Part shown: positions 1 through 64,000 of the stretch, piece by piece
How the letters are laid out: each line of letters opens with the position of its first letter
Numbering within the stretch: position 1 is the first letter of the stretch
Source: an uncultured candidate division Zixibacteria bacterium
Lineage (GTDB): Bacteria > Zixibacteria > MSB-5A5 > UBA10806 > 4484-95
Direction of reading: 5' to 3'
NCBI GenBank assembly: GCA_963668625.2
Contig: CAXXKA010000001.1
Span: forward strand, 480,001-544,000
Length of the DNA stretch: 64,000 nt
Notes under the pieces: generated by a model
What the model was told of the DNA's origin: nothing
Seen by the model: only the letters and a program-made list of their open reading frames with translations
Databases searched by the model: none
Made by a program: the position numbers and the translations under genes

Positions 1-22
1 GATTGCCACGACGATTTTCGAT

Positions 23-1273
23 ATGATGCTTCCTGAGACGTTCTCTTATAATGAGAATATCATATTAGAAATCACATTCAGCGCCGGCAATTGGAGTCAG
101 GCATTGACAGTCGACTTGTTATCGGGAGGCGCCGATGAGATGTCTTTGGCTACTATATCGAATGGTACCGTTACCATGACTTTCTCGAATTACGGACAAT
201 TCGGACTGGGTGAAAATTCGATTAATCCCTCGGGTGGCGCCGGATTCAGATACCCGGTTGATGGCATAGATTTCATGAAAGAAGCCTCGTTGATGATTTC
301 CTCATATGGCCGCGTCTCCGATGGTGCCCGTGACGAGGATGGAATTCCCGATAATGATTTTAAGCCTGTTTCCGGTGGCGCCGCCAGGATAACCGCACCC
401 GGTATTTACGCCGATTATGATGGTTTCTCGTCCTATACCGATTCTTTGGCCGAAATGCCGATCGGAGTATCGGTAAGCCAGCGATGTTACGCCTGGGATT
501 TGAACGCCAAATTTATCATAGCGGAATTTACAATCACGAATACAACTACCGAGGCTCTGGATGATATCCGGGTTGGTATGTTCTGTGATTGGGACCTGGC
601 GTTAAGTTCAGGAATCGATGATGTAGTAAATTACGATGATGTTCGCTCTCTGGGGTATCTCGAAGATATCACCAGCGGCTGGACAATCGGTGTTAGGGCC
701 ATAACCGATTTCCCGAGCTCTTACAGGGCTATCGATTGTGCCGAGGAGTTGGCCGATGGTTTCTCGAATACCGAAAAGGCCGGTTTCATGAATGACGGAT
801 TCGATACGATCCATTATACGAATCCGGGTGACTATGCTCAATTGCTGACAGTCGGTCCGTATACTCTTAATCCCGGAGAATCCGAAGTGGTGGCTTTCGC
901 TTTCGTTACCGGTGAGTCGCTGAGTGAAATAAGAGTACAAGCCGATCTGGCATTCGATATGTATCCTCAGATGACCGGTGTCGATGACGTATCCGGTGCT
1001 TTGCCCGAATCGGTTAAATTGTATCAAAATTATCCTAATCCATTTAACAATACGACTGTAATCGGGATAGATACAGACAGCCCGACTCAGTTACGGATAT
1101 ATGATATTTTAGGAAAAACAGTTCGAGAATTCGATGTTGAATCATCCGGGCATAACGAGATTGTTTGGGATGGCTGTAATCAATCCGGGCAATCGGTCGT
1201 ATCCGGAGTTTATTTCTACCAACTGATGTCAAATAAAAATTTATCGAAGAAAAAGATGTTGTTTTTGAAATAA
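23..1273 (+). CDS. C-terminal part of a large secreted protein with secretion-system CTD (T9SS type A / FlgD-Ig-like); probably starts upstream of the window
   Basis: Ends LYQNYPNPFN...IYDILGKTV...WDG...SGVYFY...KKMLFLK; no signal peptide at the visible start and the frame is open back to the window edge. Confidence 0.75.
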   Translation: MMLPETFSYNENIILEITFSAGNWSQALTVDLLSGGADEMSLATISNGTVTMTFSNYGQFGLGENSINPSGGAGFRYPVDGIDFMKEASLMISSYGRVSDGARDEDGIPDNDFKPVSGGAARITAPGIYADYDGFSSYTDSLAEMPIGVSVSQRCYAWDLNAKFIIAEFTITNTTTEALDDIRVGMFCDWDLALSSGIDDVVNYDDVRSLGYLEDITSGWTIGVRAITDFPSSYRAIDCAEELADGFSNTEKAGFMNDGFDTIHYTNPGDYAQLLTVGPYTLNPGESEVVAFAFVTGESLSEIRVQADLAFDMYPQMTGVDDVSGALPESVKLYQNYPNPFNNTTVIGIDTDSPTQLRIYDILGKTVREFDVESSGHNEIVWDGCNQSGQSVVSGVYFYQLMSNKNLSKKKMLFLK

Positions 1274-1467
1274 AATGCTTTATCTTTTGTATTTATTGGT
1301 ATCTGGAGTCTCGTGGTATAGAATTAAAAGGTAAAACAAATACAGATAATTCCCGAGTTTAATTCAAAAATAAATGGCAACCAAAATAACACCTTGAAAG
1401 AATGGAGGCGAAGTAGTAGCGACATTTTTAAGAAGTAGTAATTTTTAATTATCCAAGGAGACAGCAA

Positions 1468-3234
1468 ATGAAGAAATTCATCTTTGCATTGACACTAGTT
1501 TCATTTGTATTCAGCTTAGCGATTGCAGCGGATACTAATTTTTCGAAAAACTCATACAAAGAGCATAAAGTAAAAGAAGCAAGCTCAGTAGATAAAGTCA
1601 ATATCCCGGATCATAATATGATCCTTCAGGGTGGCGACACCGTTAATGATGCTACAGTCATTAACGATGTAGACTTCACCGATTCAGGTACTACAGAAGG
1701 CTATACCGACGATTACGATGAACAGTGTACCTATGCTTCAGAATCACCGGATGTTGTGTATTCGTTCACTCCTGCCGAGGATATGAGTGTCACTCTCGAC
1801 CTTTATGGTTCTGGTTACGACACCAAAATCTTCGTTTACGAAAACTCCGTTACCCCTGGCGAGCCTTTTGCCTGTAACGACGATTACTGGGATGACTACA
1901 CTTCATACCTTCGCAATCTGGATATTACCGGCGGCAATACCTATTTCATCATAATTGATGGGTACGATGACGAATTTGGTAATTATGTTTTCACTATGGA
2001 ACCCGGCGATACCACTACCATTGCAGGCAATACATGTGATGACGCTATCGAAATCGCTTCGCTTCCTTACACCACAACCGGTAACTCCTGTGGTGACTTT
2101 ACCGATGAGTGCATAATCACTGATGCGCAGAGCAGCGATGTTATTTACGAATTGACTTTAGATTCGGGTTATTACCTCACCGCTTCTTTGATTGGTTCCT
2201 CCTACGATACCAAAATTGCCGTGTTTCAGGATGAGTGCTGCACGGGCGCCGGTACCGAATACCTTTATAACGATGACTTCGGTGATGACTTACAGTCACA
2301 GGTTACGGCTGCATTCCCGGCCGGTACGTACTACATCGTTGTTGACGGTTATAATGGTGCATGTGGCGATTATGCTTTAAACGTTTTTGAAGCTGATCCT
2401 CCGGCCGATGCGTCTTGCGAACAAAGTTACATTGGCCCCGATGGTGACTGGGCGTTCCAGAGAAGTGATTCCGAAGATGGTCCGTTCATCGTTTATGACG
2501 ATTTCCTTTGCGAGGACGAAACTGAGATGTGTGGCGTGAGATTCTGGGGACTCGATTTGACCTATAATGGTGGTTTTTTAGAGTGCGACGAGAATCCTAC
2601 TACCATGGAAATCAAGATTTATCCCGATAACGGCTCCTATGCGCCTGATGTTGATAATCCGATTAACACATACACCGTCGTTCCTGAAATGACTAACACC
2701 GGTGTATACTACAATAGCTCATACGAATTGATTGAGTACTATGCCGAGTTCGATTCATGCTGCCAGGTAAATGGTGGCTGGATATCGATTGAAGGCGTTG
2801 CGGATGATGGTAACCTCTGTTTCTTCATGTGGAGCTCTTCACTTGACGGCAACGGTTTAGCTTACCAATTGGACGAAGGTGTAATGGGCTTCCTCGATAA
2901 GGATCTCTCCCTGGAAATGATCGGCTCTGACGTCGATATCGATGACAATTCCGCCTCTCTGCCGATAGCCGTTGACATGATGACCAACTATCCTAACCCG
3001 TTCAATCCGACTACGACTATCGCTTTCACTCTGCAGAATCCGGGTAACGTGGCTATTGACGTTTATGACCTCCTGGGTCGTCGCGTTGATACTATCAAAA
3101 TGGGCCATCTGGATAACACTCAGGTTCACAGTGTTGATTATGACGCCAGCCGTTTGGCTACCGGCGTTTATTTCTACAACCTGATGGTTGATGGCGTACA
3201 GAAAGCTTCCGAAAGGTTCAGCTTGCTCAAATAA
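1468..3234 (+). CDS. Secreted acidic, Cys-containing protein with two tandem PPC-like beta-sandwich repeats and secretion CTD
   Basis: Signal peptide MKKFIFALTLVSFVFSLAIA; repeated DV(V/I)Y...GS.YDTKI.V...NDD...Y(F/Y)I(I/V)(I/V)DGY; terminal NYPNPFN...TGVYFY; AAGGAG RBS upstream. Confidence 0.8.
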   Translation: MKKFIFALTLVSFVFSLAIAADTNFSKNSYKEHKVKEASSVDKVNIPDHNMILQGGDTVNDATVINDVDFTDSGTTEGYTDDYDEQCTYASESPDVVYSFTPAEDMSVTLDLYGSGYDTKIFVYENSVTPGEPFACNDDYWDDYTSYLRNLDITGGNTYFIIIDGYDDEFGNYVFTMEPGDTTTIAGNTCDDAIEIASLPYTTTGNSCGDFTDECIITDAQSSDVIYELTLDSGYYLTASLIGSSYDTKIAVFQDECCTGAGTEYLYNDDFGDDLQSQVTAAFPAGTYYIVVDGYNGACGDYALNVFEADPPADASCEQSYIGPDGDWAFQRSDSEDGPFIVYDDFLCEDETEMCGVRFWGLDLTYNGGFLECDENPTTMEIKIYPDNGSYAPDVDNPINTYTVVPEMTNTGVYYNSSYELIEYYAEFDSCCQVNGGWISIEGVADDGNLCFFMWSSSLDGNGLAYQLDEGVMGFLDKDLSLEMIGSDVDIDDNSASLPIAVDMMTNYPNPFNPTTTIAFTLQNPGNVAIDVYDLLGRRVDTIKMGHLDNTQVHSVDYDASRLATGVYFYNLMVDGVQKASERFSLLK

Positions 3235-3265
3235 TTTAGTTTTCATTGTTTGAAGCTAATAAATG

Positions 3266-3295
3266 AAGCGGCGCTTGTGAAAGCGCCGCTTTTTT
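3266..3295 (+). terminator. Rho-independent terminator
   Basis: AAGCGGCGCTT-gtga-AAGCGCCGCTT followed by a T run, just after the stop at 3234. Confidence 0.8.
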
Positions 3296-3499
3296 ATTGA
3301 TCCTAAAAACCACCGGTTTATCCGGTGTGTACGTTTAAAGCGAAGCGTTTGTAAAAAGGAGGCAGGTTATCAGTAGCAACGATTGATGTTCGCAATAGCA
3401 GCACTATCGTATATCTGTCATTTAAACACCGGGCACTAGAGAAAAAATATTTAAATTACTTTTCTCTTTACATAACATTTTTCATTATCTAATTTATTT

Positions 3500-3754
3500 C
3501 ACTACTGTCCGGTCTTTTCATCTCGTTGCGAAGCGCTGCTTCGCAACGTGGCTTGTTTGCCGGCAGAATGCGCATTCTACATGATTCAAGAAGGTTTCCA
3601 AGCAGCGCTTGGAAACCAGAAAACCAAGCCTAACATCGGCAGGATATGTCAGGATGAATGATACGCTGAATAAAATAATTATATCGGAAAATATTTCTCA
3701 TTAACAATTCCAAGGAGAAATTTAAAATTTAACGAAAAACACCGGACACTAGTG
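3500..3754 (+). mobile_element. 255-bp MITE copy 1 (subfamily A)
   Basis: Ends CACTACTGTCCGG...CCGGACACTAGTG; 9-bp direct repeat AATTTATTT at 3491-3499 and 3755-3763. Confidence 0.95.
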
Positions 3755-3793
3755 AATTTATTTATTAGAGAACTGCATTGTAAAGGAGGCAGC

Positions 3794-5491
3794 ATGAATT
3801 CCCTTCTTTTTGTATTAGTATCAATCGCCTGGCTGGTATTCGCATATATCGTTTACGGCAGATTTATACAGCGTCGCCTGGTTAACCCGGATGACGAACA
3901 CGCAACTCCGGCTCATAGCCATTATGATGGCGTAGATTATTCGCCGGCGAAAACCTCGATGCTGTTCGGACATCACTTCTCCTCGATAGCCGGGGCAGGT
4001 CCGATAGTCGGACCGCTTATCGGCGTGTTGTATTTCGGATGGTTGATCTCGGCGCTATGGATCGCTATCGGCTCGGTTTTCATCGGTGCCGTACACGATT
4101 ATCTGGCGCTGATGATATCTGTCAGGAGCAAAGGCAAATCGATCAGTCTGACAGCCGAGGAAACTCTGGGCAAAGTATCCAAAGGCGTGTTCGCTACGTT
4201 CCTGTGGTTGACACTGGTGCTGGTAGTGGCGGTTTTCGCCGTGGTAGCCTCCCAGACATTTATTGCCAGGCCGGGAATCGTTATCCCGACATTTGGTCTG
4301 ATACTGGTGGCCATGTTGTTTGGCTACACCGTCTATCGCTTGAAATGGCATCTCGTGATAGGAACTATTCTGTCACTGGCGCTGGTTGGAGTGCTACTCT
4401 ATATGGGCGAGGCATTCCCAATCGTGCTCCCCGATATAGTGTTGGGATTTAAAGCATCGATAGTCTGGTTCTGGATACTGATGGCGTACTGCCTGATAGC
4501 CTCAACCATTCCGGTGTGGATTCTTCTGCAGCCGCGTGATTATATTTCCTCATGGCTTTTGTATATCGGTATGGCGCTGGGGCTGGCAGGTTTGATCGTA
4601 GCCCACCCTCACATGCACAGTCCGGCGTTCGTCTCGTTTGATTCCGCTAAAGGCCCGCTCTGGCCGATGCTGTTCGTGCTGATAGCCTGTGGCGCGGTCT
4701 CTGGATTTCATTCGCTGGTATCGGGGGGGACATCCTCCAAACAACTCGATAAGGAATCACTGGGATTGCGTGTCGGTTACGGCGCGATGCTTACCGAGGC
4801 GGCGTTGGCGGTGCTGGTAATCGCGATTGCCTCGGCGGTGCTGGTGTGGGATCCCTCCGGCAAGAATACGCAGCTTGGCTATCAATACCTGATGGGAGCG
4901 GGCGGCGGACCTATCGTTGCATTCTCGACGGGATTCGGATACCTGGTGGCGAGCTTGCCGGGTTTTACGATCGTGGCGGGGATGTATATCGGTATGCTGA
5001 TGTTAAACGCGTTCGTCATCACCACGCTCGATACAGCGACCCGTCTGGGGCGTTTTATACTAACCGAATCGTTAGGGGAGAAGGTAAAGCCGATTGGCAA
5101 TCGCTACGTGGCCACGATAATCACTGTAATTGCCGCGGCATTGTTTGGCGCTACCGGCGGTTACAGCACGATCTGGCCGGTGTTCGGTGCGGCCAATCAG
5201 TTGGTGGCGGCGCTGGCGTTGATCGTGATCTCGGCGTATCTGGTGGGTATCAAAAAGCCGCGCGTATACACGGTGATACCGGCGATATTCATGACTGTGA
5301 CGACCGTGGGCGCGCTGATATATCAGCTTATAGGATTTATCAACACCGGTAAGGTATTTCTGGCTATTGTCTCGATCGTTTTAGTAATCCTGGCGTTGTT
5401 TATGGTGTGGGAGGCCAGGGGAGTTCTTCTGTGGATGAATAACTATCGAGAGAATGAGAAAGTTTATCGGGCTAAAATGGCTGAGAAATAG
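3794..5491 (+). CDS. cstA: Carbon starvation protein A family peptide/pyruvate transporter
   Basis: FGHHFSSIAGAGPIVGP, LLQPRDY, IACGAVSGFHSL and DTATRLGRF motifs; ATG at 3794 follows AAAGGAGG (the ORF-track start at 3752 lies inside the MITE end). Confidence 0.92.
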   Translation: MNSLLFVLVSIAWLVFAYIVYGRFIQRRLVNPDDEHATPAHSHYDGVDYSPAKTSMLFGHHFSSIAGAGPIVGPLIGVLYFGWLISALWIAIGSVFIGAVHDYLALMISVRSKGKSISLTAEETLGKVSKGVFATFLWLTLVLVVAVFAVVASQTFIARPGIVIPTFGLILVAMLFGYTVYRLKWHLVIGTILSLALVGVLLYMGEAFPIVLPDIVLGFKASIVWFWILMAYCLIASTIPVWILLQPRDYISSWLLYIGMALGLAGLIVAHPHMHSPAFVSFDSAKGPLWPMLFVLIACGAVSGFHSLVSGGTSSKQLDKESLGLRVGYGAMLTEAALAVLVIAIASAVLVWDPSGKNTQLGYQYLMGAGGGPIVAFSTGFGYLVASLPGFTIVAGMYIGMLMLNAFVITTLDTATRLGRFILTESLGEKVKPIGNRYVATIITVIAAALFGATGGYSTIWPVFGAANQLVAALALIVISAYLVGIKKPRVYTVIPAIFMTVTTVGALIYQLIGFINTGKVFLAIVSIVLVILALFMVWEARGVLLWMNNYRENEKVYRAKMAEK

Positions 5492-5588
5492 TTTGTTCGG
5501 TTTTATCAATAAAACTAAGAGTCAACGATAAATTTGTTTTGGTGAATAAGTTTAATTATCAATTGTATTTGCTAAGGGGATTACAAAC

Positions 5589-6590
5589 TTGGTTTTGCGT
5601 GGAAAAGGTAGAACTTTAACTCCGGATGAAGCTGCTATAATAATTAAAGTATTTCCGAAAGATATTATAGAATTGATTGAAAATGGGAAAATACCAGCTT
5701 CAAAAAATGATAAAGGTGAATATACTATTACACAAAAGGATCTCTATCAATTCGCTTGGAAGATGCCTGAAGGACTCAGGATTAAAATGGGGGAATACCT
5801 TTTTTCTAATATGAAAGCTGTATTGCCAGGAGTGCAACGTGAAGTTAACAAGAGGTTTAAGCAAAGTGCAGATATTACATTAGATAGAGCAGAAATAGCT
5901 GTGCAATTATTAGAAAAACTCCATAAAAAATATGAAAAGACAATGGATATATTAAAGACTAAAAACGGAGAGGTCGCTGCTTTTATAGTATATGCTAGAG
6001 TTATCAGTTTACTTTATTCAATAATTAATCTTCTAAGAAGCAGTGTTGCGGCAGAGTCTATGATTCTATATAGACCTCTTTGGGAGGCAATTCTACTAGT
6101 TCAGTATTTTACTATTTCTATGCACAATAATGAAAACGAAGGCGTAATCAAAAGATGGTTCTATAAAAATGATTCGCCAGGTGCAGCTATAGTCAGAAAG
6201 TACCTAGCAGATAAAATGAATAAGCCAGTTAAAAATATGCAAGAAGTACATCATGAGTTTTCAAAACCTGTACATCATTCGTATAATGCAATTATGCAAT
6301 CTTATAAAGCTTATCAGATGTCCGGTTTTTTAGGTGATCACTGTGAGAAATTTGGCTTTGATTACAGAAAATCTTCTTTAATGAGGGATATCGTTTCGCT
6401 TTTATTTTCTTTTGAACCACTTTTGCTTAATGCATTAGGAACATTTAGATTTTCATTTTTAAAATTATTAACATCACATAATGAAGATTTAATTTCTATT
6501 GATAATGAAATTAATTTTTATAAGATGGATTTTGAACAGCGATTTGATACGATTTTAAAAGAAAGGAAATTTAATAAAGATAGTCAATAG
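5589..6590 (+). CDS. AT-rich protein: N-terminal excisionase-like HTH plus helical DUF5677/HEPN-like domain
   Basis: LTPDEAA...IENGKIPASK...YTITQKDL resembles HTH_17; LYRPLWEA and HEFSKPVHHS resemble the DUF5677-like pattern; much lower GC than flanking genes. Confidence 0.5.
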   Translation: MVLRGKGRTLTPDEAAIIIKVFPKDIIELIENGKIPASKNDKGEYTITQKDLYQFAWKMPEGLRIKMGEYLFSNMKAVLPGVQREVNKRFKQSADITLDRAEIAVQLLEKLHKKYEKTMDILKTKNGEVAAFIVYARVISLLYSIINLLRSSVAAESMILYRPLWEAILLVQYFTISMHNNENEGVIKRWFYKNDSPGAAIVRKYLADKMNKPVKNMQEVHHEFSKPVHHSYNAIMQSYKAYQMSGFLGDHCEKFGFDYRKSSLMRDIVSLLFSFEPLLLNALGTFRFSFLKLLTSHNEDLISIDNEINFYKMDFEQRFDTILKERKFNKDSQ

Positions 6591-6653
6591 AACTAAACTC
6601 TGAGATTTTATTTCTTCAATAATTATCAATTAAATCCCTCTAACCTATTAAAA

Positions 6654-7199
6654 TCAAAATAGCGATTTCACCCCAATCCCAATCAATATAATCCCCCCAA
6701 GTATTATCGCGCGATGTTTTAGTTTATCATATAATTTCACACCGAGGTATAATCCCGCTGCTGTCATGGCCGCGCAGATTACTCCTATCATCGTGGCAGG
6801 TTTCAGTATCTCGTAATTTAAAAGGCCGAATCCGAAACCTATAGCTAAGGCATCAATACTGGTGCCAATCGACATCGAGATCAAGCTCCAGCCACGGGAT
6901 AAATCGGGGATATTCTCCGGCGCGCTTTTGAGTCCCTCGTACAGCATCTTACCGCCAATTATCAGAAGCATACCGAACACGATCCAGCCGCCGTAGGTAC
7001 TTAGCCACCTGGCGAGAACCTCACCGACACTCCAGCCGATAATCGGCATGGCAAACTGGAACAGCCCGAAATGCCAGCTCAGACGGAAAACACGACGGGG
7101 ATCGAAACCATGAGCGCCGGAGGCTAATGCCACACTGAAAGCATCAAAGCCTAGCGCGATACTTATAAGTACTATTTCGATGAGTGGCGGAGAACTCAT
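6654..7199 (-). CDS. mntP: Manganese efflux pump MntP family
   Basis: ALGFDAFSVA, FGLFQFAMP and TSIDALAIG motifs; about six TM helices. Confidence 0.88.
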   Translation of the reverse strand: MSSPPLIEIVLISIALGFDAFSVALASGAHGFDPRRVFRLSWHFGLFQFAMPIIGWSVGEVLARWLSTYGGWIVFGMLLIIGGKMLYEGLKSAPENIPDLSRGWSLISMSIGTSIDALAIGFGFGLLNYEILKPATMIGVICAAMTAAGLYLGVKLYDKLKHRAIILGGIILIGIGVKSLF

Positions 7200-7984
7200 T
7201 TAGGTTCGAGTCCGGGAGGGTAGTAAATATATTTAAACGTAGCCTCAATCGAGGGCGCGCTGCCTTTGATTGAAATCAGTGTCAATTTCGCGTGGCCGCC
7301 ATCGATAGTATTAACGATATAGGATTTCCCTTTTTGAAGAGGCTGAGTTTGATCGTATGGACCATCACCTAACATGATTTTAGAATCGCGCAGGCTGGAG
7401 TGTAGCCGGGCAGGGCTTGAGATGCCCGATTTTACTTTAGTCGCGAAAATATAAATATCGTTTTCGAAATCGCGGGCTTTGGTATATTTCTCCTTCGCGA
7501 AATTAAAACCGCTACGGTCGGTGGTGTAGTTCTGCGAAATCGTCATCTCACCCTGTGCCAGCGGTAAAAAAGAAACCGTAGAACTGGGTGCAGTCAAGCT
7601 GCCATCACTGAGCACCGTGCGAAGATAAGCGTAGTAGCGTTTACCGTTTTCCAGGCGGGGTAAGGGGAAAGTCTCTTTGGTGTAATCGCCGTCAGTATCG
7701 CCGGGGTAGGGCGCACTGTTGAATAGTTCGCCCTCCGAGTCGGGAGAGTCGGCCAGGTAAATATTATAACCGCTAACCTTCGTGGGATCGGTCAGCTTGA
7801 TTTGCCAGGATAAAGTTGCCGACTCCGATAGGGCTATCGCTTTTAAGGCATAAGGAGTATTAGGTTTTACCGGGGTAGTACCCGGAGAGGGTGACGGGCC
7901 GCAACCGGCGATTAAAAATATGCAAATGATTATGGTGGTTATCGGTAGTAATTTCAAGAATCGTGCTACAGCAATAGTATTCAT
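7196..7984 (-). CDS. Lipoprotein with fibronectin type III domain
   Basis: Lipobox LIAGC; ATLSW...GYNIY...LENGKRYY FN3 pattern. Confidence 0.7.
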   Translation of the reverse strand: MNTIAVARFLKLLPITTIIICIFLIAGCGPSPSPGTTPVKPNTPYALKAIALSESATLSWQIKLTDPTKVSGYNIYLADSPDSEGELFNSAPYPGDTDGDYTKETFPLPRLENGKRYYAYLRTVLSDGSLTAPSSTVSFLPLAQGEMTISQNYTTDRSGFNFAKEKYTKARDFENDIYIFATKVKSGISSPARLHSSLRDSKIMLGDGPYDQTQPLQKGKSYIVNTIDGGHAKLTLISIKGSAPSIEATFKYIYYPPGLEPK

Positions 7985-8031
7985 GTCTCTCCCGTATTAA
8001 TGATGGCGATTATTGGCCGGGTTTTCTCAGC

Positions 8032-8754
8032 TTAATAAACCCCTTTCATAATGCCAATCTGGAATGAGGTTGTCGATAAATCCATGTCGTAATGATCATC
8101 GCTAGCCGGCTGATTAACCTGGCTTACCGGCATATTGGCCTTGCCGAACGTCCAATCCGCGCGAGCGGTAATCCACCATTTCGGCATGATACGGTATTCG
8201 AGACCGGCCGCGAAATTGCCGGCAACCGCAGTTTTGGTATGACGAATCGTGTAACCGATACGATGATCGAAACGGAGCGGGAAAACGGTTGCTCCTGCGG
8301 CTACGAAAGGTATCAGCGGTTGATTGCCGCTAAACTGGAAAATAACCGGTATGGAGAAACTGATAGCTCCAATAGTTAAATCCATCTCGATAGGGATGGG
8401 CGGCTCGCCGCTGACACTGAAATTCTGGTTTCTGGTTTTAGAGGATGTAAGGAAATCAACCTCAAAAGCGAAATAGCGGGAAAACCTGGAGCGTAAGCCA
8501 AGAGACAGACAAAAACTACCGCCGAAATCATCCATCGTTTCGGTGGAGCCGAACTCATCGGCATAAGCCTGATTGGCCCAGTCTACGTAATCATCAAAGG
8601 ATGGCCCATTGAGCCAGCCTATCGCCAGGAAAAACGAGCTTTTCTCATAGTGAAAAGATTCACCGTAAATGCTGCCTTGTTGAGCCATAGTCCGGGTCGA
8701 TAAAACAAAAAGCAGTGCGATAACTGCGACAGAGATTTTTAGTGTGTTTTTCAT
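8032..8754 (-). CDS. Outer-membrane beta-barrel protein (OmpW/OmpA-like)
   Basis: Signal peptide; amphipathic strands (IPFVAAGA, FAAGLEYRI, SFQIGI). Confidence 0.65.
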   Translation of the reverse strand: MKNTLKISVAVIALLFVLSTRTMAQQGSIYGESFHYEKSSFFLAIGWLNGPSFDDYVDWANQAYADEFGSTETMDDFGGSFCLSLGLRSRFSRYFAFEVDFLTSSKTRNQNFSVSGEPPIPIEMDLTIGAISFSIPVIFQFSGNQPLIPFVAAGATVFPLRFDHRIGYTIRHTKTAVAGNFAAGLEYRIMPKWWITARADWTFGKANMPVSQVNQPASDDHYDMDLSTTSFQIGIMKGVY

Positions 8755-9026
8755 AATTCTTAATATCTGCCAGTTTTAGGGTTAATGTCAACATAAATCA
8801 TTTTTCTGTGGCGGCTTTATGACAAAATCCGTAAATGGATTGTATTGTCTTTAAGTATATAAACGCTATTAACGAAAAAATGTTCCGTTTTTTCATCGTT
8901 CGTTAAAAACGTCTTGACGATACACATAAAATCCATATATTGCATCCTTGTAATCTTTGACACCTTAACTGGTTTGAAGGTTTACCGATAAGATAAATAT
9001 CCGTATCCAGATACGGACTTGCCTAA

Positions 9027-9099
<73 letters not shown>

Positions 9100-9225
9100 T
9101 TTTTTAAGCCGCTACAATATTATTGACAATTATATCATCATGTACTATTTATAATTAAGGTTTGTACCTCTTGTTAAGCCGAAGCCTTAATTCGGGTATT
9201 TAATATCTTAAGAAGGGAAGAGTTT

Positions 9226-10791
9226 ATGAGACGGATTGCTCTAATTGCAGTAGTGTGTGTCGCCCTGTTTGTACCGAATTTATCGTTTGCCTCAGATAGA
9301 GTAGTAGTCTCCGAGCTGTTTACCAATACCTCATGTTCAACATGTTTGGATGCTAATAATACCCTGGATGATATCGCTGATGATTTTCGCTACGGGTTGG
9401 CGGTTATTCGTTACCATACCTGGTGGCCCTCGCAATACGATCCGTTTTATGTTTTCAATCAGATCGAAAACACGGCTCGTGTCGATTATTACGATGTCGG
9501 CTATACGCCTCATTTTTTTACTGATGGCACGATTGACGGTGAATACCATTACAACGCCTGGCGGGATCAGATAACAACGGAGATCAGCGTAAGCTCGCCA
9601 TTGATCATTAACGAGACCGGAACTTATAATCCAGTCTCCAAAACAGGCACGGTTAATATCGAGCTTATTGCTACGGAAACTATCGCTGCTACCAAACTGG
9701 CGCTCAGGGTAGCGTTGACCGAGTCGAACATTTACTGGGCCGCGCCAAATGGCGGTACTTATCATGATCAAACATTCAGGGATATGATAACGAGCACATC
9801 CGGTATACCGATAACGATCAATCTTGGAGATACGCTCAATTACAGTTTGGATTTCGCCTGCCCTGCGCCGTTGGATTATACTAATTGCCATCTCGTAGCG
9901 TTTTTGCAATCCGATAGCGATAAACGAATACTGCAGGGGGCGCTATTATCGGTAGATAGAATGGAATACACCCTGGAGCCTTTTAGCCTCATATCTCCTG
10001 AAAACAATTCGATTCTTGAAGATTGTTACCCGGATTTTATCTGGGAGTCTACCGAGGATTCCGACTCGGGGTATGCTGTCGATTACCGGGTAATGATAAG
10101 CACCCGCTACGATTTTGCGGATCCCATAATGTCCAATCCGCAGAGCGATACTACCTGGCATTGCCCATTGTGCCTTCAAGGGGATACTACGTACTACTGG
10201 CGTGTCCTGGCCTCGACCGGGCATACGCCTGATAGATACAGCGAGGATATACATTCGTTTACGGTCGATCCGGGCGAGCTGACTATTTCTCCGCCTGGAT
10301 TGTTCGAAAATTACATGGTCAGTGGCAGTTTTAGTGCTTATGAACTCATTCTGAGTAATGAATCTTCCCTCGCGGTCGAATACCTGGTGAGTAATTCCGA
10401 GGCATTCGTGGAACTCGATACCGAATCGGGGATTTTAGGAGCGCAGCAGGCTGATACGATCGGTATCTCGCTATCGAGTGATGGCCTGGAGCCGGGGGAG
10501 TATTACGATACGGTTTTGATCGAAACCGATCATCCCGAGTCATCATCATTAACCGCGCCGATACAACTAACCGTCTATATTCATGGGGATGTTAACTGCG
10601 ATGACCGGATAATTGGCTCTGATGTTACCTACCTGGTGAATTATTTCCGGGCTATAGCAGCGCCGTTCTGCGATCCGTTCTTACGCGGTGATACCAATGG
10701 CGATTGCGCGGTAATTGGTTCGGATGTCACATTCCTGGTGAATTATTTTCGGGGAATATCCGGGGAGCCGCATCCCGGCGACTGCGAATGA
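9226..10791 (+). CDS. Secreted Omp28/thioredoxin-like protein with Ig/FN3-like domains and C-terminal dockerin type I domain
   Basis: ELFTNTSCSTC...YH..WP...DPFY Omp28-like start; duplicated GD.N.D...IGSDVT(Y/F)LVNYFR dockerin motif. Confidence 0.75.
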   Translation: MRRIALIAVVCVALFVPNLSFASDRVVVSELFTNTSCSTCLDANNTLDDIADDFRYGLAVIRYHTWWPSQYDPFYVFNQIENTARVDYYDVGYTPHFFTDGTIDGEYHYNAWRDQITTEISVSSPLIINETGTYNPVSKTGTVNIELIATETIAATKLALRVALTESNIYWAAPNGGTYHDQTFRDMITSTSGIPITINLGDTLNYSLDFACPAPLDYTNCHLVAFLQSDSDKRILQGALLSVDRMEYTLEPFSLISPENNSILEDCYPDFIWESTEDSDSGYAVDYRVMISTRYDFADPIMSNPQSDTTWHCPLCLQGDTTYYWRVLASTGHTPDRYSEDIHSFTVDPGELTISPPGLFENYMVSGSFSAYELILSNESSLAVEYLVSNSEAFVELDTESGILGAQQADTIGISLSSDGLEPGEYYDTVLIETDHPESSSLTAPIQLTVYIHGDVNCDDRIIGSDVTYLVNYFRAIAAPFCDPFLRGDTNGDCAVIGSDVTFLVNYFRGISGEPHPGDCE

Positions 10792-10904
10792 GAATCAGTG
10801 CATAACGTTTTAATGACTGTCGTTTACAATCATATATCTAATTGAAACTATAAATCCGTATTTTTTGTTATATCATAATGAAAAGACAAACTAATTAGCA
10901 GGAG

Positions 10905-11300
10905 ATGAATATGTCTGAATACAACTTCACTAAATCACTAAGCATATCGTTCGAGGACGCGCTCGTGCAAGTGCCGGAGAAACTGAAAATCGAGGGATTC
11001 GGAGTATTAACCGAGATCGATGTCAAAGAAACCATGAAGAAAAAGCTGGATATAGATTTTCCTCGTTACAAGATTCTCGGCGCATGCAATCCACCGTTTG
11101 CGCATAAGGCATTAACATCCGAGTTTGAAATCGGAACATTGCTGCCGTGTAACGTAATCCTGTATGAACGTGATGGTAAAACAATGCTATCCGTGATGAA
11201 ACCATCCGTTGCCCTGGGAGTGGTAGATAACATAGAGTTGAAAGGTATAGCGATGGAGGTCGAGAACAAACTCAAGAATGTTTTCGATTCATTAAATTAG
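10905..11300 (+). CDS. DUF302 domain protein
   Basis: GFGVLTEIDV...YKILGACNP...IGTLLPCNV. Confidence 0.9.
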   Translation: MNMSEYNFTKSLSISFEDALVQVPEKLKIEGFGVLTEIDVKETMKKKLDIDFPRYKILGACNPPFAHKALTSEFEIGTLLPCNVILYERDGKTMLSVMKPSVALGVVDNIELKGIAMEVENKLKNVFDSLN

Positions 11301-11309
11301 GCTGGTTTT

Positions 11310-11343
11310 CGAAAGGCGCGAGGTACAAAACTCGCGTCTTTCG
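11310..11343. terminator. Bidirectional terminator between convergent genes
   Basis: CGAAAGGCGCGAG...CTCGCGTCTTTCG inverted repeat between the stops at 11300 and 11352. Confidence 0.65.
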
Positions 11344-11351
11344 TATATAGT

Positions 11352-11870
11352 CTACTCGAGTGGCCCTTTGATAAGCTTGATATCATCTACCCAAACAGTT
11401 CCGGTACCGTTAATGACTACATTCAGCTTTACGACCTGTGGATTTTGACCTTTCTCCAGCATGAAAAACGTAGTCTGGGTTTTCCAATCGGATGAACCGG
11501 AAGTCGGCGATGCCAGGTCGCGCGAGAAGAATTCACCGATGCCCTCGAATCCGCACCACATTTCCAGAAAAACGATCCCCCGGAAATCCTCGGTTTTAAC
11601 TTTTGCCTGGTAGGTAAGCAAGGCGTTCTCGACATCGATATCATTGAACTCGTACAGGTTTACCACTGAGCTATCGGCGTTGATTTTGATAGAGCCGTTG
11701 CCATCAGTAGAGACCGCCTGGTCGAATTCGATACCATCTTTGCTGATAACCTGATCGAGGTTATCGACGGGTTCGGACTTTATCGTCTCGATTGGTGTTT
11801 GGCCTCCGCAGTTGAATACGAATATTGCGAACGGAATAACTATTAGAAAACTTAAAAAAATACGTCTCAA
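11352..11870 (-). CDS. Putative lipoprotein with galactose-binding-like (jelly-roll) fold
   Basis: Hydrophobic leader with VFNC; GTGTVWVDDIKL C-terminal strand motif. Confidence 0.6.
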   Translation of the reverse strand: MRRIFLSFLIVIPFAIFVFNCGGQTPIETIKSEPVDNLDQVISKDGIEFDQAVSTDGNGSIKINADSSVVNLYEFNDIDVENALLTYQAKVKTEDFRGIVFLEMWCGFEGIGEFFSRDLASPTSGSSDWKTQTTFFMLEKGQNPQVVKLNVVINGTGTVWVDDIKLIKGPLE

Positions 11871-11997
11871 GCCGGCCTCCTATTTTATTGATTATATCGG
11901 TGGCAATCGTAATTATAATAGCCCGGATGAGTACCTCACGAAGATGCGGAATCGTTATAAAACTACCTTCCGAAATCGACGATTGGCAATCAGTCCG

Positions 11998-12360
11998 TTA
12001 TTCGAGAGTTGCTTTGCCTTTGGCTTTTTCGACCGGATACTTGCGATTGTTCTTCTCCATTTTCATGGCAATCGCTTTTAGGATGTCGATATCCAGCACC
12101 TGAGCAATGCGTATTGAATAGATCAGGACATCGGCGATTTCCTCCCTGATTGCAATTATCCGCTCGGGAGAGAGGTTGTCTTTCGTGGACTGCTCCGGTG
12201 TAAGCCATTGGAAAATCTCCATTAGCTCGGAGGCCTCCACCGCTAAAGCCATACTCAGGTTTTTGGGTGTATGATATTGTTCCCAGTCGCGTTCTTTGCT
12301 GAAAGCTGCAATATCCTCTAATAGTTTATCGAGATCGTAATTACTCCGGTCGCCCATCAA
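11998..12360 (-). CDS. MazG-like nucleotide pyrophosphohydrolase
   Basis: ERDWEQYHTPKNLSMAL.VEASEL.EIFQW...EEIADV...K...N..KYP. Confidence 0.9.
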   Translation of the reverse strand: MMGDRSNYDLDKLLEDIAAFSKERDWEQYHTPKNLSMALAVEASELMEIFQWLTPEQSTKDNLSPERIIAIREEIADVLIYSIRIAQVLDIDILKAIAMKMEKNNRKYPVEKAKGKATLE

Positions 12361-13633
12361 TAAAAGTCCTTATCGCATTTATAGTGTATTCCAGTTGCTC
12401 TTGTTGATGCGCTGTGCTGACAAACCAGGCCTCGTAACCGGAGGGCGGTAGATAAACACCGCGATTTAACATATGCGTGAAAAATTCGGAATACATATTC
12501 ATGTTAGCCTTGTTCACCGAATCGAAATCGTATATATCGTGACCGGCAAAGAATAACGTAAACAGGCTTTCAACTTTACTTAGCCTGATATCGATATCGG
12601 ATTTATCGAACAGACTCGTTATCTCGCCGGTTAAATCATCAGTGTATTGCTTTAGATAAGTATACACTCTATGATCATCCAGAGATTTCAGAGTCTCGAT
12701 ACCCGCAGCCGTAGAAAGGGGATTACCGGAAAGCGTGCCGGCCTGATATACGGGACCCTCGGGTGCAAGATAATCCATGATATCGGCATTGCCGCCAACT
12801 CCACCGATAGGCATACCGCCACCCAGGATTTTACCCAGGCAAACCAGATCAGGTTTGATATCGAAAAGCTCGGCGGCTCCTCCTCGGGCAACACGGAAAC
12901 CGGTGATTACCTCATCGAAAATTAACAGGGCTTTATGTTCTCGGGTTAAATCTCGCAATCCTTGAAGGAAACCGGGGGTAGGCGGGATAACTCCCATGTT
13001 GGCGGCAACCGGTTCTACTATCACCGCCGCTATATCGTTGCCTTTTTCGGCGAAACACTGTTTTACTTTTTCGATATCGTTATAAGGCAGAGAGAGAGTT
13101 GCCTCGGTTACTTTTTCGGGAACGCCTCCGCTTGCCGGCAAACCGCCGGTCGCCAATCCAGAACCCGCTTTGACCAGGAAAGCATCCGAATGACCATGAT
13201 AGCCGCCATCGAATTTTACCACCAGTTGACGGCCGGTTGCGCCGCGAGCAAGCCTGATCGCGGTCATGCAGGCCTCGGTGCCCGAGCTCACCGTACGCAG
13301 CTTCTCCACCCAGGGCATTAGCTCGTTTACGATCATCGCCAGTTCCAGTTCGGCTTTAGTCGAGGCGCCGAATGAACTGCCTTTTAAAGCCGCTTTCGTG
13401 ATAGCCTCGATAACCGGCTTGTGAGCATGCCCTAATATCAAAGGCCCCCATGACATTACATAATCGGTGAATCGATTGCCATCGATATCGTACAAGTACG
13501 CGCCCGTGCCTTTATCGACTATAAATGGCTTGCCGCCTATCGATTTGAACGCGCGTACGGGGCTGTTGACCCCACCGGGAATGTATTGCTGAGCTTTATC
13601 GAATATTTCGGATGATTTTTTATTCTTTATCAT
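12341..13633 (-). CDS. hemL: Glutamate-1-semialdehyde 2,1-aminomutase
   Basis: IPGGVNSPVRAF, SSGTEA, GGYHGH, FDEVITGFR, LGKILGGGMP, YQAGTLSGNP; ATG at 13633 preferred over the track start at 13651. Confidence 0.96.
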   Translation of the reverse strand: MIKNKKSSEIFDKAQQYIPGGVNSPVRAFKSIGGKPFIVDKGTGAYLYDIDGNRFTDYVMSWGPLILGHAHKPVIEAITKAALKGSSFGASTKAELELAMIVNELMPWVEKLRTVSSGTEACMTAIRLARGATGRQLVVKFDGGYHGHSDAFLVKAGSGLATGGLPASGGVPEKVTEATLSLPYNDIEKVKQCFAEKGNDIAAVIVEPVAANMGVIPPTPGFLQGLRDLTREHKALLIFDEVITGFRVARGGAAELFDIKPDLVCLGKILGGGMPIGGVGGNADIMDYLAPEGPVYQAGTLSGNPLSTAAGIETLKSLDDHRVYTYLKQYTDDLTGEITSLFDKSDIDIRLSKVESLFTLFFAGHDIYDFDSVNKANMNMYSEFFTHMLNRGVYLPPSGYEAWFVSTAHQQEQLEYTINAIRTFIDGRPE

Positions 13634-13638
13634 TAGTA

Positions 13639-14610
13639 CTATCCTAACCAACCGGCCGCATCGAGAGCATGGTAAGTTATGATGATATCAGCTCCGGCCC
13701 GTTTTATCGAGGTGAGAATCTCTAGCGCCAGGCTGCGTTCATCACCATAACCTTCTTTCGCCATTAGCTTGACCATAGCGTATTCGCCGCTGACATTGTA
13801 GGCGGCTATTGGCATATCGAAACGCTCTTTAGCTTTAGAGATAATATCCAGATACGAAAGCGCCGGTTTAACCATGACGATATCTGCTCCCTCGGCTATA
13901 TCCATGCTGATCTCGCGAATAGCCTCGATGGCATTGGCCGGGTCCATCTGGTACGATTTGCGATCGCCCGATTGCGGCGCGGAGCCGGCCGCCTCGCGAA
14001 ACGGCCCGTAGAAAGCCGAGCAATATTTCGCCGAGTACGACATGATAGCGGTATCCTTGAAACCGTTTTTATCGAGATCCGCCCTTATTGCCTGCACGCG
14101 GCCGTCCATCATATCGGAAGGTGCGATGATATCGGCTCCGGCTAATGCAAGGCTGCTGGCCTGACGGCTCAGTACGTAGATCGTGGCGTCATTATCAACT
14201 ACGCCGTGATTGAATATACCACAGTGGCCGTGATCGGTGTACTCGCACAGGCAAACATCGGCAGCGATTATAATCTCTGGCACTTTGTTTTTTATTTCCT
14301 GTATAGCCTGTTGTACTATGCCATCCGGTTTGAAAGATTCCGAACCGGTGGCGTCCTTCTTGACTGGTATGCCGAAAAGTATCACGCCGGGTATACCCAG
14401 ATCGAAAGCACGTTTGGCCTCCTTACCCGCCTGCTTGACCGGATAGCGCATGATACCCGGCATCGATTCGATGGGCTCGGGCTGACTCGCGGTCGCGCTA
14501 ACGAAAATCGGGTAGATGAAGTTTGAGGGGTGAAGTCTCGTCTCGCGAACCATGCTCCTCATGGTCTCACTGACTCTCAATCGTCTCGGCCTGCTTATTG
14601 GAAATCTCAT
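13639..14610 (-). CDS. hemB: Porphobilinogen synthase
   Basis: DVCLCEYTDHGHCG, PSDMMDGRV, YGPFREA, MVKPA. Confidence 0.97.
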   Translation of the reverse strand: MRFPISRPRRLRVSETMRSMVRETRLHPSNFIYPIFVSATASQPEPIESMPGIMRYPVKQAGKEAKRAFDLGIPGVILFGIPVKKDATGSESFKPDGIVQQAIQEIKNKVPEIIIAADVCLCEYTDHGHCGIFNHGVVDNDATIYVLSRQASSLALAGADIIAPSDMMDGRVQAIRADLDKNGFKDTAIMSYSAKYCSAFYGPFREAAGSAPQSGDRKSYQMDPANAIEAIREISMDIAEGADIVMVKPALSYLDIISKAKERFDMPIAAYNVSGEYAMVKLMAKEGYGDERSLALEILTSIKRAGADIIITYHALDAAGWLG

Positions 14611-14614
14611 ATAA

Positions 14615-16150
14615 TCACCTGTTCGAATTCTTTTTTAGTTTATCGATAATTCCTGGAATGCTGTGCTCCTCGGCCTCCATCTTTACTTTCAAGCCTCGTT
14701 CGGCTAGACTTTTCGAGGTCATGGGGCCGATCGATACTATCGAGGCATCCTCGGTTAGTTCCTCGATTTCATCCTGGTTTAGCTGTTCGAATAAGCCGTT
14801 AATCGTCGAGCCGCTGGTAAATATGATTACATCAGGCGGGAAATCAAACAGCTTCTCTTTGAAACCCTCCGGCCAGGGTGGGTAGTAAGTCTCGTAAACT
14901 TTCAGCGGTATGACATTGGCTTTTGCCCGGGTCAGCGCTTCCTCGACCCGGTTATCACCGAGATTGCCTCGCACCCGAAGGATATTGCATCCAGCAAGCG
15001 ATAGATTTTCTACCATCTCTTTAGCTAAAACTTCCGTTGTTGCTTTTGATGGCACGAAATCGGCTTTCAGCGAATATTTCTTCAAAGCGCGAGCCGTTCC
15101 GTAGCCGACCGCAGCGGTTTTGAATTTCCCCAGCTTGCGGATATCGCCATAGCGATTGATGAACTGGTTCATGAAATAACGAACGCCGTTTTCGCTGGTA
15201 AACACCAGTCGGCTTTCGTTGGCCGATTCGAGTACTTTATCCACCTCGGCCCATTCGCCGCTATCGGTTTTTTTTGTAGCTATCGTCGGATAGGGTAGAA
15301 CCTCGGCACCGAGATCACGCAGGGTTTTATACATATCCCCGGCCTGGTCCGCCGGGCGAAGCACCATCACGCGGTTGCCCAGCAGAGGCCTTTCGATGAG
15401 CCATTCGAGATCGGGTTGCATATCGACGACATCGCCGATTATGAATAGCGCCGGCGGCCTGATTTTCTCCTCGATAGCCGTTACCACCAGTTCGTTCAGC
15501 GGCGCGGTGTATACCCGTTGCGTCGGGAATGTGCCCCGTTCTATCACGGCGGCCGGCGTAACCGGCGATATACCGCTGTCGATTAAAATTTCTACTATAT
15601 TCGCGAACTCGGCGACACCCATATAAATTACCAGGGTACCGTTTCGTATCTGTGCGAGTTTCTCCCAGGGTACGGACGATAATTCCTTTTCGCCGGCTTT
15701 GTGACCTGTCGCGAAAGTCACGAATGATGAGCGTTCGCGGTCGGTGCAGGGAATGCCCGTATAAGCAGGCCCGGCAATGCCTGCGGTTATTCCCGGCACT
15801 ATCTCGTAGTCGATACCATTCTGCCGAAGATAAGCCGCTTCCTCGCCGCCTCTGCCGAAAATCAGCGGATCGCCGCCTTTTAATCGAGCGACCTTTTTGC
15901 CGTCACCGGCCAACTCGACCATCAATTGATTTATTTTCTCCTGGGGAAGAGTATGCTTGCCTGCTTTTTTGCCAACATAGATTTTCTCGATATTATCAGG
16001 CAAACCGATAATGAGCTCGAGCGGGATGAGATTATCGTAGATAACAGTATCACAGGTTTGCAGCAGATTACTCCCTTTAAGCGTAATCAACTCCGGATCG
16101 CCGGGACCCGCGCCAATCAAATACACTATTCCGGTTGATATACCATCCAT
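14615..16150 (-). CDS. cobA: Fused uroporphyrinogen-III C-methyltransferase / uroporphyrinogen-III synthase (CobA-HemD)
   Basis: GAGPGDPELIT and RLKGGDPLIFGRGGEE in the N-terminal domain; FTSENGV...AVG..TA and FTSGS in the HemD domain. Confidence 0.93.
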   Translation of the reverse strand: MDGISTGIVYLIGAGPGDPELITLKGSNLLQTCDTVIYDNLIPLELIIGLPDNIEKIYVGKKAGKHTLPQEKINQLMVELAGDGKKVARLKGGDPLIFGRGGEEAAYLRQNGIDYEIVPGITAGIAGPAYTGIPCTDRERSSFVTFATGHKAGEKELSSVPWEKLAQIRNGTLVIYMGVAEFANIVEILIDSGISPVTPAAVIERGTFPTQRVYTAPLNELVVTAIEEKIRPPALFIIGDVVDMQPDLEWLIERPLLGNRVMVLRPADQAGDMYKTLRDLGAEVLPYPTIATKKTDSGEWAEVDKVLESANESRLVFTSENGVRYFMNQFINRYGDIRKLGKFKTAAVGYGTARALKKYSLKADFVPSKATTEVLAKEMVENLSLAGCNILRVRGNLGDNRVEEALTRAKANVIPLKVYETYYPPWPEGFKEKLFDFPPDVIIFTSGSTINGLFEQLNQDEIEELTEDASIVSIGPMTSKSLAERGLKVKMEAEEHSIPGIIDKLKKNSNR

Positions 16151-16154
16151 GATT

Positions 16155-17066
16155 TTATCCTATTAAAGATTTAGCTCCCTGTTTGAACAGATATTCGGCA
16201 ACAGAACTAACGACCGGTTCATCGCTCGCTATATCGCTCGAATAACCTTTCGCCTCCAGACGAACTTTACCTGATTTATCCAATACTACAGCATTTAAAA
16301 CAAGCTCATCGTACACTATAGATGCCAGCCCGCCGACCGCCGCCGAGCAACCCGCGCCCAACTCGTGTAAAAGCATGCGTTCAGCATTAAGACATCTGTA
16401 AGCATGGTCGTTATTTATATCTTTAAGTAAATCGATGAGTTCATGGTCATCGTTACGCACCTGGGCAATGAGTGAACCCTGTCCCGGAGCCGGGATGAAT
16501 TCGTCAGCCGGCATAACCTGGCTGGTTTTATCGCTTAGCCCCAGCCGGTTCAGTCCCGCGGCGGCCATTATCAACGCATCGTATAAGCCATCCTCCAGCT
16601 TTTGCAGGCGGGTTTCGATATTTCCCCGGATTTCTTCCACGGCCAAATCTGGACGGTTGCTTAGAAGCAAGGCTTTTCGGCGAGGTGAGCCGGTACCGAT
16701 AATCGCGCCATGTGGTAAATTGTCGAGTGTAGAATCCTCGCGACAGATCAGTACATCCTCGACCGCTTCTCGCTGCGGCACCGCGCCTATGGTCAAACCG
16801 TCTGTCATTATCGAGGGTAAATCTTTGGCGCTGTGCACGGCTATATCGATATTTTTCTGCAATAATTCGGTTTCGATTCTTTTAGTGAAAACTCCCGTGC
16901 CGCCGATAGAGGCAAGCGAGGATACTCGGTCTTGATCGCCTTTGGTGGATATGGTTACGATCTCGATATTGATATCCCCGGCGGATTTTTTCAGCAAATC
17001 GGAGATTGAGTTCGCCTGGGTCAGCGCCAGTTTGCTGGCCCGGGTTCCTATTCGAATTGTATCCAT
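16155..17066 (-). CDS. hemC: Hydroxymethylbilane synthase
   Basis: IGTRASKLALTQ, AVHSAKDLP, GTGSPRR, IRGNIETRL, PAPGQG. Confidence 0.96.
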   Translation of the reverse strand: MDTIRIGTRASKLALTQANSISDLLKKSAGDINIEIVTISTKGDQDRVSSLASIGGTGVFTKRIETELLQKNIDIAVHSAKDLPSIMTDGLTIGAVPQREAVEDVLICREDSTLDNLPHGAIIGTGSPRRKALLLSNRPDLAVEEIRGNIETRLQKLEDGLYDALIMAAAGLNRLGLSDKTSQVMPADEFIPAPGQGSLIAQVRNDDHELIDLLKDINNDHAYRCLNAERMLLHELGAGCSAAVGGLASIVYDELVLNAVVLDKSGKVRLEAKGYSSDIASDEPVVSSVAEYLFKQGAKSLIG

Positions 17067-17737
17067 CAGTCTTTGCTATCTTGCTCCGGTAGTTCCAGCG
17101 TTCCCTCGGCCATTTGATCGATATGATTCTCGATTTCATTGGCTTGCATATCCTGCAGGATGGTTTTCCAATCGGCATTCAGGAAACGCTCGTAAGCTCG
17201 GATTTTTTCATCGGTGTTGCCTTTCCACAGATGTACTACTTTATTCCGATACTGCGAAGCGATATTCGCTATTTTCGTCCAGCGCTCGGGGAATACCGTT
17301 TCCAGTATTACTCGAAGCTGGCCGGCTAAAAACGGAGCTTTGCCATCGGTGGAGACCGATACAGTCAAACAATCGCGTCTCAGGATGGCGGGGAAGGTGA
17401 AATCACAAAGCCGAGGGGTATCGACTACATTAACCGGTACGTTCTTCGTATGGGCGTCATCGGCAACCTGCTCGTTTAATTTCATATCGTTGGAGGCGGC
17501 AATCACGACATCATATTTTGAGGCCTCGGGCGATTTATATGATCGCTTTTCCAGCTTGATGAATTTCCTCTCGGCGAAATAATCTATTTGCTGTTCGACT
17601 TCCGGCGCTATAACCGTTATCTTGCAGCCATAATCCAAAAGCGTGTTAATCTTTCTCAATGCTACTTTGCCGCCACCGACTATCAGGCAGCTCTTGTCCT
17701 GCATTTTAAGGTTTACTGGAAGGAAATTATGTCCCAT
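17066..17737 (-). CDS. Precorrin-2 dehydrogenase / sirohydrochlorin ferrochelatase (SirC/Met8/CysG-N-like)
   Basis: LIVGGGKVALRK, VNVVD.P.LCDFTFPA, STDGKAP. Confidence 0.9.
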   Translation of the reverse strand: MGHNFLPVNLKMQDKSCLIVGGGKVALRKINTLLDYGCKITVIAPEVEQQIDYFAERKFIKLEKRSYKSPEASKYDVVIAASNDMKLNEQVADDAHTKNVPVNVVDTPRLCDFTFPAILRRDCLTVSVSTDGKAPFLAGQLRVILETVFPERWTKIANIASQYRNKVVHLWKGNTDEKIRAYERFLNADWKTILQDMQANEIENHIDQMAEGTLELPEQDSKD

Positions 17738-17772
17738 GACAATGACTCCGGTTTATAATTGAAAAAACAATA

Positions 17773-18975
17773 CTATTCCGATGTTCTTACTTTAAGCTGA
17801 AGTAGTTTGTCAACCATACTTCTCGTGGCTCGCTCGATCTCCTCTTTGACTTCCGGTGAAAGACGAGACATCACACCCGACAATTCATTCTGCCGAATAG
17901 ATTCGAACGTTTCACCCAGACCGTTATATAAAGGTTCGTACCTCAGATGCTCGAACCAATACGTAAACTCACTCAGCTTCCTGTCTATTATCTCCTGCGC
18001 CTGGGGGATTGCCAGTTCTCTTTTCTGGCGATGCTCCTCGACATGCTCTTTGATATCCTCGAGATCGTACAATTCGATGGCCGGATCGAAATCCTTTGCC
18101 ATATCGATATCACGGGGGATAGCCAGATCGACAAGTATCAGCTTGCGGTTCGGATTGGATTCGAGATACTTATCGAGCATATCACCGGTGATTATAGCTT
18201 TTTCCGAGCCGGTGCACGATATCACGATATCGGATTTTGCCAGAAGCTTCGGGATGCTTTCCAATCCATAGCCCTCGGCCGAATAAGCGGCAGCGAAAGT
18301 TTTAGCTTTTTCGACAGTGCGGTTGACATAGTAAAGATCACCGTGATCCAGGCGGAAAACACCTTTCGTAGCCAGGGAAATCATCTGGTTGATACCGATG
18401 AATAGAACATTGGGGGATGATAAATTTTTAACTTTATCCTCCAAAAGCTCTATTGCCGCGCTGGAAACGCTACAGGAACCTTTACCCATTTCCGTATCCG
18501 TACGAACTTGCTTGCCCACACGAAACGCCTGGTGGTATAAATGATGTAATACTTTTCCGGCGGATTTAACCGCGCAAGCCGAGGAGTAAGCATCCTTTAG
18601 TTGACCGAGTATCTGGTTTTCGCCTATCACCATCGAATCCATACCAGAGGCAACATTTAGCATGTGGGCTGCCGTATGTTTGTTCTTTCTGATATAGAAA
18701 AGGTTCTCCATCTCGGAGATATCCAGGCCATTGAAGTTTTCGTAAAATGTCTTTATCAATTCGAAAGGAACTTCCCGCTTATTTACCGTGAAATAGAACT
18801 CAACCCGGTTGCAGGTAGAAAGTACCGAGGATTCTTTCACGCCCGCCAGATCGCTGAATGTGGCGTTAGCCCGGGCCATATCGTTACGGTTGATCTGTAA
18901 CGGTTCGCGTTGTTCCAGTGTTGATGTTTGATGGCTAATACCAGTTATGTACAAGTTCCAGTTGCCCGGTCCCAT
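17773..18975 (-). CDS. hemA: Glutamyl-tRNA reductase
   Basis: LSTCNRVE, VASGMDSMVIGENQILGQ, DLAIPRDI. Confidence 0.95.
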   Translation of the reverse strand: MGPGNWNLYITGISHQTSTLEQREPLQINRNDMARANATFSDLAGVKESSVLSTCNRVEFYFTVNKREVPFELIKTFYENFNGLDISEMENLFYIRKNKHTAAHMLNVASGMDSMVIGENQILGQLKDAYSSACAVKSAGKVLHHLYHQAFRVGKQVRTDTEMGKGSCSVSSAAIELLEDKVKNLSSPNVLFIGINQMISLATKGVFRLDHGDLYYVNRTVEKAKTFAAAYSAEGYGLESIPKLLAKSDIVISCTGSEKAIITGDMLDKYLESNPNRKLILVDLAIPRDIDMAKDFDPAIELYDLEDIKEHVEEHRQKRELAIPQAQEIIDRKLSEFTYWFEHLRYEPLYNGLGETFESIRQNELSGVMSRLSPEVKEEIERATRSMVDKLLQLKVRTSE

Positions 18976-18986
18976 TCGTGTTACTC

Positions 18987-20669
18987 CTAATGTAAAGCGG
19001 TAACTCCACCGCCAATGATGTTTATATCTTTAAAACCGGCCTGCCTGAGTATTTGTGCCGCCTGATACGAGCGAGGGCCGCGTTTGCAGATTACCATGGT
19101 TTTCTTCGAGCTATCAAGCTCACTTATGCGTTCTCGTAAATCGTTTAGCGGGATGTTGACCGGTTCGTGCTTATCGGCGAATGGCCAGGGATCGCTCTGG
19201 AATTCATCTGCCTCGCGTACATCCAACCAGGTATAGTCACCGTTCTCCAAAGCCAGTTTAGAAAGATCGGGAGCGGTAAAGCCGAACCCGCTTTCCTGCG
19301 CCAACGCGGCGCTTGCCAGATGGTACAACGGGTCGAGCGCCTCGGAATAGGGCGGCGCATAACCTTGCTCGAAATCGAGTAAGTCCTCGAGCATCCCATC
19401 GTGCTGGAGGAAACTGGAGAGCACATCCACGCGACGGAAAATATCGCCCTTGCCCGCGGCCTGCAATCCCAGAAGCTTACCGTTTTCATCATAAACGATT
19501 TTAGCCACGAACGTCTGGTACTCGGGATAATAATCGGGCCTATCCGGGAACGATCCCCAGACGGCATTTGATTTTATGCCCGCCTGTTCCGCCGCCTTCT
19601 GAGATAAACCGACAGCGCCAACATTGAGATCGAATACCTTTACCAGAAACGAACCGACTATTCCCCGGAAAATTTTATCTTTACCAGCCAGGTTTTCGGC
19701 AATTACTCGTCCGTGACGGTTTGCCAGCGAGCCCATCGGGATAAACACCGGTTTACCGGTAATGCGGTTCATGCATTCGATACAATCGCCGCCGGCGTAG
19801 ATATTCGGATCGCTTGTTTGCAGATGTTCATTGACCTTGATACCGCCTGTCGAGCCGATCTCGAGACAGCAATCACCGGCCAGCTTAACCTCGGGTTTTA
19901 CGCCAAGGCAGACGAACACGTAATCGGCCTCTATAGCATCGCAACCCTTGATATTAACCACCGGGTTGCCGTCATTATTAAGTTCTATGCTTTCCACCAT
20001 GCGGCCGGTCATCACCTTAATATCCTGACGGGTCATCTCGCGCTCCGCCAATTCGGACATCTCCGGATCGAGAACGTAGGGGAGAAGCTGATTCTCTTTC
20101 TCAATCAGCGTGACCTCGATACCCCATAGGCCGCCGGCGGCTTCGGCAACCTCGCAGCCTATGAATCCGCCACCGACGATTACGGCCGTCCCGACCTGTC
20201 CGGTCTGTGCCAGCTTGCGGAAATTGATAGCATCATCCGGACGGGTGAAAGATTTGATACGATCACATTCGGCAACCGGGAACGGCGGCCTGACCGGATT
20301 TGCGCCGGTAGCGATCACCAGTTTATCGTAACCATGATCGTAAGTCTCGCCGGATTTCAAATCTTTCACGGTGACGAATTTCTCGTCCCGGTTTATGGCG
20401 AGTACCTCCGAGTCGGTCACGACATCGAAACCTTTCGTGCGTTTGAAGAAGGAGGCATCACGCTTGACACCATATGATGTTTGGTTTAATTCCTCGAAAC
20501 TGTTGATATCGCCCGAGGCGAAATATGGCAGCCCGCAGGTACCGTATGAGACATTGCTCTCTTTTTGGAATAACGTTATCGATGCCTGTGATAACCGTCT
20601 GGCTAAAACCGCGGCGGTTTTGGGGCCGCAGGCAACCCCGCCTATTATTACAAATTCAGATTTTTTCAT
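18987..20669 (-). CDS. CoA-disulfide reductase-rhodanese fusion (Npsr/CoADR-RHD-like)
   Basis: IIGGVACG, SYGTCGLPY redox Cys, VGGGFIG, YAPPYS; C-terminal rhodanese LDVRE...ICKRGPRS. Confidence 0.85.
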   Translation of the reverse strand: MKKSEFVIIGGVACGPKTAAVLARRLSQASITLFQKESNVSYGTCGLPYFASGDINSFEELNQTSYGVKRDASFFKRTKGFDVVTDSEVLAINRDEKFVTVKDLKSGETYDHGYDKLVIATGANPVRPPFPVAECDRIKSFTRPDDAINFRKLAQTGQVGTAVIVGGGFIGCEVAEAAGGLWGIEVTLIEKENQLLPYVLDPEMSELAEREMTRQDIKVMTGRMVESIELNNDGNPVVNIKGCDAIEADYVFVCLGVKPEVKLAGDCCLEIGSTGGIKVNEHLQTSDPNIYAGGDCIECMNRITGKPVFIPMGSLANRHGRVIAENLAGKDKIFRGIVGSFLVKVFDLNVGAVGLSQKAAEQAGIKSNAVWGSFPDRPDYYPEYQTFVAKIVYDENGKLLGLQAAGKGDIFRRVDVLSSFLQHDGMLEDLLDFEQGYAPPYSEALDPLYHLASAALAQESGFGFTAPDLSKLALENGDYTWLDVREADEFQSDPWPFADKHEPVNIPLNDLRERISELDSSKKTMVICKRGPRSYQAAQILRQAGFKDINIIGGGVTALH

Positions 20670-20684
20670 AATTTATTAATATAA

Positions 20685-20715
20685 TTAACGGGGTTGCTAT
20701 ACACAACCCCGTTAA
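20685..20715. other. Hairpin between dsrP and the CoADR-rhodanese gene
   Basis: TTAACGGGGTTG-ctataca-CAACCCCGTTAA, perfect 12-bp stem. Confidence 0.6.
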
Positions 20716-20747
20716 GAGAAAAAAACTATGACCTAAGTCTATGTCTA

Positions 20748-21905
20748 TCAGGCTTGTAACTCTTCCCTTACCGACAGGGCTATCTTATACAGAACAGTTA
20801 CTATCAAAAGCCCCATTCCGTACACCCCCAGCGTGATCATAATCTCAGGTAAAGTCGGGAAATATTCGATTACTTTGCCCAGCGGCGAGGGAACGAAACC
20901 GGCTACAATCATGCCCATACCTTTATCAATCCAGATAGAGATAAAGACCGTGGCGCAGGCGAGACCCAGGAAATTGAGGTTGTTTCTCAATTTCGGGATC
21001 AGTAGCAGGAATATCGAGACAGCCGCCATTACGAACGAGGTCCACATCCAGGGAACCAACGCTGATTTGCCATCAATGCCCATCAACAGGTATTGGAAAT
21101 GAACCTTGTGTTCCGGGATATTGCTATAGAAAGCGGTAAACAGCTCCATCAGGATGAAGAACACGTTTATCAGCATGGCGTATGTCATAATCAAACCCAT
21201 TTTCTTGATAACCTTCTCACCGGGATCGAATTTAGTGATCTTCCGTAGTAACAGCGAGGCCAGTATCAGGATCGCAGGACCCGAGGCGAAAGCCGATGCC
21301 AAAAATCGCGGCGCGAGGATGGCGGTTAACCAGAACGAACGTCCCGGAAGACCGGCATACAGGAACGCCGTAACCGTATGGATGCTGATAGCCCAGGGAA
21401 TCGAGAGAATGATTATCGGCTTAATCCAGCGCGGGGGATTGATACCTTTCTTTTCGGCATCGAGAGTAACCCGGCTGATTATCACGTTCAGGAGAAGGTA
21501 ACCGAACACGACCACCGTATCCCAAAACATCATGGAATTGGGTGTTGGATGTAGAAACACATTGGTTATCCTGAACGGTTGCCCCATATCAACGAAGATG
21601 AATGTCATACACATGATGACAGCCGGGATCGCCAGAAACTCTCCCAGTATGGTCATCTTGCCGAACTCTTTGGCGTTGTGCAGGTAATATGGCAGCACCA
21701 TCATAACCGCCGAGGCCGCCACGCCGACTAAGAACGTGAACTGGGCGATATAGAATCCCCAGGTAATATCACGTCTCAGCCCGGTAACACCCAGACCGAC
21801 ATTGTACTGATAGATATAGAATGCGGTGCCGACACCGATTATTCCCAGCAAGAAAATTACCCAGGTCCAGTAGCTCTTGCTGCCTTTAAGCGCTTTTTCT
21901 AACAT
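20748..21905 (-). CDS. dsrP: DsrP (NrfD/PsrC family membrane subunit)
   Basis: WGFYIAQFTFLVGVAASAVM, PWAISIHTVTAF, APRFLASAF; position in dsrMKJOP. Confidence 0.95.
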   Translation of the reverse strand: MLEKALKGSKSYWTWVIFLLGIIGVGTAFYIYQYNVGLGVTGLRRDITWGFYIAQFTFLVGVAASAVMMVLPYYLHNAKEFGKMTILGEFLAIPAVIMCMTFIFVDMGQPFRITNVFLHPTPNSMMFWDTVVVFGYLLLNVIISRVTLDAEKKGINPPRWIKPIIILSIPWAISIHTVTAFLYAGLPGRSFWLTAILAPRFLASAFASGPAILILASLLLRKITKFDPGEKVIKKMGLIMTYAMLINVFFILMELFTAFYSNIPEHKVHFQYLLMGIDGKSALVPWMWTSFVMAAVSIFLLLIPKLRNNLNFLGLACATVFISIWIDKGMGMIVAGFVPSPLGKVIEYFPTLPEIMITLGVYGMGLLIVTVLYKIALSVREELQA

Positions 21906-21914
21906 GTTCGCACC

Positions 21915-22697
21915 TCACACTATATAATAAACTTCGGGATTAGTACCGAGTATGGGTTTACGTCTAATCGAGAAGTTTTCCGCCAGTAATTTTCTGACCT
22001 CTGAGTTGGGATCCTCGAGATCCCCAAACACCAGGGCATTCACCGGGCAGGTTTCCACGCAAGCCGGCATTTTGCCGCGAGCCAGCCTTTCGGCGCAGAA
22101 ATTACACTTCTCAACAACACCACGCTCACGAGTGGGGAAGTCCGGGTCGATCTTCTCGATATGCGGTCTCGGATCGCGCCAGTTGAAACTACGCGAACCG
22201 TAAGGACAGGCGGCTACGCAGTAACGACAGCCGATACACCTGTGCATATCCATGGTCACGATACCGTCATCGCGCTTGAATGTCGCCTTGGTAGGGCAGA
22301 CCCGCACGCAAGGCGGATTATCGCAGTGATTGCACAGTACGACAACCGGACTGTGTTTTATATCTTCCTCGATAAACTCGTGTTCCTGTTCGTGGAAAGC
22401 GCCCTCGAAGGACTCTTTCCATATCCACTTGATCTCATCTTTCGGGTTGCCGAAATCGGGGACGTTGTGCACCGAATGACAGGCATCTATACACTTAGTG
22501 CAGCCCTCGTTTTTCAGGCATTTGCGCATATCGACTACCATCGCCCAGCGTTCGGCTTTAAGCGACTCGCCGACATGCTCGGTTTTGACTACCGAAATCG
22601 TATCATCCTGCCCGAAAGCCAGTGATTTTTTGCCTACCACACCCGCCAGAGCAGTCAGGCCGGCAAGCTTCATGAATCCTCTTCTGCCTATACCCAT
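21915..22697 (-). CDS. dsrO: DsrO periplasmic Fe-S subunit
   Basis: Tat motif RRGFMK; CNHCDNPPCVRVCP, CIGCRYCVAACP, KCNFC. Confidence 0.95.
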   Translation of the reverse strand: MGIGRRGFMKLAGLTALAGVVGKKSLAFGQDDTISVVKTEHVGESLKAERWAMVVDMRKCLKNEGCTKCIDACHSVHNVPDFGNPKDEIKWIWKESFEGAFHEQEHEFIEEDIKHSPVVVLCNHCDNPPCVRVCPTKATFKRDDGIVTMDMHRCIGCRYCVAACPYGSRSFNWRDPRPHIEKIDPDFPTRERGVVEKCNFCAERLARGKMPACVETCPVNALVFGDLEDPNSEVRKLLAENFSIRRKPILGTNPEVYYIV

Positions 22698-22698
22698 A

Positions 22699-23079
22699 TT
22701 ATTGCTCCTCCGGCGCTATATGACAATTCCAGCAGTATGGTGAAACATCCATATAATTATGACATTGATCACAGAAATCCGCTTTGTTCGGATGGCAGTT
22801 CATACAAGTGTTAGATAAACTCATCTCCCACTTTTTGCCGCCGGGGCCGTCGAAATAACGGATGCCGTCGCGGACGACTTTATCGCGCCATTCGTTCAGC
22901 AGATTCATGTGGTTATGTTTCATCCATTCCGCGTCTTTAACACATTCCTTGGAATCGGTGACTATTTTGATATCCGGCTGAGTATGTGGTTTACCATCAA
23001 CCACGTTATACCAGACAGGAAAGGTTATCAGGGCCAAAAAGATGATAAGGCCAATGATTATTTTACCGCCATCATACAT
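22699..23079 (-). CDS. dsrJ: DsrJ triheme cytochrome c
   Basis: Three CxxCH motifs (CMNCH, CDQCH, CWNCH); HMNLLNEWRD. Confidence 0.95.
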   Translation of the reverse strand: MYDGGKIIIGLIIFLALITFPVWYNVVDGKPHTQPDIKIVTDSKECVKDAEWMKHNHMNLLNEWRDKVVRDGIRYFDGPGGKKWEMSLSNTCMNCHPNKADFCDQCHNYMDVSPYCWNCHIAPEEQ

Positions 23080-24721
23080 CCTCTTTACCCTCCTCTCCGG
23101 CAGGTTTCTCGGGCGCTAAACCCGGTAAAGGTTCGCCGCGAAGATCAGTCTCTCGTTTCTCACCGGTCATGATAAGAGCGTTTCCAACCATCTCGTGAAT
23201 TCCACCGACCTCCGTGCCGGGTACCCAGTAGTCCATCAATGTCGGCAAGGTCGCTTTGTCGATTGCGCACATGCACAAAAGAATATTCACACCCCTGGTA
23301 TCCGCTACGTATTTAACGGCGTTGGCACGGGGTAGTCCTCCGCGAAGCCTCATCTCGAGGTTCTCGTCAGTGCCCAATCCGGCGCCGGAGCCGCAGCAAA
23401 ATGTCTGTTCTTTGATCGTGCCTTCCGGCATCTCGTGGAAATTATTACAGCAGGCGTTCAAAATATAACGCGGTTCCTCTAAAATACCCATAGCCCGGGC
23501 GGGGTTGCAGGAATCGTGGAATGTCGGAGTCCAGTGGTCGTTACGGCTGGGATCGAGTTTGATCTTGCCGTGCTTGATCAGGTCGGAGGTGAACTCCGTT
23601 ATATGCACCATTTTGGTAGAATTAGCATTGGTGAAACGCGTGCCGGTCATCGGCGAGACCGGTTCCTGAAGGAAATCGGCCGGGCCGTTCATAGTATCCA
23701 TATACTGGTTCAGTACACGCCACATATGACCGCATTCGCCGCCTAAAATCCATTTCACGCCCAGGCGTTTGGCCTCCATATAGATTTTGGCATTCAAGCG
23801 TTTCATGGTCTCGGCAGTGTGGAACAACCCGAAATTTCCGCCCTCGGAGGCGAACGAACTCCAGGTGTAGTCCAGCCCGATTTCATGGAACAAGGCGAGA
23901 TAGCCAAGCAGCGTGTAATAATGAGGCGAGGCGAAATAGTCCGCCGATGGCGCTACGAACAGCACCTCGGCGCCTTTCTTATTAATCGGCGCATCTACCT
24001 TGATACCGGTCAACTCCTCCAGCTCATCGACTGCGAACTCGATCGAGTCGGCGAAGCCGTGCGGCTGAATGCCGAGGTGATTGCCGGTTCTGAAACAGTT
24101 GGCCGCCGGGGTCATAATCCATTCGATATTGAGACCGATAGCGGACAAAAGCTCCCGAGCCATCATGGTTATCTCGGCCGTATCGATTCCATACGGACAG
24201 TAAACCGAGCAGCGACGGCATTCGGTACACTGGTAGAAATAGAAGAACCATTCTTTGATAATATCCACGGAAAGCTTACGCGCACCCGCCACTTTCCCCA
24301 GAAGTTTGCCGACAGTGGTAAAATCATTGCGATATACCGAGCGAAGTAACTCGGCGCGGAGTACCGGCATGTTCTTCGGATCACCGGAACCGATGAAATA
24401 GTGACATTTATCGGCACAGGCGCCGCAACGAACGCAGATATCCATGAAAATCTTGAAAGAACGATATTTGCCGAGCAGCTCTTTAAATTTGTCGTGGATT
24501 ATTTCTTGCCAGTTTTCCGGCAGAGGCCACTCGTCATCGGTAGGTTGCCATTGCCCGGGATTGGGATAACCCATATAGTCGAGCTTCTCGGGAACGGAAG
24601 CGTAGTTGTAAAATCCTTTTCTGAATTTTACGGTGGGATCCATCCAATCCTTGTGCGGCGGCCGATAATCGATCTGTATCATCTCTTCTGGTTTTTTTGT
24701 CTTTTCAGCCATATTACTCAT
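23072..24721 (-). CDS. dsrK: DsrK (HdrD-like catalytic subunit)
   Basis: CVRCGACADKC, CTECRRCSVYCP, GECGH, HDSCN, TFCCG. Confidence 0.96.
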   Translation of the reverse strand: MSNMAEKTKKPEEMIQIDYRPPHKDWMDPTVKFRKGFYNYASVPEKLDYMGYPNPGQWQPTDDEWPLPENWQEIIHDKFKELLGKYRSFKIFMDICVRCGACADKCHYFIGSGDPKNMPVLRAELLRSVYRNDFTTVGKLLGKVAGARKLSVDIIKEWFFYFYQCTECRRCSVYCPYGIDTAEITMMARELLSAIGLNIEWIMTPAANCFRTGNHLGIQPHGFADSIEFAVDELEELTGIKVDAPINKKGAEVLFVAPSADYFASPHYYTLLGYLALFHEIGLDYTWSSFASEGGNFGLFHTAETMKRLNAKIYMEAKRLGVKWILGGECGHMWRVLNQYMDTMNGPADFLQEPVSPMTGTRFTNANSTKMVHITEFTSDLIKHGKIKLDPSRNDHWTPTFHDSCNPARAMGILEEPRYILNACCNNFHEMPEGTIKEQTFCCGSGAGLGTDENLEMRLRGGLPRANAVKYVADTRGVNILLCMCAIDKATLPTLMDYWVPGTEVGGIHEMVGNALIMTGEKRETDLRGEPLPGLAPEKPAGEEGKEDV

Positions 24722-25709
24722 CCTTTTCCAGAGGTAGACCAGCCGCTTTCATAACATCCCGGAATTCGTCCTCGTACTCTTCGTAGGTGTGTACCTTGAC
24801 ATCTGGGTTCCAGGGGTTAACATGACGAACCATGCGGTTGTTGTTCGCAAGGTTACGAGTGGGGCTTAAGAATACGCCGCCGAGATGCATCAGCTTGGAG
24901 AACGGGAAATAAGCAAGCAGTAAACAGACCGAGAATAAATGCATGTAGAATAAAACTCCCAGCCCCTGGGTTAATACGGGATGGAAGGTGATCAGTCCGA
25001 TTGCCAGTTCCTTGACGGCCACGATATCGGTTTTGGAGAAATACCGAAGACAGATACCGGTGCCGGCTATTCCAAGAAGCATGAACAGGGGGAAATAATC
25101 ATTTGCCAGCGAAAAATACCTGAGTTTCGAATCAAATATTCTGCGCAGGAAAAGGTAAGTTAAAGCGCCAACTATGATGACATCCGTTAGAAGCAATATC
25201 GGCAGGCCGATCTGGAAGAAGCCGTCAAGTTGTTCGATCATTGTTACAAAACCGGGGACAGGCTCGGTGAAAAATCTCAGATGCCTTATCAGGATAATGA
25301 GGAAAGTGTAATGGAACGCCAGCGAGCCCAGCCACAGCAACTTGTTAGCGCCGTAAACCAATCTCGGGCCGTCTTTCAACTCGACTTTTGAATTCCTGAA
25401 TAGTGATCTGAAAAAGAGTATCTCCAAAGCCATCCGGATAAATGCGCCAAATCCGCTCGAGGGATTATCGAACTTATTCTGTGGAATCCAGTCGTGCGAT
25501 TTCTGCTGGCCGCAGGTAGTAGTTATCCGGAACGGAACGGGTGATTTCGCCCAGCCCATTATCTTAACGATAAAGCCGATAATGAATATGGCTATGGCCG
25601 CGTAGGGGATAATCACGCCGAAGAGATAGTCCAGGCCTGCAACCCCGACTCCCACAAGGGCAATCAAGAGTACGATTCCATATGCCACGAGGGAATACAG
25701 GGCTCTCAT
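24714..25709 (-). CDS. dsrM: DsrM (NarI-like cytochrome b)
   Basis: SPVPFRITTTCGQQKS, FHYTFL...RHLRFF, YFPFSKLMH, SPTRNL. Confidence 0.96.
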   Translation of the reverse strand: MRALYSLVAYGIVLLIALVGVGVAGLDYLFGVIIPYAAIAIFIIGFIVKIMGWAKSPVPFRITTTCGQQKSHDWIPQNKFDNPSSGFGAFIRMALEILFFRSLFRNSKVELKDGPRLVYGANKLLWLGSLAFHYTFLIILIRHLRFFTEPVPGFVTMIEQLDGFFQIGLPILLLTDVIIVGALTYLFLRRIFDSKLRYFSLANDYFPLFMLLGIAGTGICLRYFSKTDIVAVKELAIGLITFHPVLTQGLGVLFYMHLFSVCLLLAYFPFSKLMHLGGVFLSPTRNLANNNRMVRHVNPWNPDVKVHTYEEYEDEFRDVMKAAGLPLEKDE

Positions 25710-25765
25710 TTACAAACTCCTCTTTTGTTTACAAACCAAAAGCTATATATCATGAGTAACCTCGG

Positions 25766-26275
25766 TTAGTTTTCAGGTTCCCGTTGGTTCTCATATTGTC
25801 TTAAGAAATGTATTGATTTTCTCTTTAACTCGTTAAAGCGTATTTCGTAAAGGCTCTCCCGACAACCGCTGTAAATATCGAACGCCAATAGGGCTAACTG
25901 GTCGATAGATGCCTCGAATATCAGCAACTCACCCAGAAGATTACGATCAGAAACCTCCGCGCTTAATTCTTCCCTGATCGCCTTTTTCAGCAGAAACACG
26001 AATGAAACCGCCTGCGATGAGGTGAACTCCTGCACGTTACGAATCCTGATGATCTTCTCGAGCGATTCGGCCAGCGTTTCTTTGTCCATGTCGTCCAGAA
26101 GCTGACGGTAGATCACTTTTATTTCTTGGGAGATAGTGTGTCCGACAGGATTATTGAATTGGTCTTTTTTCTTTTCGAAAAATTTTGCCCCATCACTAGG
26201 ATAAGTTTCGGCTATCTGATGGAACCATTTTTGAAGTATGGAATCTTTTCTATCATTTAAAAGTTCGTTTAACAT
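25766..26275 (-). CDS. dsrT: DsrT (RsbRD N-terminal-like)
   Basis: W...I..TYP...DQFNNPVG...IIRIR.VQEF..SQAV.F; directly upstream of dsrM. Confidence 0.9.
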   Translation of the reverse strand: MLNELLNDRKDSILQKWFHQIAETYPSDGAKFFEKKKDQFNNPVGHTISQEIKVIYRQLLDDMDKETLAESLEKIIRIRNVQEFTSSQAVSFVFLLKKAIREELSAEVSDRNLLGELLIFEASIDQLALLAFDIYSGCRESLYEIRFNELKRKSIHFLRQYENQREPEN

Positions 26276-26301
26276 TTCACCTCAAAATTCCCCAGATAAT
26301 G

Positions 26302-26337
26302 AAAAGGGGCTTTTCGGGAAAATCCCAAAAAACCCCT
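26302..26337 (-). terminator. Hairpin/terminator after dsrC
   Basis: Minus strand AGGGGTTTTTTGGGA...CCCGAAAAGCCCCTTTT. Confidence 0.5.
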
Positions 26338-26354
26338 CTGGAAACTTACGATTA

Positions 26355-26672
26355 TTATACGCAGCCGGTGGGCTTGGCTAAGCCGGCAACTTTACAGGCG
26401 CCTTTGGCGGGGCCGGACGGGAACAGTTCGTAAACCTTTTTCAACGGGAAACCGGTCTCTTTGCAGAGCTTCCTGATCATCGGGGCAATACCATATTTCG
26501 TATAATAGTCCCTGAGATAGTGCACCAGTTTCCAATGCTCTTCGGTTAACTCGTCAACACCCTCAGTGGTAGCTAAAGCTTTTGCAACTTCTTCATTCCA
26601 CTGTTCCGGTTCCTGCATGAAACCATCTTCATCGACATCGATCTTAACGTCGCCATGTTCAAATAATGCCAT
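26355..26672 (-). CDS. dsrC: DsrC sulfur carrier
   Basis: C-terminus FPSGPAKGACKVAGLAKPTGCV with both conserved Cys (CX10C). Confidence 0.97.
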   Translation of the reverse strand: MALFEHGDVKIDVDEDGFMQEPEQWNEEVAKALATTEGVDELTEEHWKLVHYLRDYYTKYGIAPMIRKLCKETGFPLKKVYELFPSGPAKGACKVAGLAKPTGCV

Positions 26673-26721
26673 GTAACATCCTCCGTTTTGAGAATTTATA
26701 ATCCTTCGATTTGCTTTCTAT

Positions 26722-28407
26722 TTAATGCATCTCAATATAACCGCACGGGCAATTTTCGGCGCATTTTTTACATCCATTACAGAATTCCAATTTAAACTTA
26801 TATTCACCGCCACGTTCAAACGGTTTTAATACCGCGTTATCCTGGCAGAAACTCCAGCAAGTGCCGCAATCGAAACACAGACCGCAGCTCATACATCGTT
26901 TTGCCTCACCAACGGCCTCATCGGTAGACCAGGTACTGGTTATCTCGGCGGTTAAGTTTTTGAGCCGTTCGGCGACTTCCATATCGTGTTTGCCGGTGCG
27001 TTCTTTGCCCTCGTAATAGCCATGAGCCATTTTGTCCATCTTGATGATATCCATCGGAGCAGGGGAGGACATAGCTTCACCGGTGATATTTTCGTGAATA
27101 GCCTCGGCGGCCATACGGCCATGATAGATAGCATCGATAGCTATACCGAGATTGATATTGTCACCGCCCGAGTAGAGATTTTCCTCTTTGGTTTTGAATT
27201 TCTCGTCGACTTTAATCCAGTCCTTGCCCTCGATCAAGTTCTCGAAACCGGTGAAATCCGGGGCCTGGCTGATAGCAGCGATCAAGGTGGAGAACTCGAG
27301 ATCGAAAGTATCGCCTTCGATCGGTACGGGACGACGTCTGCCGGATGAATCGGGCTCGCCGAGTTCCATGCGTTGGCATTTCATGCCTGTAGCTTTGCCG
27401 TTTTCGGCGTAAATCTCGATCGGGGCGGCCAGCAGATGTATCTCGACATCCTCTTCTCTGGCGCCGGTGATCTCCTCGTCGATAGCCGGCATCTCGGCCT
27501 CGGTACGACGGTAGAGAATCGTGGCTTTAGCTCCGAGCCTTCTGGCGACGCGCGCGGCATCGATAGCGGTATCACCACCGCCGACCACGACTACCTTATC
27601 GCCAACCTCGACTGTTTCGCCGGCGTTAACCTTATGCAAGAAATCGGTACCGGTCCAGACATTGTCGGCATCCTCGCCCTCGATACGAAGCTTGTAACCT
27701 TTATGCGCGCCCAGGCTGACGAATATCGCTTTGTATTCTTTCTGAAGATCAGCGTAGGGGATATCCTTGCCGACTATGGTGTCGAGCTTCAGCTCCACAC
27801 CCATATCGGTGATACGCCCGATTTCTTTATCGAGGATATCGCCGGGGAGGCGGTAATCCGGGATACCATAGCGAAGCATGCCGCCTGATTTCGGGAACGC
27901 CTCGAATACCGTAACCTGGTAACCGCGCCGGGCAAGGTGATAAGCGGCCGACATACCGGCCGGGCCTGAACCGATGATAGCGATCTTCTCGGAGCGTTTC
28001 TCCTCGTTAATCATGATCGGTTTCAAACCATGCTCGAGGCCGTAATCGCCCAGGTATCTTTCGAACGAGTTGATCCCAACCGCGCCCTCTTTTTCTTTAC
28101 GATTACAGTCACCTTCACAGGGGTGAGGGCAGACACGTCCGCAAGTGGAGGGGAATGGTTGAGTTTCGAGGAAGATATAGAAAGCTTGTTTGATCATCTC
28201 GTCGATATCTCTGCCAAACTCTTCAGCTCTTGAAACTGCAGTCAGGGCTTCCCTGATGTTATTGCCGTTGGGGCAAGCATTAATACATGGCGGGAGCTTT
28301 TCAACGAATTTCGGTCGCAGTGGAGAAGTCTCTACGCCGGATCCGCCGCCGGCACTGCGCAGGCTTTTTAAGCCTTTCTTTTTCTTTTTGACTACTTTTT
28401 TTGCCAT
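26722..28407 (-). CDS. dsrL: DsrL iron-sulfur flavoprotein (DsrL-2-like)
   Basis: RP.FVEKLPPC..ACP, CGRVCPHPCE, IGSGPAG, GGGDTAID, YRR motif, C-terminal RCMSCGLCFDC and CNGCKKCAENCPCGYI; located inside the dsr operon. Confidence 0.88.
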   Translation of the reverse strand: MAKKVVKKKKKGLKSLRSAGGGSGVETSPLRPKFVEKLPPCINACPNGNNIREALTAVSRAEEFGRDIDEMIKQAFYIFLETQPFPSTCGRVCPHPCEGDCNRKEKEGAVGINSFERYLGDYGLEHGLKPIMINEEKRSEKIAIIGSGPAGMSAAYHLARRGYQVTVFEAFPKSGGMLRYGIPDYRLPGDILDKEIGRITDMGVELKLDTIVGKDIPYADLQKEYKAIFVSLGAHKGYKLRIEGEDADNVWTGTDFLHKVNAGETVEVGDKVVVVGGGDTAIDAARVARRLGAKATILYRRTEAEMPAIDEEITGAREEDVEIHLLAAPIEIYAENGKATGMKCQRMELGEPDSSGRRRPVPIEGDTFDLEFSTLIAAISQAPDFTGFENLIEGKDWIKVDEKFKTKEENLYSGGDNINLGIAIDAIYHGRMAAEAIHENITGEAMSSPAPMDIIKMDKMAHGYYEGKERTGKHDMEVAERLKNLTAEITSTWSTDEAVGEAKRCMSCGLCFDCGTCWSFCQDNAVLKPFERGGEYKFKLEFCNGCKKCAENCPCGYIEMH

Positions 28408-28523
28408 GCTGAATCTCTCTTGTGTTGATTATTATCACGAGCCGGAATATCTTATTATATCAAATTCGATCATCCGGCTACTTTTATTTTTTCTTATTTT
28501 TATCTAAATTCCTTCTTGACTCC

Positions 28524-30014
28524 CTAAATGCTGGAGCTAAGTAATAAATTATCCGGAGCCTGATAGTCATCCGCTATGAAACCGCGAAAGTCACCGCTCT
28601 GGGAATTTTCGCCCGCTCGATCCCGGTATTCACATGCAGCTTTCACGAAATTTACCGCCCAGCCTTTTTCGCCGAGAGCGTGAATATGCATGTAACAGGC
28701 CAGAGTGTTATTAAAAAGCAAGCCGTCACGTTTGTTACCCAACCCGGTACCTTTGCTTAAGCTCAAGCAATTTCGTAATTGCCGGAATCCTGCTTCATCC
28801 TGAATCTCGGCTACTCCGGAGTAGTGAAACTCGTGCCCTTTGATCTGCCCGTTTTCGGCAAAATAAGGGTTTTTGTGGTCGACTGTCGCCGAGGTATAGC
28901 CGTGACCGACGGGCTTTTTATGCATAGTCAAATCAATAGGGAAGACGCCGGCCATGGAGAAGAGCTTACCCTCCCAGCATAACGAGCGCGAAAGATATAT
29001 CAAGCCTCCGCATTCGGCATATATCGGCATTCCCGAAACCGCCGCTTTGCGGACATCGTTCATCATCGCTTTATTGTTTACCAGCTTTTCGGCTTGAGTC
29101 TCAGGGAAACCACCGCCGATATATAGGGCGTCGATTTCCGGTAATTTATTATCATCTATAGAGGAGATACCGATTAACTCGGCGCCCTCTTTTTCGAGAT
29201 ATTCTAAGTTCTCAGGATAGTAGAAAGTGAAAACAGAATCGTTGAAATATCCAATCCTGACTTTCTTCTCATTATTTTCTAAATGTTCATTAACTCTTTC
29301 GAATTCGAGTTCACTTGCATTATTGGCCAATTCAATAATTTTATCGATATTAATATAATTAACCGCGATTTCATCGAGCTTATCGGTGAAACCGGCGTTT
29401 TTATCATATTCGGCGGGGGTAACCAATCCCAGGTGACGGCCGGGAATGATTTCCGAGGCCTCGCCTAATTTTGGTATAGCGCCCAGCACGGGGATGCCGC
29501 AATATTTTTCGATAGTCTGAGTCACGATACTCTGGTGCCGGTTTCCGCCGACCCGGTTTAAAATCACCCCGGCTATTCGTACATCATGGTCAAAATCGAT
29601 AACTCCTTTGACCAGCGCGCCGATTGTCCGGGTAGTCTTGGTAACATCCACAACCAGCACGACAGGGGCCTGCAATAATTTAGCAAGCCCTGCAGTGCTG
29701 TGTGTTCCTAAAACGTCTTTGCCGTCATAGATACCGCGGTTGCCCTCGATGAGGGAGATATCAGAGTTAGCCGCATTAGCGCAAAATGAGGTGTATACCT
29801 CGTTTTCAGGGGCCAGGTAAGTATCGAGATTGCGGCACGATGTGTTAGTGATAAAGCCAAGCCAGGCCGCATCGATATAATCGGGTCCCTTTTTAAACGC
29901 CGATACAGCCAAGCCTCGCCTAACTAAAGCGTTGGCGAGGCTTAAACTGACAATCGTTTTTCCAGAATCACCGGAAAGTCCGGCGATTAAAATCCGCGAT
30001 AGACTAGTCGCCAT
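28524..30014 (-). CDS. dsrN: DsrN siroheme amidase (cobyrinate a,c-diamide synthase homolog)
   Basis: GDSGKT, FKKGPDYID, IEGNRG, GGGFPE, YAECGG, GHEFHYS; follows dsrD. Confidence 0.92.
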   Translation of the reverse strand: MATSLSRILIAGLSGDSGKTIVSLSLANALVRRGLAVSAFKKGPDYIDAAWLGFITNTSCRNLDTYLAPENEVYTSFCANAANSDISLIEGNRGIYDGKDVLGTHSTAGLAKLLQAPVVLVVDVTKTTRTIGALVKGVIDFDHDVRIAGVILNRVGGNRHQSIVTQTIEKYCGIPVLGAIPKLGEASEIIPGRHLGLVTPAEYDKNAGFTDKLDEIAVNYINIDKIIELANNASELEFERVNEHLENNEKKVRIGYFNDSVFTFYYPENLEYLEKEGAELIGISSIDDNKLPEIDALYIGGGFPETQAEKLVNNKAMMNDVRKAAVSGMPIYAECGGLIYLSRSLCWEGKLFSMAGVFPIDLTMHKKPVGHGYTSATVDHKNPYFAENGQIKGHEFHYSGVAEIQDEAGFRQLRNCLSLSKGTGLGNKRDGLLFNNTLACYMHIHALGEKGWAVNFVKAACEYRDRAGENSQSGDFRGFIADDYQAPDNLLLSSSI

Positions 30015-30037
30015 AGCTAAGAATACTCAACGCCAAC

Positions 30038-30283
30038 TTAATCGTTAGCGGCACCTTCTGTATGTGGCAACTCGATGAAACTTCCACCGAAATAAGTGTA
30101 AACACATCTGCCGGAGTTGATCAAAACTTTGATGGCTTCTTTGCACATCTTTTTGTCAACTTCGCCCTCAAACATCTGCATGATGGTTTTAGTGAGGTCC
30201 ATCGGTTTTAGTTTCTTCTGTCCTTGAGCGTCGCTAACCATTTTGAACATAGCATCAGCGATTTCATCAACTGTTTTAGCCAT
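30038..30283 (-). CDS. dsrD: DsrD
   Basis: 81-aa winged-helix-like protein directly after dsrB; K.AIK.LI.SG..VY...G.S motif. Confidence 0.8.
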   Translation of the reverse strand: MAKTVDEIADAMFKMVSDAQGQKKLKPMDLTKTIMQMFEGEVDKKMCKEAIKVLINSGRCVYTYFGGSFIELPHTEGAAND

Positions 30284-30294
30284 AAGGCACATCC

Positions 30295-31377
30295 TTAAAA
30301 GGTTAAGTGAGTAGACCTCTTAAATGTTAAACCGGCATGTTTGAAATCATCAATATGTTCCTTCTGGAACTCGATGCCGGAAAGTTTAAAGAATTTAGGC
30401 CAACCGATTCTCTCGATCCATTCGCCCATTCTTTCATATTTCTTGGCGTGTGTAGCCCAGAGCTCGACTAAGTTTCTGACAGCCGTGGTAACCTCTGGCC
30501 AGCGCGGAGGATTGTTCGGGATGAACGGAATAGCCAGCTTCGAGAACATCGGCTCGTGACGAGCATTGGAGACCTTGCCACCAACCCAGATCGAAACGCC
30601 GTCGTTCAACGGATCGTTCAAGGTCATCGCGGGGCAAACCGTGAAACAGTTAGCGCAGAACATGCATTGCTCTTCGAGAACCTCAACCGACGGATTACCA
30701 TCCACGGTGGCGGGACGAATAGCGGCGGTAGGGCAGGAGGCGCTAACGTTCGGGATTTCGCAGACCTTCTTCAAGTTGGCATGGTCAATTTTGGGCGGGC
30801 GACGGTGAATACCCAGAATAGCGATATCCGAGCAGTGTACCGCACCGCACATGTTCAAACAGCAAGCCAGGGCAATACGAAGTTTGCCGGGGAGCTTGGT
30901 TTCCGTGAAATATTCGATTAAGTCATCCATGACGCATTTAACGAGGCCGGAGGCATCGGTTGCGGCCGAGTGACAGTGCACCCAACCCTGCGTGTGGACG
31001 ATAGCCGAAATGGCGTTGCCGATACCGCCGACCGGGTGACCCATATCATCCAGGTCTTTAATCAGCGGGTCGATATTCGCGCTTTCGGTAAGCAAGAATT
31101 CTACATTGTGACGGCTGGTGAAACGGATATGTCCGCCGCAGTATTTGTCGGCCAGATCACAATACATACGAATTTTATCGATACTTAAGAGCCTGCCGGA
31201 GGCGGATCTTACTGTGAAAAGTTTGGCCCCGCTTTCGGACACATGAACCATTACGCCCGGTTTCATCAATTCATGGTATTTCCATTTACCATAGTTTTCT
31301 TTGATAATGGGCGGTAAGAATTGCTCATAATGTGGGGGACCAAAATCAGTCCGTCTTTCTTGAGCTGCTTCTGCCAT
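30295..31377 (-). CDS. dsrB: Dissimilatory sulfite reductase beta subunit
   Basis: [40 protein letters not shown]. Confidence 0.98.
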
Positions 31378-31423
31378 AATCTTTCCTCTATCTTTAATTA
31401 GTTATTACCTAGTTAATGGTTAA

Positions 31424-32635
31424 TTAACCTTCAGCTTCTTCCTCGTCGTCGTCGCCTTCTTCATAGTACTCTTCATAGAATACATAAGGATTTTCACGAG
31501 GATTGGCTACCATCTCGGCACAGGGCTCGAGTTCGATAGCATCGAGGAAATTACCCATGCCTACGCGCTGAATAAACTCACCGACTCTTTCACGGTTTTT
31601 GCCTTCCTCACACCAGACATCCCAGATTCTCTCGGTAAGGTCTTTAATCTCCTGATACGGGGGCTCCATCTTTATGAACGGTATGATAACCGAGGATAAG
31701 AGAGCGCCTTCGATAATCGGGGCTTTCGCGCCGAGAAGGATGGTGGCGCCGCGGTCTTTACCGGGACGAAGAGCTTTCGGCATAACGTTTATGCAGTGCA
31801 TGCAGTGACGGCAATATTCGTTTTCGATATTGAGCTCTTTGCCATCCCAGGCCATACATTTACCGGGGCAGCGAAGGACAACGTCATTAACCATATCCAT
31901 GCCCTTGTCGGCATACTCTTTTACGGCATCCTGATCGACCTGGATGTCGTCACGCCAGGTACCGATGATGGACATGTCGGAACGAGCGATAGAGGCTACG
32001 CAATCGTTCGGGCAACCTGAGAATTTGAATTTGAACTTGTAGGGGAATGCAGGACGGTGAAGCTCATCCTGGAAAGTCATGGTAAAATCATGACAGGCGG
32101 CCATCGTGTCGTAGCAAGCCCATTCACATCGCGACATACCACAGCAGCAACTGGGGGTTCTTACGTCAGAACCGGAACCACCTATGTCGAAGTCAATTTT
32201 CATCAGTTCATCGAATACGGGCTCCAACTCTTCGGTTCTCGTACCCAGAAGAATGATGTCACCGGTCGAACCGTGCATGTTGGTTAAACCTGAGCCATGT
32301 CTCTCCCAGATATCGCAGATTTTGCGAAGAGCATCAGTGGTGTAGTACCAGCCGGCGGGCTGATTGATACGCATCGTATGGAAATGCGAGACGCCGGGGT
32401 ATTTATCGGGAAGGTCCGAATAACGGCCGATAACACCGCCGCCGTAACCCATAACACCGACAATACCACCATGTTTCCAGTGACCAATCTTCTCGTTGTA
32501 GGACTGTTCCAATTGTCCCAGAAGATCGGCAGACATCGGGCTGCGTTTGGCTGCCATCTTTATCTCTTTGACAAAGCTTGGCCAACCGCCCTTTTCCAAT
32601 TCATCAAGTTTTGGAGTTTTTGGGAGTTCTGCCAT
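31424..32635 (-). CDS. dsrA: Dissimilatory sulfite reductase alpha subunit
   Basis: [55 protein letters not shown]. Confidence 0.98.
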
Positions 32636-32780
32636 TGTATCTCCTTAAATTGTTGGGTGTTTTATGTGAATTAGTTTCTTCCAACACACCGAAGTGATAC
32701 TATATCCTTTTCGATTGCCCTTTTCAGGTGGGCGATTTACCAGATTTCTGCAACGTAAAAATTATAATATGCATCGTTAC

Positions 32781-32832
32781 TTATTAACAAAATTTGCCGG
32801 TTGAGTCAAGAAAAATGTGAAAAAATTCATTA
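32781..32832 (-). promoter_or_regulatory. Putative dsrA sigma70 promoter with adjacent Rex-like box
   Basis: Minus TTGACT (32804-32809), 17 nt, TAATAA; ATGTGAA-AAAA-TTCATTA at 32815-32832 (11/14 to TTGTGAA-N4-TTCACAA). Confidence 0.45.
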
Positions 32833-33702
32833 ACTTTGATTGTCAGAAATGTTCAAGTCGAAACACCTGTTATCTTTTGTAACTTTCACAACCTTAAAAT
32901 ACAATTAATGTTAGAGGAAGCTAATTGATTTAGAGGAATGACTTCCATGACTTTCAAAATCAACCGTGTTGACCTAAAATACATTGAATCTTTAAATGTA
33001 TAACATAGTCTACGTATGACCGAAATTGTTCTCAGATTTAATCCCGGCTGACTTTCTTGCAGAGCGCAACATGTGGTCAGGATCATCATTGTCCTTGTTC
33101 TGAAGTTTCGATTTTTGAAACTGTTTTATTTCACTGAGCAGGAAGGAATCCTCAGGCGGTGCCATAAGTAGACAGATTGCCGTACTCCTTTCAGTTGCTC
33201 GCAATGATAGCCATAATAAGTGGTTGAGAGCTAACAAATAAGCGATCCCCTCTGATTCCGCCCAATTCTATATTTGGGTAATATATAATCTTTTAGCGCA
33301 ACCTGTCCTTTCCTGCCTGCTTTATTCATCCAGTGTTTTTTCAGGAAAGGATGAACAAAGGACTCCCCGCGACTTGGGCAAACAAGCTCCTTGTCAGTAC
33401 GGCTCCCAGGACGGGATGACAAACATGATGGTTATTATCTATCGGATATATAAATCGGCGATGGCCTTATCTTGCGCGGTGGCGGGCGTCATTGTCTGCT
33501 GCGTTTACCAATTCAAATTTACTGCTAAGCGGCACACGGGGACGTTAGGCGCCCACAAAAAAATCGGGTAAATGTTGAAAAGTCAATAAGACGGGTTGCA
33601 ACGACATCAAAGACACTTAATCAACCCGAACCGGAAGATTCATGTACAAATGCTTCGATTTGGACCAACATATCTGATAAACCGGCGGCTTTTGTCATCA
33701 AT

Positions 33703-33732
33703 AAAACAGGGGCGTCCAAACGAGCGCCCCTG
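33703..33732 (-). terminator. Terminator after qmoB
   Basis: Minus CAGGGGCGC...ACGCCCCTG followed by TTTT. Confidence 0.7.
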
Positions 33733-33758
33733 CTGAATTATTATGCTTAAGGCTAAGC

Positions 33759-35993
33759 TTACATGTCTTTGTACGGGTTGGGGCCAACCTGTTCGATGAC
33801 CTCAAGGAAATCGTCGAATATCTGAGGAATTTTTTCGTAGTCGGAGATCGCTAATTCATGAATCTCAACACGCTCTTCCTCGAGCACCAACTGTTTTAGT
33901 TTCTCCTTGACATTATCCATCCTGTAACCGGCTAACTCACTGCCTTTAATGAAATGGCACTGGTAATCATCACCCTTACGGCAGCCAATCAGGATCACGC
34001 CGTCAAAACCACTGGCAAGCGCGTCGCCGATCCAGATAGTGTTTAGTGAACCCAGGCAGCGAAGCGGGATCATCCTGATCATGGAGTTGTATTTCATGCG
34101 AAGCCTGGCGGCCATATCCACAGCCGGTAGGGCGTCGTTTTCGCAGATGAAGCACAGGATACGCGGTTTCTCCTCGAACTCATCGGGGATGAAGATCGAT
34201 TTGATCATCTGGGAGACCATATTAACACTGTAGTTCTTGAACGAGATGATTCGCTCCGGACAGGCGCCCATACACACGCCGCATCTACGGCAGCGATTGA
34301 GATTGGGGAGAGGTGTTCCTTTTTCGTCCTCATCGAGCGTACCGAACGGGCATTCCTCGGTACAGCGTTTGCACTGGGTACAGCGTTGAAGGAAGAAGTC
34401 GGGATAGCTCAAATCGCCTGCTCTCGGATGAACGGCTTTACCAACGCCGATAGCCTCGACCGCCTGGATGGCTTTTAAAGCCGCGCCGTGGGCATCATTG
34501 ATACTCTGGGCGAAATCCATAGGCGCACGCACGCCACCGGCGGCATAGATACCGGTTCTGCGAGTCTCGTAGGGGAAACAGATGAAATGCGAATCGGGAT
34601 AACCGTATTTCAATGTCGGCAGGTCTGTTCCCTGACGGTAATTCAAGTTGAGAATTTTCGCGCCGTGCTCGGCTCCGGCAGCCTCTTTCTTGCCGTCGGA
34701 GGTGGTAGTCTCTTCTTTAGGAGCAGCTTCTTCACCCTCGACCGGTGCGGGTTCCTCGTCAACGCGGGTAGTCGGCACCATACCTGCGGCCAATACCAGC
34801 ATATCCGCTGAAACCTCGATATCCTCACCCAACAGTGTATCGGTTACGTTAATCGTGATATTACCGTTGGTCTTTGCAACACTGGCAATCTCGCCTTTGG
34901 TGAAGAAGATATTTTCTTCTTCTTGAACGTTGGCATAGAATTTCTCGAACTGTGAGGGCGAGCGCAGGTCTTTATATATGATATAGATATTCGCGTTGGG
35001 GTATTTCTCCCTGACATACAACGCCTGCTTGAGCGATACACGGCAGCAAACGGCCGAACAGTAGGGGAGATGATCCTGGTCGCGGGAACCGGCGCATTGG
35101 ATAAACGCGATATTCTCGACCGGCTTGCCATCGGAGGGGCGCTTGAGATTATCGGATTTTACCAGTTCCTCCATTTCGATATTCGTGATAATATCGGGGG
35201 AAGAGCCGTAACCGAGATGACCGAGTTTGTGCGGATCGTAGGGTTTCCAGCCGGTGGCCTGAACGATCGAACCGATCTTTACCTCGGTGGTGGAACTTTC
35301 ACCTTTGAGGATGACGGTAAATTCGCCCGGCTGACCGGAGGTTTTTTCGACCTCGGTGGATTTGTGAATCGTGATATTTTCATTACTCTCGACAGCCTTT
35401 ATGAGCTCCTCGACTCCGGAATCCTCGGGCTTATCGTAGGGCGGGTTTTTCGGGAATACTTTGCTGAATTTATTGGCCCAGCCGCCGAGCTTGTCTGATT
35501 TCTCGACAAGGACAACTTTGTAGCCGGCATCGGCAGATGCTATTGCGCTGGTCATACCGGTCATACCGCCGCCGATAACGAGAATATCCTTACTGGTCTC
35601 GATATCGAGCGCAACCGGCGGTTCGGTGGCTTTAAGCTTGGCGATACTCATCTTGATATAGTCTTCGCCCAGCATTTGGGTGTCTTCATCGTTAGGGTCA
35701 TGGCTCCAGGCGGCGTATTCGCGAAGAGGAGTGCGGTCGGTTAAAGTCTCACCGCCGAACTCGAACATCTCGGGGAAAACCCTGGGGGAACACGCGCATA
35801 CCGCTATTCGGTTGATGCCTTCACCCTCGATATCTTTCTTTATCTCATCAACACCGGCCTTGCTACAGAGAACATCGATATCCTTGATAATCGCCGCGCC
35901 TTTTTCTTTAGCCGCTTCTTTCAGTTTCTCAATATCGAGAGAACTTCCAATGTCGCATCCCTTGCAGATATAACATCCGACTTTAGCTTCCAT
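33759..35993 (-). CDS. qmoB: QmoB (HdrA-like, with ferredoxin and MvhD/FlpD domains)
   Basis: VIGGGMTG, QCAGSRD...YCSAVCC, YRQG..LP...YG..DSHFICFPYETRRTGIY, CTQCKRCTEECPFG, C-terminal CENDA...RCLGS...GC..GDDYQCHF. Confidence 0.95.
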   Translation of the reverse strand: MEAKVGCYICKGCDIGSSLDIEKLKEAAKEKGAAIIKDIDVLCSKAGVDEIKKDIEGEGINRIAVCACSPRVFPEMFEFGGETLTDRTPLREYAAWSHDPNDEDTQMLGEDYIKMSIAKLKATEPPVALDIETSKDILVIGGGMTGMTSAIASADAGYKVVLVEKSDKLGGWANKFSKVFPKNPPYDKPEDSGVEELIKAVESNENITIHKSTEVEKTSGQPGEFTVILKGESSTTEVKIGSIVQATGWKPYDPHKLGHLGYGSSPDIITNIEMEELVKSDNLKRPSDGKPVENIAFIQCAGSRDQDHLPYCSAVCCRVSLKQALYVREKYPNANIYIIYKDLRSPSQFEKFYANVQEEENIFFTKGEIASVAKTNGNITINVTDTLLGEDIEVSADMLVLAAGMVPTTRVDEEPAPVEGEEAAPKEETTTSDGKKEAAGAEHGAKILNLNYRQGTDLPTLKYGYPDSHFICFPYETRRTGIYAAGGVRAPMDFAQSINDAHGAALKAIQAVEAIGVGKAVHPRAGDLSYPDFFLQRCTQCKRCTEECPFGTLDEDEKGTPLPNLNRCRRCGVCMGACPERIISFKNYSVNMVSQMIKSIFIPDEFEEKPRILCFICENDALPAVDMAARLRMKYNSMIRMIPLRCLGSLNTIWIGDALASGFDGVILIGCRKGDDYQCHFIKGSELAGYRMDNVKEKLKQLVLEEERVEIHELAISDYEKIPQIFDDFLEVIEQVGPNPYKDM

Positions 35994-35996
35994 TGC

Positions 35997-37271
35997 TTAC
36001 CTCCTTCTCCCGATGTTAATAGCTTTTAGTGCAGCGCCTGTGGCATCCTGTAACGAGGTGGCAACATCCACGGGGCGATTGGCTACGCCGGCGCCGACGA
36101 TACCGTTTTTGCCATTAGGGGCTATAAAGCCGAACTCATCCAGAGCGGTATCCAACGGGGGATGATCATCCGCGGTATTGGGAACCATACCGGTCGCCAG
36201 CACTGCCAGATCGACCTCGGTCTTGGTAATCTCGCCGGTTAGAGTGTTCTCGGCTTCCATTATAACGTTACCATTACCGGTTTCGGTTATCTTGGCAACT
36301 TTGCCGCGATGGAAGTGGAATTTCTCGTCCTCCTGCACCTTGGTATAGAAATCTTCCATCCTTCCGGGTGAGCGGACATCGATATAGAACATGTGAATCT
36401 CGGCCTCGGGATATTGCTCGCGAATGTAGGTGGCCTGCTTCATCGAGGCCAAACAGCAGATTGCCGAGCAATAGGGGAGATGGTTATGATCACGCGAACC
36501 CGCGCATTGCACGAATCCCACGGTTTGAACTTCCTTGTTATCGGAGGGGCGTACTATCTTCCCTTTGGTGGGGCCGTTTTCCGAGGCCAGGCGTTCCATG
36601 ATAACGTTGGTTATAACGTTCTTGCACTTGCCGTAGCCAAGATTTTCCAGCTTGTTGGCATCATAAGGTTTCCAGCCGGTAGCCCAGATTATTGCTCCGA
36701 CTTTCAGCGTGATCGTCCGTGGCTGCATGTCCAACTCGACAGCATCGTAAGGACAGGCCTCGGCACATTTTTTCATGCGCTCGTCACCGGCAAACTCCGG
36801 GTCGACAACGTAGCGAGGCGGGTAAGCCATCATGTGCGGTTGATATATAGCTTTGGTTTTATCCAGGCCATAGTTCATTTCATTGTCACGTTCGATCTCG
36901 CAAACTTTTTCGCATTCTCCGCAGAGCGTGCATTTGTCATTGACGAAACGAGGCTTTAGCGTTACTGTCACCTCAAAATCACCAGCTGATCCGCTTACTT
37001 TTTCCACCTCAGCCAATGTCAGCACCCTAACATTCGAGTTACTGCGCATGCGCTTCAGGTTGATTTCGATTCCGCAGGTCGGCGGGCAAAGTTTGGGGAA
37101 GTATTGATTCATCGAGACTACTCGTCCGCCTATGGATGGGGTTCTCTCGAGCAATACGACATTCTTGCCTACCTCGGCAGTTTCGATAGCGGCGGTAATA
37201 CCGGCGATGCCGCCGCCGACTACCAGGGTGTCGGCCTGAATTTGATTTTCAACCGGCTCGAATTCTGCCAT
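35997..37271 (-). CDS. qmoA: QmoA (HdrA-like flavoprotein)
   Basis: VVGGGIAG, YFPKLCPPTCG.EIN, QCAGSRD..HLPYCSAICC; directly upstream of qmoB. Confidence 0.94.
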   Translation of the reverse strand: MAEFEPVENQIQADTLVVGGGIAGITAAIETAEVGKNVVLLERTPSIGGRVVSMNQYFPKLCPPTCGIEINLKRMRSNSNVRVLTLAEVEKVSGSAGDFEVTVTLKPRFVNDKCTLCGECEKVCEIERDNEMNYGLDKTKAIYQPHMMAYPPRYVVDPEFAGDERMKKCAEACPYDAVELDMQPRTITLKVGAIIWATGWKPYDANKLENLGYGKCKNVITNVIMERLASENGPTKGKIVRPSDNKEVQTVGFVQCAGSRDHNHLPYCSAICCLASMKQATYIREQYPEAEIHMFYIDVRSPGRMEDFYTKVQEDEKFHFHRGKVAKITETGNGNVIMEAENTLTGEITKTEVDLAVLATGMVPNTADDHPPLDTALDEFGFIAPNGKNGIVGAGVANRPVDVATSLQDATGAALKAINIGRRR

Positions 37272-37341
37272 TCTACTCTCCTTAAAACTTGGAAATAAGT
37301 TTAAGATATTAATTTATTCTTTTTCCAGCCGTTTCGATTGC

Positions 37342-37359
37342 TTGTGAAAAACATAACAA
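37342..37359. promoter_or_regulatory. Rex-like operator upstream of qmoA
   Basis: TTGTGAA-AAAC-ATAACAA, 12/14 to TTGTGAA-N4-TTCACAA. Confidence 0.6.
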
Positions 37360-37606
37360 TCGAGAATGCACTAACAGGCTTATATACAATACTTTTTCGC
37401 CTGTTTCAATGCATAGTATGGTAGATAATACTTAGAAAATACTTTGTCAAGAAAATATAATTACACGGTCAAGTTCAAGCAGTTTATTAAGATATCCTAA
37501 CTGAAATTATGTTCAATCTCGTTTTTGATTGTATCTTTTATCACAAATAAAACTGCGAACTAAGTATTAATGAGGTTAATTGGATTTATTAATATATGAT
37601 ATATTT

Positions 37607-37845
37607 CATTACTGTCCCGTCTGTGCTATCTCATTACTTCGCAACGCGGCTTGCCTGCCGGCATATTGCACATGTTACATGACTCAAGAAGGTCTTCAGG
37701 CCGCGCTCGGAAACCAGGGGAAAGACAGATTAAAGCTGGGTAGCTCGTGAATCGGAATATCAGTGTATTGGAGCAGAGTTTTAAATTCATCTGAATGGAA
37801 AGAACGACATCCTGAGGCGCACTTTAACCAGGCCGGGTACTATTG
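37607..37845 (+). mobile_element. Degenerate MITE relative
   Basis: Starts CATTACTGTCC; 37607-37719 aligns to the hairpin half of the MITE; possible eroded right end CCGGGTACTATTG; no TSD. Confidence 0.6.
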
Positions 37846-38010
37846 AAATAGGATAATTTCTACATTTTCGTATTTGTTTTTTCTTGATAAAAATGTATTA
37901 ATTTATTAGTATTTTACATCAATATTAATTTGCAATTCAAATAAGACTTATTTCAAAATCGGATATTAATAGTTTAAACCTTGTTGATCGCATTAGGGGA
38001 AGGAGCATTT

Positions 38011-38577
38011 ATGCGGAAAATCGTTATAGTATTTTTGATTTTAGCATTCTTCACGCCGGCTTTATATGCCCTCGATGGTTTCTCGATAGGACCATACTAC
38101 GGCTATTGTTTTCCGGTAATTAACGATTGGGCGGAACCGGGGTCGGCTTACGGGATAAACGCCAAAACATCCCTTATGCCTTTTCTGGGAGTCGGCCTGT
38201 ATTTCAATTCGCGTGCTTATGATGATGTCGAACTCGTTTATTTTGATGGCGAACCATTCGGCTGGACGGAGTATATCGATGGTGGGGATGTTACCTCCTA
38301 CGGTATTAATCTCTACCTGGGAAAAACCGGCGGAATGGGACTGAACTATTACGCGATCGGCGGTATCGGCTCGCACAAATGGAAACGCGATTATAAGGAA
38401 GAGGATTCCAAAGTCGCGTATTCGCTGGGTTTAGGATTGGAATATGTATTGCCGATGAACCTGGGTATCGAGGCACGCGGCATATTCGAGGCAGCCTCGG
38501 CCGGCAACAAGAGCATGTGGAGATCGGCTATCGCCTCGGTTGGTGTAAACTATCATTTCAAACTCGGGCCAATGTAA
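38011..38577 (+). CDS. Outer-membrane beta-barrel (OmpA-like transmembrane domain)
   Basis: Signal peptide after AAGGAG; YYAIGGIG, LGLGLEY, ASVGVNYHF strands. Confidence 0.75.
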   Translation: MRKIVIVFLILAFFTPALYALDGFSIGPYYGYCFPVINDWAEPGSAYGINAKTSLMPFLGVGLYFNSRAYDDVELVYFDGEPFGWTEYIDGGDVTSYGINLYLGKTGGMGLNYYAIGGIGSHKWKRDYKEEDSKVAYSLGLGLEYVLPMNLGIEARGIFEAASAGNKSMWRSAIASVGVNYHFKLGPM

Positions 38578-38589
38578 AAGGAGGGTAAA

Positions 38590-39111
38590 ATGAAAAAGAT
38601 ATCGATTTATGGGATGATTACTCTCCTGGCCATAATACTTTCGGGATGCCCTGATTTTCTCGGAACACCGCTTTTGATCGAATATGAGGTTGATGAGATA
38701 GTGTCTTCCGATGAAAACCTCGGAAGTGCTTATATCAATTTGGAAGATGACGATGATTTTGCCGAGCATCAGGATGAGATAGTTGCCGTGGATCACGTGT
38801 TCATCGGCGCGGTTATAGTAAATAACTCCGGCCATGCTGTTTCCGGTGAATTGTATTATTCAGTTGAAACTATGTATTCAGCTGATGAGGTGAGAAATGG
38901 GGCTGATTTGTTATACACTTCGCCGGATATCCCTGATCAGGATACATTGAGAGTATCATTTCAACCGGATATTTCAACCGGATTTGACCACGAATTGATG
39001 GCAGGCCAATTCCGTGTGTATGGCATCGGCAATCAGGATGATTTCGATGTTGAGGTTGAGGCTGAAATAAAGATACTGTTTTACTACAATCCCAATGAAA
39101 GCGAAGAATAG
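38590..39111 (+). CDS. Acidic lipoprotein of unknown function
   Basis: Lipobox LSGC; GGAGG RBS. Confidence 0.7.
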   Translation: MKKISIYGMITLLAIILSGCPDFLGTPLLIEYEVDEIVSSDENLGSAYINLEDDDDFAEHQDEIVAVDHVFIGAVIVNNSGHAVSGELYYSVETMYSADEVRNGADLLYTSPDIPDQDTLRVSFQPDISTGFDHELMAGQFRVYGIGNQDDFDVEVEAEIKILFYYNPNESEE

Positions 39112-39142
39112 CATATTCGAGTCGTCAGAATAGAATCAATAA

Positions 39143-39397
39143 CACTAGTGTCCGGTGTTTTTCGCTAATTTTTATATTTCTCTTTGGAAGTGTTAGTGAA
39201 AAATATTTTCCGATATAATTATTATATTCAGCGTATCATGCATCCTGACATGTCCTGCTGATGTTAGGCTTAGTTTCCTGGTTTCCAAGCGCTGCTTGGA
39301 AACCTTCTTGAGTCATGTAGAATGCGCATTCTGCCGGTAAACAAGCCACGTTGAGAAGCAGCGCTTCGCAACGAGATGGAAAGGCCGGACAGTAGTG
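39143..39397 (-). mobile_element. 255-bp MITE copy 2 (subfamily B)
   Basis: Ends CACTAGTGTCCGG...CCGGACAGTAGTG; TSD AATCAATAA at 39134-39142 and 39398-39406. Confidence 0.95.
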
Positions 39398-39587
39398 AAT
39401 CAATAATGTTTCTTGATACATTGAAAGCCTCCGGTAAACCGTTTTTTCGAGTCGTCGGGAATCCCTTCCTGACGACTTTATTTTACCATGATCAGTCAAT
39501 AAACCGTTTGAATGTTTCGATTAGATGATATATAATATCGCCTTAACTTAGCTACGCAATTGTTATGATTGTATTGGAGCATGAGGT

Positions 39588-40331
39588 TTGAGAAAAACGA
39601 TTCTATTTTTCGCGGTTCTACTGCTTTTTTCGGGATGCAATCTGTTCGAGGTAACCAATCCCTCGAATACCTCGACAGATTATCTGGCGGACGGCCAGAG
39701 CAAATACTGGAATCAGGATTTCGAGGGAGCCGTCATTGATTTCGAGAAAGCGATCCACCTGGATGCCGAGAACGGCGAGGCTTACTGGTGGCATGCCAAA
39801 GCTAAAATCCGCACTACCGGTTTTACTCCGATAGCCCTGATAAATGTCATTACCGGGCTTGACTCCTCCGGGGCGATACTGCCTTTCACCGATTGGAACG
39901 CCGATTCTGCCAGCGTAATTTACGAGGTACTGTTCGATATCAACGATGATCTGGAGAGGTTGTTTTACAACACTGTCAATGTCGGCGAACTCGACAAGCG
40001 TAACGTCGTATTCGATTACGCCCTGTCATTGGTATTACATGCTGTCCTAATGATGCGTGATACCAATATCGATGATATTATCGACACGACCGATATCAAT
40101 CTCGGTTCCTATTTCGAACAGGGCGAATTCAACATCCCGCCCGAACAATGGCAGCAACTTCAGCAGGTGGAACGTGCCGCGCTCCTGGATCGAGTGATTT
40201 ATATCCTGGAGCGTTTCAGTGATGTCTCCGTGTATATCACGGAAGATTTCGCCGGGATTAATATGAGCAGCTTGCGTTATACGGTAGATCGGATACTCGC
40301 GGTGCTATACATCCTGAGAATGGTACCATAG
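39588..40331 (+). CDS. TPR-containing lipoprotein
   Basis: Lipobox FSGC; YLADG...FEGAVIDFEKAIHLDAENGEAYWWHAKA TPR. Confidence 0.75.
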   Translation: MRKTILFFAVLLLFSGCNLFEVTNPSNTSTDYLADGQSKYWNQDFEGAVIDFEKAIHLDAENGEAYWWHAKAKIRTTGFTPIALINVITGLDSSGAILPFTDWNADSASVIYEVLFDINDDLERLFYNTVNVGELDKRNVVFDYALSLVLHAVLMMRDTNIDDIIDTTDINLGSYFEQGEFNIPPEQWQQLQQVERAALLDRVIYILERFSDVSVYITEDFAGINMSSLRYTVDRILAVLYILRMVP

Positions 40332-41435
40332 ATGATTTATCTCGTGCGTATTATAGCAATTTTGCTGATGCTCTTTATCACCGTGTACGGAGGGGAACGC
40401 TTTCGCCCAACGGGCTTGACTCCTCATCAGGATATACGCCAGATGGGTATGGGTGGGGTGAGCGTAGCGGTAGGCGGTAATACGCATGCTTTGTTCTATA
40501 ACCCGGCGCTTCTGAGCCGCCAGACATTCAAGCTCGATATCCTGCCCATTCATGGCGCTATGGATGATGATATATTCGAGGTGATAAATTTCATCGATGA
40601 TCACGCCGATGAGTTCGAGAATTTCGGACAGCTCAGTTCGCAGGAGCAATCTGAGTTCATTCGGCAAAGCGCGAAATTCGATAACAAATGGGTGAGCCTT
40701 CTCTATACACCTTATCTTGGCCTCACGGTTAAAGGTTTCGGTCTCGGCTGGTATAATGTCATTCAGGCGGATGTCAAAGTCGATCAGGGGATATTTATCC
40801 CGGCGGTTGCCATGCGCGGTTACAGCGATAACGTGTTCAGTATTGGTTATGGCACACACACCGAGAGATTCGGGCACGAGTTCGATATCGGAGCCTCGAT
40901 CAAATTCGTCACCCGCCGCAATATCGAGACTATCAGGGTGAGCGCATTCGATACCGAGAGATTGGAGGAGGTGTTCACCACCGCCCTGGAGGAACTCGAT
41001 GATACCTCGAGCGGTCTGGCGCTGGATATCGGCGGCCTGTACGAATACCGAGTTATCGATATCGGGTTTACCGTGCAGGACTTGCTGCAATCATATGAGG
41101 AGGGTATAAAACCGGTGGTTAAAATCGGGGCGTTCACTAAATTGCCGGAGAATTCAACGCCGGTGCCAATCGAACTTGGTCTGGATATCACCGACTTGTT
41201 CAACCGCCAGGGGGTAGGCTTGGCTCAGCGAATCAATTTCGGCGCGGAACTGAATTTCCTGGCGCATATATTCAAACTCAGGGGAGGATTTCATCAGGGG
41301 TACCCGACTGTAGGTTTGGGAGTCAGACTGCTGTTTATAAAAGCCGACTACGCCTATTTTACCCGCGAGCTGGGCAACCGGCCGGGGCAGTTTGGCGAAT
41401 CAACGCATAGAGTGCAGTTGGGATTGACATGGTAG
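40332..41435 (+). CDS. Outer-membrane beta-barrel of the FadL/PorV/TraF-like superfamily
   Basis: IRQMGMGG..VA......LFYNPA.L plug motif; LRGGFHQGY.T.GLG...DYAYF..ELG; terminal W. Confidence 0.7.
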   Translation: MIYLVRIIAILLMLFITVYGGERFRPTGLTPHQDIRQMGMGGVSVAVGGNTHALFYNPALLSRQTFKLDILPIHGAMDDDIFEVINFIDDHADEFENFGQLSSQEQSEFIRQSAKFDNKWVSLLYTPYLGLTVKGFGLGWYNVIQADVKVDQGIFIPAVAMRGYSDNVFSIGYGTHTERFGHEFDIGASIKFVTRRNIETIRVSAFDTERLEEVFTTALEELDDTSSGLALDIGGLYEYRVIDIGFTVQDLLQSYEEGIKPVVKIGAFTKLPENSTPVPIELGLDITDLFNRQGVGLAQRINFGAELNFLAHIFKLRGGFHQGYPTVGLGVRLLFIKADYAYFTRELGNRPGQFGESTHRVQLGLTW

Positions 41436-41438
41436 AGA

Positions 41439-42272
41439 TTATTTGATAAGAATCATTTTCTCTGATTGATTGAAAGCGCCGGCATATATTTTATAGAAAT
41501 ATACACCGGAGGCTAATCCATCAGTTTTCCATACGACTTGATAAGAACCCGCAGGCTTAGTCAAGTTGACTAGCTCATCAACTAATTGACCAAGAATATT
41601 ATAAATTCTGATCGAAACTTCTGATTGTTCGGGAATACTGTACTTGATGATCGTTGAGGCGTTAAAAGGATTGGGATAGTTTTGATATCACTAGTGTCCG
41701 GTCTTTTCATCTCGTTGCGAAGCGCTGCTTCGCAACGTGGCTTGTTTGCCGGCAGAATGCGCATTCTACATGATTCAAGAAGGTTTCCAAGCAGCGCTTG
41801 GAAACCAGAAAACCAAGCCTAACATCGGCAGGATATGTCAGGATGAATGATACGCTGAATAAAATAATTATATCGGAAAATATTTTTCATTAACAATTCC
41901 AAGGAGAAATTTAAAATTTAACGAAAAACACCGGACACTAGTGTTTTGATATAATGAATAACTTTCGGGTATCAGCGATTGTTCATTATCTCGAGCTTCT
42001 TTTCTAAGGCGAGGATTGAAGGTAAAAGACAACATCCCATTTGAATCATCGACATTTTCGAATAATACTATTCGATTTGGTAACACTGAGATATTATAAG
42101 GATGTCTCAAATAATTGGACTCCGTTTCAGGCAATTCTACTTCATTTAATACTTTCGATAAATCCTCTGATAATTTAAAGAGGGTAGGCCCTTCAGAATC
42201 GATAGCTATTATTCCTCTCAAACATACAGTTGTATGTAAATATATTTTGATATCTATGTAATTGTGTATCAA
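41439..42272 (-). pseudogene. Secretion-CTD protein interrupted by a MITE (probably also N-terminally truncated)
   Basis: Removing the MITE and one TSD restores LYQN-YPNPFNASTIIKYSIPEQSEVSIRIYNILGQLV...SGVYFYKIYAG...EKMILIK*; no signal peptide at the start. Confidence 0.85.
41689..41943 (+). mobile_element. 255-bp MITE copy 3 (subfamily A)
   Basis: CACTAGTGTCCGG at both ends; TSD TTTTGATAT at 41680-41688 and 41944-41952. Confidence 0.96.
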
Positions 42273-42287
42273 GTTAAATGTTCTAAC

Positions 42288-42321
42288 AAAAAATCCTCCC
42301 GCATCGGATGACAGGGGAGGA
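42288..42321 (-). terminator. Terminator after the YkgJ-family gene
   Basis: Minus ATCCTCCCC...GGGAGGAT followed by a T run. Confidence 0.65.
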
Positions 42322-42349
42322 TCGAATTTATCTGAATGACATGATTTGT

Positions 42350-43180
42350 TTAATCTTTGAGTTTGTTCTTCTCCTTAAGCTCTTGCTTTTTGGCGGCGGC
42401 TACATCCGATTTGATTCTTAAGGTGTCCTCGCCCAGAAGCGCGAATTTCAGCCAGTCGTATGCGAAATTCAATAGCTCAACATCATCATCTTTTATTTTC
42501 GCCGCGACATCATCGGCAACATCGAATTTCTCCAGAAAGCTACTCTCGAAAACGAATTTGCGGAATTTATCGAGGTTGTACACCGCCGTGAAAAACATCT
42601 CTATTTTCTCCGGGCGAAGGTTGCCGCCCTCGGTGAAAAACTTGTTCGTGGTCAGCTCTTTATATTTCTCGCCGGCCTCGTTGTATTCTATGATGCCCTC
42701 GTTTTCCAGCCAGCCCTGCACCGAAATCTCCCGGTCGGAGTCGAATCCTTTGCAGATCGATTCCTCTAAAAGGAAATAAAACTCCTCATCCAGCTCTTTC
42801 GAGTCCTCGCCGGGGGAGGCCATGCCCAGGGGATACATTCTGCAAGCCCAGGGACGGTCGCTGTATACGGTGCAACCCTCGGGCCCGACGAAGGGGCATG
42901 ATTTCTTCTCATCATCCAGCATCTTAAGCATGACGACGGGGTATTTCAGGTTCTCATCGAACGGTGAGATGGTATGTTCGGATAAAAAATCCTCCGAGGA
43001 CATGCCCAGCTTGGTTTTCAAGCGGAGAACATCATACGGCGTCAGGAAGATATTGACATCCGCGCAACAGGCGTTGAAACACGACACCCCGGGATGGCAC
43101 TTGAACGAGAATTTGCTCTCTAAATTCAGGCGGGGGTAGTCTTTTAAAATCGCTTCTTTAAGTCTCTCTATCTCTCTCAT
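42350..43180 (-). CDS. YkgJ family cysteine-cluster protein
   Basis: FKCHPGVSCFNACC...LTPYDVLRL...CPF....CTVYSDRPWACRMYPLG...CKGF. Confidence 0.88.
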   Translation of the reverse strand: MREIERLKEAILKDYPRLNLESKFSFKCHPGVSCFNACCADVNIFLTPYDVLRLKTKLGMSSEDFLSEHTISPFDENLKYPVVMLKMLDDEKKSCPFVGPEGCTVYSDRPWACRMYPLGMASPGEDSKELDEEFYFLLEESICKGFDSDREISVQGWLENEGIIEYNEAGEKYKELTTNKFFTEGGNLRPEKIEMFFTAVYNLDKFRKFVFESSFLEKFDVADDVAAKIKDDDVELLNFAYDWLKFALLGEDTLRIKSDVAAAKKQELKEKNKLKD

Positions 43181-43191
43181 GATTGCTCCTG

Positions 43192-43467
43192 TTATTCGTT
43201 TTCATCCACGATGAAATCAGTCATCGCTTTATCCGACCACACCGGCAGCGGACCTGATTCGCCGCTTGTGGGGTTATAGCGGTGACGGTATGAGGCTTTT
43301 TGCTGGAACTGCTCCAACATCCATTTCCAGCCCTTGATAAAGTAAGGGCAGTCGTTGTTAAAACAAACGTACTGCAGGGCGCCGGTCCAGGTGGATTCAT
43401 CCGGCGGCTGCCACTCGGTCATTTTCTGTTTGCAGTACGGGCAGATGGTTTTATCTTCTGTATTCAT
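43192..43467 (-). CDS. Small zinc-ribbon-like protein
   Basis: CPYC...W...YVCFNNDCPYFIKGW...SYR; 11 bp from the YkgJ gene. Confidence 0.75.
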   Translation of the reverse strand: MNTEDKTICPYCKQKMTEWQPPDESTWTGALQYVCFNNDCPYFIKGWKWMLEQFQQKASYRHRYNPTSGESGPLPVWSDKAMTDFIVDENE

Positions 43468-43545
43468 AGTATCATCATTCTTCTTACAAGTTTAACGTTT
43501 AACGATCTCGTTTCCTTCAACATCTACTCGGGGCGCTCTTTACGG

Positions 43546-43642
43546 GGCAGACGAGGATGTCTACCGTCCACTTAGAGTAGGTCGAAACCCCTGCGGTTTC
43601 GACGTTGTTGAAATTGTCAAGACCACAGGGGGCTTGACCTAA
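43546..43642. repeat. REP-like hairpin cluster (second REP family)
   Basis: GTAG-GTCGAAACC-cctgc-GGTTTCGAC at 43577 with inverted mate GTCAAGACC...GGGCTTGAC-CTAA; extra hairpin GGCAGAC-gaggat-GTCTACC-GTCCAC. Confidence 0.65.
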
Positions 43643-43737
43643 TCCATTTCACCAATTTTCAATTCCGTGGAATATAATAAGTTAGTATAGCTGATGAAAG
43701 TAATTTATGAGGTATTTTTGTGGAAAATGGCAAGAAA

Positions 43738-45159
43738 CTATTTCATCAACACCATTTTCTCTGTTTTTGTAATCTCATCAACGGCCAGCTTATAGAAATA
43801 CACCCCCGAGGGCAGATCACCGGCATGCCATACCGCTTGATGATGCCCTGCCGGCTGAGTGGTGCTAATCAGCGTTTCGATTTTACGACCGAGAACATCA
43901 TATACCTCAAGCGAGATATCCGCCTTCTCCGGTAGATCGTAGCTGATCGTGGTCGAGGCGTTGAATGGGTTAGGGTAGCTGGTGGTTGTGAGGTAGGGTA
44001 GAGGGGAACTGGTTTCGTCGATACCAGTGGCATTTTCAAGTTTAATGATTCTTATAATCGAGTCGCAAATATAGAAAACTTCATCAGTGCCATCGAAATC
44101 TATATCCTCGGTAAGAAGATCATTATAAAGTACCGGAGCATCTCCAAATGTATATCTATAAAATGATAAATCCGTGTTTAATAATTCCATGTAGCCATTC
44201 AATTTTCCAATAATTACTTTTGCTTCGTGTTCTATATCAATATACTGGGCATAAGTATTCCCTACTGGAACTGCTCTAAAAAAATATTGTGTATCATCGA
44301 ATATATCTGAACAGACCAATACTTTTCCATTACCTGACAACAAAAGCTGATATGTATTGTTTGAAGAATCGTACATTGTATCTGAGCTTGAATAATTTTG
44401 AGCCTGACTACTAAAATCAGAAACAATCTCGAAATCTTCGTTATATAAACGTGCTATTCCACTATAGTCTATGCGGGGGTAGTGTCCGAACCACTGTAAT
44501 TTATCATTGCCTACAATAAGAAAGTAGTTAAAATTATTAATTCTAATATTGTAATGAGATGTTGGAAATCCACCACTTATAAATTCATATAAAAGGCTGT
44601 CTAATGCTGGATTAAATTGAAAAAGTCGACCGGTATCGCTAGTCGATTCAGAAGAAGGATAATGTTCAGCGATATATGCGTAATAGCTTCCATTGTCAAA
44701 TGGCAGATACCCAGCCATGAATGGTCCGCCCACGTAAGTGTATATGTACATACAGAAATCTATAGAATCTTGAGCTGTTACGTTCGGAACATCAACAAAT
44801 TTTAAGCGAAAATTATTCTCGTTATCCGGTAAATGCTCAACGATAAAACATCGCCAGACATCCAATGATTCAATATACTCAAGGTTTTCATACTTCCTGA
44901 ATTCGCTGTAATTGCTAATCCAGAGAGTATCTTTTGATGATCCATCGATTATATATGATCTTTCATCAGTTGCGATATAATAATCATAATACTCATCTTC
45001 ATTGAAATTGATAATCTTAAAAGATGTAATTAGACTATCTTCAACAATGAGAGAATCGCAGAGATTCATATTATAACCAGGGATTTGACCAGTACATATT
45101 ACGGGAATGATTGTTATAAACAAAAAAATGCAGGCTGAAAAGATAAATATTTTTCTCAT
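43738..45159 (-). CDS. Secreted protein (FG-GAP/VCBS-like repeats) with secretion CTD
   Basis: Signal peptide MRKIFIF...; DIDFDGTDEV; SYPNPFNAST...SGVYFY...KMVLMK; ATG at 45159 (the track start at 45180 is MITE-derived). Confidence 0.8.
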   Translation of the reverse strand: MRKIFIFSACIFLFITIIPVICTGQIPGYNMNLCDSLIVEDSLITSFKIINFNEDEYYDYYIATDERSYIIDGSSKDTLWISNYSEFRKYENLEYIESLDVWRCFIVEHLPDNENNFRLKFVDVPNVTAQDSIDFCMYIYTYVGGPFMAGYLPFDNGSYYAYIAEHYPSSESTSDTGRLFQFNPALDSLLYEFISGGFPTSHYNIRINNFNYFLIVGNDKLQWFGHYPRIDYSGIARLYNEDFEIVSDFSSQAQNYSSSDTMYDSSNNTYQLLLSGNGKVLVCSDIFDDTQYFFRAVPVGNTYAQYIDIEHEAKVIIGKLNGYMELLNTDLSFYRYTFGDAPVLYNDLLTEDIDFDGTDEVFYICDSIIRIIKLENATGIDETSSPLPYLTTTSYPNPFNASTTISYDLPEKADISLEVYDVLGRKIETLISTTQPAGHHQAVWHAGDLPSGVYFYKLAVDEITKTEKMVLMK

Positions 45160-45177
45160 TTTAGATATACCATCTTT

Positions 45178-45432
45178 CACTACTGTCCGGCCTTTCCATC
45201 TCGTTGCGAAGCGCTGCTTCTCAACGTGGCTTGTTTACCGGCAGAATGCGCATTCTACATGACTCAAGAAGGTTTCCAAGCAGCGCTTGGAAACCAGGAA
45301 ACTAAGCCTAACATCAGCAGGACATGTCAGGATGCATGATACGCTGAATATAATAATTATATCGGAAAATATTTTTCACTAACAATTCCAAAGAGAAATA
45401 TAAAAATTAGCGAAAAACACCGGACACTAGTG
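45178..45432 (+). mobile_element. 255-bp MITE copy 4 (subfamily B)
   Basis: Ends CACTACTGTCCGG...CCGGACACTAGTG; TSD ACCATCTTT at 45169-45177 and 45433-45441. Confidence 0.96.
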
Positions 45433-46784
45433 ACCATCTTTCTAACATTAATTTCATTGTTAAACTTGACTGTTAAGAAATAAACACCAGTAGAAATATA
45501 GTTTTCATACGGCGACCAATTAAATGAATGCTCTCCTTCAGAAACATCACCTTCAAAAATATTCGCGACTTTTCTTCCAAGAACGTCAAACACCTCAATA
45601 TCCAATTTACCAGCAAAATTACAATACAGATTAATATTAGTATGGGCATTAAATGGATTTGGATATACAGTCGCTGAAAATGATTGCGGGAGATTTATCT
45701 TTTCATCGATATCCGTTTGCTCGATTTTCAGTTTCTCACAAATCAAATAATTATTTCTGCTAAATATAACTTCATCATACCCATCACCATCAATATCTCC
45801 TGCTGCCAATATTGATATCGGTTCAATGGGGCTTGAATGAGCTAAAACTTCCATATCCCCATTAAATAATACCATTTTATTTTGCCCTTCATGAATTGTA
45901 CTGATTATCAATTCATCGTGAAAATCACCTGTTACGTTTAATGCCTTAAAACAGGAAGAACTCGTATATTGTGGAAACTCTGCAGTACTATATGAATAGA
46001 ATTCTGTATCGGATTTATGGAGGATTAAGTGGTTGCTTGCATATAAGCAATAGGCGCTGTAAATAATATCATAGTCTGTTGAATCGTAGTTGCCAAAAGC
46101 ATGTTCAAAATTGACGTTCGAATCATAATCACAGTGAAGTAGAGTACGATCCGAAAGAAGATTGAAATCCAAATCATAAAAAAATATATACAAGTTTCCA
46201 TAACCTTCCAGGTTGCTTAAATAATCCCAGCCTATGCATGTATCATCATAAATATAAAAATTAGCACAGGGATAACCTATATATTTGGCTTCATAATCCC
46301 AGTTGCTTAGATTTATTTGATATCCAAAAGCTGCGGATATAAAATCAAGATAAGGAATATCATCTCTTCTGAAGAAATGAATATAACTTATTGGGTAAAT
46401 AAGGTATCCTGGCCACTCTAAATAGCCATCAGGATTATTTCCGAAATAAGTATATATGCTAATAGGAACCTCAGATGAATTTGTTCCGGCAAAATAATCA
46501 ATTAATCCGTCCGATTCAATATCCCCCATTTCTATGGCATTCATAGCACCGATACTTGTGTCTGCCCAGAGAATATCGCGGGTTGATCCATCATATATAT
46601 AGATGCCATTGTCGGTGCTTATAAAAATATCATCAGCATCATCATTATTTACATCATAGAGTTTTATACTCCTTGACGTGATTGAAATGCTATCAATAGG
46701 CTCAAACCTTAGCAAATCATATTGGGCGTGAGATGAAATTGAAAATAAGACGATTAGTACAATTATTTGATAGTATTTACTCAT
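45357..46784 (-). CDS. Secreted FG-GAP-like protein whose CTD end was replaced by a MITE-derived tail
   Basis: Signal peptide; DVNNDDADD, GDIDGDGYDE; the original end RKMVYLK* survives beyond the MITE (stop at 45156-45158). Confidence 0.85.
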   Translation of the reverse strand: MSKYYQIIVLIVLFSISSHAQYDLLRFEPIDSISITSRSIKLYDVNNDDADDIFISTDNGIYIYDGSTRDILWADTSIGAMNAIEMGDIESDGLIDYFAGTNSSEVPISIYTYFGNNPDGYLEWPGYLIYPISYIHFFRRDDIPYLDFISAAFGYQINLSNWDYEAKYIGYPCANFYIYDDTCIGWDYLSNLEGYGNLYIFFYDLDFNLLSDRTLLHCDYDSNVNFEHAFGNYDSTDYDIIYSAYCLYASNHLILHKSDTEFYSYSTAEFPQYTSSSCFKALNVTGDFHDELIISTIHEGQNKMVLFNGDMEVLAHSSPIEPISILAAGDIDGDGYDEVIFSRNNYLICEKLKIEQTDIDEKINLPQSFSATVYPNPFNAHTNINLYCNFAGKLDIEVFDVLGRKVANIFEGDVSEGEHSFNWSPYENYISTGVYFLTVKFNNEINVRKMVTSVRCFSLIFIFLFGIVSEKYFPI

Positions 46785-46924
46785 TAAATTCCTCTCCTAA
46801 ATAATCTTTCTTTAATAATAATAGAAAAGTAAGAATAATAAACCTTTTCATCAACTCATTCCCAGATTAACAACCTTTCACTATAGTCTACAAATTAACA
46901 AAAAATAGTAGAATTAATAATAAT

Positions 46925-48295
46925 TTATTTCATCAAAACCATTTTCTCTGTCCGGGTATGTTCGCCGGTTGTTAGCTTATAGAAATACACCCCCGAGGGC
47001 AGATCACCGGCATGCCATACCGCTTGATGATGCCCCGCCGGCTGAGTGGTGCTAATCAGCGTTTCGATTTTACGACCGAGAACATCATATACCTCAAGCG
47101 AGATATCCGCCTTCTCCGGTAGATCGTAGCTGATCGTGGTCGAGGCGTTGAATGGGTTAGGGTAAGCTGATATCGTAATACTGGAGGGGATTGATATTGG
47201 CTCATCCACATCAACAGTAATCACCTCGATATCATATATGTGAATCGCAGTTCGTTTAATTACTATTAGCTCATCGTATGGATCATCATCAATATTGCAG
47301 GTTAACCCGGGAGTAATGGACTCGCCTGGCTGAGCTATTCCCAGTATATCGCCTTTGCCGCTAAAAAGAATATTCACGGATGTTGTGGGAGCATTCACCA
47401 TACTGCATAGAGCTAAAAGCTCGGCATATTCGTTATCGGCGAAATTTCCAGCTAAAAAATAACCTACCGATGATAGACTGTCGTAATGGATACTATCGGT
47501 TTCCTCGAGCTCGCTATTACAGAAATGTAAAACCGGATCGGGTGTTTGCTCCTCCCAAATGCATTGAGCGGTATGTATGAATTCTATGCCGGGAGTATCG
47601 TTGAAATCAGCGAACGCCCGCGGAAAGTGCGTGTAATGATTCATATCACAGGATGCTAAAGTCTGGAAGATCAGGTCGTTAAGGTCGATATCCATAACAT
47701 AAGCGCCACAATATTCGCTGTAGTCATCCTCAGTATCGAATGTGCCGTAAATTAGGCTGTCCGTGTAATACATCGGATAATGCAGATCGTAATCGGCGAG
47801 ACGATCATATGTCAGCTCTTGAAGGTTCATCTTTAATATCCCGAACGAGGTCATGAAAACATAAGGTACGCCCTCGATACGATTAAAATGCAAATTATAA
47901 CAAGTGCCCGGCATAGGGTCGGGCCATTCGTAGATATTCTCTGTATCCATATCATATACAATGTAAAAATGACGGTAATATGGTTCGAGCGTTCCAACCA
48001 TCATATCGAGATCCCCGTCCGGTTCGATATCGGCAATCTCGATATCGGATATCGAACCCTCGAATGAGCTACATTGCCAGATCATCTCATTGGTAGTTAT
48101 ATCGAATATCTTTATCCGCGAATCATTCCCCACCACGATATCATCGATACCATCCCCGGTGACATCATACGGAAGTACGATATTCGATTCGGTACTGATA
48201 CTATCGATCAGGGGTATTGATAATAAATCATACTGAGCAAACAGGGGAACAGATAAGGCGAATATGACAAGTGCTATTTTAGCTATAGATTTCAT
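46925..48295 (-). CDS. Secreted FG-GAP-like protein with secretion CTD
   Basis: Signal peptide; DVTGDGIDD, DIEPDGDLD; AYPNPFNAST...KMVLMK. Confidence 0.82.
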   Translation of the reverse strand: MKSIAKIALVIFALSVPLFAQYDLLSIPLIDSISTESNIVLPYDVTGDGIDDIVVGNDSRIKIFDITTNEMIWQCSSFEGSISDIEIADIEPDGDLDMMVGTLEPYYRHFYIVYDMDTENIYEWPDPMPGTCYNLHFNRIEGVPYVFMTSFGILKMNLQELTYDRLADYDLHYPMYYTDSLIYGTFDTEDDYSEYCGAYVMDIDLNDLIFQTLASCDMNHYTHFPRAFADFNDTPGIEFIHTAQCIWEEQTPDPVLHFCNSELEETDSIHYDSLSSVGYFLAGNFADNEYAELLALCSMVNAPTTSVNILFSGKGDILGIAQPGESITPGLTCNIDDDPYDELIVIKRTAIHIYDIEVITVDVDEPISIPSSITISAYPNPFNASTTISYDLPEKADISLEVYDVLGRKIETLISTTQPAGHHQAVWHAGDLPSGVYFYKLTTGEHTRTEKMVLMK

Positions 48296-48395
48296 ATAAA
48301 CACCTCTTTCACTAATTAAGCGTAATTATGAATATTGTCAATGATAAACTGCTCCGTATTGCTTGTATATTGCCAAATAAGCCCGGTTGAGAGGA

Positions 48396-49874
48396 TTATT
48401 TCATCAAAACCATCTTCTCAGTCCGGGTATGTTCGCCGGTTGTTAGCTTATAGAAATACACCCCCGAGGGCAGATCACCGGCATGCCATACCGCCTGATG
48501 ATGCCCCGCCGGCTGAGTGGTGCTAATCAGCATTTCTATTTTTCGACCAAGTATATCATATATCTCAAGCGAGATATCCGCCTTCTCCGGTAGATCGTAG
48601 CTGATCGTGGTCGAGGCGTTGAATGGGTTAGGGTAGCTGGTGGTTGTGAGGCAAGGGAGAGGGGAACTGGTTTCGTCGATACCTACTGTTTCCTCGGCTT
48701 TATAGATGTAAACCATGTTCCGATATAGGAAGAAAAACTCATCGGTACCATCATCATCGATGTCCTCGAAATGAAATGGTGAATTCATAAATGAATTGAT
48801 ATCGAATATCTCCCCATACAATGATAAATCGGAATTTAAAGCTACCGGGATATAGTATTCGTTATAGGTAAATATTTTAACTTCATTATTAAATATGAAG
48901 AATTTTGCGTTGTAGTCATCCTCAAGAAATAATTGGCAACTGACAAAGGAGGTACTATCGAAAATATTGTCATATACAATTAGAGTTTTGTCGTAGGAAT
49001 CTGGTTCCGACATTAAGTAAAGCTGCATTGGTGGTGTGTTTTGATCCTGCTGAAACATGTCAGCTTTAACATCAAGATGACAATAGTCATTATGATAGAT
49101 TTCGTATGAATAATCTATTCCCTGGTTTTCCGACATTATGATAGCCTTAGCATAATAATCATAATACCATATCCAGGGATCAACCCAACTCATCTCCTCG
49201 TGATAGTAATCACCTATGTGAAGAAGGTAATACTCGCCATTGTAAACGAATTCCTCATTGTTGATATAGCGGCCGCATTCGCGGAAATAATTATCATGAT
49301 TATGTTCATCAACTGAGTAAATTTCACCGTAATAATATGCCTCTCCTATATCAACCGCCCAACCATTGCAGCAATGCACATAAATTTTGTCAATGCCATT
49401 TAGATACCCTATATTATAAGAATTCCACCAACTGTAATCCCAATTTCCTGGTGACGATAAATATACATTAGTTAGGTAATCCATATGTACATTGGGAGGT
49501 TCAACCCAATAGATTGAATAAACATAGAAATCGTTAGTATTAACAGCATATAGCCTCCAAATATCCTCTGACTCAAGATGTACAATATTCGTAAGGTATT
49601 CAGTATCCCAGAAATCGCTTTGCCATATAGTTTCACCCGAATATCCATCAATAATGTTGGCGATATTATTATAATGGTAACGATCGCCATAGTAAAAATA
49701 ATCAGGATACTCATCGTTATTGTAATTAATAACGTCAAGTCCTACTGGATTTGATATGGGGAGCTCAAGTGAATCGTAAGGTACCAATTGAATTGCCGGA
49801 TTTTGAGCAAAAGAAATTTCTGCTATAAATACTAGAAACAAAACAATAAATAACCATTTTATATATCTGTTCAT
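48396..49874 (-). CDS. Secreted Tyr/Asn/Asp-rich FG-GAP-like protein with secretion CTD
   Basis: Signal peptide; NYNNDEYPD, DIDDDGTDE; SYPNPFNAST...KMVLMK. Confidence 0.82.
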   Translation of the reverse strand: MNRYIKWLFIVLFLVFIAEISFAQNPAIQLVPYDSLELPISNPVGLDVINYNNDEYPDYFYYGDRYHYNNIANIIDGYSGETIWQSDFWDTEYLTNIVHLESEDIWRLYAVNTNDFYVYSIYWVEPPNVHMDYLTNVYLSSPGNWDYSWWNSYNIGYLNGIDKIYVHCCNGWAVDIGEAYYYGEIYSVDEHNHDNYFRECGRYINNEEFVYNGEYYLLHIGDYYHEEMSWVDPWIWYYDYYAKAIIMSENQGIDYSYEIYHNDYCHLDVKADMFQQDQNTPPMQLYLMSEPDSYDKTLIVYDNIFDSTSFVSCQLFLEDDYNAKFFIFNNEVKIFTYNEYYIPVALNSDLSLYGEIFDINSFMNSPFHFEDIDDDGTDEFFFLYRNMVYIYKAEETVGIDETSSPLPCLTTTSYPNPFNASTTISYDLPEKADISLEIYDILGRKIEMLISTTQPAGHHQAVWHAGDLPSGVYFYKLTTGEHTRTEKMVLMK

Positions 49875-49944
49875 AAATTCCTCCCTGGAAAGTATGATGT
49901 ACTAATATAGAATATAAATTAACAAAATATATAGATTTGCCAAC

Positions 49945-49974
49945 AAAAAATCCCCCGCCCGAAAGGGCAGGGGA
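49945..49974 (-). terminator. Terminator after aprA
   Basis: Minus ATCCCCTGCCC-tttc-GGGCGGGGGAT followed by a T run. Confidence 0.75.
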
Positions 49975-50007
49975 TAGGATATCCAAAAATGAATGATCTA
50001 TCTGAGA

Positions 50008-51930
50008 TCAGCCACCCAGAAGCTCGTGCTCCTGAGCCTGAGGATAGACATGCAGCATCGGGCGTTTGGTCATTTCCCATTCGCCGGAACCTGGATTCCA
50101 GGTACAGTTGGCGAATACGTGCCAGTCGTTCTCATCCATGGTCGGGAAGTCGGCGCGACGGTAGTAACCGGGCCAACGAGTCTCTTCACGGAAGAGGATG
50201 GTACGGGTATGGGCCTCAGCCTGCCACATACGCTGGACATTCTCCCAGCAGCGAAGCAGTTCGTGCAGATCCTTGGCAGCCAGCTTGTCGGAGTCTTCTT
50301 TCAAGAAGACGAGCAGTTCGAGAGCTTTGTCGAGCATGGCTTTGTTGGTGCAGAATTGAGCGGAGACGCCACCAACATACTCATCCATGATTTTCTGCAA
50401 GCGGAACATGAACATCTTCGGTTTGATGTAGTTCGGGTTGGTCTCAGGATCGGTGGTATATTTGGCGTTAGCTTCGTAAGTATCCAGAGGCTTTAAGATC
50501 TCTTTCTTGTACTCTTCGGCTTTGGCCATATCGAAATTCGGCATGGAGTTATTGTCTGTGATGAACTTGACGGCGGCTTTACCCACAATACGACCCTCGG
50601 CGTGCGAGCCGGAGGAGAACTTGTGAGAGGAGGCACCGGAGGCATCACCGGCACAGAACAGACCCTTGACGGTCGACATGTGGTCGTAACCCCAGAAATA
50701 CTCGCTCTTGGTTTCGGCAGACTGTAAGTCTTCCGGACCGGAAACCCAGGCGCCTGAGGCACCGGAGTGCGAACCGATGAAATACGGCTCGGCAGCGGCG
50801 ATCTCGGAGGATTTCTTTTCGGGCTCTACATTGGAGGCGGCCCAGAGGATAGCCTGGGAGATAGTCATGTCAAGGAAGTCTTCCCATGCTTCAGCTTCCA
50901 GCTCTTTCAATTTTTTCTTGGCGGCTTTCTCGTCACCGGCTTCGGCGGCAATCTTCTGGATGGCTTCATCCGTACGCATGAAGATCGGACCTTTGCCTTC
51001 CATGGTGTCGAGCATGCCCAGCCAGTTACGCAGGTTGGCCGGAATCGGTTTTACCAAACCGTAAGGTTTCCAGTTCTCGAGCTCGGGACGACGCTCGATC
51101 ATATAGTTACCACCCATGGCGTTGGTAGCGGCTGATTTAAACAGCAGGAACCAGGCGCCGACAGGGCCATAAGCATCTTTAAAACGAACCGGGATGAAAC
51201 GGACTTCCTGGGAAGTCATCTCAGCGCCGGCGCGCAGGGTGAAGTAAGCGGAGGAGCCGGAGTTCCACGGGGGATACCAGGCGCGACCGAGACCCTCACC
51301 TGAGGAACGCGGTTTGAATACGTGAACAGCGCCGCCCATCGCGCAGATGGTGGCTTTGGCTTTGAAGATATAGAACTTGTTCTCGCGGGTCGAGAAACCA
51401 ACAGCGCCGGCAATGCGGTCGCCGTCAACAATCGGCTCGACGATGAAAACGCGTTCGAAGTATTCGCCACCGGACTCGGCCAATGCATTCTTGGCGGCCT
51501 CAGCGACGATAACTTTGTAGGACTCACCGTTGATCATGAGCTGCCAGCGACCCTCGTGCACGAAGTTGCCATCGGCATCTTTCCAGATCGGCAGACCCCA
51601 TTTTTCGAACAGGTGAACGGAGGAGTCAACGTGACGGGCGATATTGGCAACGAGATCCTCGCGGACAATACCCATCAAGTCCATGCGGACATAGTCGACA
51701 TAATCTTTTACGGTGTTTTTACCAGAGGTAATATCAACATACTGGTTGATAGCCGAAAGGCCCATGGCAACGGCGCCGGAGCGATCCATCGCAGCTTTAT
51801 CAACCAAGGTCACTTTAAGACCGTTTTTCTTAGCCCAGTAGGCGGCTTCCACGGCAGCGCCGCAAGAGGCCATACCACCACCAAGAATCAACAGGTCGGT
51901 GGTGACTTCTACATTTTCGAAATTCGCCAT
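50008..51930 (-). CDS. aprA: Adenylylsulfate reductase alpha subunit
   Basis: RSGAVAMGLSAIN, WQLMINGESYK, RFKDAYGPVGAWFLLFK, HKFSSGSHAEGR, EETRWPGYY. Confidence 0.98.
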   Translation of the reverse strand: MANFENVEVTTDLLILGGGMASCGAAVEAAYWAKKNGLKVTLVDKAAMDRSGAVAMGLSAINQYVDITSGKNTVKDYVDYVRMDLMGIVREDLVANIARHVDSSVHLFEKWGLPIWKDADGNFVHEGRWQLMINGESYKVIVAEAAKNALAESGGEYFERVFIVEPIVDGDRIAGAVGFSTRENKFYIFKAKATICAMGGAVHVFKPRSSGEGLGRAWYPPWNSGSSAYFTLRAGAEMTSQEVRFIPVRFKDAYGPVGAWFLLFKSAATNAMGGNYMIERRPELENWKPYGLVKPIPANLRNWLGMLDTMEGKGPIFMRTDEAIQKIAAEAGDEKAAKKKLKELEAEAWEDFLDMTISQAILWAASNVEPEKKSSEIAAAEPYFIGSHSGASGAWVSGPEDLQSAETKSEYFWGYDHMSTVKGLFCAGDASGASSHKFSSGSHAEGRIVGKAAVKFITDNNSMPNFDMAKAEEYKKEILKPLDTYEANAKYTTDPETNPNYIKPKMFMFRLQKIMDEYVGGVSAQFCTNKAMLDKALELLVFLKEDSDKLAAKDLHELLRCWENVQRMWQAEAHTRTILFREETRWPGYYRRADFPTMDENDWHVFANCTWNPGSGEWEMTKRPMLHVYPQAQEHELLGG

Positions 51931-51952
51931 TTTTACAGTTTTCCTTCCCGTA

Positions 51953-52393
51953 TTAATTGATGGTGTAAAGCTTATCCAGTCTCAGAGCTTCGGGCTCCTG
52001 AGCCAGAATTTGGTCGTTCAAGTTATCATGAGCGGTTCCATAACCACCACTCGGTACGGCTTTGCCTTCCTCAGTGGTTCTGATCGGGAATTTAAAGCGT
52101 TTGAGCATTCCATTACGGAATTTAACCGTCCACATGATACTATCGGTCGAGCGCATCGGAGTGACAGCAGCATTCATCGGTACGAAATCTGCGTATCCGC
52201 GGATCTCGATAGCCTGCACCGGGCAGATTTTTACGCAGCTGTAGCATTCCCAGCACATTTCCGGTTCCTGATTGTAAGCTTTCATTTGCTCTTTGTTCAG
52301 AACCATCAAGTCGTTGGGGCAGATGTACTGGCAAGCAGTCTTGTCCAGAGCTTTACATCCGTCGCATTTATCAACGATTACGTAACTTGGCAT
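51953..52393 (-). CDS. aprB: Adenylylsulfate reductase beta subunit
   Basis: CDGCK...CQYICP, CWECYSCVKICP, RGYADF, KRFKFPIRTT. Confidence 0.98.
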   Translation of the reverse strand: MPSYVIVDKCDGCKALDKTACQYICPNDLMVLNKEQMKAYNQEPEMCWECYSCVKICPVQAIEIRGYADFVPMNAAVTPMRSTDSIMWTVKFRNGMLKRFKFPIRTTEEGKAVPSGGYGTAHDNLNDQILAQEPEALRLDKLYTIN

Positions 52394-52438
52394 CCTACCT
52401 CCTTAGTAGATTAAACCTTCGTTATCTGTATTCTTTAT

Positions 52439-53671
52439 TTATTTCTTTTTCGTATCAGCGTCACCGGTAGCATGGCCGTGCATTTTGACCTCGACCTTGT
52501 CAGCATCACCTAAACCGGCATAGTACTCACGCAAAATCTTCAAGACTTCCGCGCGACTGAATTCGGCCGGAACATCGCCGCCCTCTGATAAGGCTTTGCG
52601 AAGAGCAGTGCCGGAGAGGAACAAACGATCCTCTTTCTTGTGCGGGCAGGTTTTCATTGAGGCCATACCGCCGCATTTATAGCACCAGAAAGTCCAGTCG
52701 ATCGGCAGCATCTTGCACTCTAAAGCGCCTTCCCATAGATTATGGTAGATTTCCTGAGCATCGAACGGGCCGTAGTAGTCACCAACACCGGCGTGGTCGC
52801 GGCCGATAATCATGTGGCTACAGCCGAAGTTCTGGCGGAACAGGCCGTGAAGCAGGCCCTCGCGCGGACCGGCATAGCGCATATCCAGGGGATAGCCACC
52901 GGTTACCACACGGTTCTTATCGAAATAATACTCAACCAGGGTATTGATGCAGTTGACGCGAACGTCAGCCGGAATATCGCCGGGTTTGAGTTTGCCGACT
53001 AACTGATGAATGAACAGACCGTCGGAAACCTCTAAAGCGATCTTGGCCAGATACTCGTGCGAACGATGCATCGGGTTACGAAGCTGTAAGGCGGCTATGG
53101 TTTTCCAGCCCTTTTCCTCGAAAATCTTGCGGCTTTCGGCAGGACGCATATAAATGTCGCCGAATTCTTTCGGGAAATAGCTCTCGGAAAGCACTTTCAC
53201 CGGACCAGCAATGTTCCAGGCTTTCTGAGCGTTTACCATCTTGACACCGGGGTGATCTTCATCGGTGGTGGTGTAGACGTGCTTGTTTTCGAAATCTTTG
53301 TCGATCTGGTAAGATTCGGTCACTTTCATCGTGCCCATAATCTCATCGGTCTCACCGGAAATAAGGCAGATCTCGGTACCCGGATCGAGCTTCTCATCAT
53401 GGGAAAGGGTTACGGGAATCGGCCAGAAGACACCGTTGGTCATCTTCATCTCGGCACAAACGCCCTTCCAGTCGTCGTGGCCCATAAAGCCTTCGAGAGG
53501 AGTAAAACCGCCAATACCCATCATGATAAGATCACCGGTTTCACGCGATGACATCACGATTTTAGGAAGCGATGCAGCTTTTTTCAATTCTTCTTCTTTA
53601 GCCTTGCCCTCAAGAAGGAGAATCTTTAACTCATCACTGCCATGCGGCTTAATAAGATTTGATTTAGCCAT
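52439..53671 (-). CDS. sat: Sulfate adenylyltransferase
   Basis: [39 protein letters not shown]...TCPH. Confidence 0.98.
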
Positions 53672-53745
53672 AATTCAGTCCTATTTATTTAAAGTTCAAA
53701 ATTAAGAACATTCTTTTTTCAAAATCTCCTATACAGTTCGGCAAG

Positions 53746-53774
53746 AAAGTAACTTTTTTCACAAGCGGTGTCAA
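53746..53774 (-). promoter_or_regulatory. Putative sat promoter overlapping a Rex-like box
   Basis: Minus TTGACA (53769-53774), 17 nt, TACTTT; TTGTGAA-AAAA-GTTACTT at 53747-53764. Confidence 0.55.
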
Positions 53775-53983
53775 GAAAAAAAGGACATATTATTTAAAAA
53801 ATTTAAAATCAATATTGGAATATTAGTGCGTATTTAGATATTAGATAATAAGTTGAATAGTTTCAAAATGATAAATATATATAGTATGGGGACTATAATA
53901 TACAATAATCCATTACCCAATAATTAAGTAGACTTGCCTAATTTTAGTTATCTTTTGGATTGTTGTTGAGAATACCTTACAGT

Positions 53984-54036
53984 TTGTGAATTAATTAACA
54001 AAATTGCTTGACTTAATGTTACATGCAATATACTAT
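53984..54036 (+). promoter_or_regulatory. qmoC sigma70 promoter with upstream Rex-like box
   Basis: TTGTGAA-TTAA-TTAACAA (13/14) at 53984-54001; TTGACT (54008-54013), 17 nt, TACTAT (54031-54036). Confidence 0.7.
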
Positions 54037-54111
54037 TCAACCGATTAAAATTGAGGATAACTACGGTTTGCCGATATTGATGTAAATCGGTTTAAAAACA
54101 AGGGAGTTGTA

Positions 54112-55296
54112 ATGGCAGAAGCACGCGCCATAGCGCCCGATCCCGGGTTCGTAAAAGAGATTAAGAGGCTCGGCGGCAATAGCGTTAAAAAATGCTACCA
54201 GTGTGCGACTTGCTCGGTAGTATGCAATCTCTCGCCGGAAATCACACCTTTCCCGCGAAAAGAAATGATACTGGCTCAATGGGGCCAAATAGATAAACTG
54301 GTGAAAGACCCCGATGTATGGCTGTGCTATCAGTGCAACGACTGCACCACTCATTGCCCGCGAGATGCCCGTCCGGGGGATGTCTTAGCGGCGATTCGTT
54401 CTTATATATATAAGCACTACTCGTTCCCGTCCTTCATGGGCAAAGCTCTGGCAAATCCCAAAGCCCTGCCGATACTGGTGCTTTTACCGGCTATTATACT
54501 TTTTGCCATGATGTCCATGTTTGCCCCGGATGCCAACGGCGATGGTATAAAAGATTTCATGCAAGCCTCCGTTCCGGATTTTAACCTGTTTTTGCCTCAT
54601 AGCTCCGTGGATGCCTTATTCGTGCTCGGCAACATTATCATCTTCCTTTTTGCCGCGATAGGCTTCATCAAGTTCTGGAAAGGGTTACAGATACCGGGGG
54701 CTGATAAAAAGAAAGGATTTATCCCGGCCGCTATAGAGGTGGCGATGGAAATCCTAAAACACGGCAATTTCAGTCAGTGCGAGGCCAACAAAGCCCGCTA
54801 CTGGGGACATATGATGTTGCTCTATGGCTTCATTAGCGCCATGATCACTACCGGCGCGGTATTCGTATTCATATTCATACCGCATTATCTACACCTGCTG
54901 GGCATGGAAAGCCTTCATGCGTTTTTCGAGTTACCCATCGAGATGCCGCATCCGGTCAAGTGGATCGGCGCAATCGGCGGTATGGGCTTGATGATCGGTG
55001 GCGCGATGCTTATCATCCGCAGATGGATGAACAAGGATAACGTAGGCGCCAATGGCTACACCGATTACCTGTTCCTGTATATCATATTTTTAACCGGTGT
55101 GACCGGTATGTTTAGCTGGTTGATTCGTGCCGGCGGTTGGGCGATGGCTGCGTATGTGACCTATTTCATACACATGGTATTCGTATTCATGCTGTTGTGG
55201 TACATGCCGTACTCCAAGTTCGCCCACATGATTTACCGCACCCTGGCCCTGATTTACGCCCGCATGATAGGTCGTCAGGCTAGAGCTAGATTTTAG
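54112..55296 (+). CDS. qmoC: QmoC (HdrC/HdrE-like membrane subunit)
   Basis: KCYQCATCSVVC...FPRKEM..AQWG...WLCYQCNDC...CPR.ARPGDVL; TM domain with HPVK and YMPYSKFAH. Confidence 0.95.
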   Translation: MAEARAIAPDPGFVKEIKRLGGNSVKKCYQCATCSVVCNLSPEITPFPRKEMILAQWGQIDKLVKDPDVWLCYQCNDCTTHCPRDARPGDVLAAIRSYIYKHYSFPSFMGKALANPKALPILVLLPAIILFAMMSMFAPDANGDGIKDFMQASVPDFNLFLPHSSVDALFVLGNIIIFLFAAIGFIKFWKGLQIPGADKKKGFIPAAIEVAMEILKHGNFSQCEANKARYWGHMMLLYGFISAMITTGAVFVFIFIPHYLHLLGMESLHAFFELPIEMPHPVKWIGAIGGMGLMIGGAMLIIRRWMNKDNVGANGYTDYLFLYIIFLTGVTGMFSWLIRAGGWAMAAYVTYFIHMVFVFMLLWYMPYSKFAHMIYRTLALIYARMIGRQARARF

Positions 55297-55321
55297 TTTA
55301 GGCATCTCAGATAGAATTTAC

Positions 55322-55355
55322 AGCCGCCGTGGTGAAAGCCGCGGCGGTTTTTTTT
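55322..55355 (+). terminator. Terminator after qmoC
   Basis: AGCCGCCGTGG-tgaaag-CCGCGGCGGTT followed by a T run. Confidence 0.8.
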
Positions 55356-55367
55356 GTGGGTGGGGCC

Positions 55368-55434
55368 GTAGGTCGGTGAGCTGTAGCTCCCGACACGGGG
55401 TGGGGAAGCCCGATTGATGCGAGCAGATCCTCAT
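55368..55434 (+). repeat. REP / left half of a REPIN
   Basis: GTAG-GTCGG.GAGC-tgta-GCTC.CCGAC plus spacer, nearly identical to 57111 onward. Confidence 0.85.
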
Positions 55435-55565
55435 TTGTAACGGTTTTTATTATAAGATATAACACTCTATTTAGTATTGTGCTTGCAATCGTAAAATGAA
55501 TATAGTTAAATATAGGTAATTAGCTATAACTATATCCTTAGTTAAATTCATCAATTTAAAGGGCA

Positions 55566-56387
55566 GTGATTGTGCTAATTAAATTTGTAGATTATGATAG
55601 TATTCCGCAGAGACTATATAATAGACTTAGTGAAGAGATTTTTAATTATTCGATTTCTATACTTGGATTATATGAAAAAGGTAATAAACCCGTGTCTCAA
55701 TTGATAGGTTCAGGTACATTGGTAAAATACAAGCAAATGAAGGGAATATTGACTGCTAAGCATGTCGTCGATTCAGTATTATTTAAAAAATCAGTAGGCA
55801 TTGGATTTGTCTATAAATCCCGAGGACATTGTCCAAGAGTGCTTAAAAGTGATTTAATAATTGAAAGATCTAAAAACAAAAAATGTGATATTGCATTCAT
55901 ACACCTTCCATTAAATCTAATTGGTTGGATTGAAGCAGGAAGAGAATTCTGGAATCTTGAACTAAACTCAGGTAGGGTGTTAAATAATGATTATCTAAAT
56001 GATGGTATATGGATTATTAGTGGTGCTATTGCTGAAAATGTAAAAGAGAAGCAGAGTGAAGGAAGATTTAAAACAAATTATATTATAGAAAATAAAATAT
56101 GGTTGTGTGAGTTTGAAAAAGAAATCCAAAACGAAGGATGCGATAAGATTGATGTCCTGATTGAATTTTTGAAAGTGGGATATCTCCCTGATAGTTTTGG
56201 CGGAACAAGTGGCGGAAGTTTATGGCAGATTCCTATCGATCTTAAGGGGGAGGTTATATTTAAAGTAAAAGATTTTTTATATACAGGGATCCCTTTCTAT
56301 CAAGAATTTGAAAGTGCCAAAAAAGTAAGAATCAAATGTGAAGGAAGAAATAGTATATATAAAAATGCTCTTGAGTTATTAAGTTAA
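55566..56387 (+). CDS. Cytoplasmic trypsin-like serine protease domain protein (AT-rich)
   Basis: GSGTLV, ILTAKHV (His), DIAFI (Asp), GGTSGGSLW (Ser); no signal peptide. Confidence 0.7.
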   Translation: MIVLIKFVDYDSIPQRLYNRLSEEIFNYSISILGLYEKGNKPVSQLIGSGTLVKYKQMKGILTAKHVVDSVLFKKSVGIGFVYKSRGHCPRVLKSDLIIERSKNKKCDIAFIHLPLNLIGWIEAGREFWNLELNSGRVLNNDYLNDGIWIISGAIAENVKEKQSEGRFKTNYIIENKIWLCEFEKEIQNEGCDKIDVLIEFLKVGYLPDSFGGTSGGSLWQIPIDLKGEVIFKVKDFLYTGIPFYQEFESAKKVRIKCEGRNSIYKNALELLS

Positions 56388-56469
56388 TTTATCAAATATA
56401 AGAATAAAAGGAATACCGTGGCGTAAGTAAGCAAGCCATATCCCGAAGAGATAGGCGGAGAAGACTGCA

Positions 56470-56528
56470 TGATACAAGCAGATCCCCATCGCCTTGCGGC
56501 TCCTCAGGAGCTACAGCTCCTGAGCTAC
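56470..56528 (-). repeat. REP / right half of a REPIN
   Basis: Minus GTAG-CTCAGGAGC-tgta-GCTCCTGAG; matches 57158-57215. Confidence 0.85.
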
Positions 56529-56536
56529 TCGCGGCA

Positions 56537-57040
56537 TCATTCTCCGAATTCGCCATCAAGATTGTCGAGTTCTATCGCTCCCCAGTCTCTTGTGTAAACT
56601 CCATCCGCTATGTATTCATGTATTGAGGAATACTGCCAATCACATGGCCGCGATACTAAACCATGTTTGACTGGATTATAATGAATGTAATTAATGTGAT
56701 TATTTAGATCATCCTGGTCTCTAATTATATGATCCCAGAATCGGTTTTGCCACACTCTTCCGCTATTCATGTTCATTTTAACACGATATAACACTCCGAA
56801 ACTCATTTTGATTTTCTGCAAAATCTTTGAGGGATTTTTATTACCGGCCTCAAGAATAATATGAAAATGATCAGGTAAAATAACTCTAGCTAACAAGCTA
56901 AATTGTGATGATTGGAAAGTGTTACTAATAGCTTTGTTTAAAATATCTATATTATCAATAAGGATTGGATTTCTATTATAAGTTACATTCGTGATAAAAC
57001 AAATATCATCTGGTTTAAAATATCGTTTAATCTTGGTCAT
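56537..57040 (-). CDS. REP-associated tyrosine transposase (RAYT, Y1 HuH family)
   Basis: FITNVT..R, VILPDHFH (HuH), WQNRFWDHIIRD, INYIHYNPVKHGLV, WQYSS; flanked by GTAG REPs. Confidence 0.92.
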   Translation of the reverse strand: MTKIKRYFKPDDICFITNVTYNRNPILIDNIDILNKAISNTFQSSQFSLLARVILPDHFHIILEAGNKNPSKILQKIKMSFGVLYRVKMNMNSGRVWQNRFWDHIIRDQDDLNNHINYIHYNPVKHGLVSRPCDWQYSSIHEYIADGVYTRDWGAIELDNLDGEFGE

Positions 57041-57110
57041 GTCGAATTATAATTACATAATTATTGGAAAGCAAGCGTAAATAGCAGCATAATAGCAATA
57101 TGGGTGGGGC

Positions 57111-57215
57111 GTAGGTCGGCGAGCTGTAGCTCCCGACACGGGGTGGGGAAGCCCGGTTGATACGAGCAGCTCCCATCGCCTTGTGGCTCCTCAGGAGCTA
57201 CAGCTCCTGAGCTGC
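57111..57215. repeat. Complete REPIN (inverted REP doublet)
   Basis: GTAGGTCGGCGAGCTGTAGCTCCCGAC...CTCAGGAGCTACAGCTCCTGAGCTGC. Confidence 0.88.
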
Positions 57216-57420
57216 TCAGAGAGAAAACCAAATCGAATTATTGACAAATATCGACCCATAGAGTATCATACCGATGTATTGAATGCCGGTTTTCATGACG
57301 AACTAAAAAGGATGATACTTGTCAAATAAACCACCCGGGATTACTCAGAACATTCATTTCCAGAGATTACTATCTAATAGCATATTTATAATCGAATTTA
57401 ATATTAATTAAGGAGATCAT

Positions 57421-58833
57421 GTGGTTAATCATCATAGTGCCAGAGCAGCGATCATATTAATCTTAGTTATGCTATCCATCACTGTTATTAACGCCGGGCA
57501 ACCCGATATGGAACCTGTCAGTTTAACGCCTCGGATTGGCCAGGAGATCGATTCGAGTGAGCGGGAGTATTACAACCTATTTCCCGATATCGAAAACTTC
57601 ATTAGCGCCTGGTTTTATAAAGTATCCGAAAAGGAATACAAGCTGATTTATACACATCTGGATTATGGGGATCAATCCCGGGGGGAAAGAAAAATCTCTG
57701 ATGAAATTTTCAATCTCACCCGTCACCATATAGAATTAAAAGATAGATATTTTGCTTTAAAACAGCGCGAACCTGGATCGGTTATCACTGAGCCTGAGAT
57801 GATGTTTAAGCTTAGCTTGAAATACGCGGCGCGGACAAAGTATGATATCAGCAATGAGATGCTTAATGATATTGTTAAAGAGTATCCCGAAAGTTCAATT
57901 TCAACTACTGCGGATTCGGTAAATACGATAGTTTCATTACTCCGAAAATCCGATAAAGTCCTGTTTAAGAAAGGCTCTCTTATCGATCAAAGCGGACGTA
58001 CCAGTTTAATCGTATTCAGCGGATACTACGGAATATGGCTGGGAATAGCCGTACCGGCAGCTTTCGACGCGGAAGAGACTGAAGCTTACGCTCTGGGCAT
58101 GTTATTGGGGCCATCGATTTCTGTCTATGCTGCCAGTGGATGGTCAAGGAACTCTAATATCACTAAAAGTAAAGCGAAAATGATTTCCGCCGGCGCGCAT
58201 TTCGGCACATTGCAGGGAATAGGCTGGACTGTATATGGTGATGCGAAATCACACGAGGTCATAGGAACCGGGGTTTTATCCGGGCTGGCCGGTATACTTG
58301 TCGCAAATCATCTTTCTAACAGCGTTGACTATACCGAGGGACAGGCGTCATTGATAGGTTCGAGTTTCGAATGGGGCATGTGGTACGGTGGAGTTTTTGC
58401 GGCAATGGCGGATGTTGATGATGATGAAATCGTTCTGGATATATTAATCGGTTCAGATATCGCCCTCTTAAGCGCCTGTGTTTTTGCGCCAAAAAGCAAC
58501 GCGTCCACCAGCAGGATTCGTCTGATTAATCTGGCAGGCATCGTGGGAGCAGTCGCCGGATTCGGCATCGATATATTAGCAAAAGTTGATGATGACAACA
58601 ATATAATGAGTTTAGCCGGTGCCGGAAGTTTTATCGGTTTACTGACAGGTATAAAATTAACCAGTGATTACGATAATGATAGAAAGTATTCATATAGTAA
58701 CCAGCGGGAAAATATATACGCCGGTCGGGCGGATGAATCATCGACTAAGATTGCGCCAGTATTTTCCTTTAAAAAGTATAATAGAAATTCTGAAAATTAT
58801 ATTCCTTATGTTGGGCTGAAAATAGATTTTTAA
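57421..58833 (+). CDS. Exported protein with Gly/Ala-rich hydrophobic helices, unknown function
   Basis: Signal peptide; TPR-like segment (IVKEYPES); repeated glycine-zipper-like helices; AAGGAG RBS. Confidence 0.65.
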   Translation: MVNHHSARAAIILILVMLSITVINAGQPDMEPVSLTPRIGQEIDSSEREYYNLFPDIENFISAWFYKVSEKEYKLIYTHLDYGDQSRGERKISDEIFNLTRHHIELKDRYFALKQREPGSVITEPEMMFKLSLKYAARTKYDISNEMLNDIVKEYPESSISTTADSVNTIVSLLRKSDKVLFKKGSLIDQSGRTSLIVFSGYYGIWLGIAVPAAFDAEETEAYALGMLLGPSISVYAASGWSRNSNITKSKAKMISAGAHFGTLQGIGWTVYGDAKSHEVIGTGVLSGLAGILVANHLSNSVDYTEGQASLIGSSFEWGMWYGGVFAAMADVDDDEIVLDILIGSDIALLSACVFAPKSNASTSRIRLINLAGIVGAVAGFGIDILAKVDDDNNIMSLAGAGSFIGLLTGIKLTSDYDNDRKYSYSNQRENIYAGRADESSTKIAPVFSFKKYNRNSENYIPYVGLKIDF

Positions 58834-58924
58834 TGGATAAAGCATAGTGAGTATTAAAATGATACTTTTAAGTTGCACTTCCTGACTGCCTAATAAGTAT
58901 TAGTAATTTATAAATATAATATTT

Positions 58925-59179
58925 CACTAGTGTCCGGTGTTTTTCGTTAAATTTTAAATTTCTCCTTGGAATTGTTAATGAAAAATATTTTCCGATATAA
59001 TTATTTTATTCAGCGTATCATTCATCCTGACATATCCTGCCGATGTTAGGCTTGGTTTTCTGGTTTCCAAGCGCTGCTTGGAAACCTTCTTGAATCATGT
59101 AGAATGCGCATTCTGCCGGCAAACAAGCCACGTTGCGAAGCAGCGCTTCGCAACGAGATGAAAAGACCGGACACTAGTG
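58925..59179 (-). mobile_element. 255-bp MITE copy 5 (subfamily A)
   Basis: CACTAGTGTCCGG at both ends; TSD ATAATATTT at 58916-58924 and 59180-59188. Confidence 0.96.
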
Positions 59180-59269
59180 ATAATATTTGATAATTATCTA
59201 AATATAGAAATTGTTAATTTTATAGCTATTACTAGGAGGAGTAGAAAAATAATACAGTATCTTACTATG

Positions 59270-60222
59270 GACAGAATATTATTCTTAGCTGAAATATAAG
59301 GATATCGGCTCCTAAGATTGTATTTAGCAATAAATTACCAACCACAAAAGGAGCCGATGTGAAGAAAGTACTACGAATCAAAAAAAGCAAGGTCAGAAAA
59401 GCGAAAAGAAAGAGGTCACGGATTTGACTGAATATGGCGGTCTGGATATTGATATGAAGGCGGCCTTGGTCAGTGAATTGATACCTCTGGGTTTGATGCA
59501 TGTCAACGAGCTTTTGAAGGATGAGGTGAGGCGGTTGGCCAGTGAACGTTATCAGCGGGATGGTTTAGCCGGTCATGATCTCTGGAGCAGCCTGAGCTAT
59601 GACCGTGGTTTGCTGATGATAATCGATGGCTCCAAGGGTTTTCGCAAGGCAATCAAAGAGGTTTTCGGTCGGTACGGTGTTGTGCAGCGATGTCAATGGC
59701 ATAAGCGAGAGAACATCGTCAGCTACCTGCCGAAAAAGCTTCAGACCAAATATCGTCAGAAACTTCAGGCGGCCTATGAACTTGATGATTATAAGAAAGC
59801 CAGGGCGGCGCTTCTGTCGATAAAAAGAGAGCTTCGCCTGCTAAACGAATCGGCGGTGTCTAGTCTGGAGGAAGGTTTTGAGGAATCGCTGAGCGTTCAA
59901 CGTCTGGGTTTGTCGAGGGAACTGCGTCGAAGTTTGAAAACCTCGAATATCATCGAATCGATCTTATCGCAGGTCGCCTCTAAAATGAATAAGGTTGATT
60001 ACTGGAAGAACTCCAATCAGAAACATCCCTGGATAGCCAGTGCCTTGTTGGCGATCGAGCCTAAGCTCAACAGGATAAGCGGGTATCGTCAACTGAAGAC
60101 TTTACGGACAGCTTTACAAATGATAATTCCTAAAACCGGTAGAAAGGAGATAATAGCTGCCTGAGCAGAAAAGGGAGCCGATATCAAATAAATCAAATTT
60201 CAACTAACTTTGGGATTGACTC
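59270..60222 (+). mobile_element. IS256-family element with internally deleted transposase (pseudogene)
   Basis: IIDGSKGFRKAI..VF....VQRCQWHKREN and LKTSNIIES motifs; only ~246 aa; subterminal inverted motifs TTAGCTGAAAT/ATTTCAACTAA and GATATCGGCTCC/GGAGCCGATATC. Confidence 0.8.
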
Positions 60223-60431
60223 ATTTATGTAATTAAAATATAATAAGCGCCTAAGTGGTATAAGGCGATAAATGATGCATAATACAGCCGCTTTAATAGT
60301 AAAAGCTACTCTGTTGTAGAAACGGTCTTTACCACAAAATCTGAAATATTATAAAGAAACCTGTTTTAGTTAGGGTAAAAGTGCATTCGGTTTATTATCG
60401 GAAGCTCTAAAATTAATTATAAGGTAGTATT

Positions 60432-61937
60432 ATGTTTAAAAAAACATCTTTTATTGATTACAATTCAAATCCTTTCAAATTAGTCGTTAATATTTTAGTA
60501 ATAGCCTGTTTCGTTGTTGTATTGACAAAAATAATTTATTCTCTAATATTTCATACTAGTTTTTTTTTCGTCTCTGCGGCTTGGGTTGGCCTTGCCATGG
60601 ATCTGAAAGATGGCGTATTTTATAGACCGCTTTTTTCAGAATCTACTGGTTTTGGTGGTACTCGCTTTTTCCCATTATATTTTTCTATCCATGCGTTATT
60701 AATGAAATTGATGGGAACACCTATTATATCAGGCTATATTATCAGTATTATCTCTGAAATCATTCTATTCGGTGCCTGCTATAAGTTATTGCGAAAATAT
60801 AAAATTGAATTGAGTATAATTCTATGGTTACTAGTTTTATTGCTTTCGACTATAAGTATTCAAATTGGTTTTAGTGCAGTCCGTGCGGATATACTGCCGC
60901 TTGCTTTGAATATATTAGGGATATTCATATTTATATCTGACTGCAATACTAAATATAAAAGAATATTAGTATCATTCCTATTCATACTTGCATTTTCAGC
61001 TAAAATAACAGCTGTTTCAGGTTTGGTATCTGTTTTTATATGGCTATTTTTAAATAAAAATATGAAAGAAGGTGTCAAAATCTTAGCTTTAACATCTATT
61101 GGTTATATAATAGTAATAGGAATTATGTATTTGGGATCCTCAGGAAGGGTAATTGATATATTTGCATCTTGTGCATCCGGCAATATAGATATATTATCTA
61201 TTATCAATGGACCAATAAGGTTGGCTAAAAGAATTATTAGATATGATTTAGAGTGCGTAATGTTATCGTTTTGGGCGTTGTTTATAATATATAAGTATAA
61301 AAGGAATCTTACTAATAATTTATTTTTTATTTTCTGGATTACTTCAATAATTATCACTTTTTTCATATTTTTATCTCCCGGAACCGAAACTAATCATCTT
61401 GTAGATATCTCAACAGCATCGATACTGCTAATAGGCTCTGTGATATTCAATAGTAATTTTGTTAGGAGAAAGCTTTTTACGTATATGTACGCAATAATAA
61501 TTTCATTTGCTGTAATATATAATATTTTTTTATTAGTGAAATTAATAGATGGAAGTTCAAATTTGAATGTACGTTACCCTGAAGAAATCGTAGATATTTG
61601 CAGAGTGAATGATGGAATAATATTATCAGAAGATCCAACGATTCCAGTGTTAGCAAATAAAAAACCGTATATACTGGATTCCTTTATGCTTCGTATATTA
61701 GTCAACGAGAAAGAGGATATCAAAAAGTCGCTTATAAATGGCGTGATTGAAAGAAAATATTCAGTAATCATTTTTGAAAAAGACCCACTTATTAGTACCG
61801 ATAGGGATATTTATCTGCATTATGGAGAGGAATTTATCGAGGCAGTGATATCAAACTACACTGAGGGGATCAGGAAAGGCAAACGTGTTGTATATTTTCC
61901 TGACTATTCTGATTCGAACATATTTAAAAATGAATAA
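60432..61937 (+). CDS. Polytopic membrane protein, GT-C (ArnT/PMT-like) glycosyltransferase-like, AT-rich
   Basis: Many TM helices; F.PLY...HA.L, R.D.L, AFSAK patterns; C-terminal soluble domain. Confidence 0.55.
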   Translation: MFKKTSFIDYNSNPFKLVVNILVIACFVVVLTKIIYSLIFHTSFFFVSAAWVGLAMDLKDGVFYRPLFSESTGFGGTRFFPLYFSIHALLMKLMGTPIISGYIISIISEIILFGACYKLLRKYKIELSIILWLLVLLLSTISIQIGFSAVRADILPLALNILGIFIFISDCNTKYKRILVSFLFILAFSAKITAVSGLVSVFIWLFLNKNMKEGVKILALTSIGYIIVIGIMYLGSSGRVIDIFASCASGNIDILSIINGPIRLAKRIIRYDLECVMLSFWALFIIYKYKRNLTNNLFFIFWITSIIITFFIFLSPGTETNHLVDISTASILLIGSVIFNSNFVRRKLFTYMYAIIISFAVIYNIFLLVKLIDGSSNLNVRYPEEIVDICRVNDGIILSEDPTIPVLANKKPYILDSFMLRILVNEKEDIKKSLINGVIERKYSVIIFEKDPLISTDRDIYLHYGEEFIEAVISNYTEGIRKGKRVVYFPDYSDSNIFKNE

Positions 61938-62115
61938 ATAATTGGAGAAACGCCTTAGTAAATCTTGATACCAGAAGGATGTTTGTGGATTAAGCCGCAA
62001 AGGGGCGAAAAACGGCCTGCTTGAGGCAAACGTTCCTCAGGAGCCCCGGCTCTTAGCCACTCGATATCAAAAATTATATTTGTTTTTTGGTGTAAATAAT
62101 GAAATTATAAGACTC

Positions 62116-62463
62116 ATGAACTCTCAAACCTTCATCGGTTGCTGCGGCGCATACTGCAAAACCTGCAAGGCTTTTACTGATGGCTCATGCAAAGGATGCA
62201 AATTTGGCTATGAATCAGGGAAGAGGGATATCGATAAAGCCAGATGCAAAATCAAACTCTGCTGCTTCCGCGATAACGGCTTTCAAACATGTGCCGATTG
62301 TAATAAGCTGGAAGCGTGTGAAATAATCAACAACTGGTATTCCAAGAAAGCGTATAAGTACAAAAAATATCAACAGGCAATCGAATACATTCGTGAGTAT
62401 GGCTATGCGAAGTTTATAACGATTGCCGATAGTTGGAGTAATGCTTACGGTAAGTATGAATAA
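62116..62463 (+). CDS. DUF3795 cysteine-rich protein
   Basis: GCCG.YC..C......CKGC...C.IK.CC......CADC....C. Confidence 0.8.
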   Translation: MNSQTFIGCCGAYCKTCKAFTDGSCKGCKFGYESGKRDIDKARCKIKLCCFRDNGFQTCADCNKLEACEIINNWYSKKAYKYKKYQQAIEYIREYGYAKFITIADSWSNAYGKYE

Positions 62464-62481
62464 TGAGTTTTTAAGTATTAT

Positions 62482-62734
62482 CACTGCTGTCCGGCCTTTC
62501 CATCTCGTTGCGAAGCGCTGATTCGCAACGTGGCTTGTTTGCCGGCAGAATGCGCATTCTACATGACTCAAGAAAGTTTCCAGGCAGTGCTTGGAAACCA
62601 GGGCACTAAGCCTAGTATCGGCAGGACATGTCAGGATGCTGATACGCTGAATATGATAATTATATCGGTAAATGTCTTTCACTAACAATTCCAAAGAGAA
62701 ATATAAAATTTACCGAAAAAACCGGACACTAGTG
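62482..62734 (+). mobile_element. 253-bp MITE copy 6 (more diverged)
   Basis: Ends CACTGCTGTCCGG...CCGGACACTAGTG; imperfect TSD AAGTATTAT/AAATATTAC (7/9). Confidence 0.9.
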
Positions 62735-62901
62735 AAATATTACGGTATTATATGGCTTTATACAATTTAATCCTTGCAACTCTCCCCGTATTTACCCGTA
62801 CAATAAATTCAACGAGCTTAATTCGCTTTTAAATGGTTAAGTACGTATAAAATCATTAAGCCATCAACACAATAACCAACTCAAACCAGAAGGAGCCATA
62901 A

Positions 62902-63585
62902 ATGCAATCCAAAGCAATTCTTGTCGGCAATTCCGATGGTATCGGAAAGGCGGTTACTAACCGGCTACTCAAACAGGGCTGGGATGTCATCGGTATCTCC
63001 CGCAGCGAATCCTCTTTGAAACACGAGAAATATCAGCATCACGTTTGTGATGTTGTCTCCGTGCAGTATCACGGGATTCTGGATGCAACGGTACAAACGA
63101 AGCCGGTAGATCTATGCATTTATTTTGCCGGTATCGGAGTGTTTTTAGATCCACTAGATATGAGCGGCGAGGCTAACGTAATCGATGTGAATCTCACTTC
63201 AATGGTCAAGACCGCGGCGGCTGTCGTGCCCGGTATGATCGAACGCGGGCAGGGGCATTTCATCGGTGTCTCTAGTGTCGCCGATGAGCTGATATCGGCG
63301 GAGGCGCCGTCGTATCACGCCTCTAAAGCAGGATTCACCAATTACCTTCGCGGCCTGGCGCTGGCGTTAAAACCCAAAGGCGTATATGTTACCAACGTAC
63401 GTTATGGTTTTGTCGATACTAAGCTTGCCAAAGGCGATATCAAGCCGTTTATGATGACAACCGAAAAGGCCGCCAACCATATGCAGTATTGTATCGATAA
63501 AAAGCCGGTGAACTACACCGCGCCGAAAGTGGTCATTCCGCTAATCAAATTTCGCAGGCTGATGATGAGCCTGGGAGCCAGGTAG
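62902..63585 (+). CDS. Short-chain dehydrogenase/reductase
   Basis: GNSDGIG, VSS, YHASK catalytic YxxxK, GFVDT. Confidence 0.9.
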   Translation: MQSKAILVGNSDGIGKAVTNRLLKQGWDVIGISRSESSLKHEKYQHHVCDVVSVQYHGILDATVQTKPVDLCIYFAGIGVFLDPLDMSGEANVIDVNLTSMVKTAAAVVPGMIERGQGHFIGVSSVADELISAEAPSYHASKAGFTNYLRGLALALKPKGVYVTNVRYGFVDTKLAKGDIKPFMMTTEKAANHMQYCIDKKPVNYTAPKVVIPLIKFRRLMMSLGAR

Positions 63586-63747
63586 ATTCTTGATTAAATC
63601 ATATGTAGATATCAATCAGTGAACATTCAATCTTATCGCTAACCTCACCGATATTCGCTCAAATCAAGAGTGATCAATGATCTTGACAAAAAGTACTTTA
63701 TATTCTATATTCAGCTAAGAATGACTGTTTAATGATATAATATTTTG

Positions 63748-64000
63748 CACTAGTGTCCGGTGTTTTTCGTTAAATTTTAAATTTCTCCTTGGAATTGTTA
63801 ATGAAAAATATTTTCCGATATAATTATTTTATTCAGCGTATCATTCATCCTGACATATCCTGCCGATGTTAGGCTTGGTTTTCTGGTTTCCAAGCGCTGC
63901 TTGGAAACCTTCTTGAATCATGTAGAATGCGCATTCTGCCGGCAAACAAGCCACGTTGCGAAGCAGCGCTTCGCAACGAGATGAAAAGACCGGACAGTAG
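63748..64000 (-). mobile_element. MITE copy 7 (subfamily A), cut by the window end 2 bp before its terminus
   Basis: Starts CACTAGTGTCCGG; body matches copy 5; ends CCGGACAGTAG. Confidence 0.93.

Follow-up and report, generated by a model that had tools for sequence, protein, structure and literature searches.

A REPIN-type hairpin doublet inside a MITE with IS4-type ends in an uncultured Zixibacteria genome

REP-type palindromes are normally spread by a small tyrosine transposase, a GTAG tag is typical of the best-studied REP families, and REPINs have been argued to persist only through their own RAYT. REPIN/RAYT systems have been described by Bertels and Rainey in 2011 (PMC3116915, PMC3337134). 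In Coxiella burnetii, Wachter et al. 2018 (PMC5896051) describe QMITE2 as a MITE with terminal inverted repeats (TIRs), 7-11-nt direct repeats and a GTAG REP palindrome inside; its short TIR-less forms are called "essentially REP elements", and it is both associated with an IS110/IS1111-family element and a target of IS1111. REP dimers with different stems are reported by Di Nocera et al. 2013 (PMC3733652), where REP dimers are also described as regularly embedded in longer palindromic tracts, as for GTAG-15 of Anabaena variabilis and CGTC-1 of Halothiobacillus neapolitanus. Bacterial MITEs derived from insertion sequences include Correia/NEMIS, RUP and Nezha (PMC3733652), and both REP and MITE hairpins have been reported to affect transcripts in other bacteria (PMC3733652, PMC5896051).

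Here we describe a hairpin doublet lying within a MITE in a window of 64,000 nucleotides, by which we mean the whole stretch of DNA that was analysed; positions given without a contig prefix are those of this window. We consider it probable that the doublet is a REPIN of a REP/RAYT lineage that was captured between IS4-family TIRs and spread as a MITE by a DDE transposase, with the hairpins as neutral passengers. A limited literature search on REPIN/RAYT systems and REP-bearing MITEs found no description of an IS4-derived MITE carrying a REPIN.

The hairpin doublet and its carrier

The doublet occupies positions 3521-3620 on the plus strand. Its first hairpin, H1 (3524-3548, plus strand; type GTTGCGAAGC), reads CGTTGCGAAGC-gct-GCTTCGCAACG and its second, H2 (3593-3617, plus strand; type GTTTCCAAGC), reads GGTTTCCAAGC-agc-GCTTGGAAACC. 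Both were obtained by direct reading and by the repeat finder and are present in the predicted fold, and each has 11-nt arms that are 100% complementary and enclose a 3-nt loop, making it a REP unit in the usual sense of a short (~20-40 bp) hairpin-forming palindrome. Between H1 and H2, positions 1, 5 and 7 of the left arm and the mirror positions of the right arm differ, and direct reading and the repeat finder thus agree with a sequence-only reading of this DNA, which had claimed that the six differing positions form three compensatory pair swaps. The 14-bp palindrome that the same reading had placed between the hairpins is likewise present (AGAATGCGCATTCT, 3565-3578) and reads the same on both strands; it takes no part in the minimum-energy fold of this MITE copy.

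The interval 3521-3620, which was also found by the profile search described below, was returned by the repeat finder as an inverted repeat with 81% complementary arms (3521-3547 and 3594-3620) and 46 nt between them, so that two inverted REP units are separated by a short spacer, as in a REPIN. Folded as single-stranded DNA, it forms two local hairpins and no single long stem, with an energy of -29 kcal/mol (z = -4.76) that was equalled by 0 of 200 shuffled sequences. Perfect hairpins with a stem of at least 9 bp and a 3-nt loop number 193 in the 4.3-Mb genome, and 143 of these 193 belong to the H1/H2 hairpin family. Given the shuffle energies and the rarity of such hairpins genome-wide, the doublet is not a product of chance. 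Exact copies of H1 are found at 56 places in the genome and of H2 at 51.

The carrier is a non-coding MITE of 255 bp with IS4-type ends (3500-3754, plus strand), whose boundaries were set from the alignment of its copies and from the flanking duplications. The 9-bp sequence AATTTATTT stands on the left at 3491-3499 and in identical form on the right at 3755-3763. The left TIR (3500-3518, plus strand; CACTACTGTCCGG...) matches both ends of a 1266-bp IS4-family element at 12/13 bases, and the right TIR (3736-3754, minus strand, on which it reads CACTAGTGTCCGG) is identical to that element at 13/13 bases. In the alignment of copies the ends of the MITE are CACTA(C/G)TGTCCGG... and ...CCGGACACTAGTG. 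The right internal part (3618-3735, plus strand) is unrelated both to the REPIN and to the candidate parent element.

A blastn search of the source genome (4.30 Mb, 10 contigs) with positions 3480-3775 gave 126 HSPs, among them 81 near-full MITE copies at 76-100% identity: 37 at 96% or above, 13 at 90-95% and 31 below 90%. The 9-bp target duplication is perfect in 54 of the 81 and has one mismatch in 9 more, and the targets are AT-rich (18% GC), with A at position 1 in 37/54 and T at position 9 in 43/54. Within the window, blastn places further copies, with approximate limits, at 39134-39399 (C1:519134-519399; minus strand, 92% identical), 41682-41943 (C1:521682-521943; plus, 98%), 45175-45433 (C1:525175-525433; plus, 93%), 58923-59194 (C1:538923-539194; minus, 98%) and 62476-62736 (C1:542476-542736; plus, 89%), and another at 63748-64000 (C1:543748-544004; minus, 99.6%) that is cut by the end of the window. 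An old, decayed copy in which the doublet is still visible lies at 37635-37720 (C1:517635; plus strand) and aligns to MITE positions 1-212.

Two further features lie in or close to the MITE at 3500-3754. A promoter-like match (TTAACA, 16 nt, TAAAAT; 10/12, a match to the consensus only) is located at 3701-3728 on the plus strand, in the right part of the element, and faces outward to a downstream ORF starting at 3795, which we take, by eye from its first residues, to be CstA-like. A solo right-TIR sequence (AAACACCGGGCACTAGAGAA) at 3424-3443, 57 nt upstream of the MITE and 90% identical to 3737-3756, may be the remnant of another element with the same ends.

The 1266-bp element is present in six genomic copies that are 100% identical, with CACTAGTGTCCGG at both ends and perfect 9-bp duplications at 6/6 copies. 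Its 389-aa ORF contains DUF4372 and DDE_Tnp_1 and scores 255 bits against the NCBIfam IS4 family transposase model (cut-off 115). The A-N7-T target bias is the same for this element and for the MITE. The MITE and the 1266-bp element have only their ~20-bp ends in common, the doublet is absent from all six of its copies, and the end sequence is common to further repeats in the genome. The TIRs, the target duplication of fixed length and the presence in the same genome of an autonomous element with the same ends are those of a MITE. The 1266-bp element is its likely parent, and the shared ends, duplication length and target bias suggest that the MITE was mobilised in trans by the IS4 transposase.

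An IS110-family (RNA-guided) element of ~1.47 kb is present in five identical copies (C8:130.5-132.0 kb, or L040:717-2190; C6:580719; C5:24267; C4:59085; C1:622813), one of which interrupts a decayed MITE in its right part, immediately 3' of a truncated doublet. The doublet was considered as the bridge-RNA region of this element and the idea was rejected: the ~1.47 kb shared by the five copies starts only beyond the doublet, and no doublet adjoins four of the five. The copies inspected stand in or beside another palindrome, GGTGnCAGGAA / TTCCTGnCACC.

Doublets outside the MITE and the RAYT genes

A doublet profile was built from the MITE doublet and candidate relatives and was used in an nhmmer search of the genome, which returned 147 non-overlapping doublet loci, 108 of them overlapping MITE BLAST hits and 39 not. 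The doublets are dispersed in many copies with conserved stems, as is required of a REPIN. The set of 39 is not clean, since the locus at C1:517635 is an old MITE and that at C1:310314 is joined to a MITE half. The 39 doublets have the form CCCCCT-CGTTACGAAGC-gcy-GCTTCGTAACG, then a spacer variable in length and sequence, then GGTTCCAAAGC-rgc-GCTTTGGAACC-AGGGGG. The 5' flank of the hairpin is CCCCT(C/G) in these copies and TCT(C/G) in the MITE, and the GTAG tag is absent. Because non-MITE REPINs and MITE copies are both confined to intergenic DNA, we make no claim about their mutual clustering.

The ORF at C4:43960-44487 (176 aa) has HIH and YIHSNP motifs, scores 115 bits against the NCBIfam model REP_Tyr_transpos (NF047646; cut-off 80) and aligns, with the HUH and Tyr motifs included, to E. 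coli TnpA-REP (4ER8; E = 1.1e-6). With an HUH motif, a catalytic Tyr and a score above the family cut-off it is a predicted RAYT gene. It is flanked by four doublets, two per side (C4:43617, 43759, 44501 and 44643), with a 143-bp period. Their hairpin-to-hairpin offset of 69 nt is that of the MITE doublet, and a third, central 8-bp hairpin (GTGGCAGA/TCTGCCAC) is found where the MITE has its 14-bp palindrome. Compared with these sister REPs, the MITE stem H1 is one compensated pair apart and H2 two pairs, and in the first REPIN upstream of the gene, a G.T intermediate, the left arm is of the MITE type (CGTTGCGAAGC) and the right arm of the free type. Exact MITE-type stems (GTTGCGAAGC / GTTTCCAAGC) flank no Y1/RAYT gene in the source genome, and this counts, together with the lack of a GTAG tag, against the origin that we favour.

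The four REPINs around the C4 gene (L036:1071-1310 and 1955-2195; C4:43.6-44.8 kb) have the same orientation and form tandem units of 143 bp. The gene itself is AT-rich by eye, in a genome of 45% GC.

Eight Y1_Tnp matches were found in the genome. Four of the ORFs were scanned against NCBIfam and 4/4 pass the RAYT model; hairpins lie to both sides or to one side of three of these four, with a separate hairpin type for each gene. A second RAYT gene is predicted in the window at 56537-57040 on the minus strand (167 aa; 139 bits against NF047646, cut-off 80). An unrelated hairpin of its own, CTCAGGAGC-taca-GCTCCTGAG, flanks it on both sides (56503-56524 and 57190-57211) within a direct repeat of ~40 nt; this hairpin has 13 genomic copies at up to 3 mismatches.

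A search of 40 related genomes did not find the full MITE, and in 7 of them the hairpins alone match: both other species of the genus, one genome of the same family and four from another family of the order. RAYT relatives with identities of 51%, 49% and 48% in G017, G009 and G012, all of other genera, have flanking hairpins of the same design, whose stems differ yet stay complementary (GGTAACCAAGC/GCTTGGTTACC, GTTACCAAGC/GCTTGGTAAC and GGTAACGAAGC/GCTTCGTTACC). A pattern search in five relatives returned 1 to 30 hairpins of this design in each and 0 with the reversed control pattern. In a congener (G002), an exact H2 is followed ~75 nt on by the right TIR, CCGGACAATAGTG; this looks like a truncated MITE copy, and the composite is probably older than the source species. 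A genome of the same family but another genus (G009) contains a 267-bp MITE, e.g. at L071:1501-1767, that has the same TIR and a different, GC-hairpin-rich interior; ends of the IS4 type have, in related genomes, given rise to unrelated MITEs. Matches to the same TIR number 139 in G009, many of them at contig ends.

In metagenomes, the H1 stem CTCGTTGCGAAGC-tcc/tct-GCTTCGCAACG occurs as singletons in nine unrelated contigs (L121-L129), several of them visibly GC-rich, with no TIR-like site within 350 bp and no visible H2 partner, and a metagenome scan for the TIR-H1 junction gave 0 matches. These singletons suggest that the hairpin design has spread well beyond the source lineage. A search of wider genome contigs with the C4 RAYT gave five distant planctomycete loci at 22-28% identity, which are uninformative.

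These distributions bear on the converse relationship, in which the non-MITE doublets would be fragments or derivatives of the MITE interior and not its source. When ten "doublet-only" BLAST loci were aligned to the window's own MITE copy, eight continued into at least one TIR region and are old, decayed MITE copies, as a derivation from the MITE would have it. Hairpins of the same design nevertheless occur in 7/40 relatives whose genomes gave no full MITE and also flank the RAYT relatives of other genera, the non-MITE doublets combine very variable spacers with conserved stems, and the nine metagenome contigs have the H1 stem with no TIR within 350 bp; we regard a derivation from the MITE as barely credible. 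We infer that the REPIN was captured by the MITE and not the reverse.

Covariation and decay of the stems

Within the MITE, the stems were compared over 81 copies and 22 pairs, or 1782 stem cells, of which 1678 show the consensus, 52 a single mismatch, 43 a single G.T, 1 a double mismatch and 8 gaps. Not one of the 96 changed stem cells is compensated. A single subfamily change at 3601 accounts for 29 of the 43 G.T cells. Rare alleles amount to 0.80 per stem site and 0.75 per non-stem, non-TIR site (p = 0.77). This equal density, together with the lack of compensation, indicates that the MITE hairpins decay like the rest of the element after insertion. At position 3601 the 29 of 81 copies with G for A, which gives the G.T in H2, all belong to older subfamilies, and the stem of the young burst is perfect.

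This neutral decay is among the points against the hairpins being working parts of the MITE, such as a terminator or RNA-stabilising stem, a host-factor site or a subterminal transposase-binding site, with only a secondary likeness to REPs. Such a role would fit the weak T-rich run that follows H1, for which a terminator-like call was obtained on the plus strand, and the effects on transcripts of REP and MITE hairpins reported in other bacteria (PMC3733652, PMC5896051). Stems that are unconstrained after insertion in 81 copies argue otherwise, as do a candidate parent element without such hairpins and a MITE with the same TIR and a different interior in G009. An Rfam scan of 2500-4500 also returned no family that fits the MITE, and its four weak matches all lie at 3081-3303 and are below the gathering scores. 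A functional role of this kind is improbable in our judgement.

The doublets outside the MITE behave differently. Stem cells of the 39 non-MITE doublets comprise 615 with the consensus, 23 compensated, 31 G.T, 54 mismatched and 3 double mismatches, and the 23 compensated cells compare with 9.8 +/- 2.2 after shuffling (maximum 18 in 1000). Departures from the consensus affect 10% of cells in the stems and 34% in the spacer.

A cross-genome set of 75 REP units was assembled from the source genome and eight others, selected by the inner AA[AG]C-NNN-G[CT]TT core alone; every match was kept, including eight rows that by eye do not look like REPs and the MITE H1 and H2. In this set 89.9% of cells pair against 75.7% after shuffling (0/500), 115 cells are changed on both sides against 40.7 (0/500) and the covariation score is 0.365 against 0.129, with the caveat that related sequences can outscore shuffles without any structure. 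Controls in which the pairing was slid gave 30-42% pairing, and these controls and the swaps between genera argue against such an artefact of kinship. The selection made no use of the seven outer pairs, and three of these seven each have at least three frequent pair types; columns 13:25, for example, are GC in 34 units, AU in 17 and CG in 12.

Compensated stems of this kind could also arise mechanically and without structural selection, through template switching or gene conversion in quasi-palindromes. Mutation by template-switch correction is well established for quasi-palindromes, and a deletion at C10:343322-343508 that joins the right arms of H1 and H2 indicates that slippage does occur at these repeats. 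An active correction process should, however, reach the MITE copies too, where 0/96 changed stem cells are compensated, and compensated changes are confined to the non-MITE REP population and to comparisons between genomes. We therefore hold a purely mechanical origin to be very improbable.

Compensatory variation that keeps the stem, as expected of a REPIN, is thus found among REP units and was not seen within the MITE copies. The sequence-only reading had proposed that selection acts on structure and had suggested a covariation analysis of all copies. Its proposal holds for the REP/RAYT lineage, in which REP units beyond the MITE covary beyond chance (23 against 9.8 and 115 against 40.7), and fails for the 81 MITE copies, which show no covariation and change at the same rate in stem and non-stem positions. 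Strong covariation in the one population and its absence in the other indicate that structure is selected in the REP/RAYT lineage and not in the MITE passengers. The difference between H1 and H2 is a standing contrast of two REP types in a heterodimeric REPIN and did not evolve inside the MITE.

Origin of the composite and comparison with known systems

The origin that we favour may be set out as follows. The doublet would be a REPIN, and its REP family the presumed single-stranded DNA substrates of a RAYT (an HUH/Y1 tyrosine transposase). One REPIN variant would have come to lie between the TIRs of an IS4-family insertion sequence, giving rise to the 255-bp MITE, which the IS4 DDE transposase would then have amplified in trans to more than 100 copies, with 9-bp duplications in AT-rich DNA. 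The perfect, compensated stems would have been inherited from the REP/RAYT lineage, in which presumably only hairpin-forming copies replicate, and the MITE-borne hairpins would be passengers that decay neutrally after each insertion. The shared ends, the duplications and the adjacency of gene and repeats point to the IS4 transposase as the putative enzyme of the MITE and to the RAYT as that of the REPIN.

The notion of a chimera, in which a REP/HuH-type hairpin module is spread by a DDE MITE, came from the sequence-only reading and is supported by the RAYT-flanking doublets, the IS4 ends and the 9-bp duplications. Its MITE part agrees with the TIRs, the target duplications and the IS4-family DDE element with the same ends, and the doublet that it had proposed to look for outside the MITE and beside a Y1/RAYT gene was found: 39 of 147 loci have no MITE overlap and four, of the sister types, flank the C4 RAYT. 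The genome holds two populations of one hairpin design, one linked to a RAYT, conserved and covarying, the other borne by a MITE and decaying neutrally. This second population supplies an internal neutral comparison for the idea that selection on hairpin structure takes place during replication. The element further illustrates how a DDE transposon can spread the substrates of a single-strand transposase across a chromosome.

Three loci may reflect ordinary recombination at palindromes or may be traces of RAYT action on MITE hairpins. The doublet at C1:363052 aligns to the MITE over positions 17-125 only and is a MITE-type doublet without TIRs; another of the ten "doublet-only" loci, C8:691377, aligns to MITE positions 15-158. 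At C1:310175-310425, the right half of a MITE (minus strand) is fused, in or beside the H2 loop, to a free-type REPIN, and could have arisen by recombination between a MITE-borne and a free REP. C10:343322-343508 is a deletion variant of the MITE in which the stretch from the H1 right arm to the H2 right arm is missing. The spacer of the free-type REPIN at C1:310175-310425 resembles that of the REPIN at C1:321404, and the two BLAST pieces at C10:343322-343508 overlap by 10 nt, as expected for slippage between similar arms.

The MITE-borne hairpins might still be recognised by a RAYT, so that each MITE copy would also be an active REPIN, open to cutting, copying or recombination by the tyrosine transposase. 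The TIR-less doublet at C1:363052 and the junction at C1:310175-310425 would both be explained in this way, and the first upstream REPIN of the C4 RAYT, which pairs the MITE-type CGTTGCGAAGC with a free-type right arm, places the two types one step apart. Yet the stems of the 81 MITE copies decay neutrally with 0 compensated cells, which would be unexpected if copying needed intact hairpins, a TIR-less MITE-type doublet was found once only, slippage or ordinary recombination can also yield hybrid junctions at palindromes, and the exact MITE-type stems flank no RAYT. Such double mobility is unlikely on this evidence, although, in view of the junction at C1:310175-310425 and the doublet at C1:363052, MITE-borne hairpins may not be wholly inert. 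It is a similarly doubtful prospect that the REPIN lineage changed its vehicle, the IS4 ends having freed it from the RAYT, with the MITE hairpins perhaps still recognised by resident RAYTs. If it were so, most REP hairpins of the genome would now be replicated by a DDE transposase, more than 100 MITE copies would be targets of a tyrosine transposase, with two unrelated transposition chemistries acting on one 255-bp element, and the C1:310175-310425 junction and the C1:363052 doublet would be traces of this dual chemistry.

The capture of a REPIN between IS4-family ends, which remains our preferred account, places the element among several described systems. Like the REPIN/RAYT systems (PMC3116915, PMC3337134), it comprises two inverted REP palindromes with a short spacer, scattered between genes in dozens of copies, with conserved stems and a variable spacer, and a RAYT gene has repeats of the sister types on both sides. 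It differs from those systems, as they are described there, in having no GTAG tag and two REPs with different stems (a heterodimer), in the presence of at least four RAYT genes, and in that 108/147 doublet loci overlap MITE hits and so lie inside a DDE-type MITE. The resemblance to the E. coli REP/BIME system with TnpA-REP (4ER8) lies in the alignment of the RAYT over the HUH and Tyr motifs and in the tandem 143-bp arrays of REP pairs, which resemble BIME clusters, whereas the similarity reaches only E = 1.1e-6, the REP sequence and tag are other, and the activity here is putative.

The heterodimeric REPs and the longer outer palindrome are shared with the embedded REPs of Di Nocera et al. (PMC3733652), whose outer palindromes are presented, in the passages that deal with them, without a link to a transposase or to target duplications, whereas the present outer repeat is a TIR that belongs to an identified IS4-family element. 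IS-derived MITEs (PMC3733652) are likewise below 300 bp, with TIRs, target duplications, many copies and an autonomous IS with matching ends; in the present element the interior is unrelated to the candidate parent IS and is partly a REPIN. With QMITE2 (PMC5896051) it has in common a REP palindrome within an element bounded by TIRs and repeats, and a short TIR-less form. The passages on QMITE2 name no parent transposase or RAYT, and its REP is of the GTAG type, whereas here a whole heterodimeric REPIN lies inside, and the genome contains a candidate IS4 parent as well as a RAYT with sister REPINs; the palindrome that the local IS110 element targets is another one. A REP-containing MITE is thus already known from Coxiella, and the present element joins the same kind, extending REP-in-MITE composites to a little-studied uncultured lineage in which the candidate parent IS and the RAYT can both be named.
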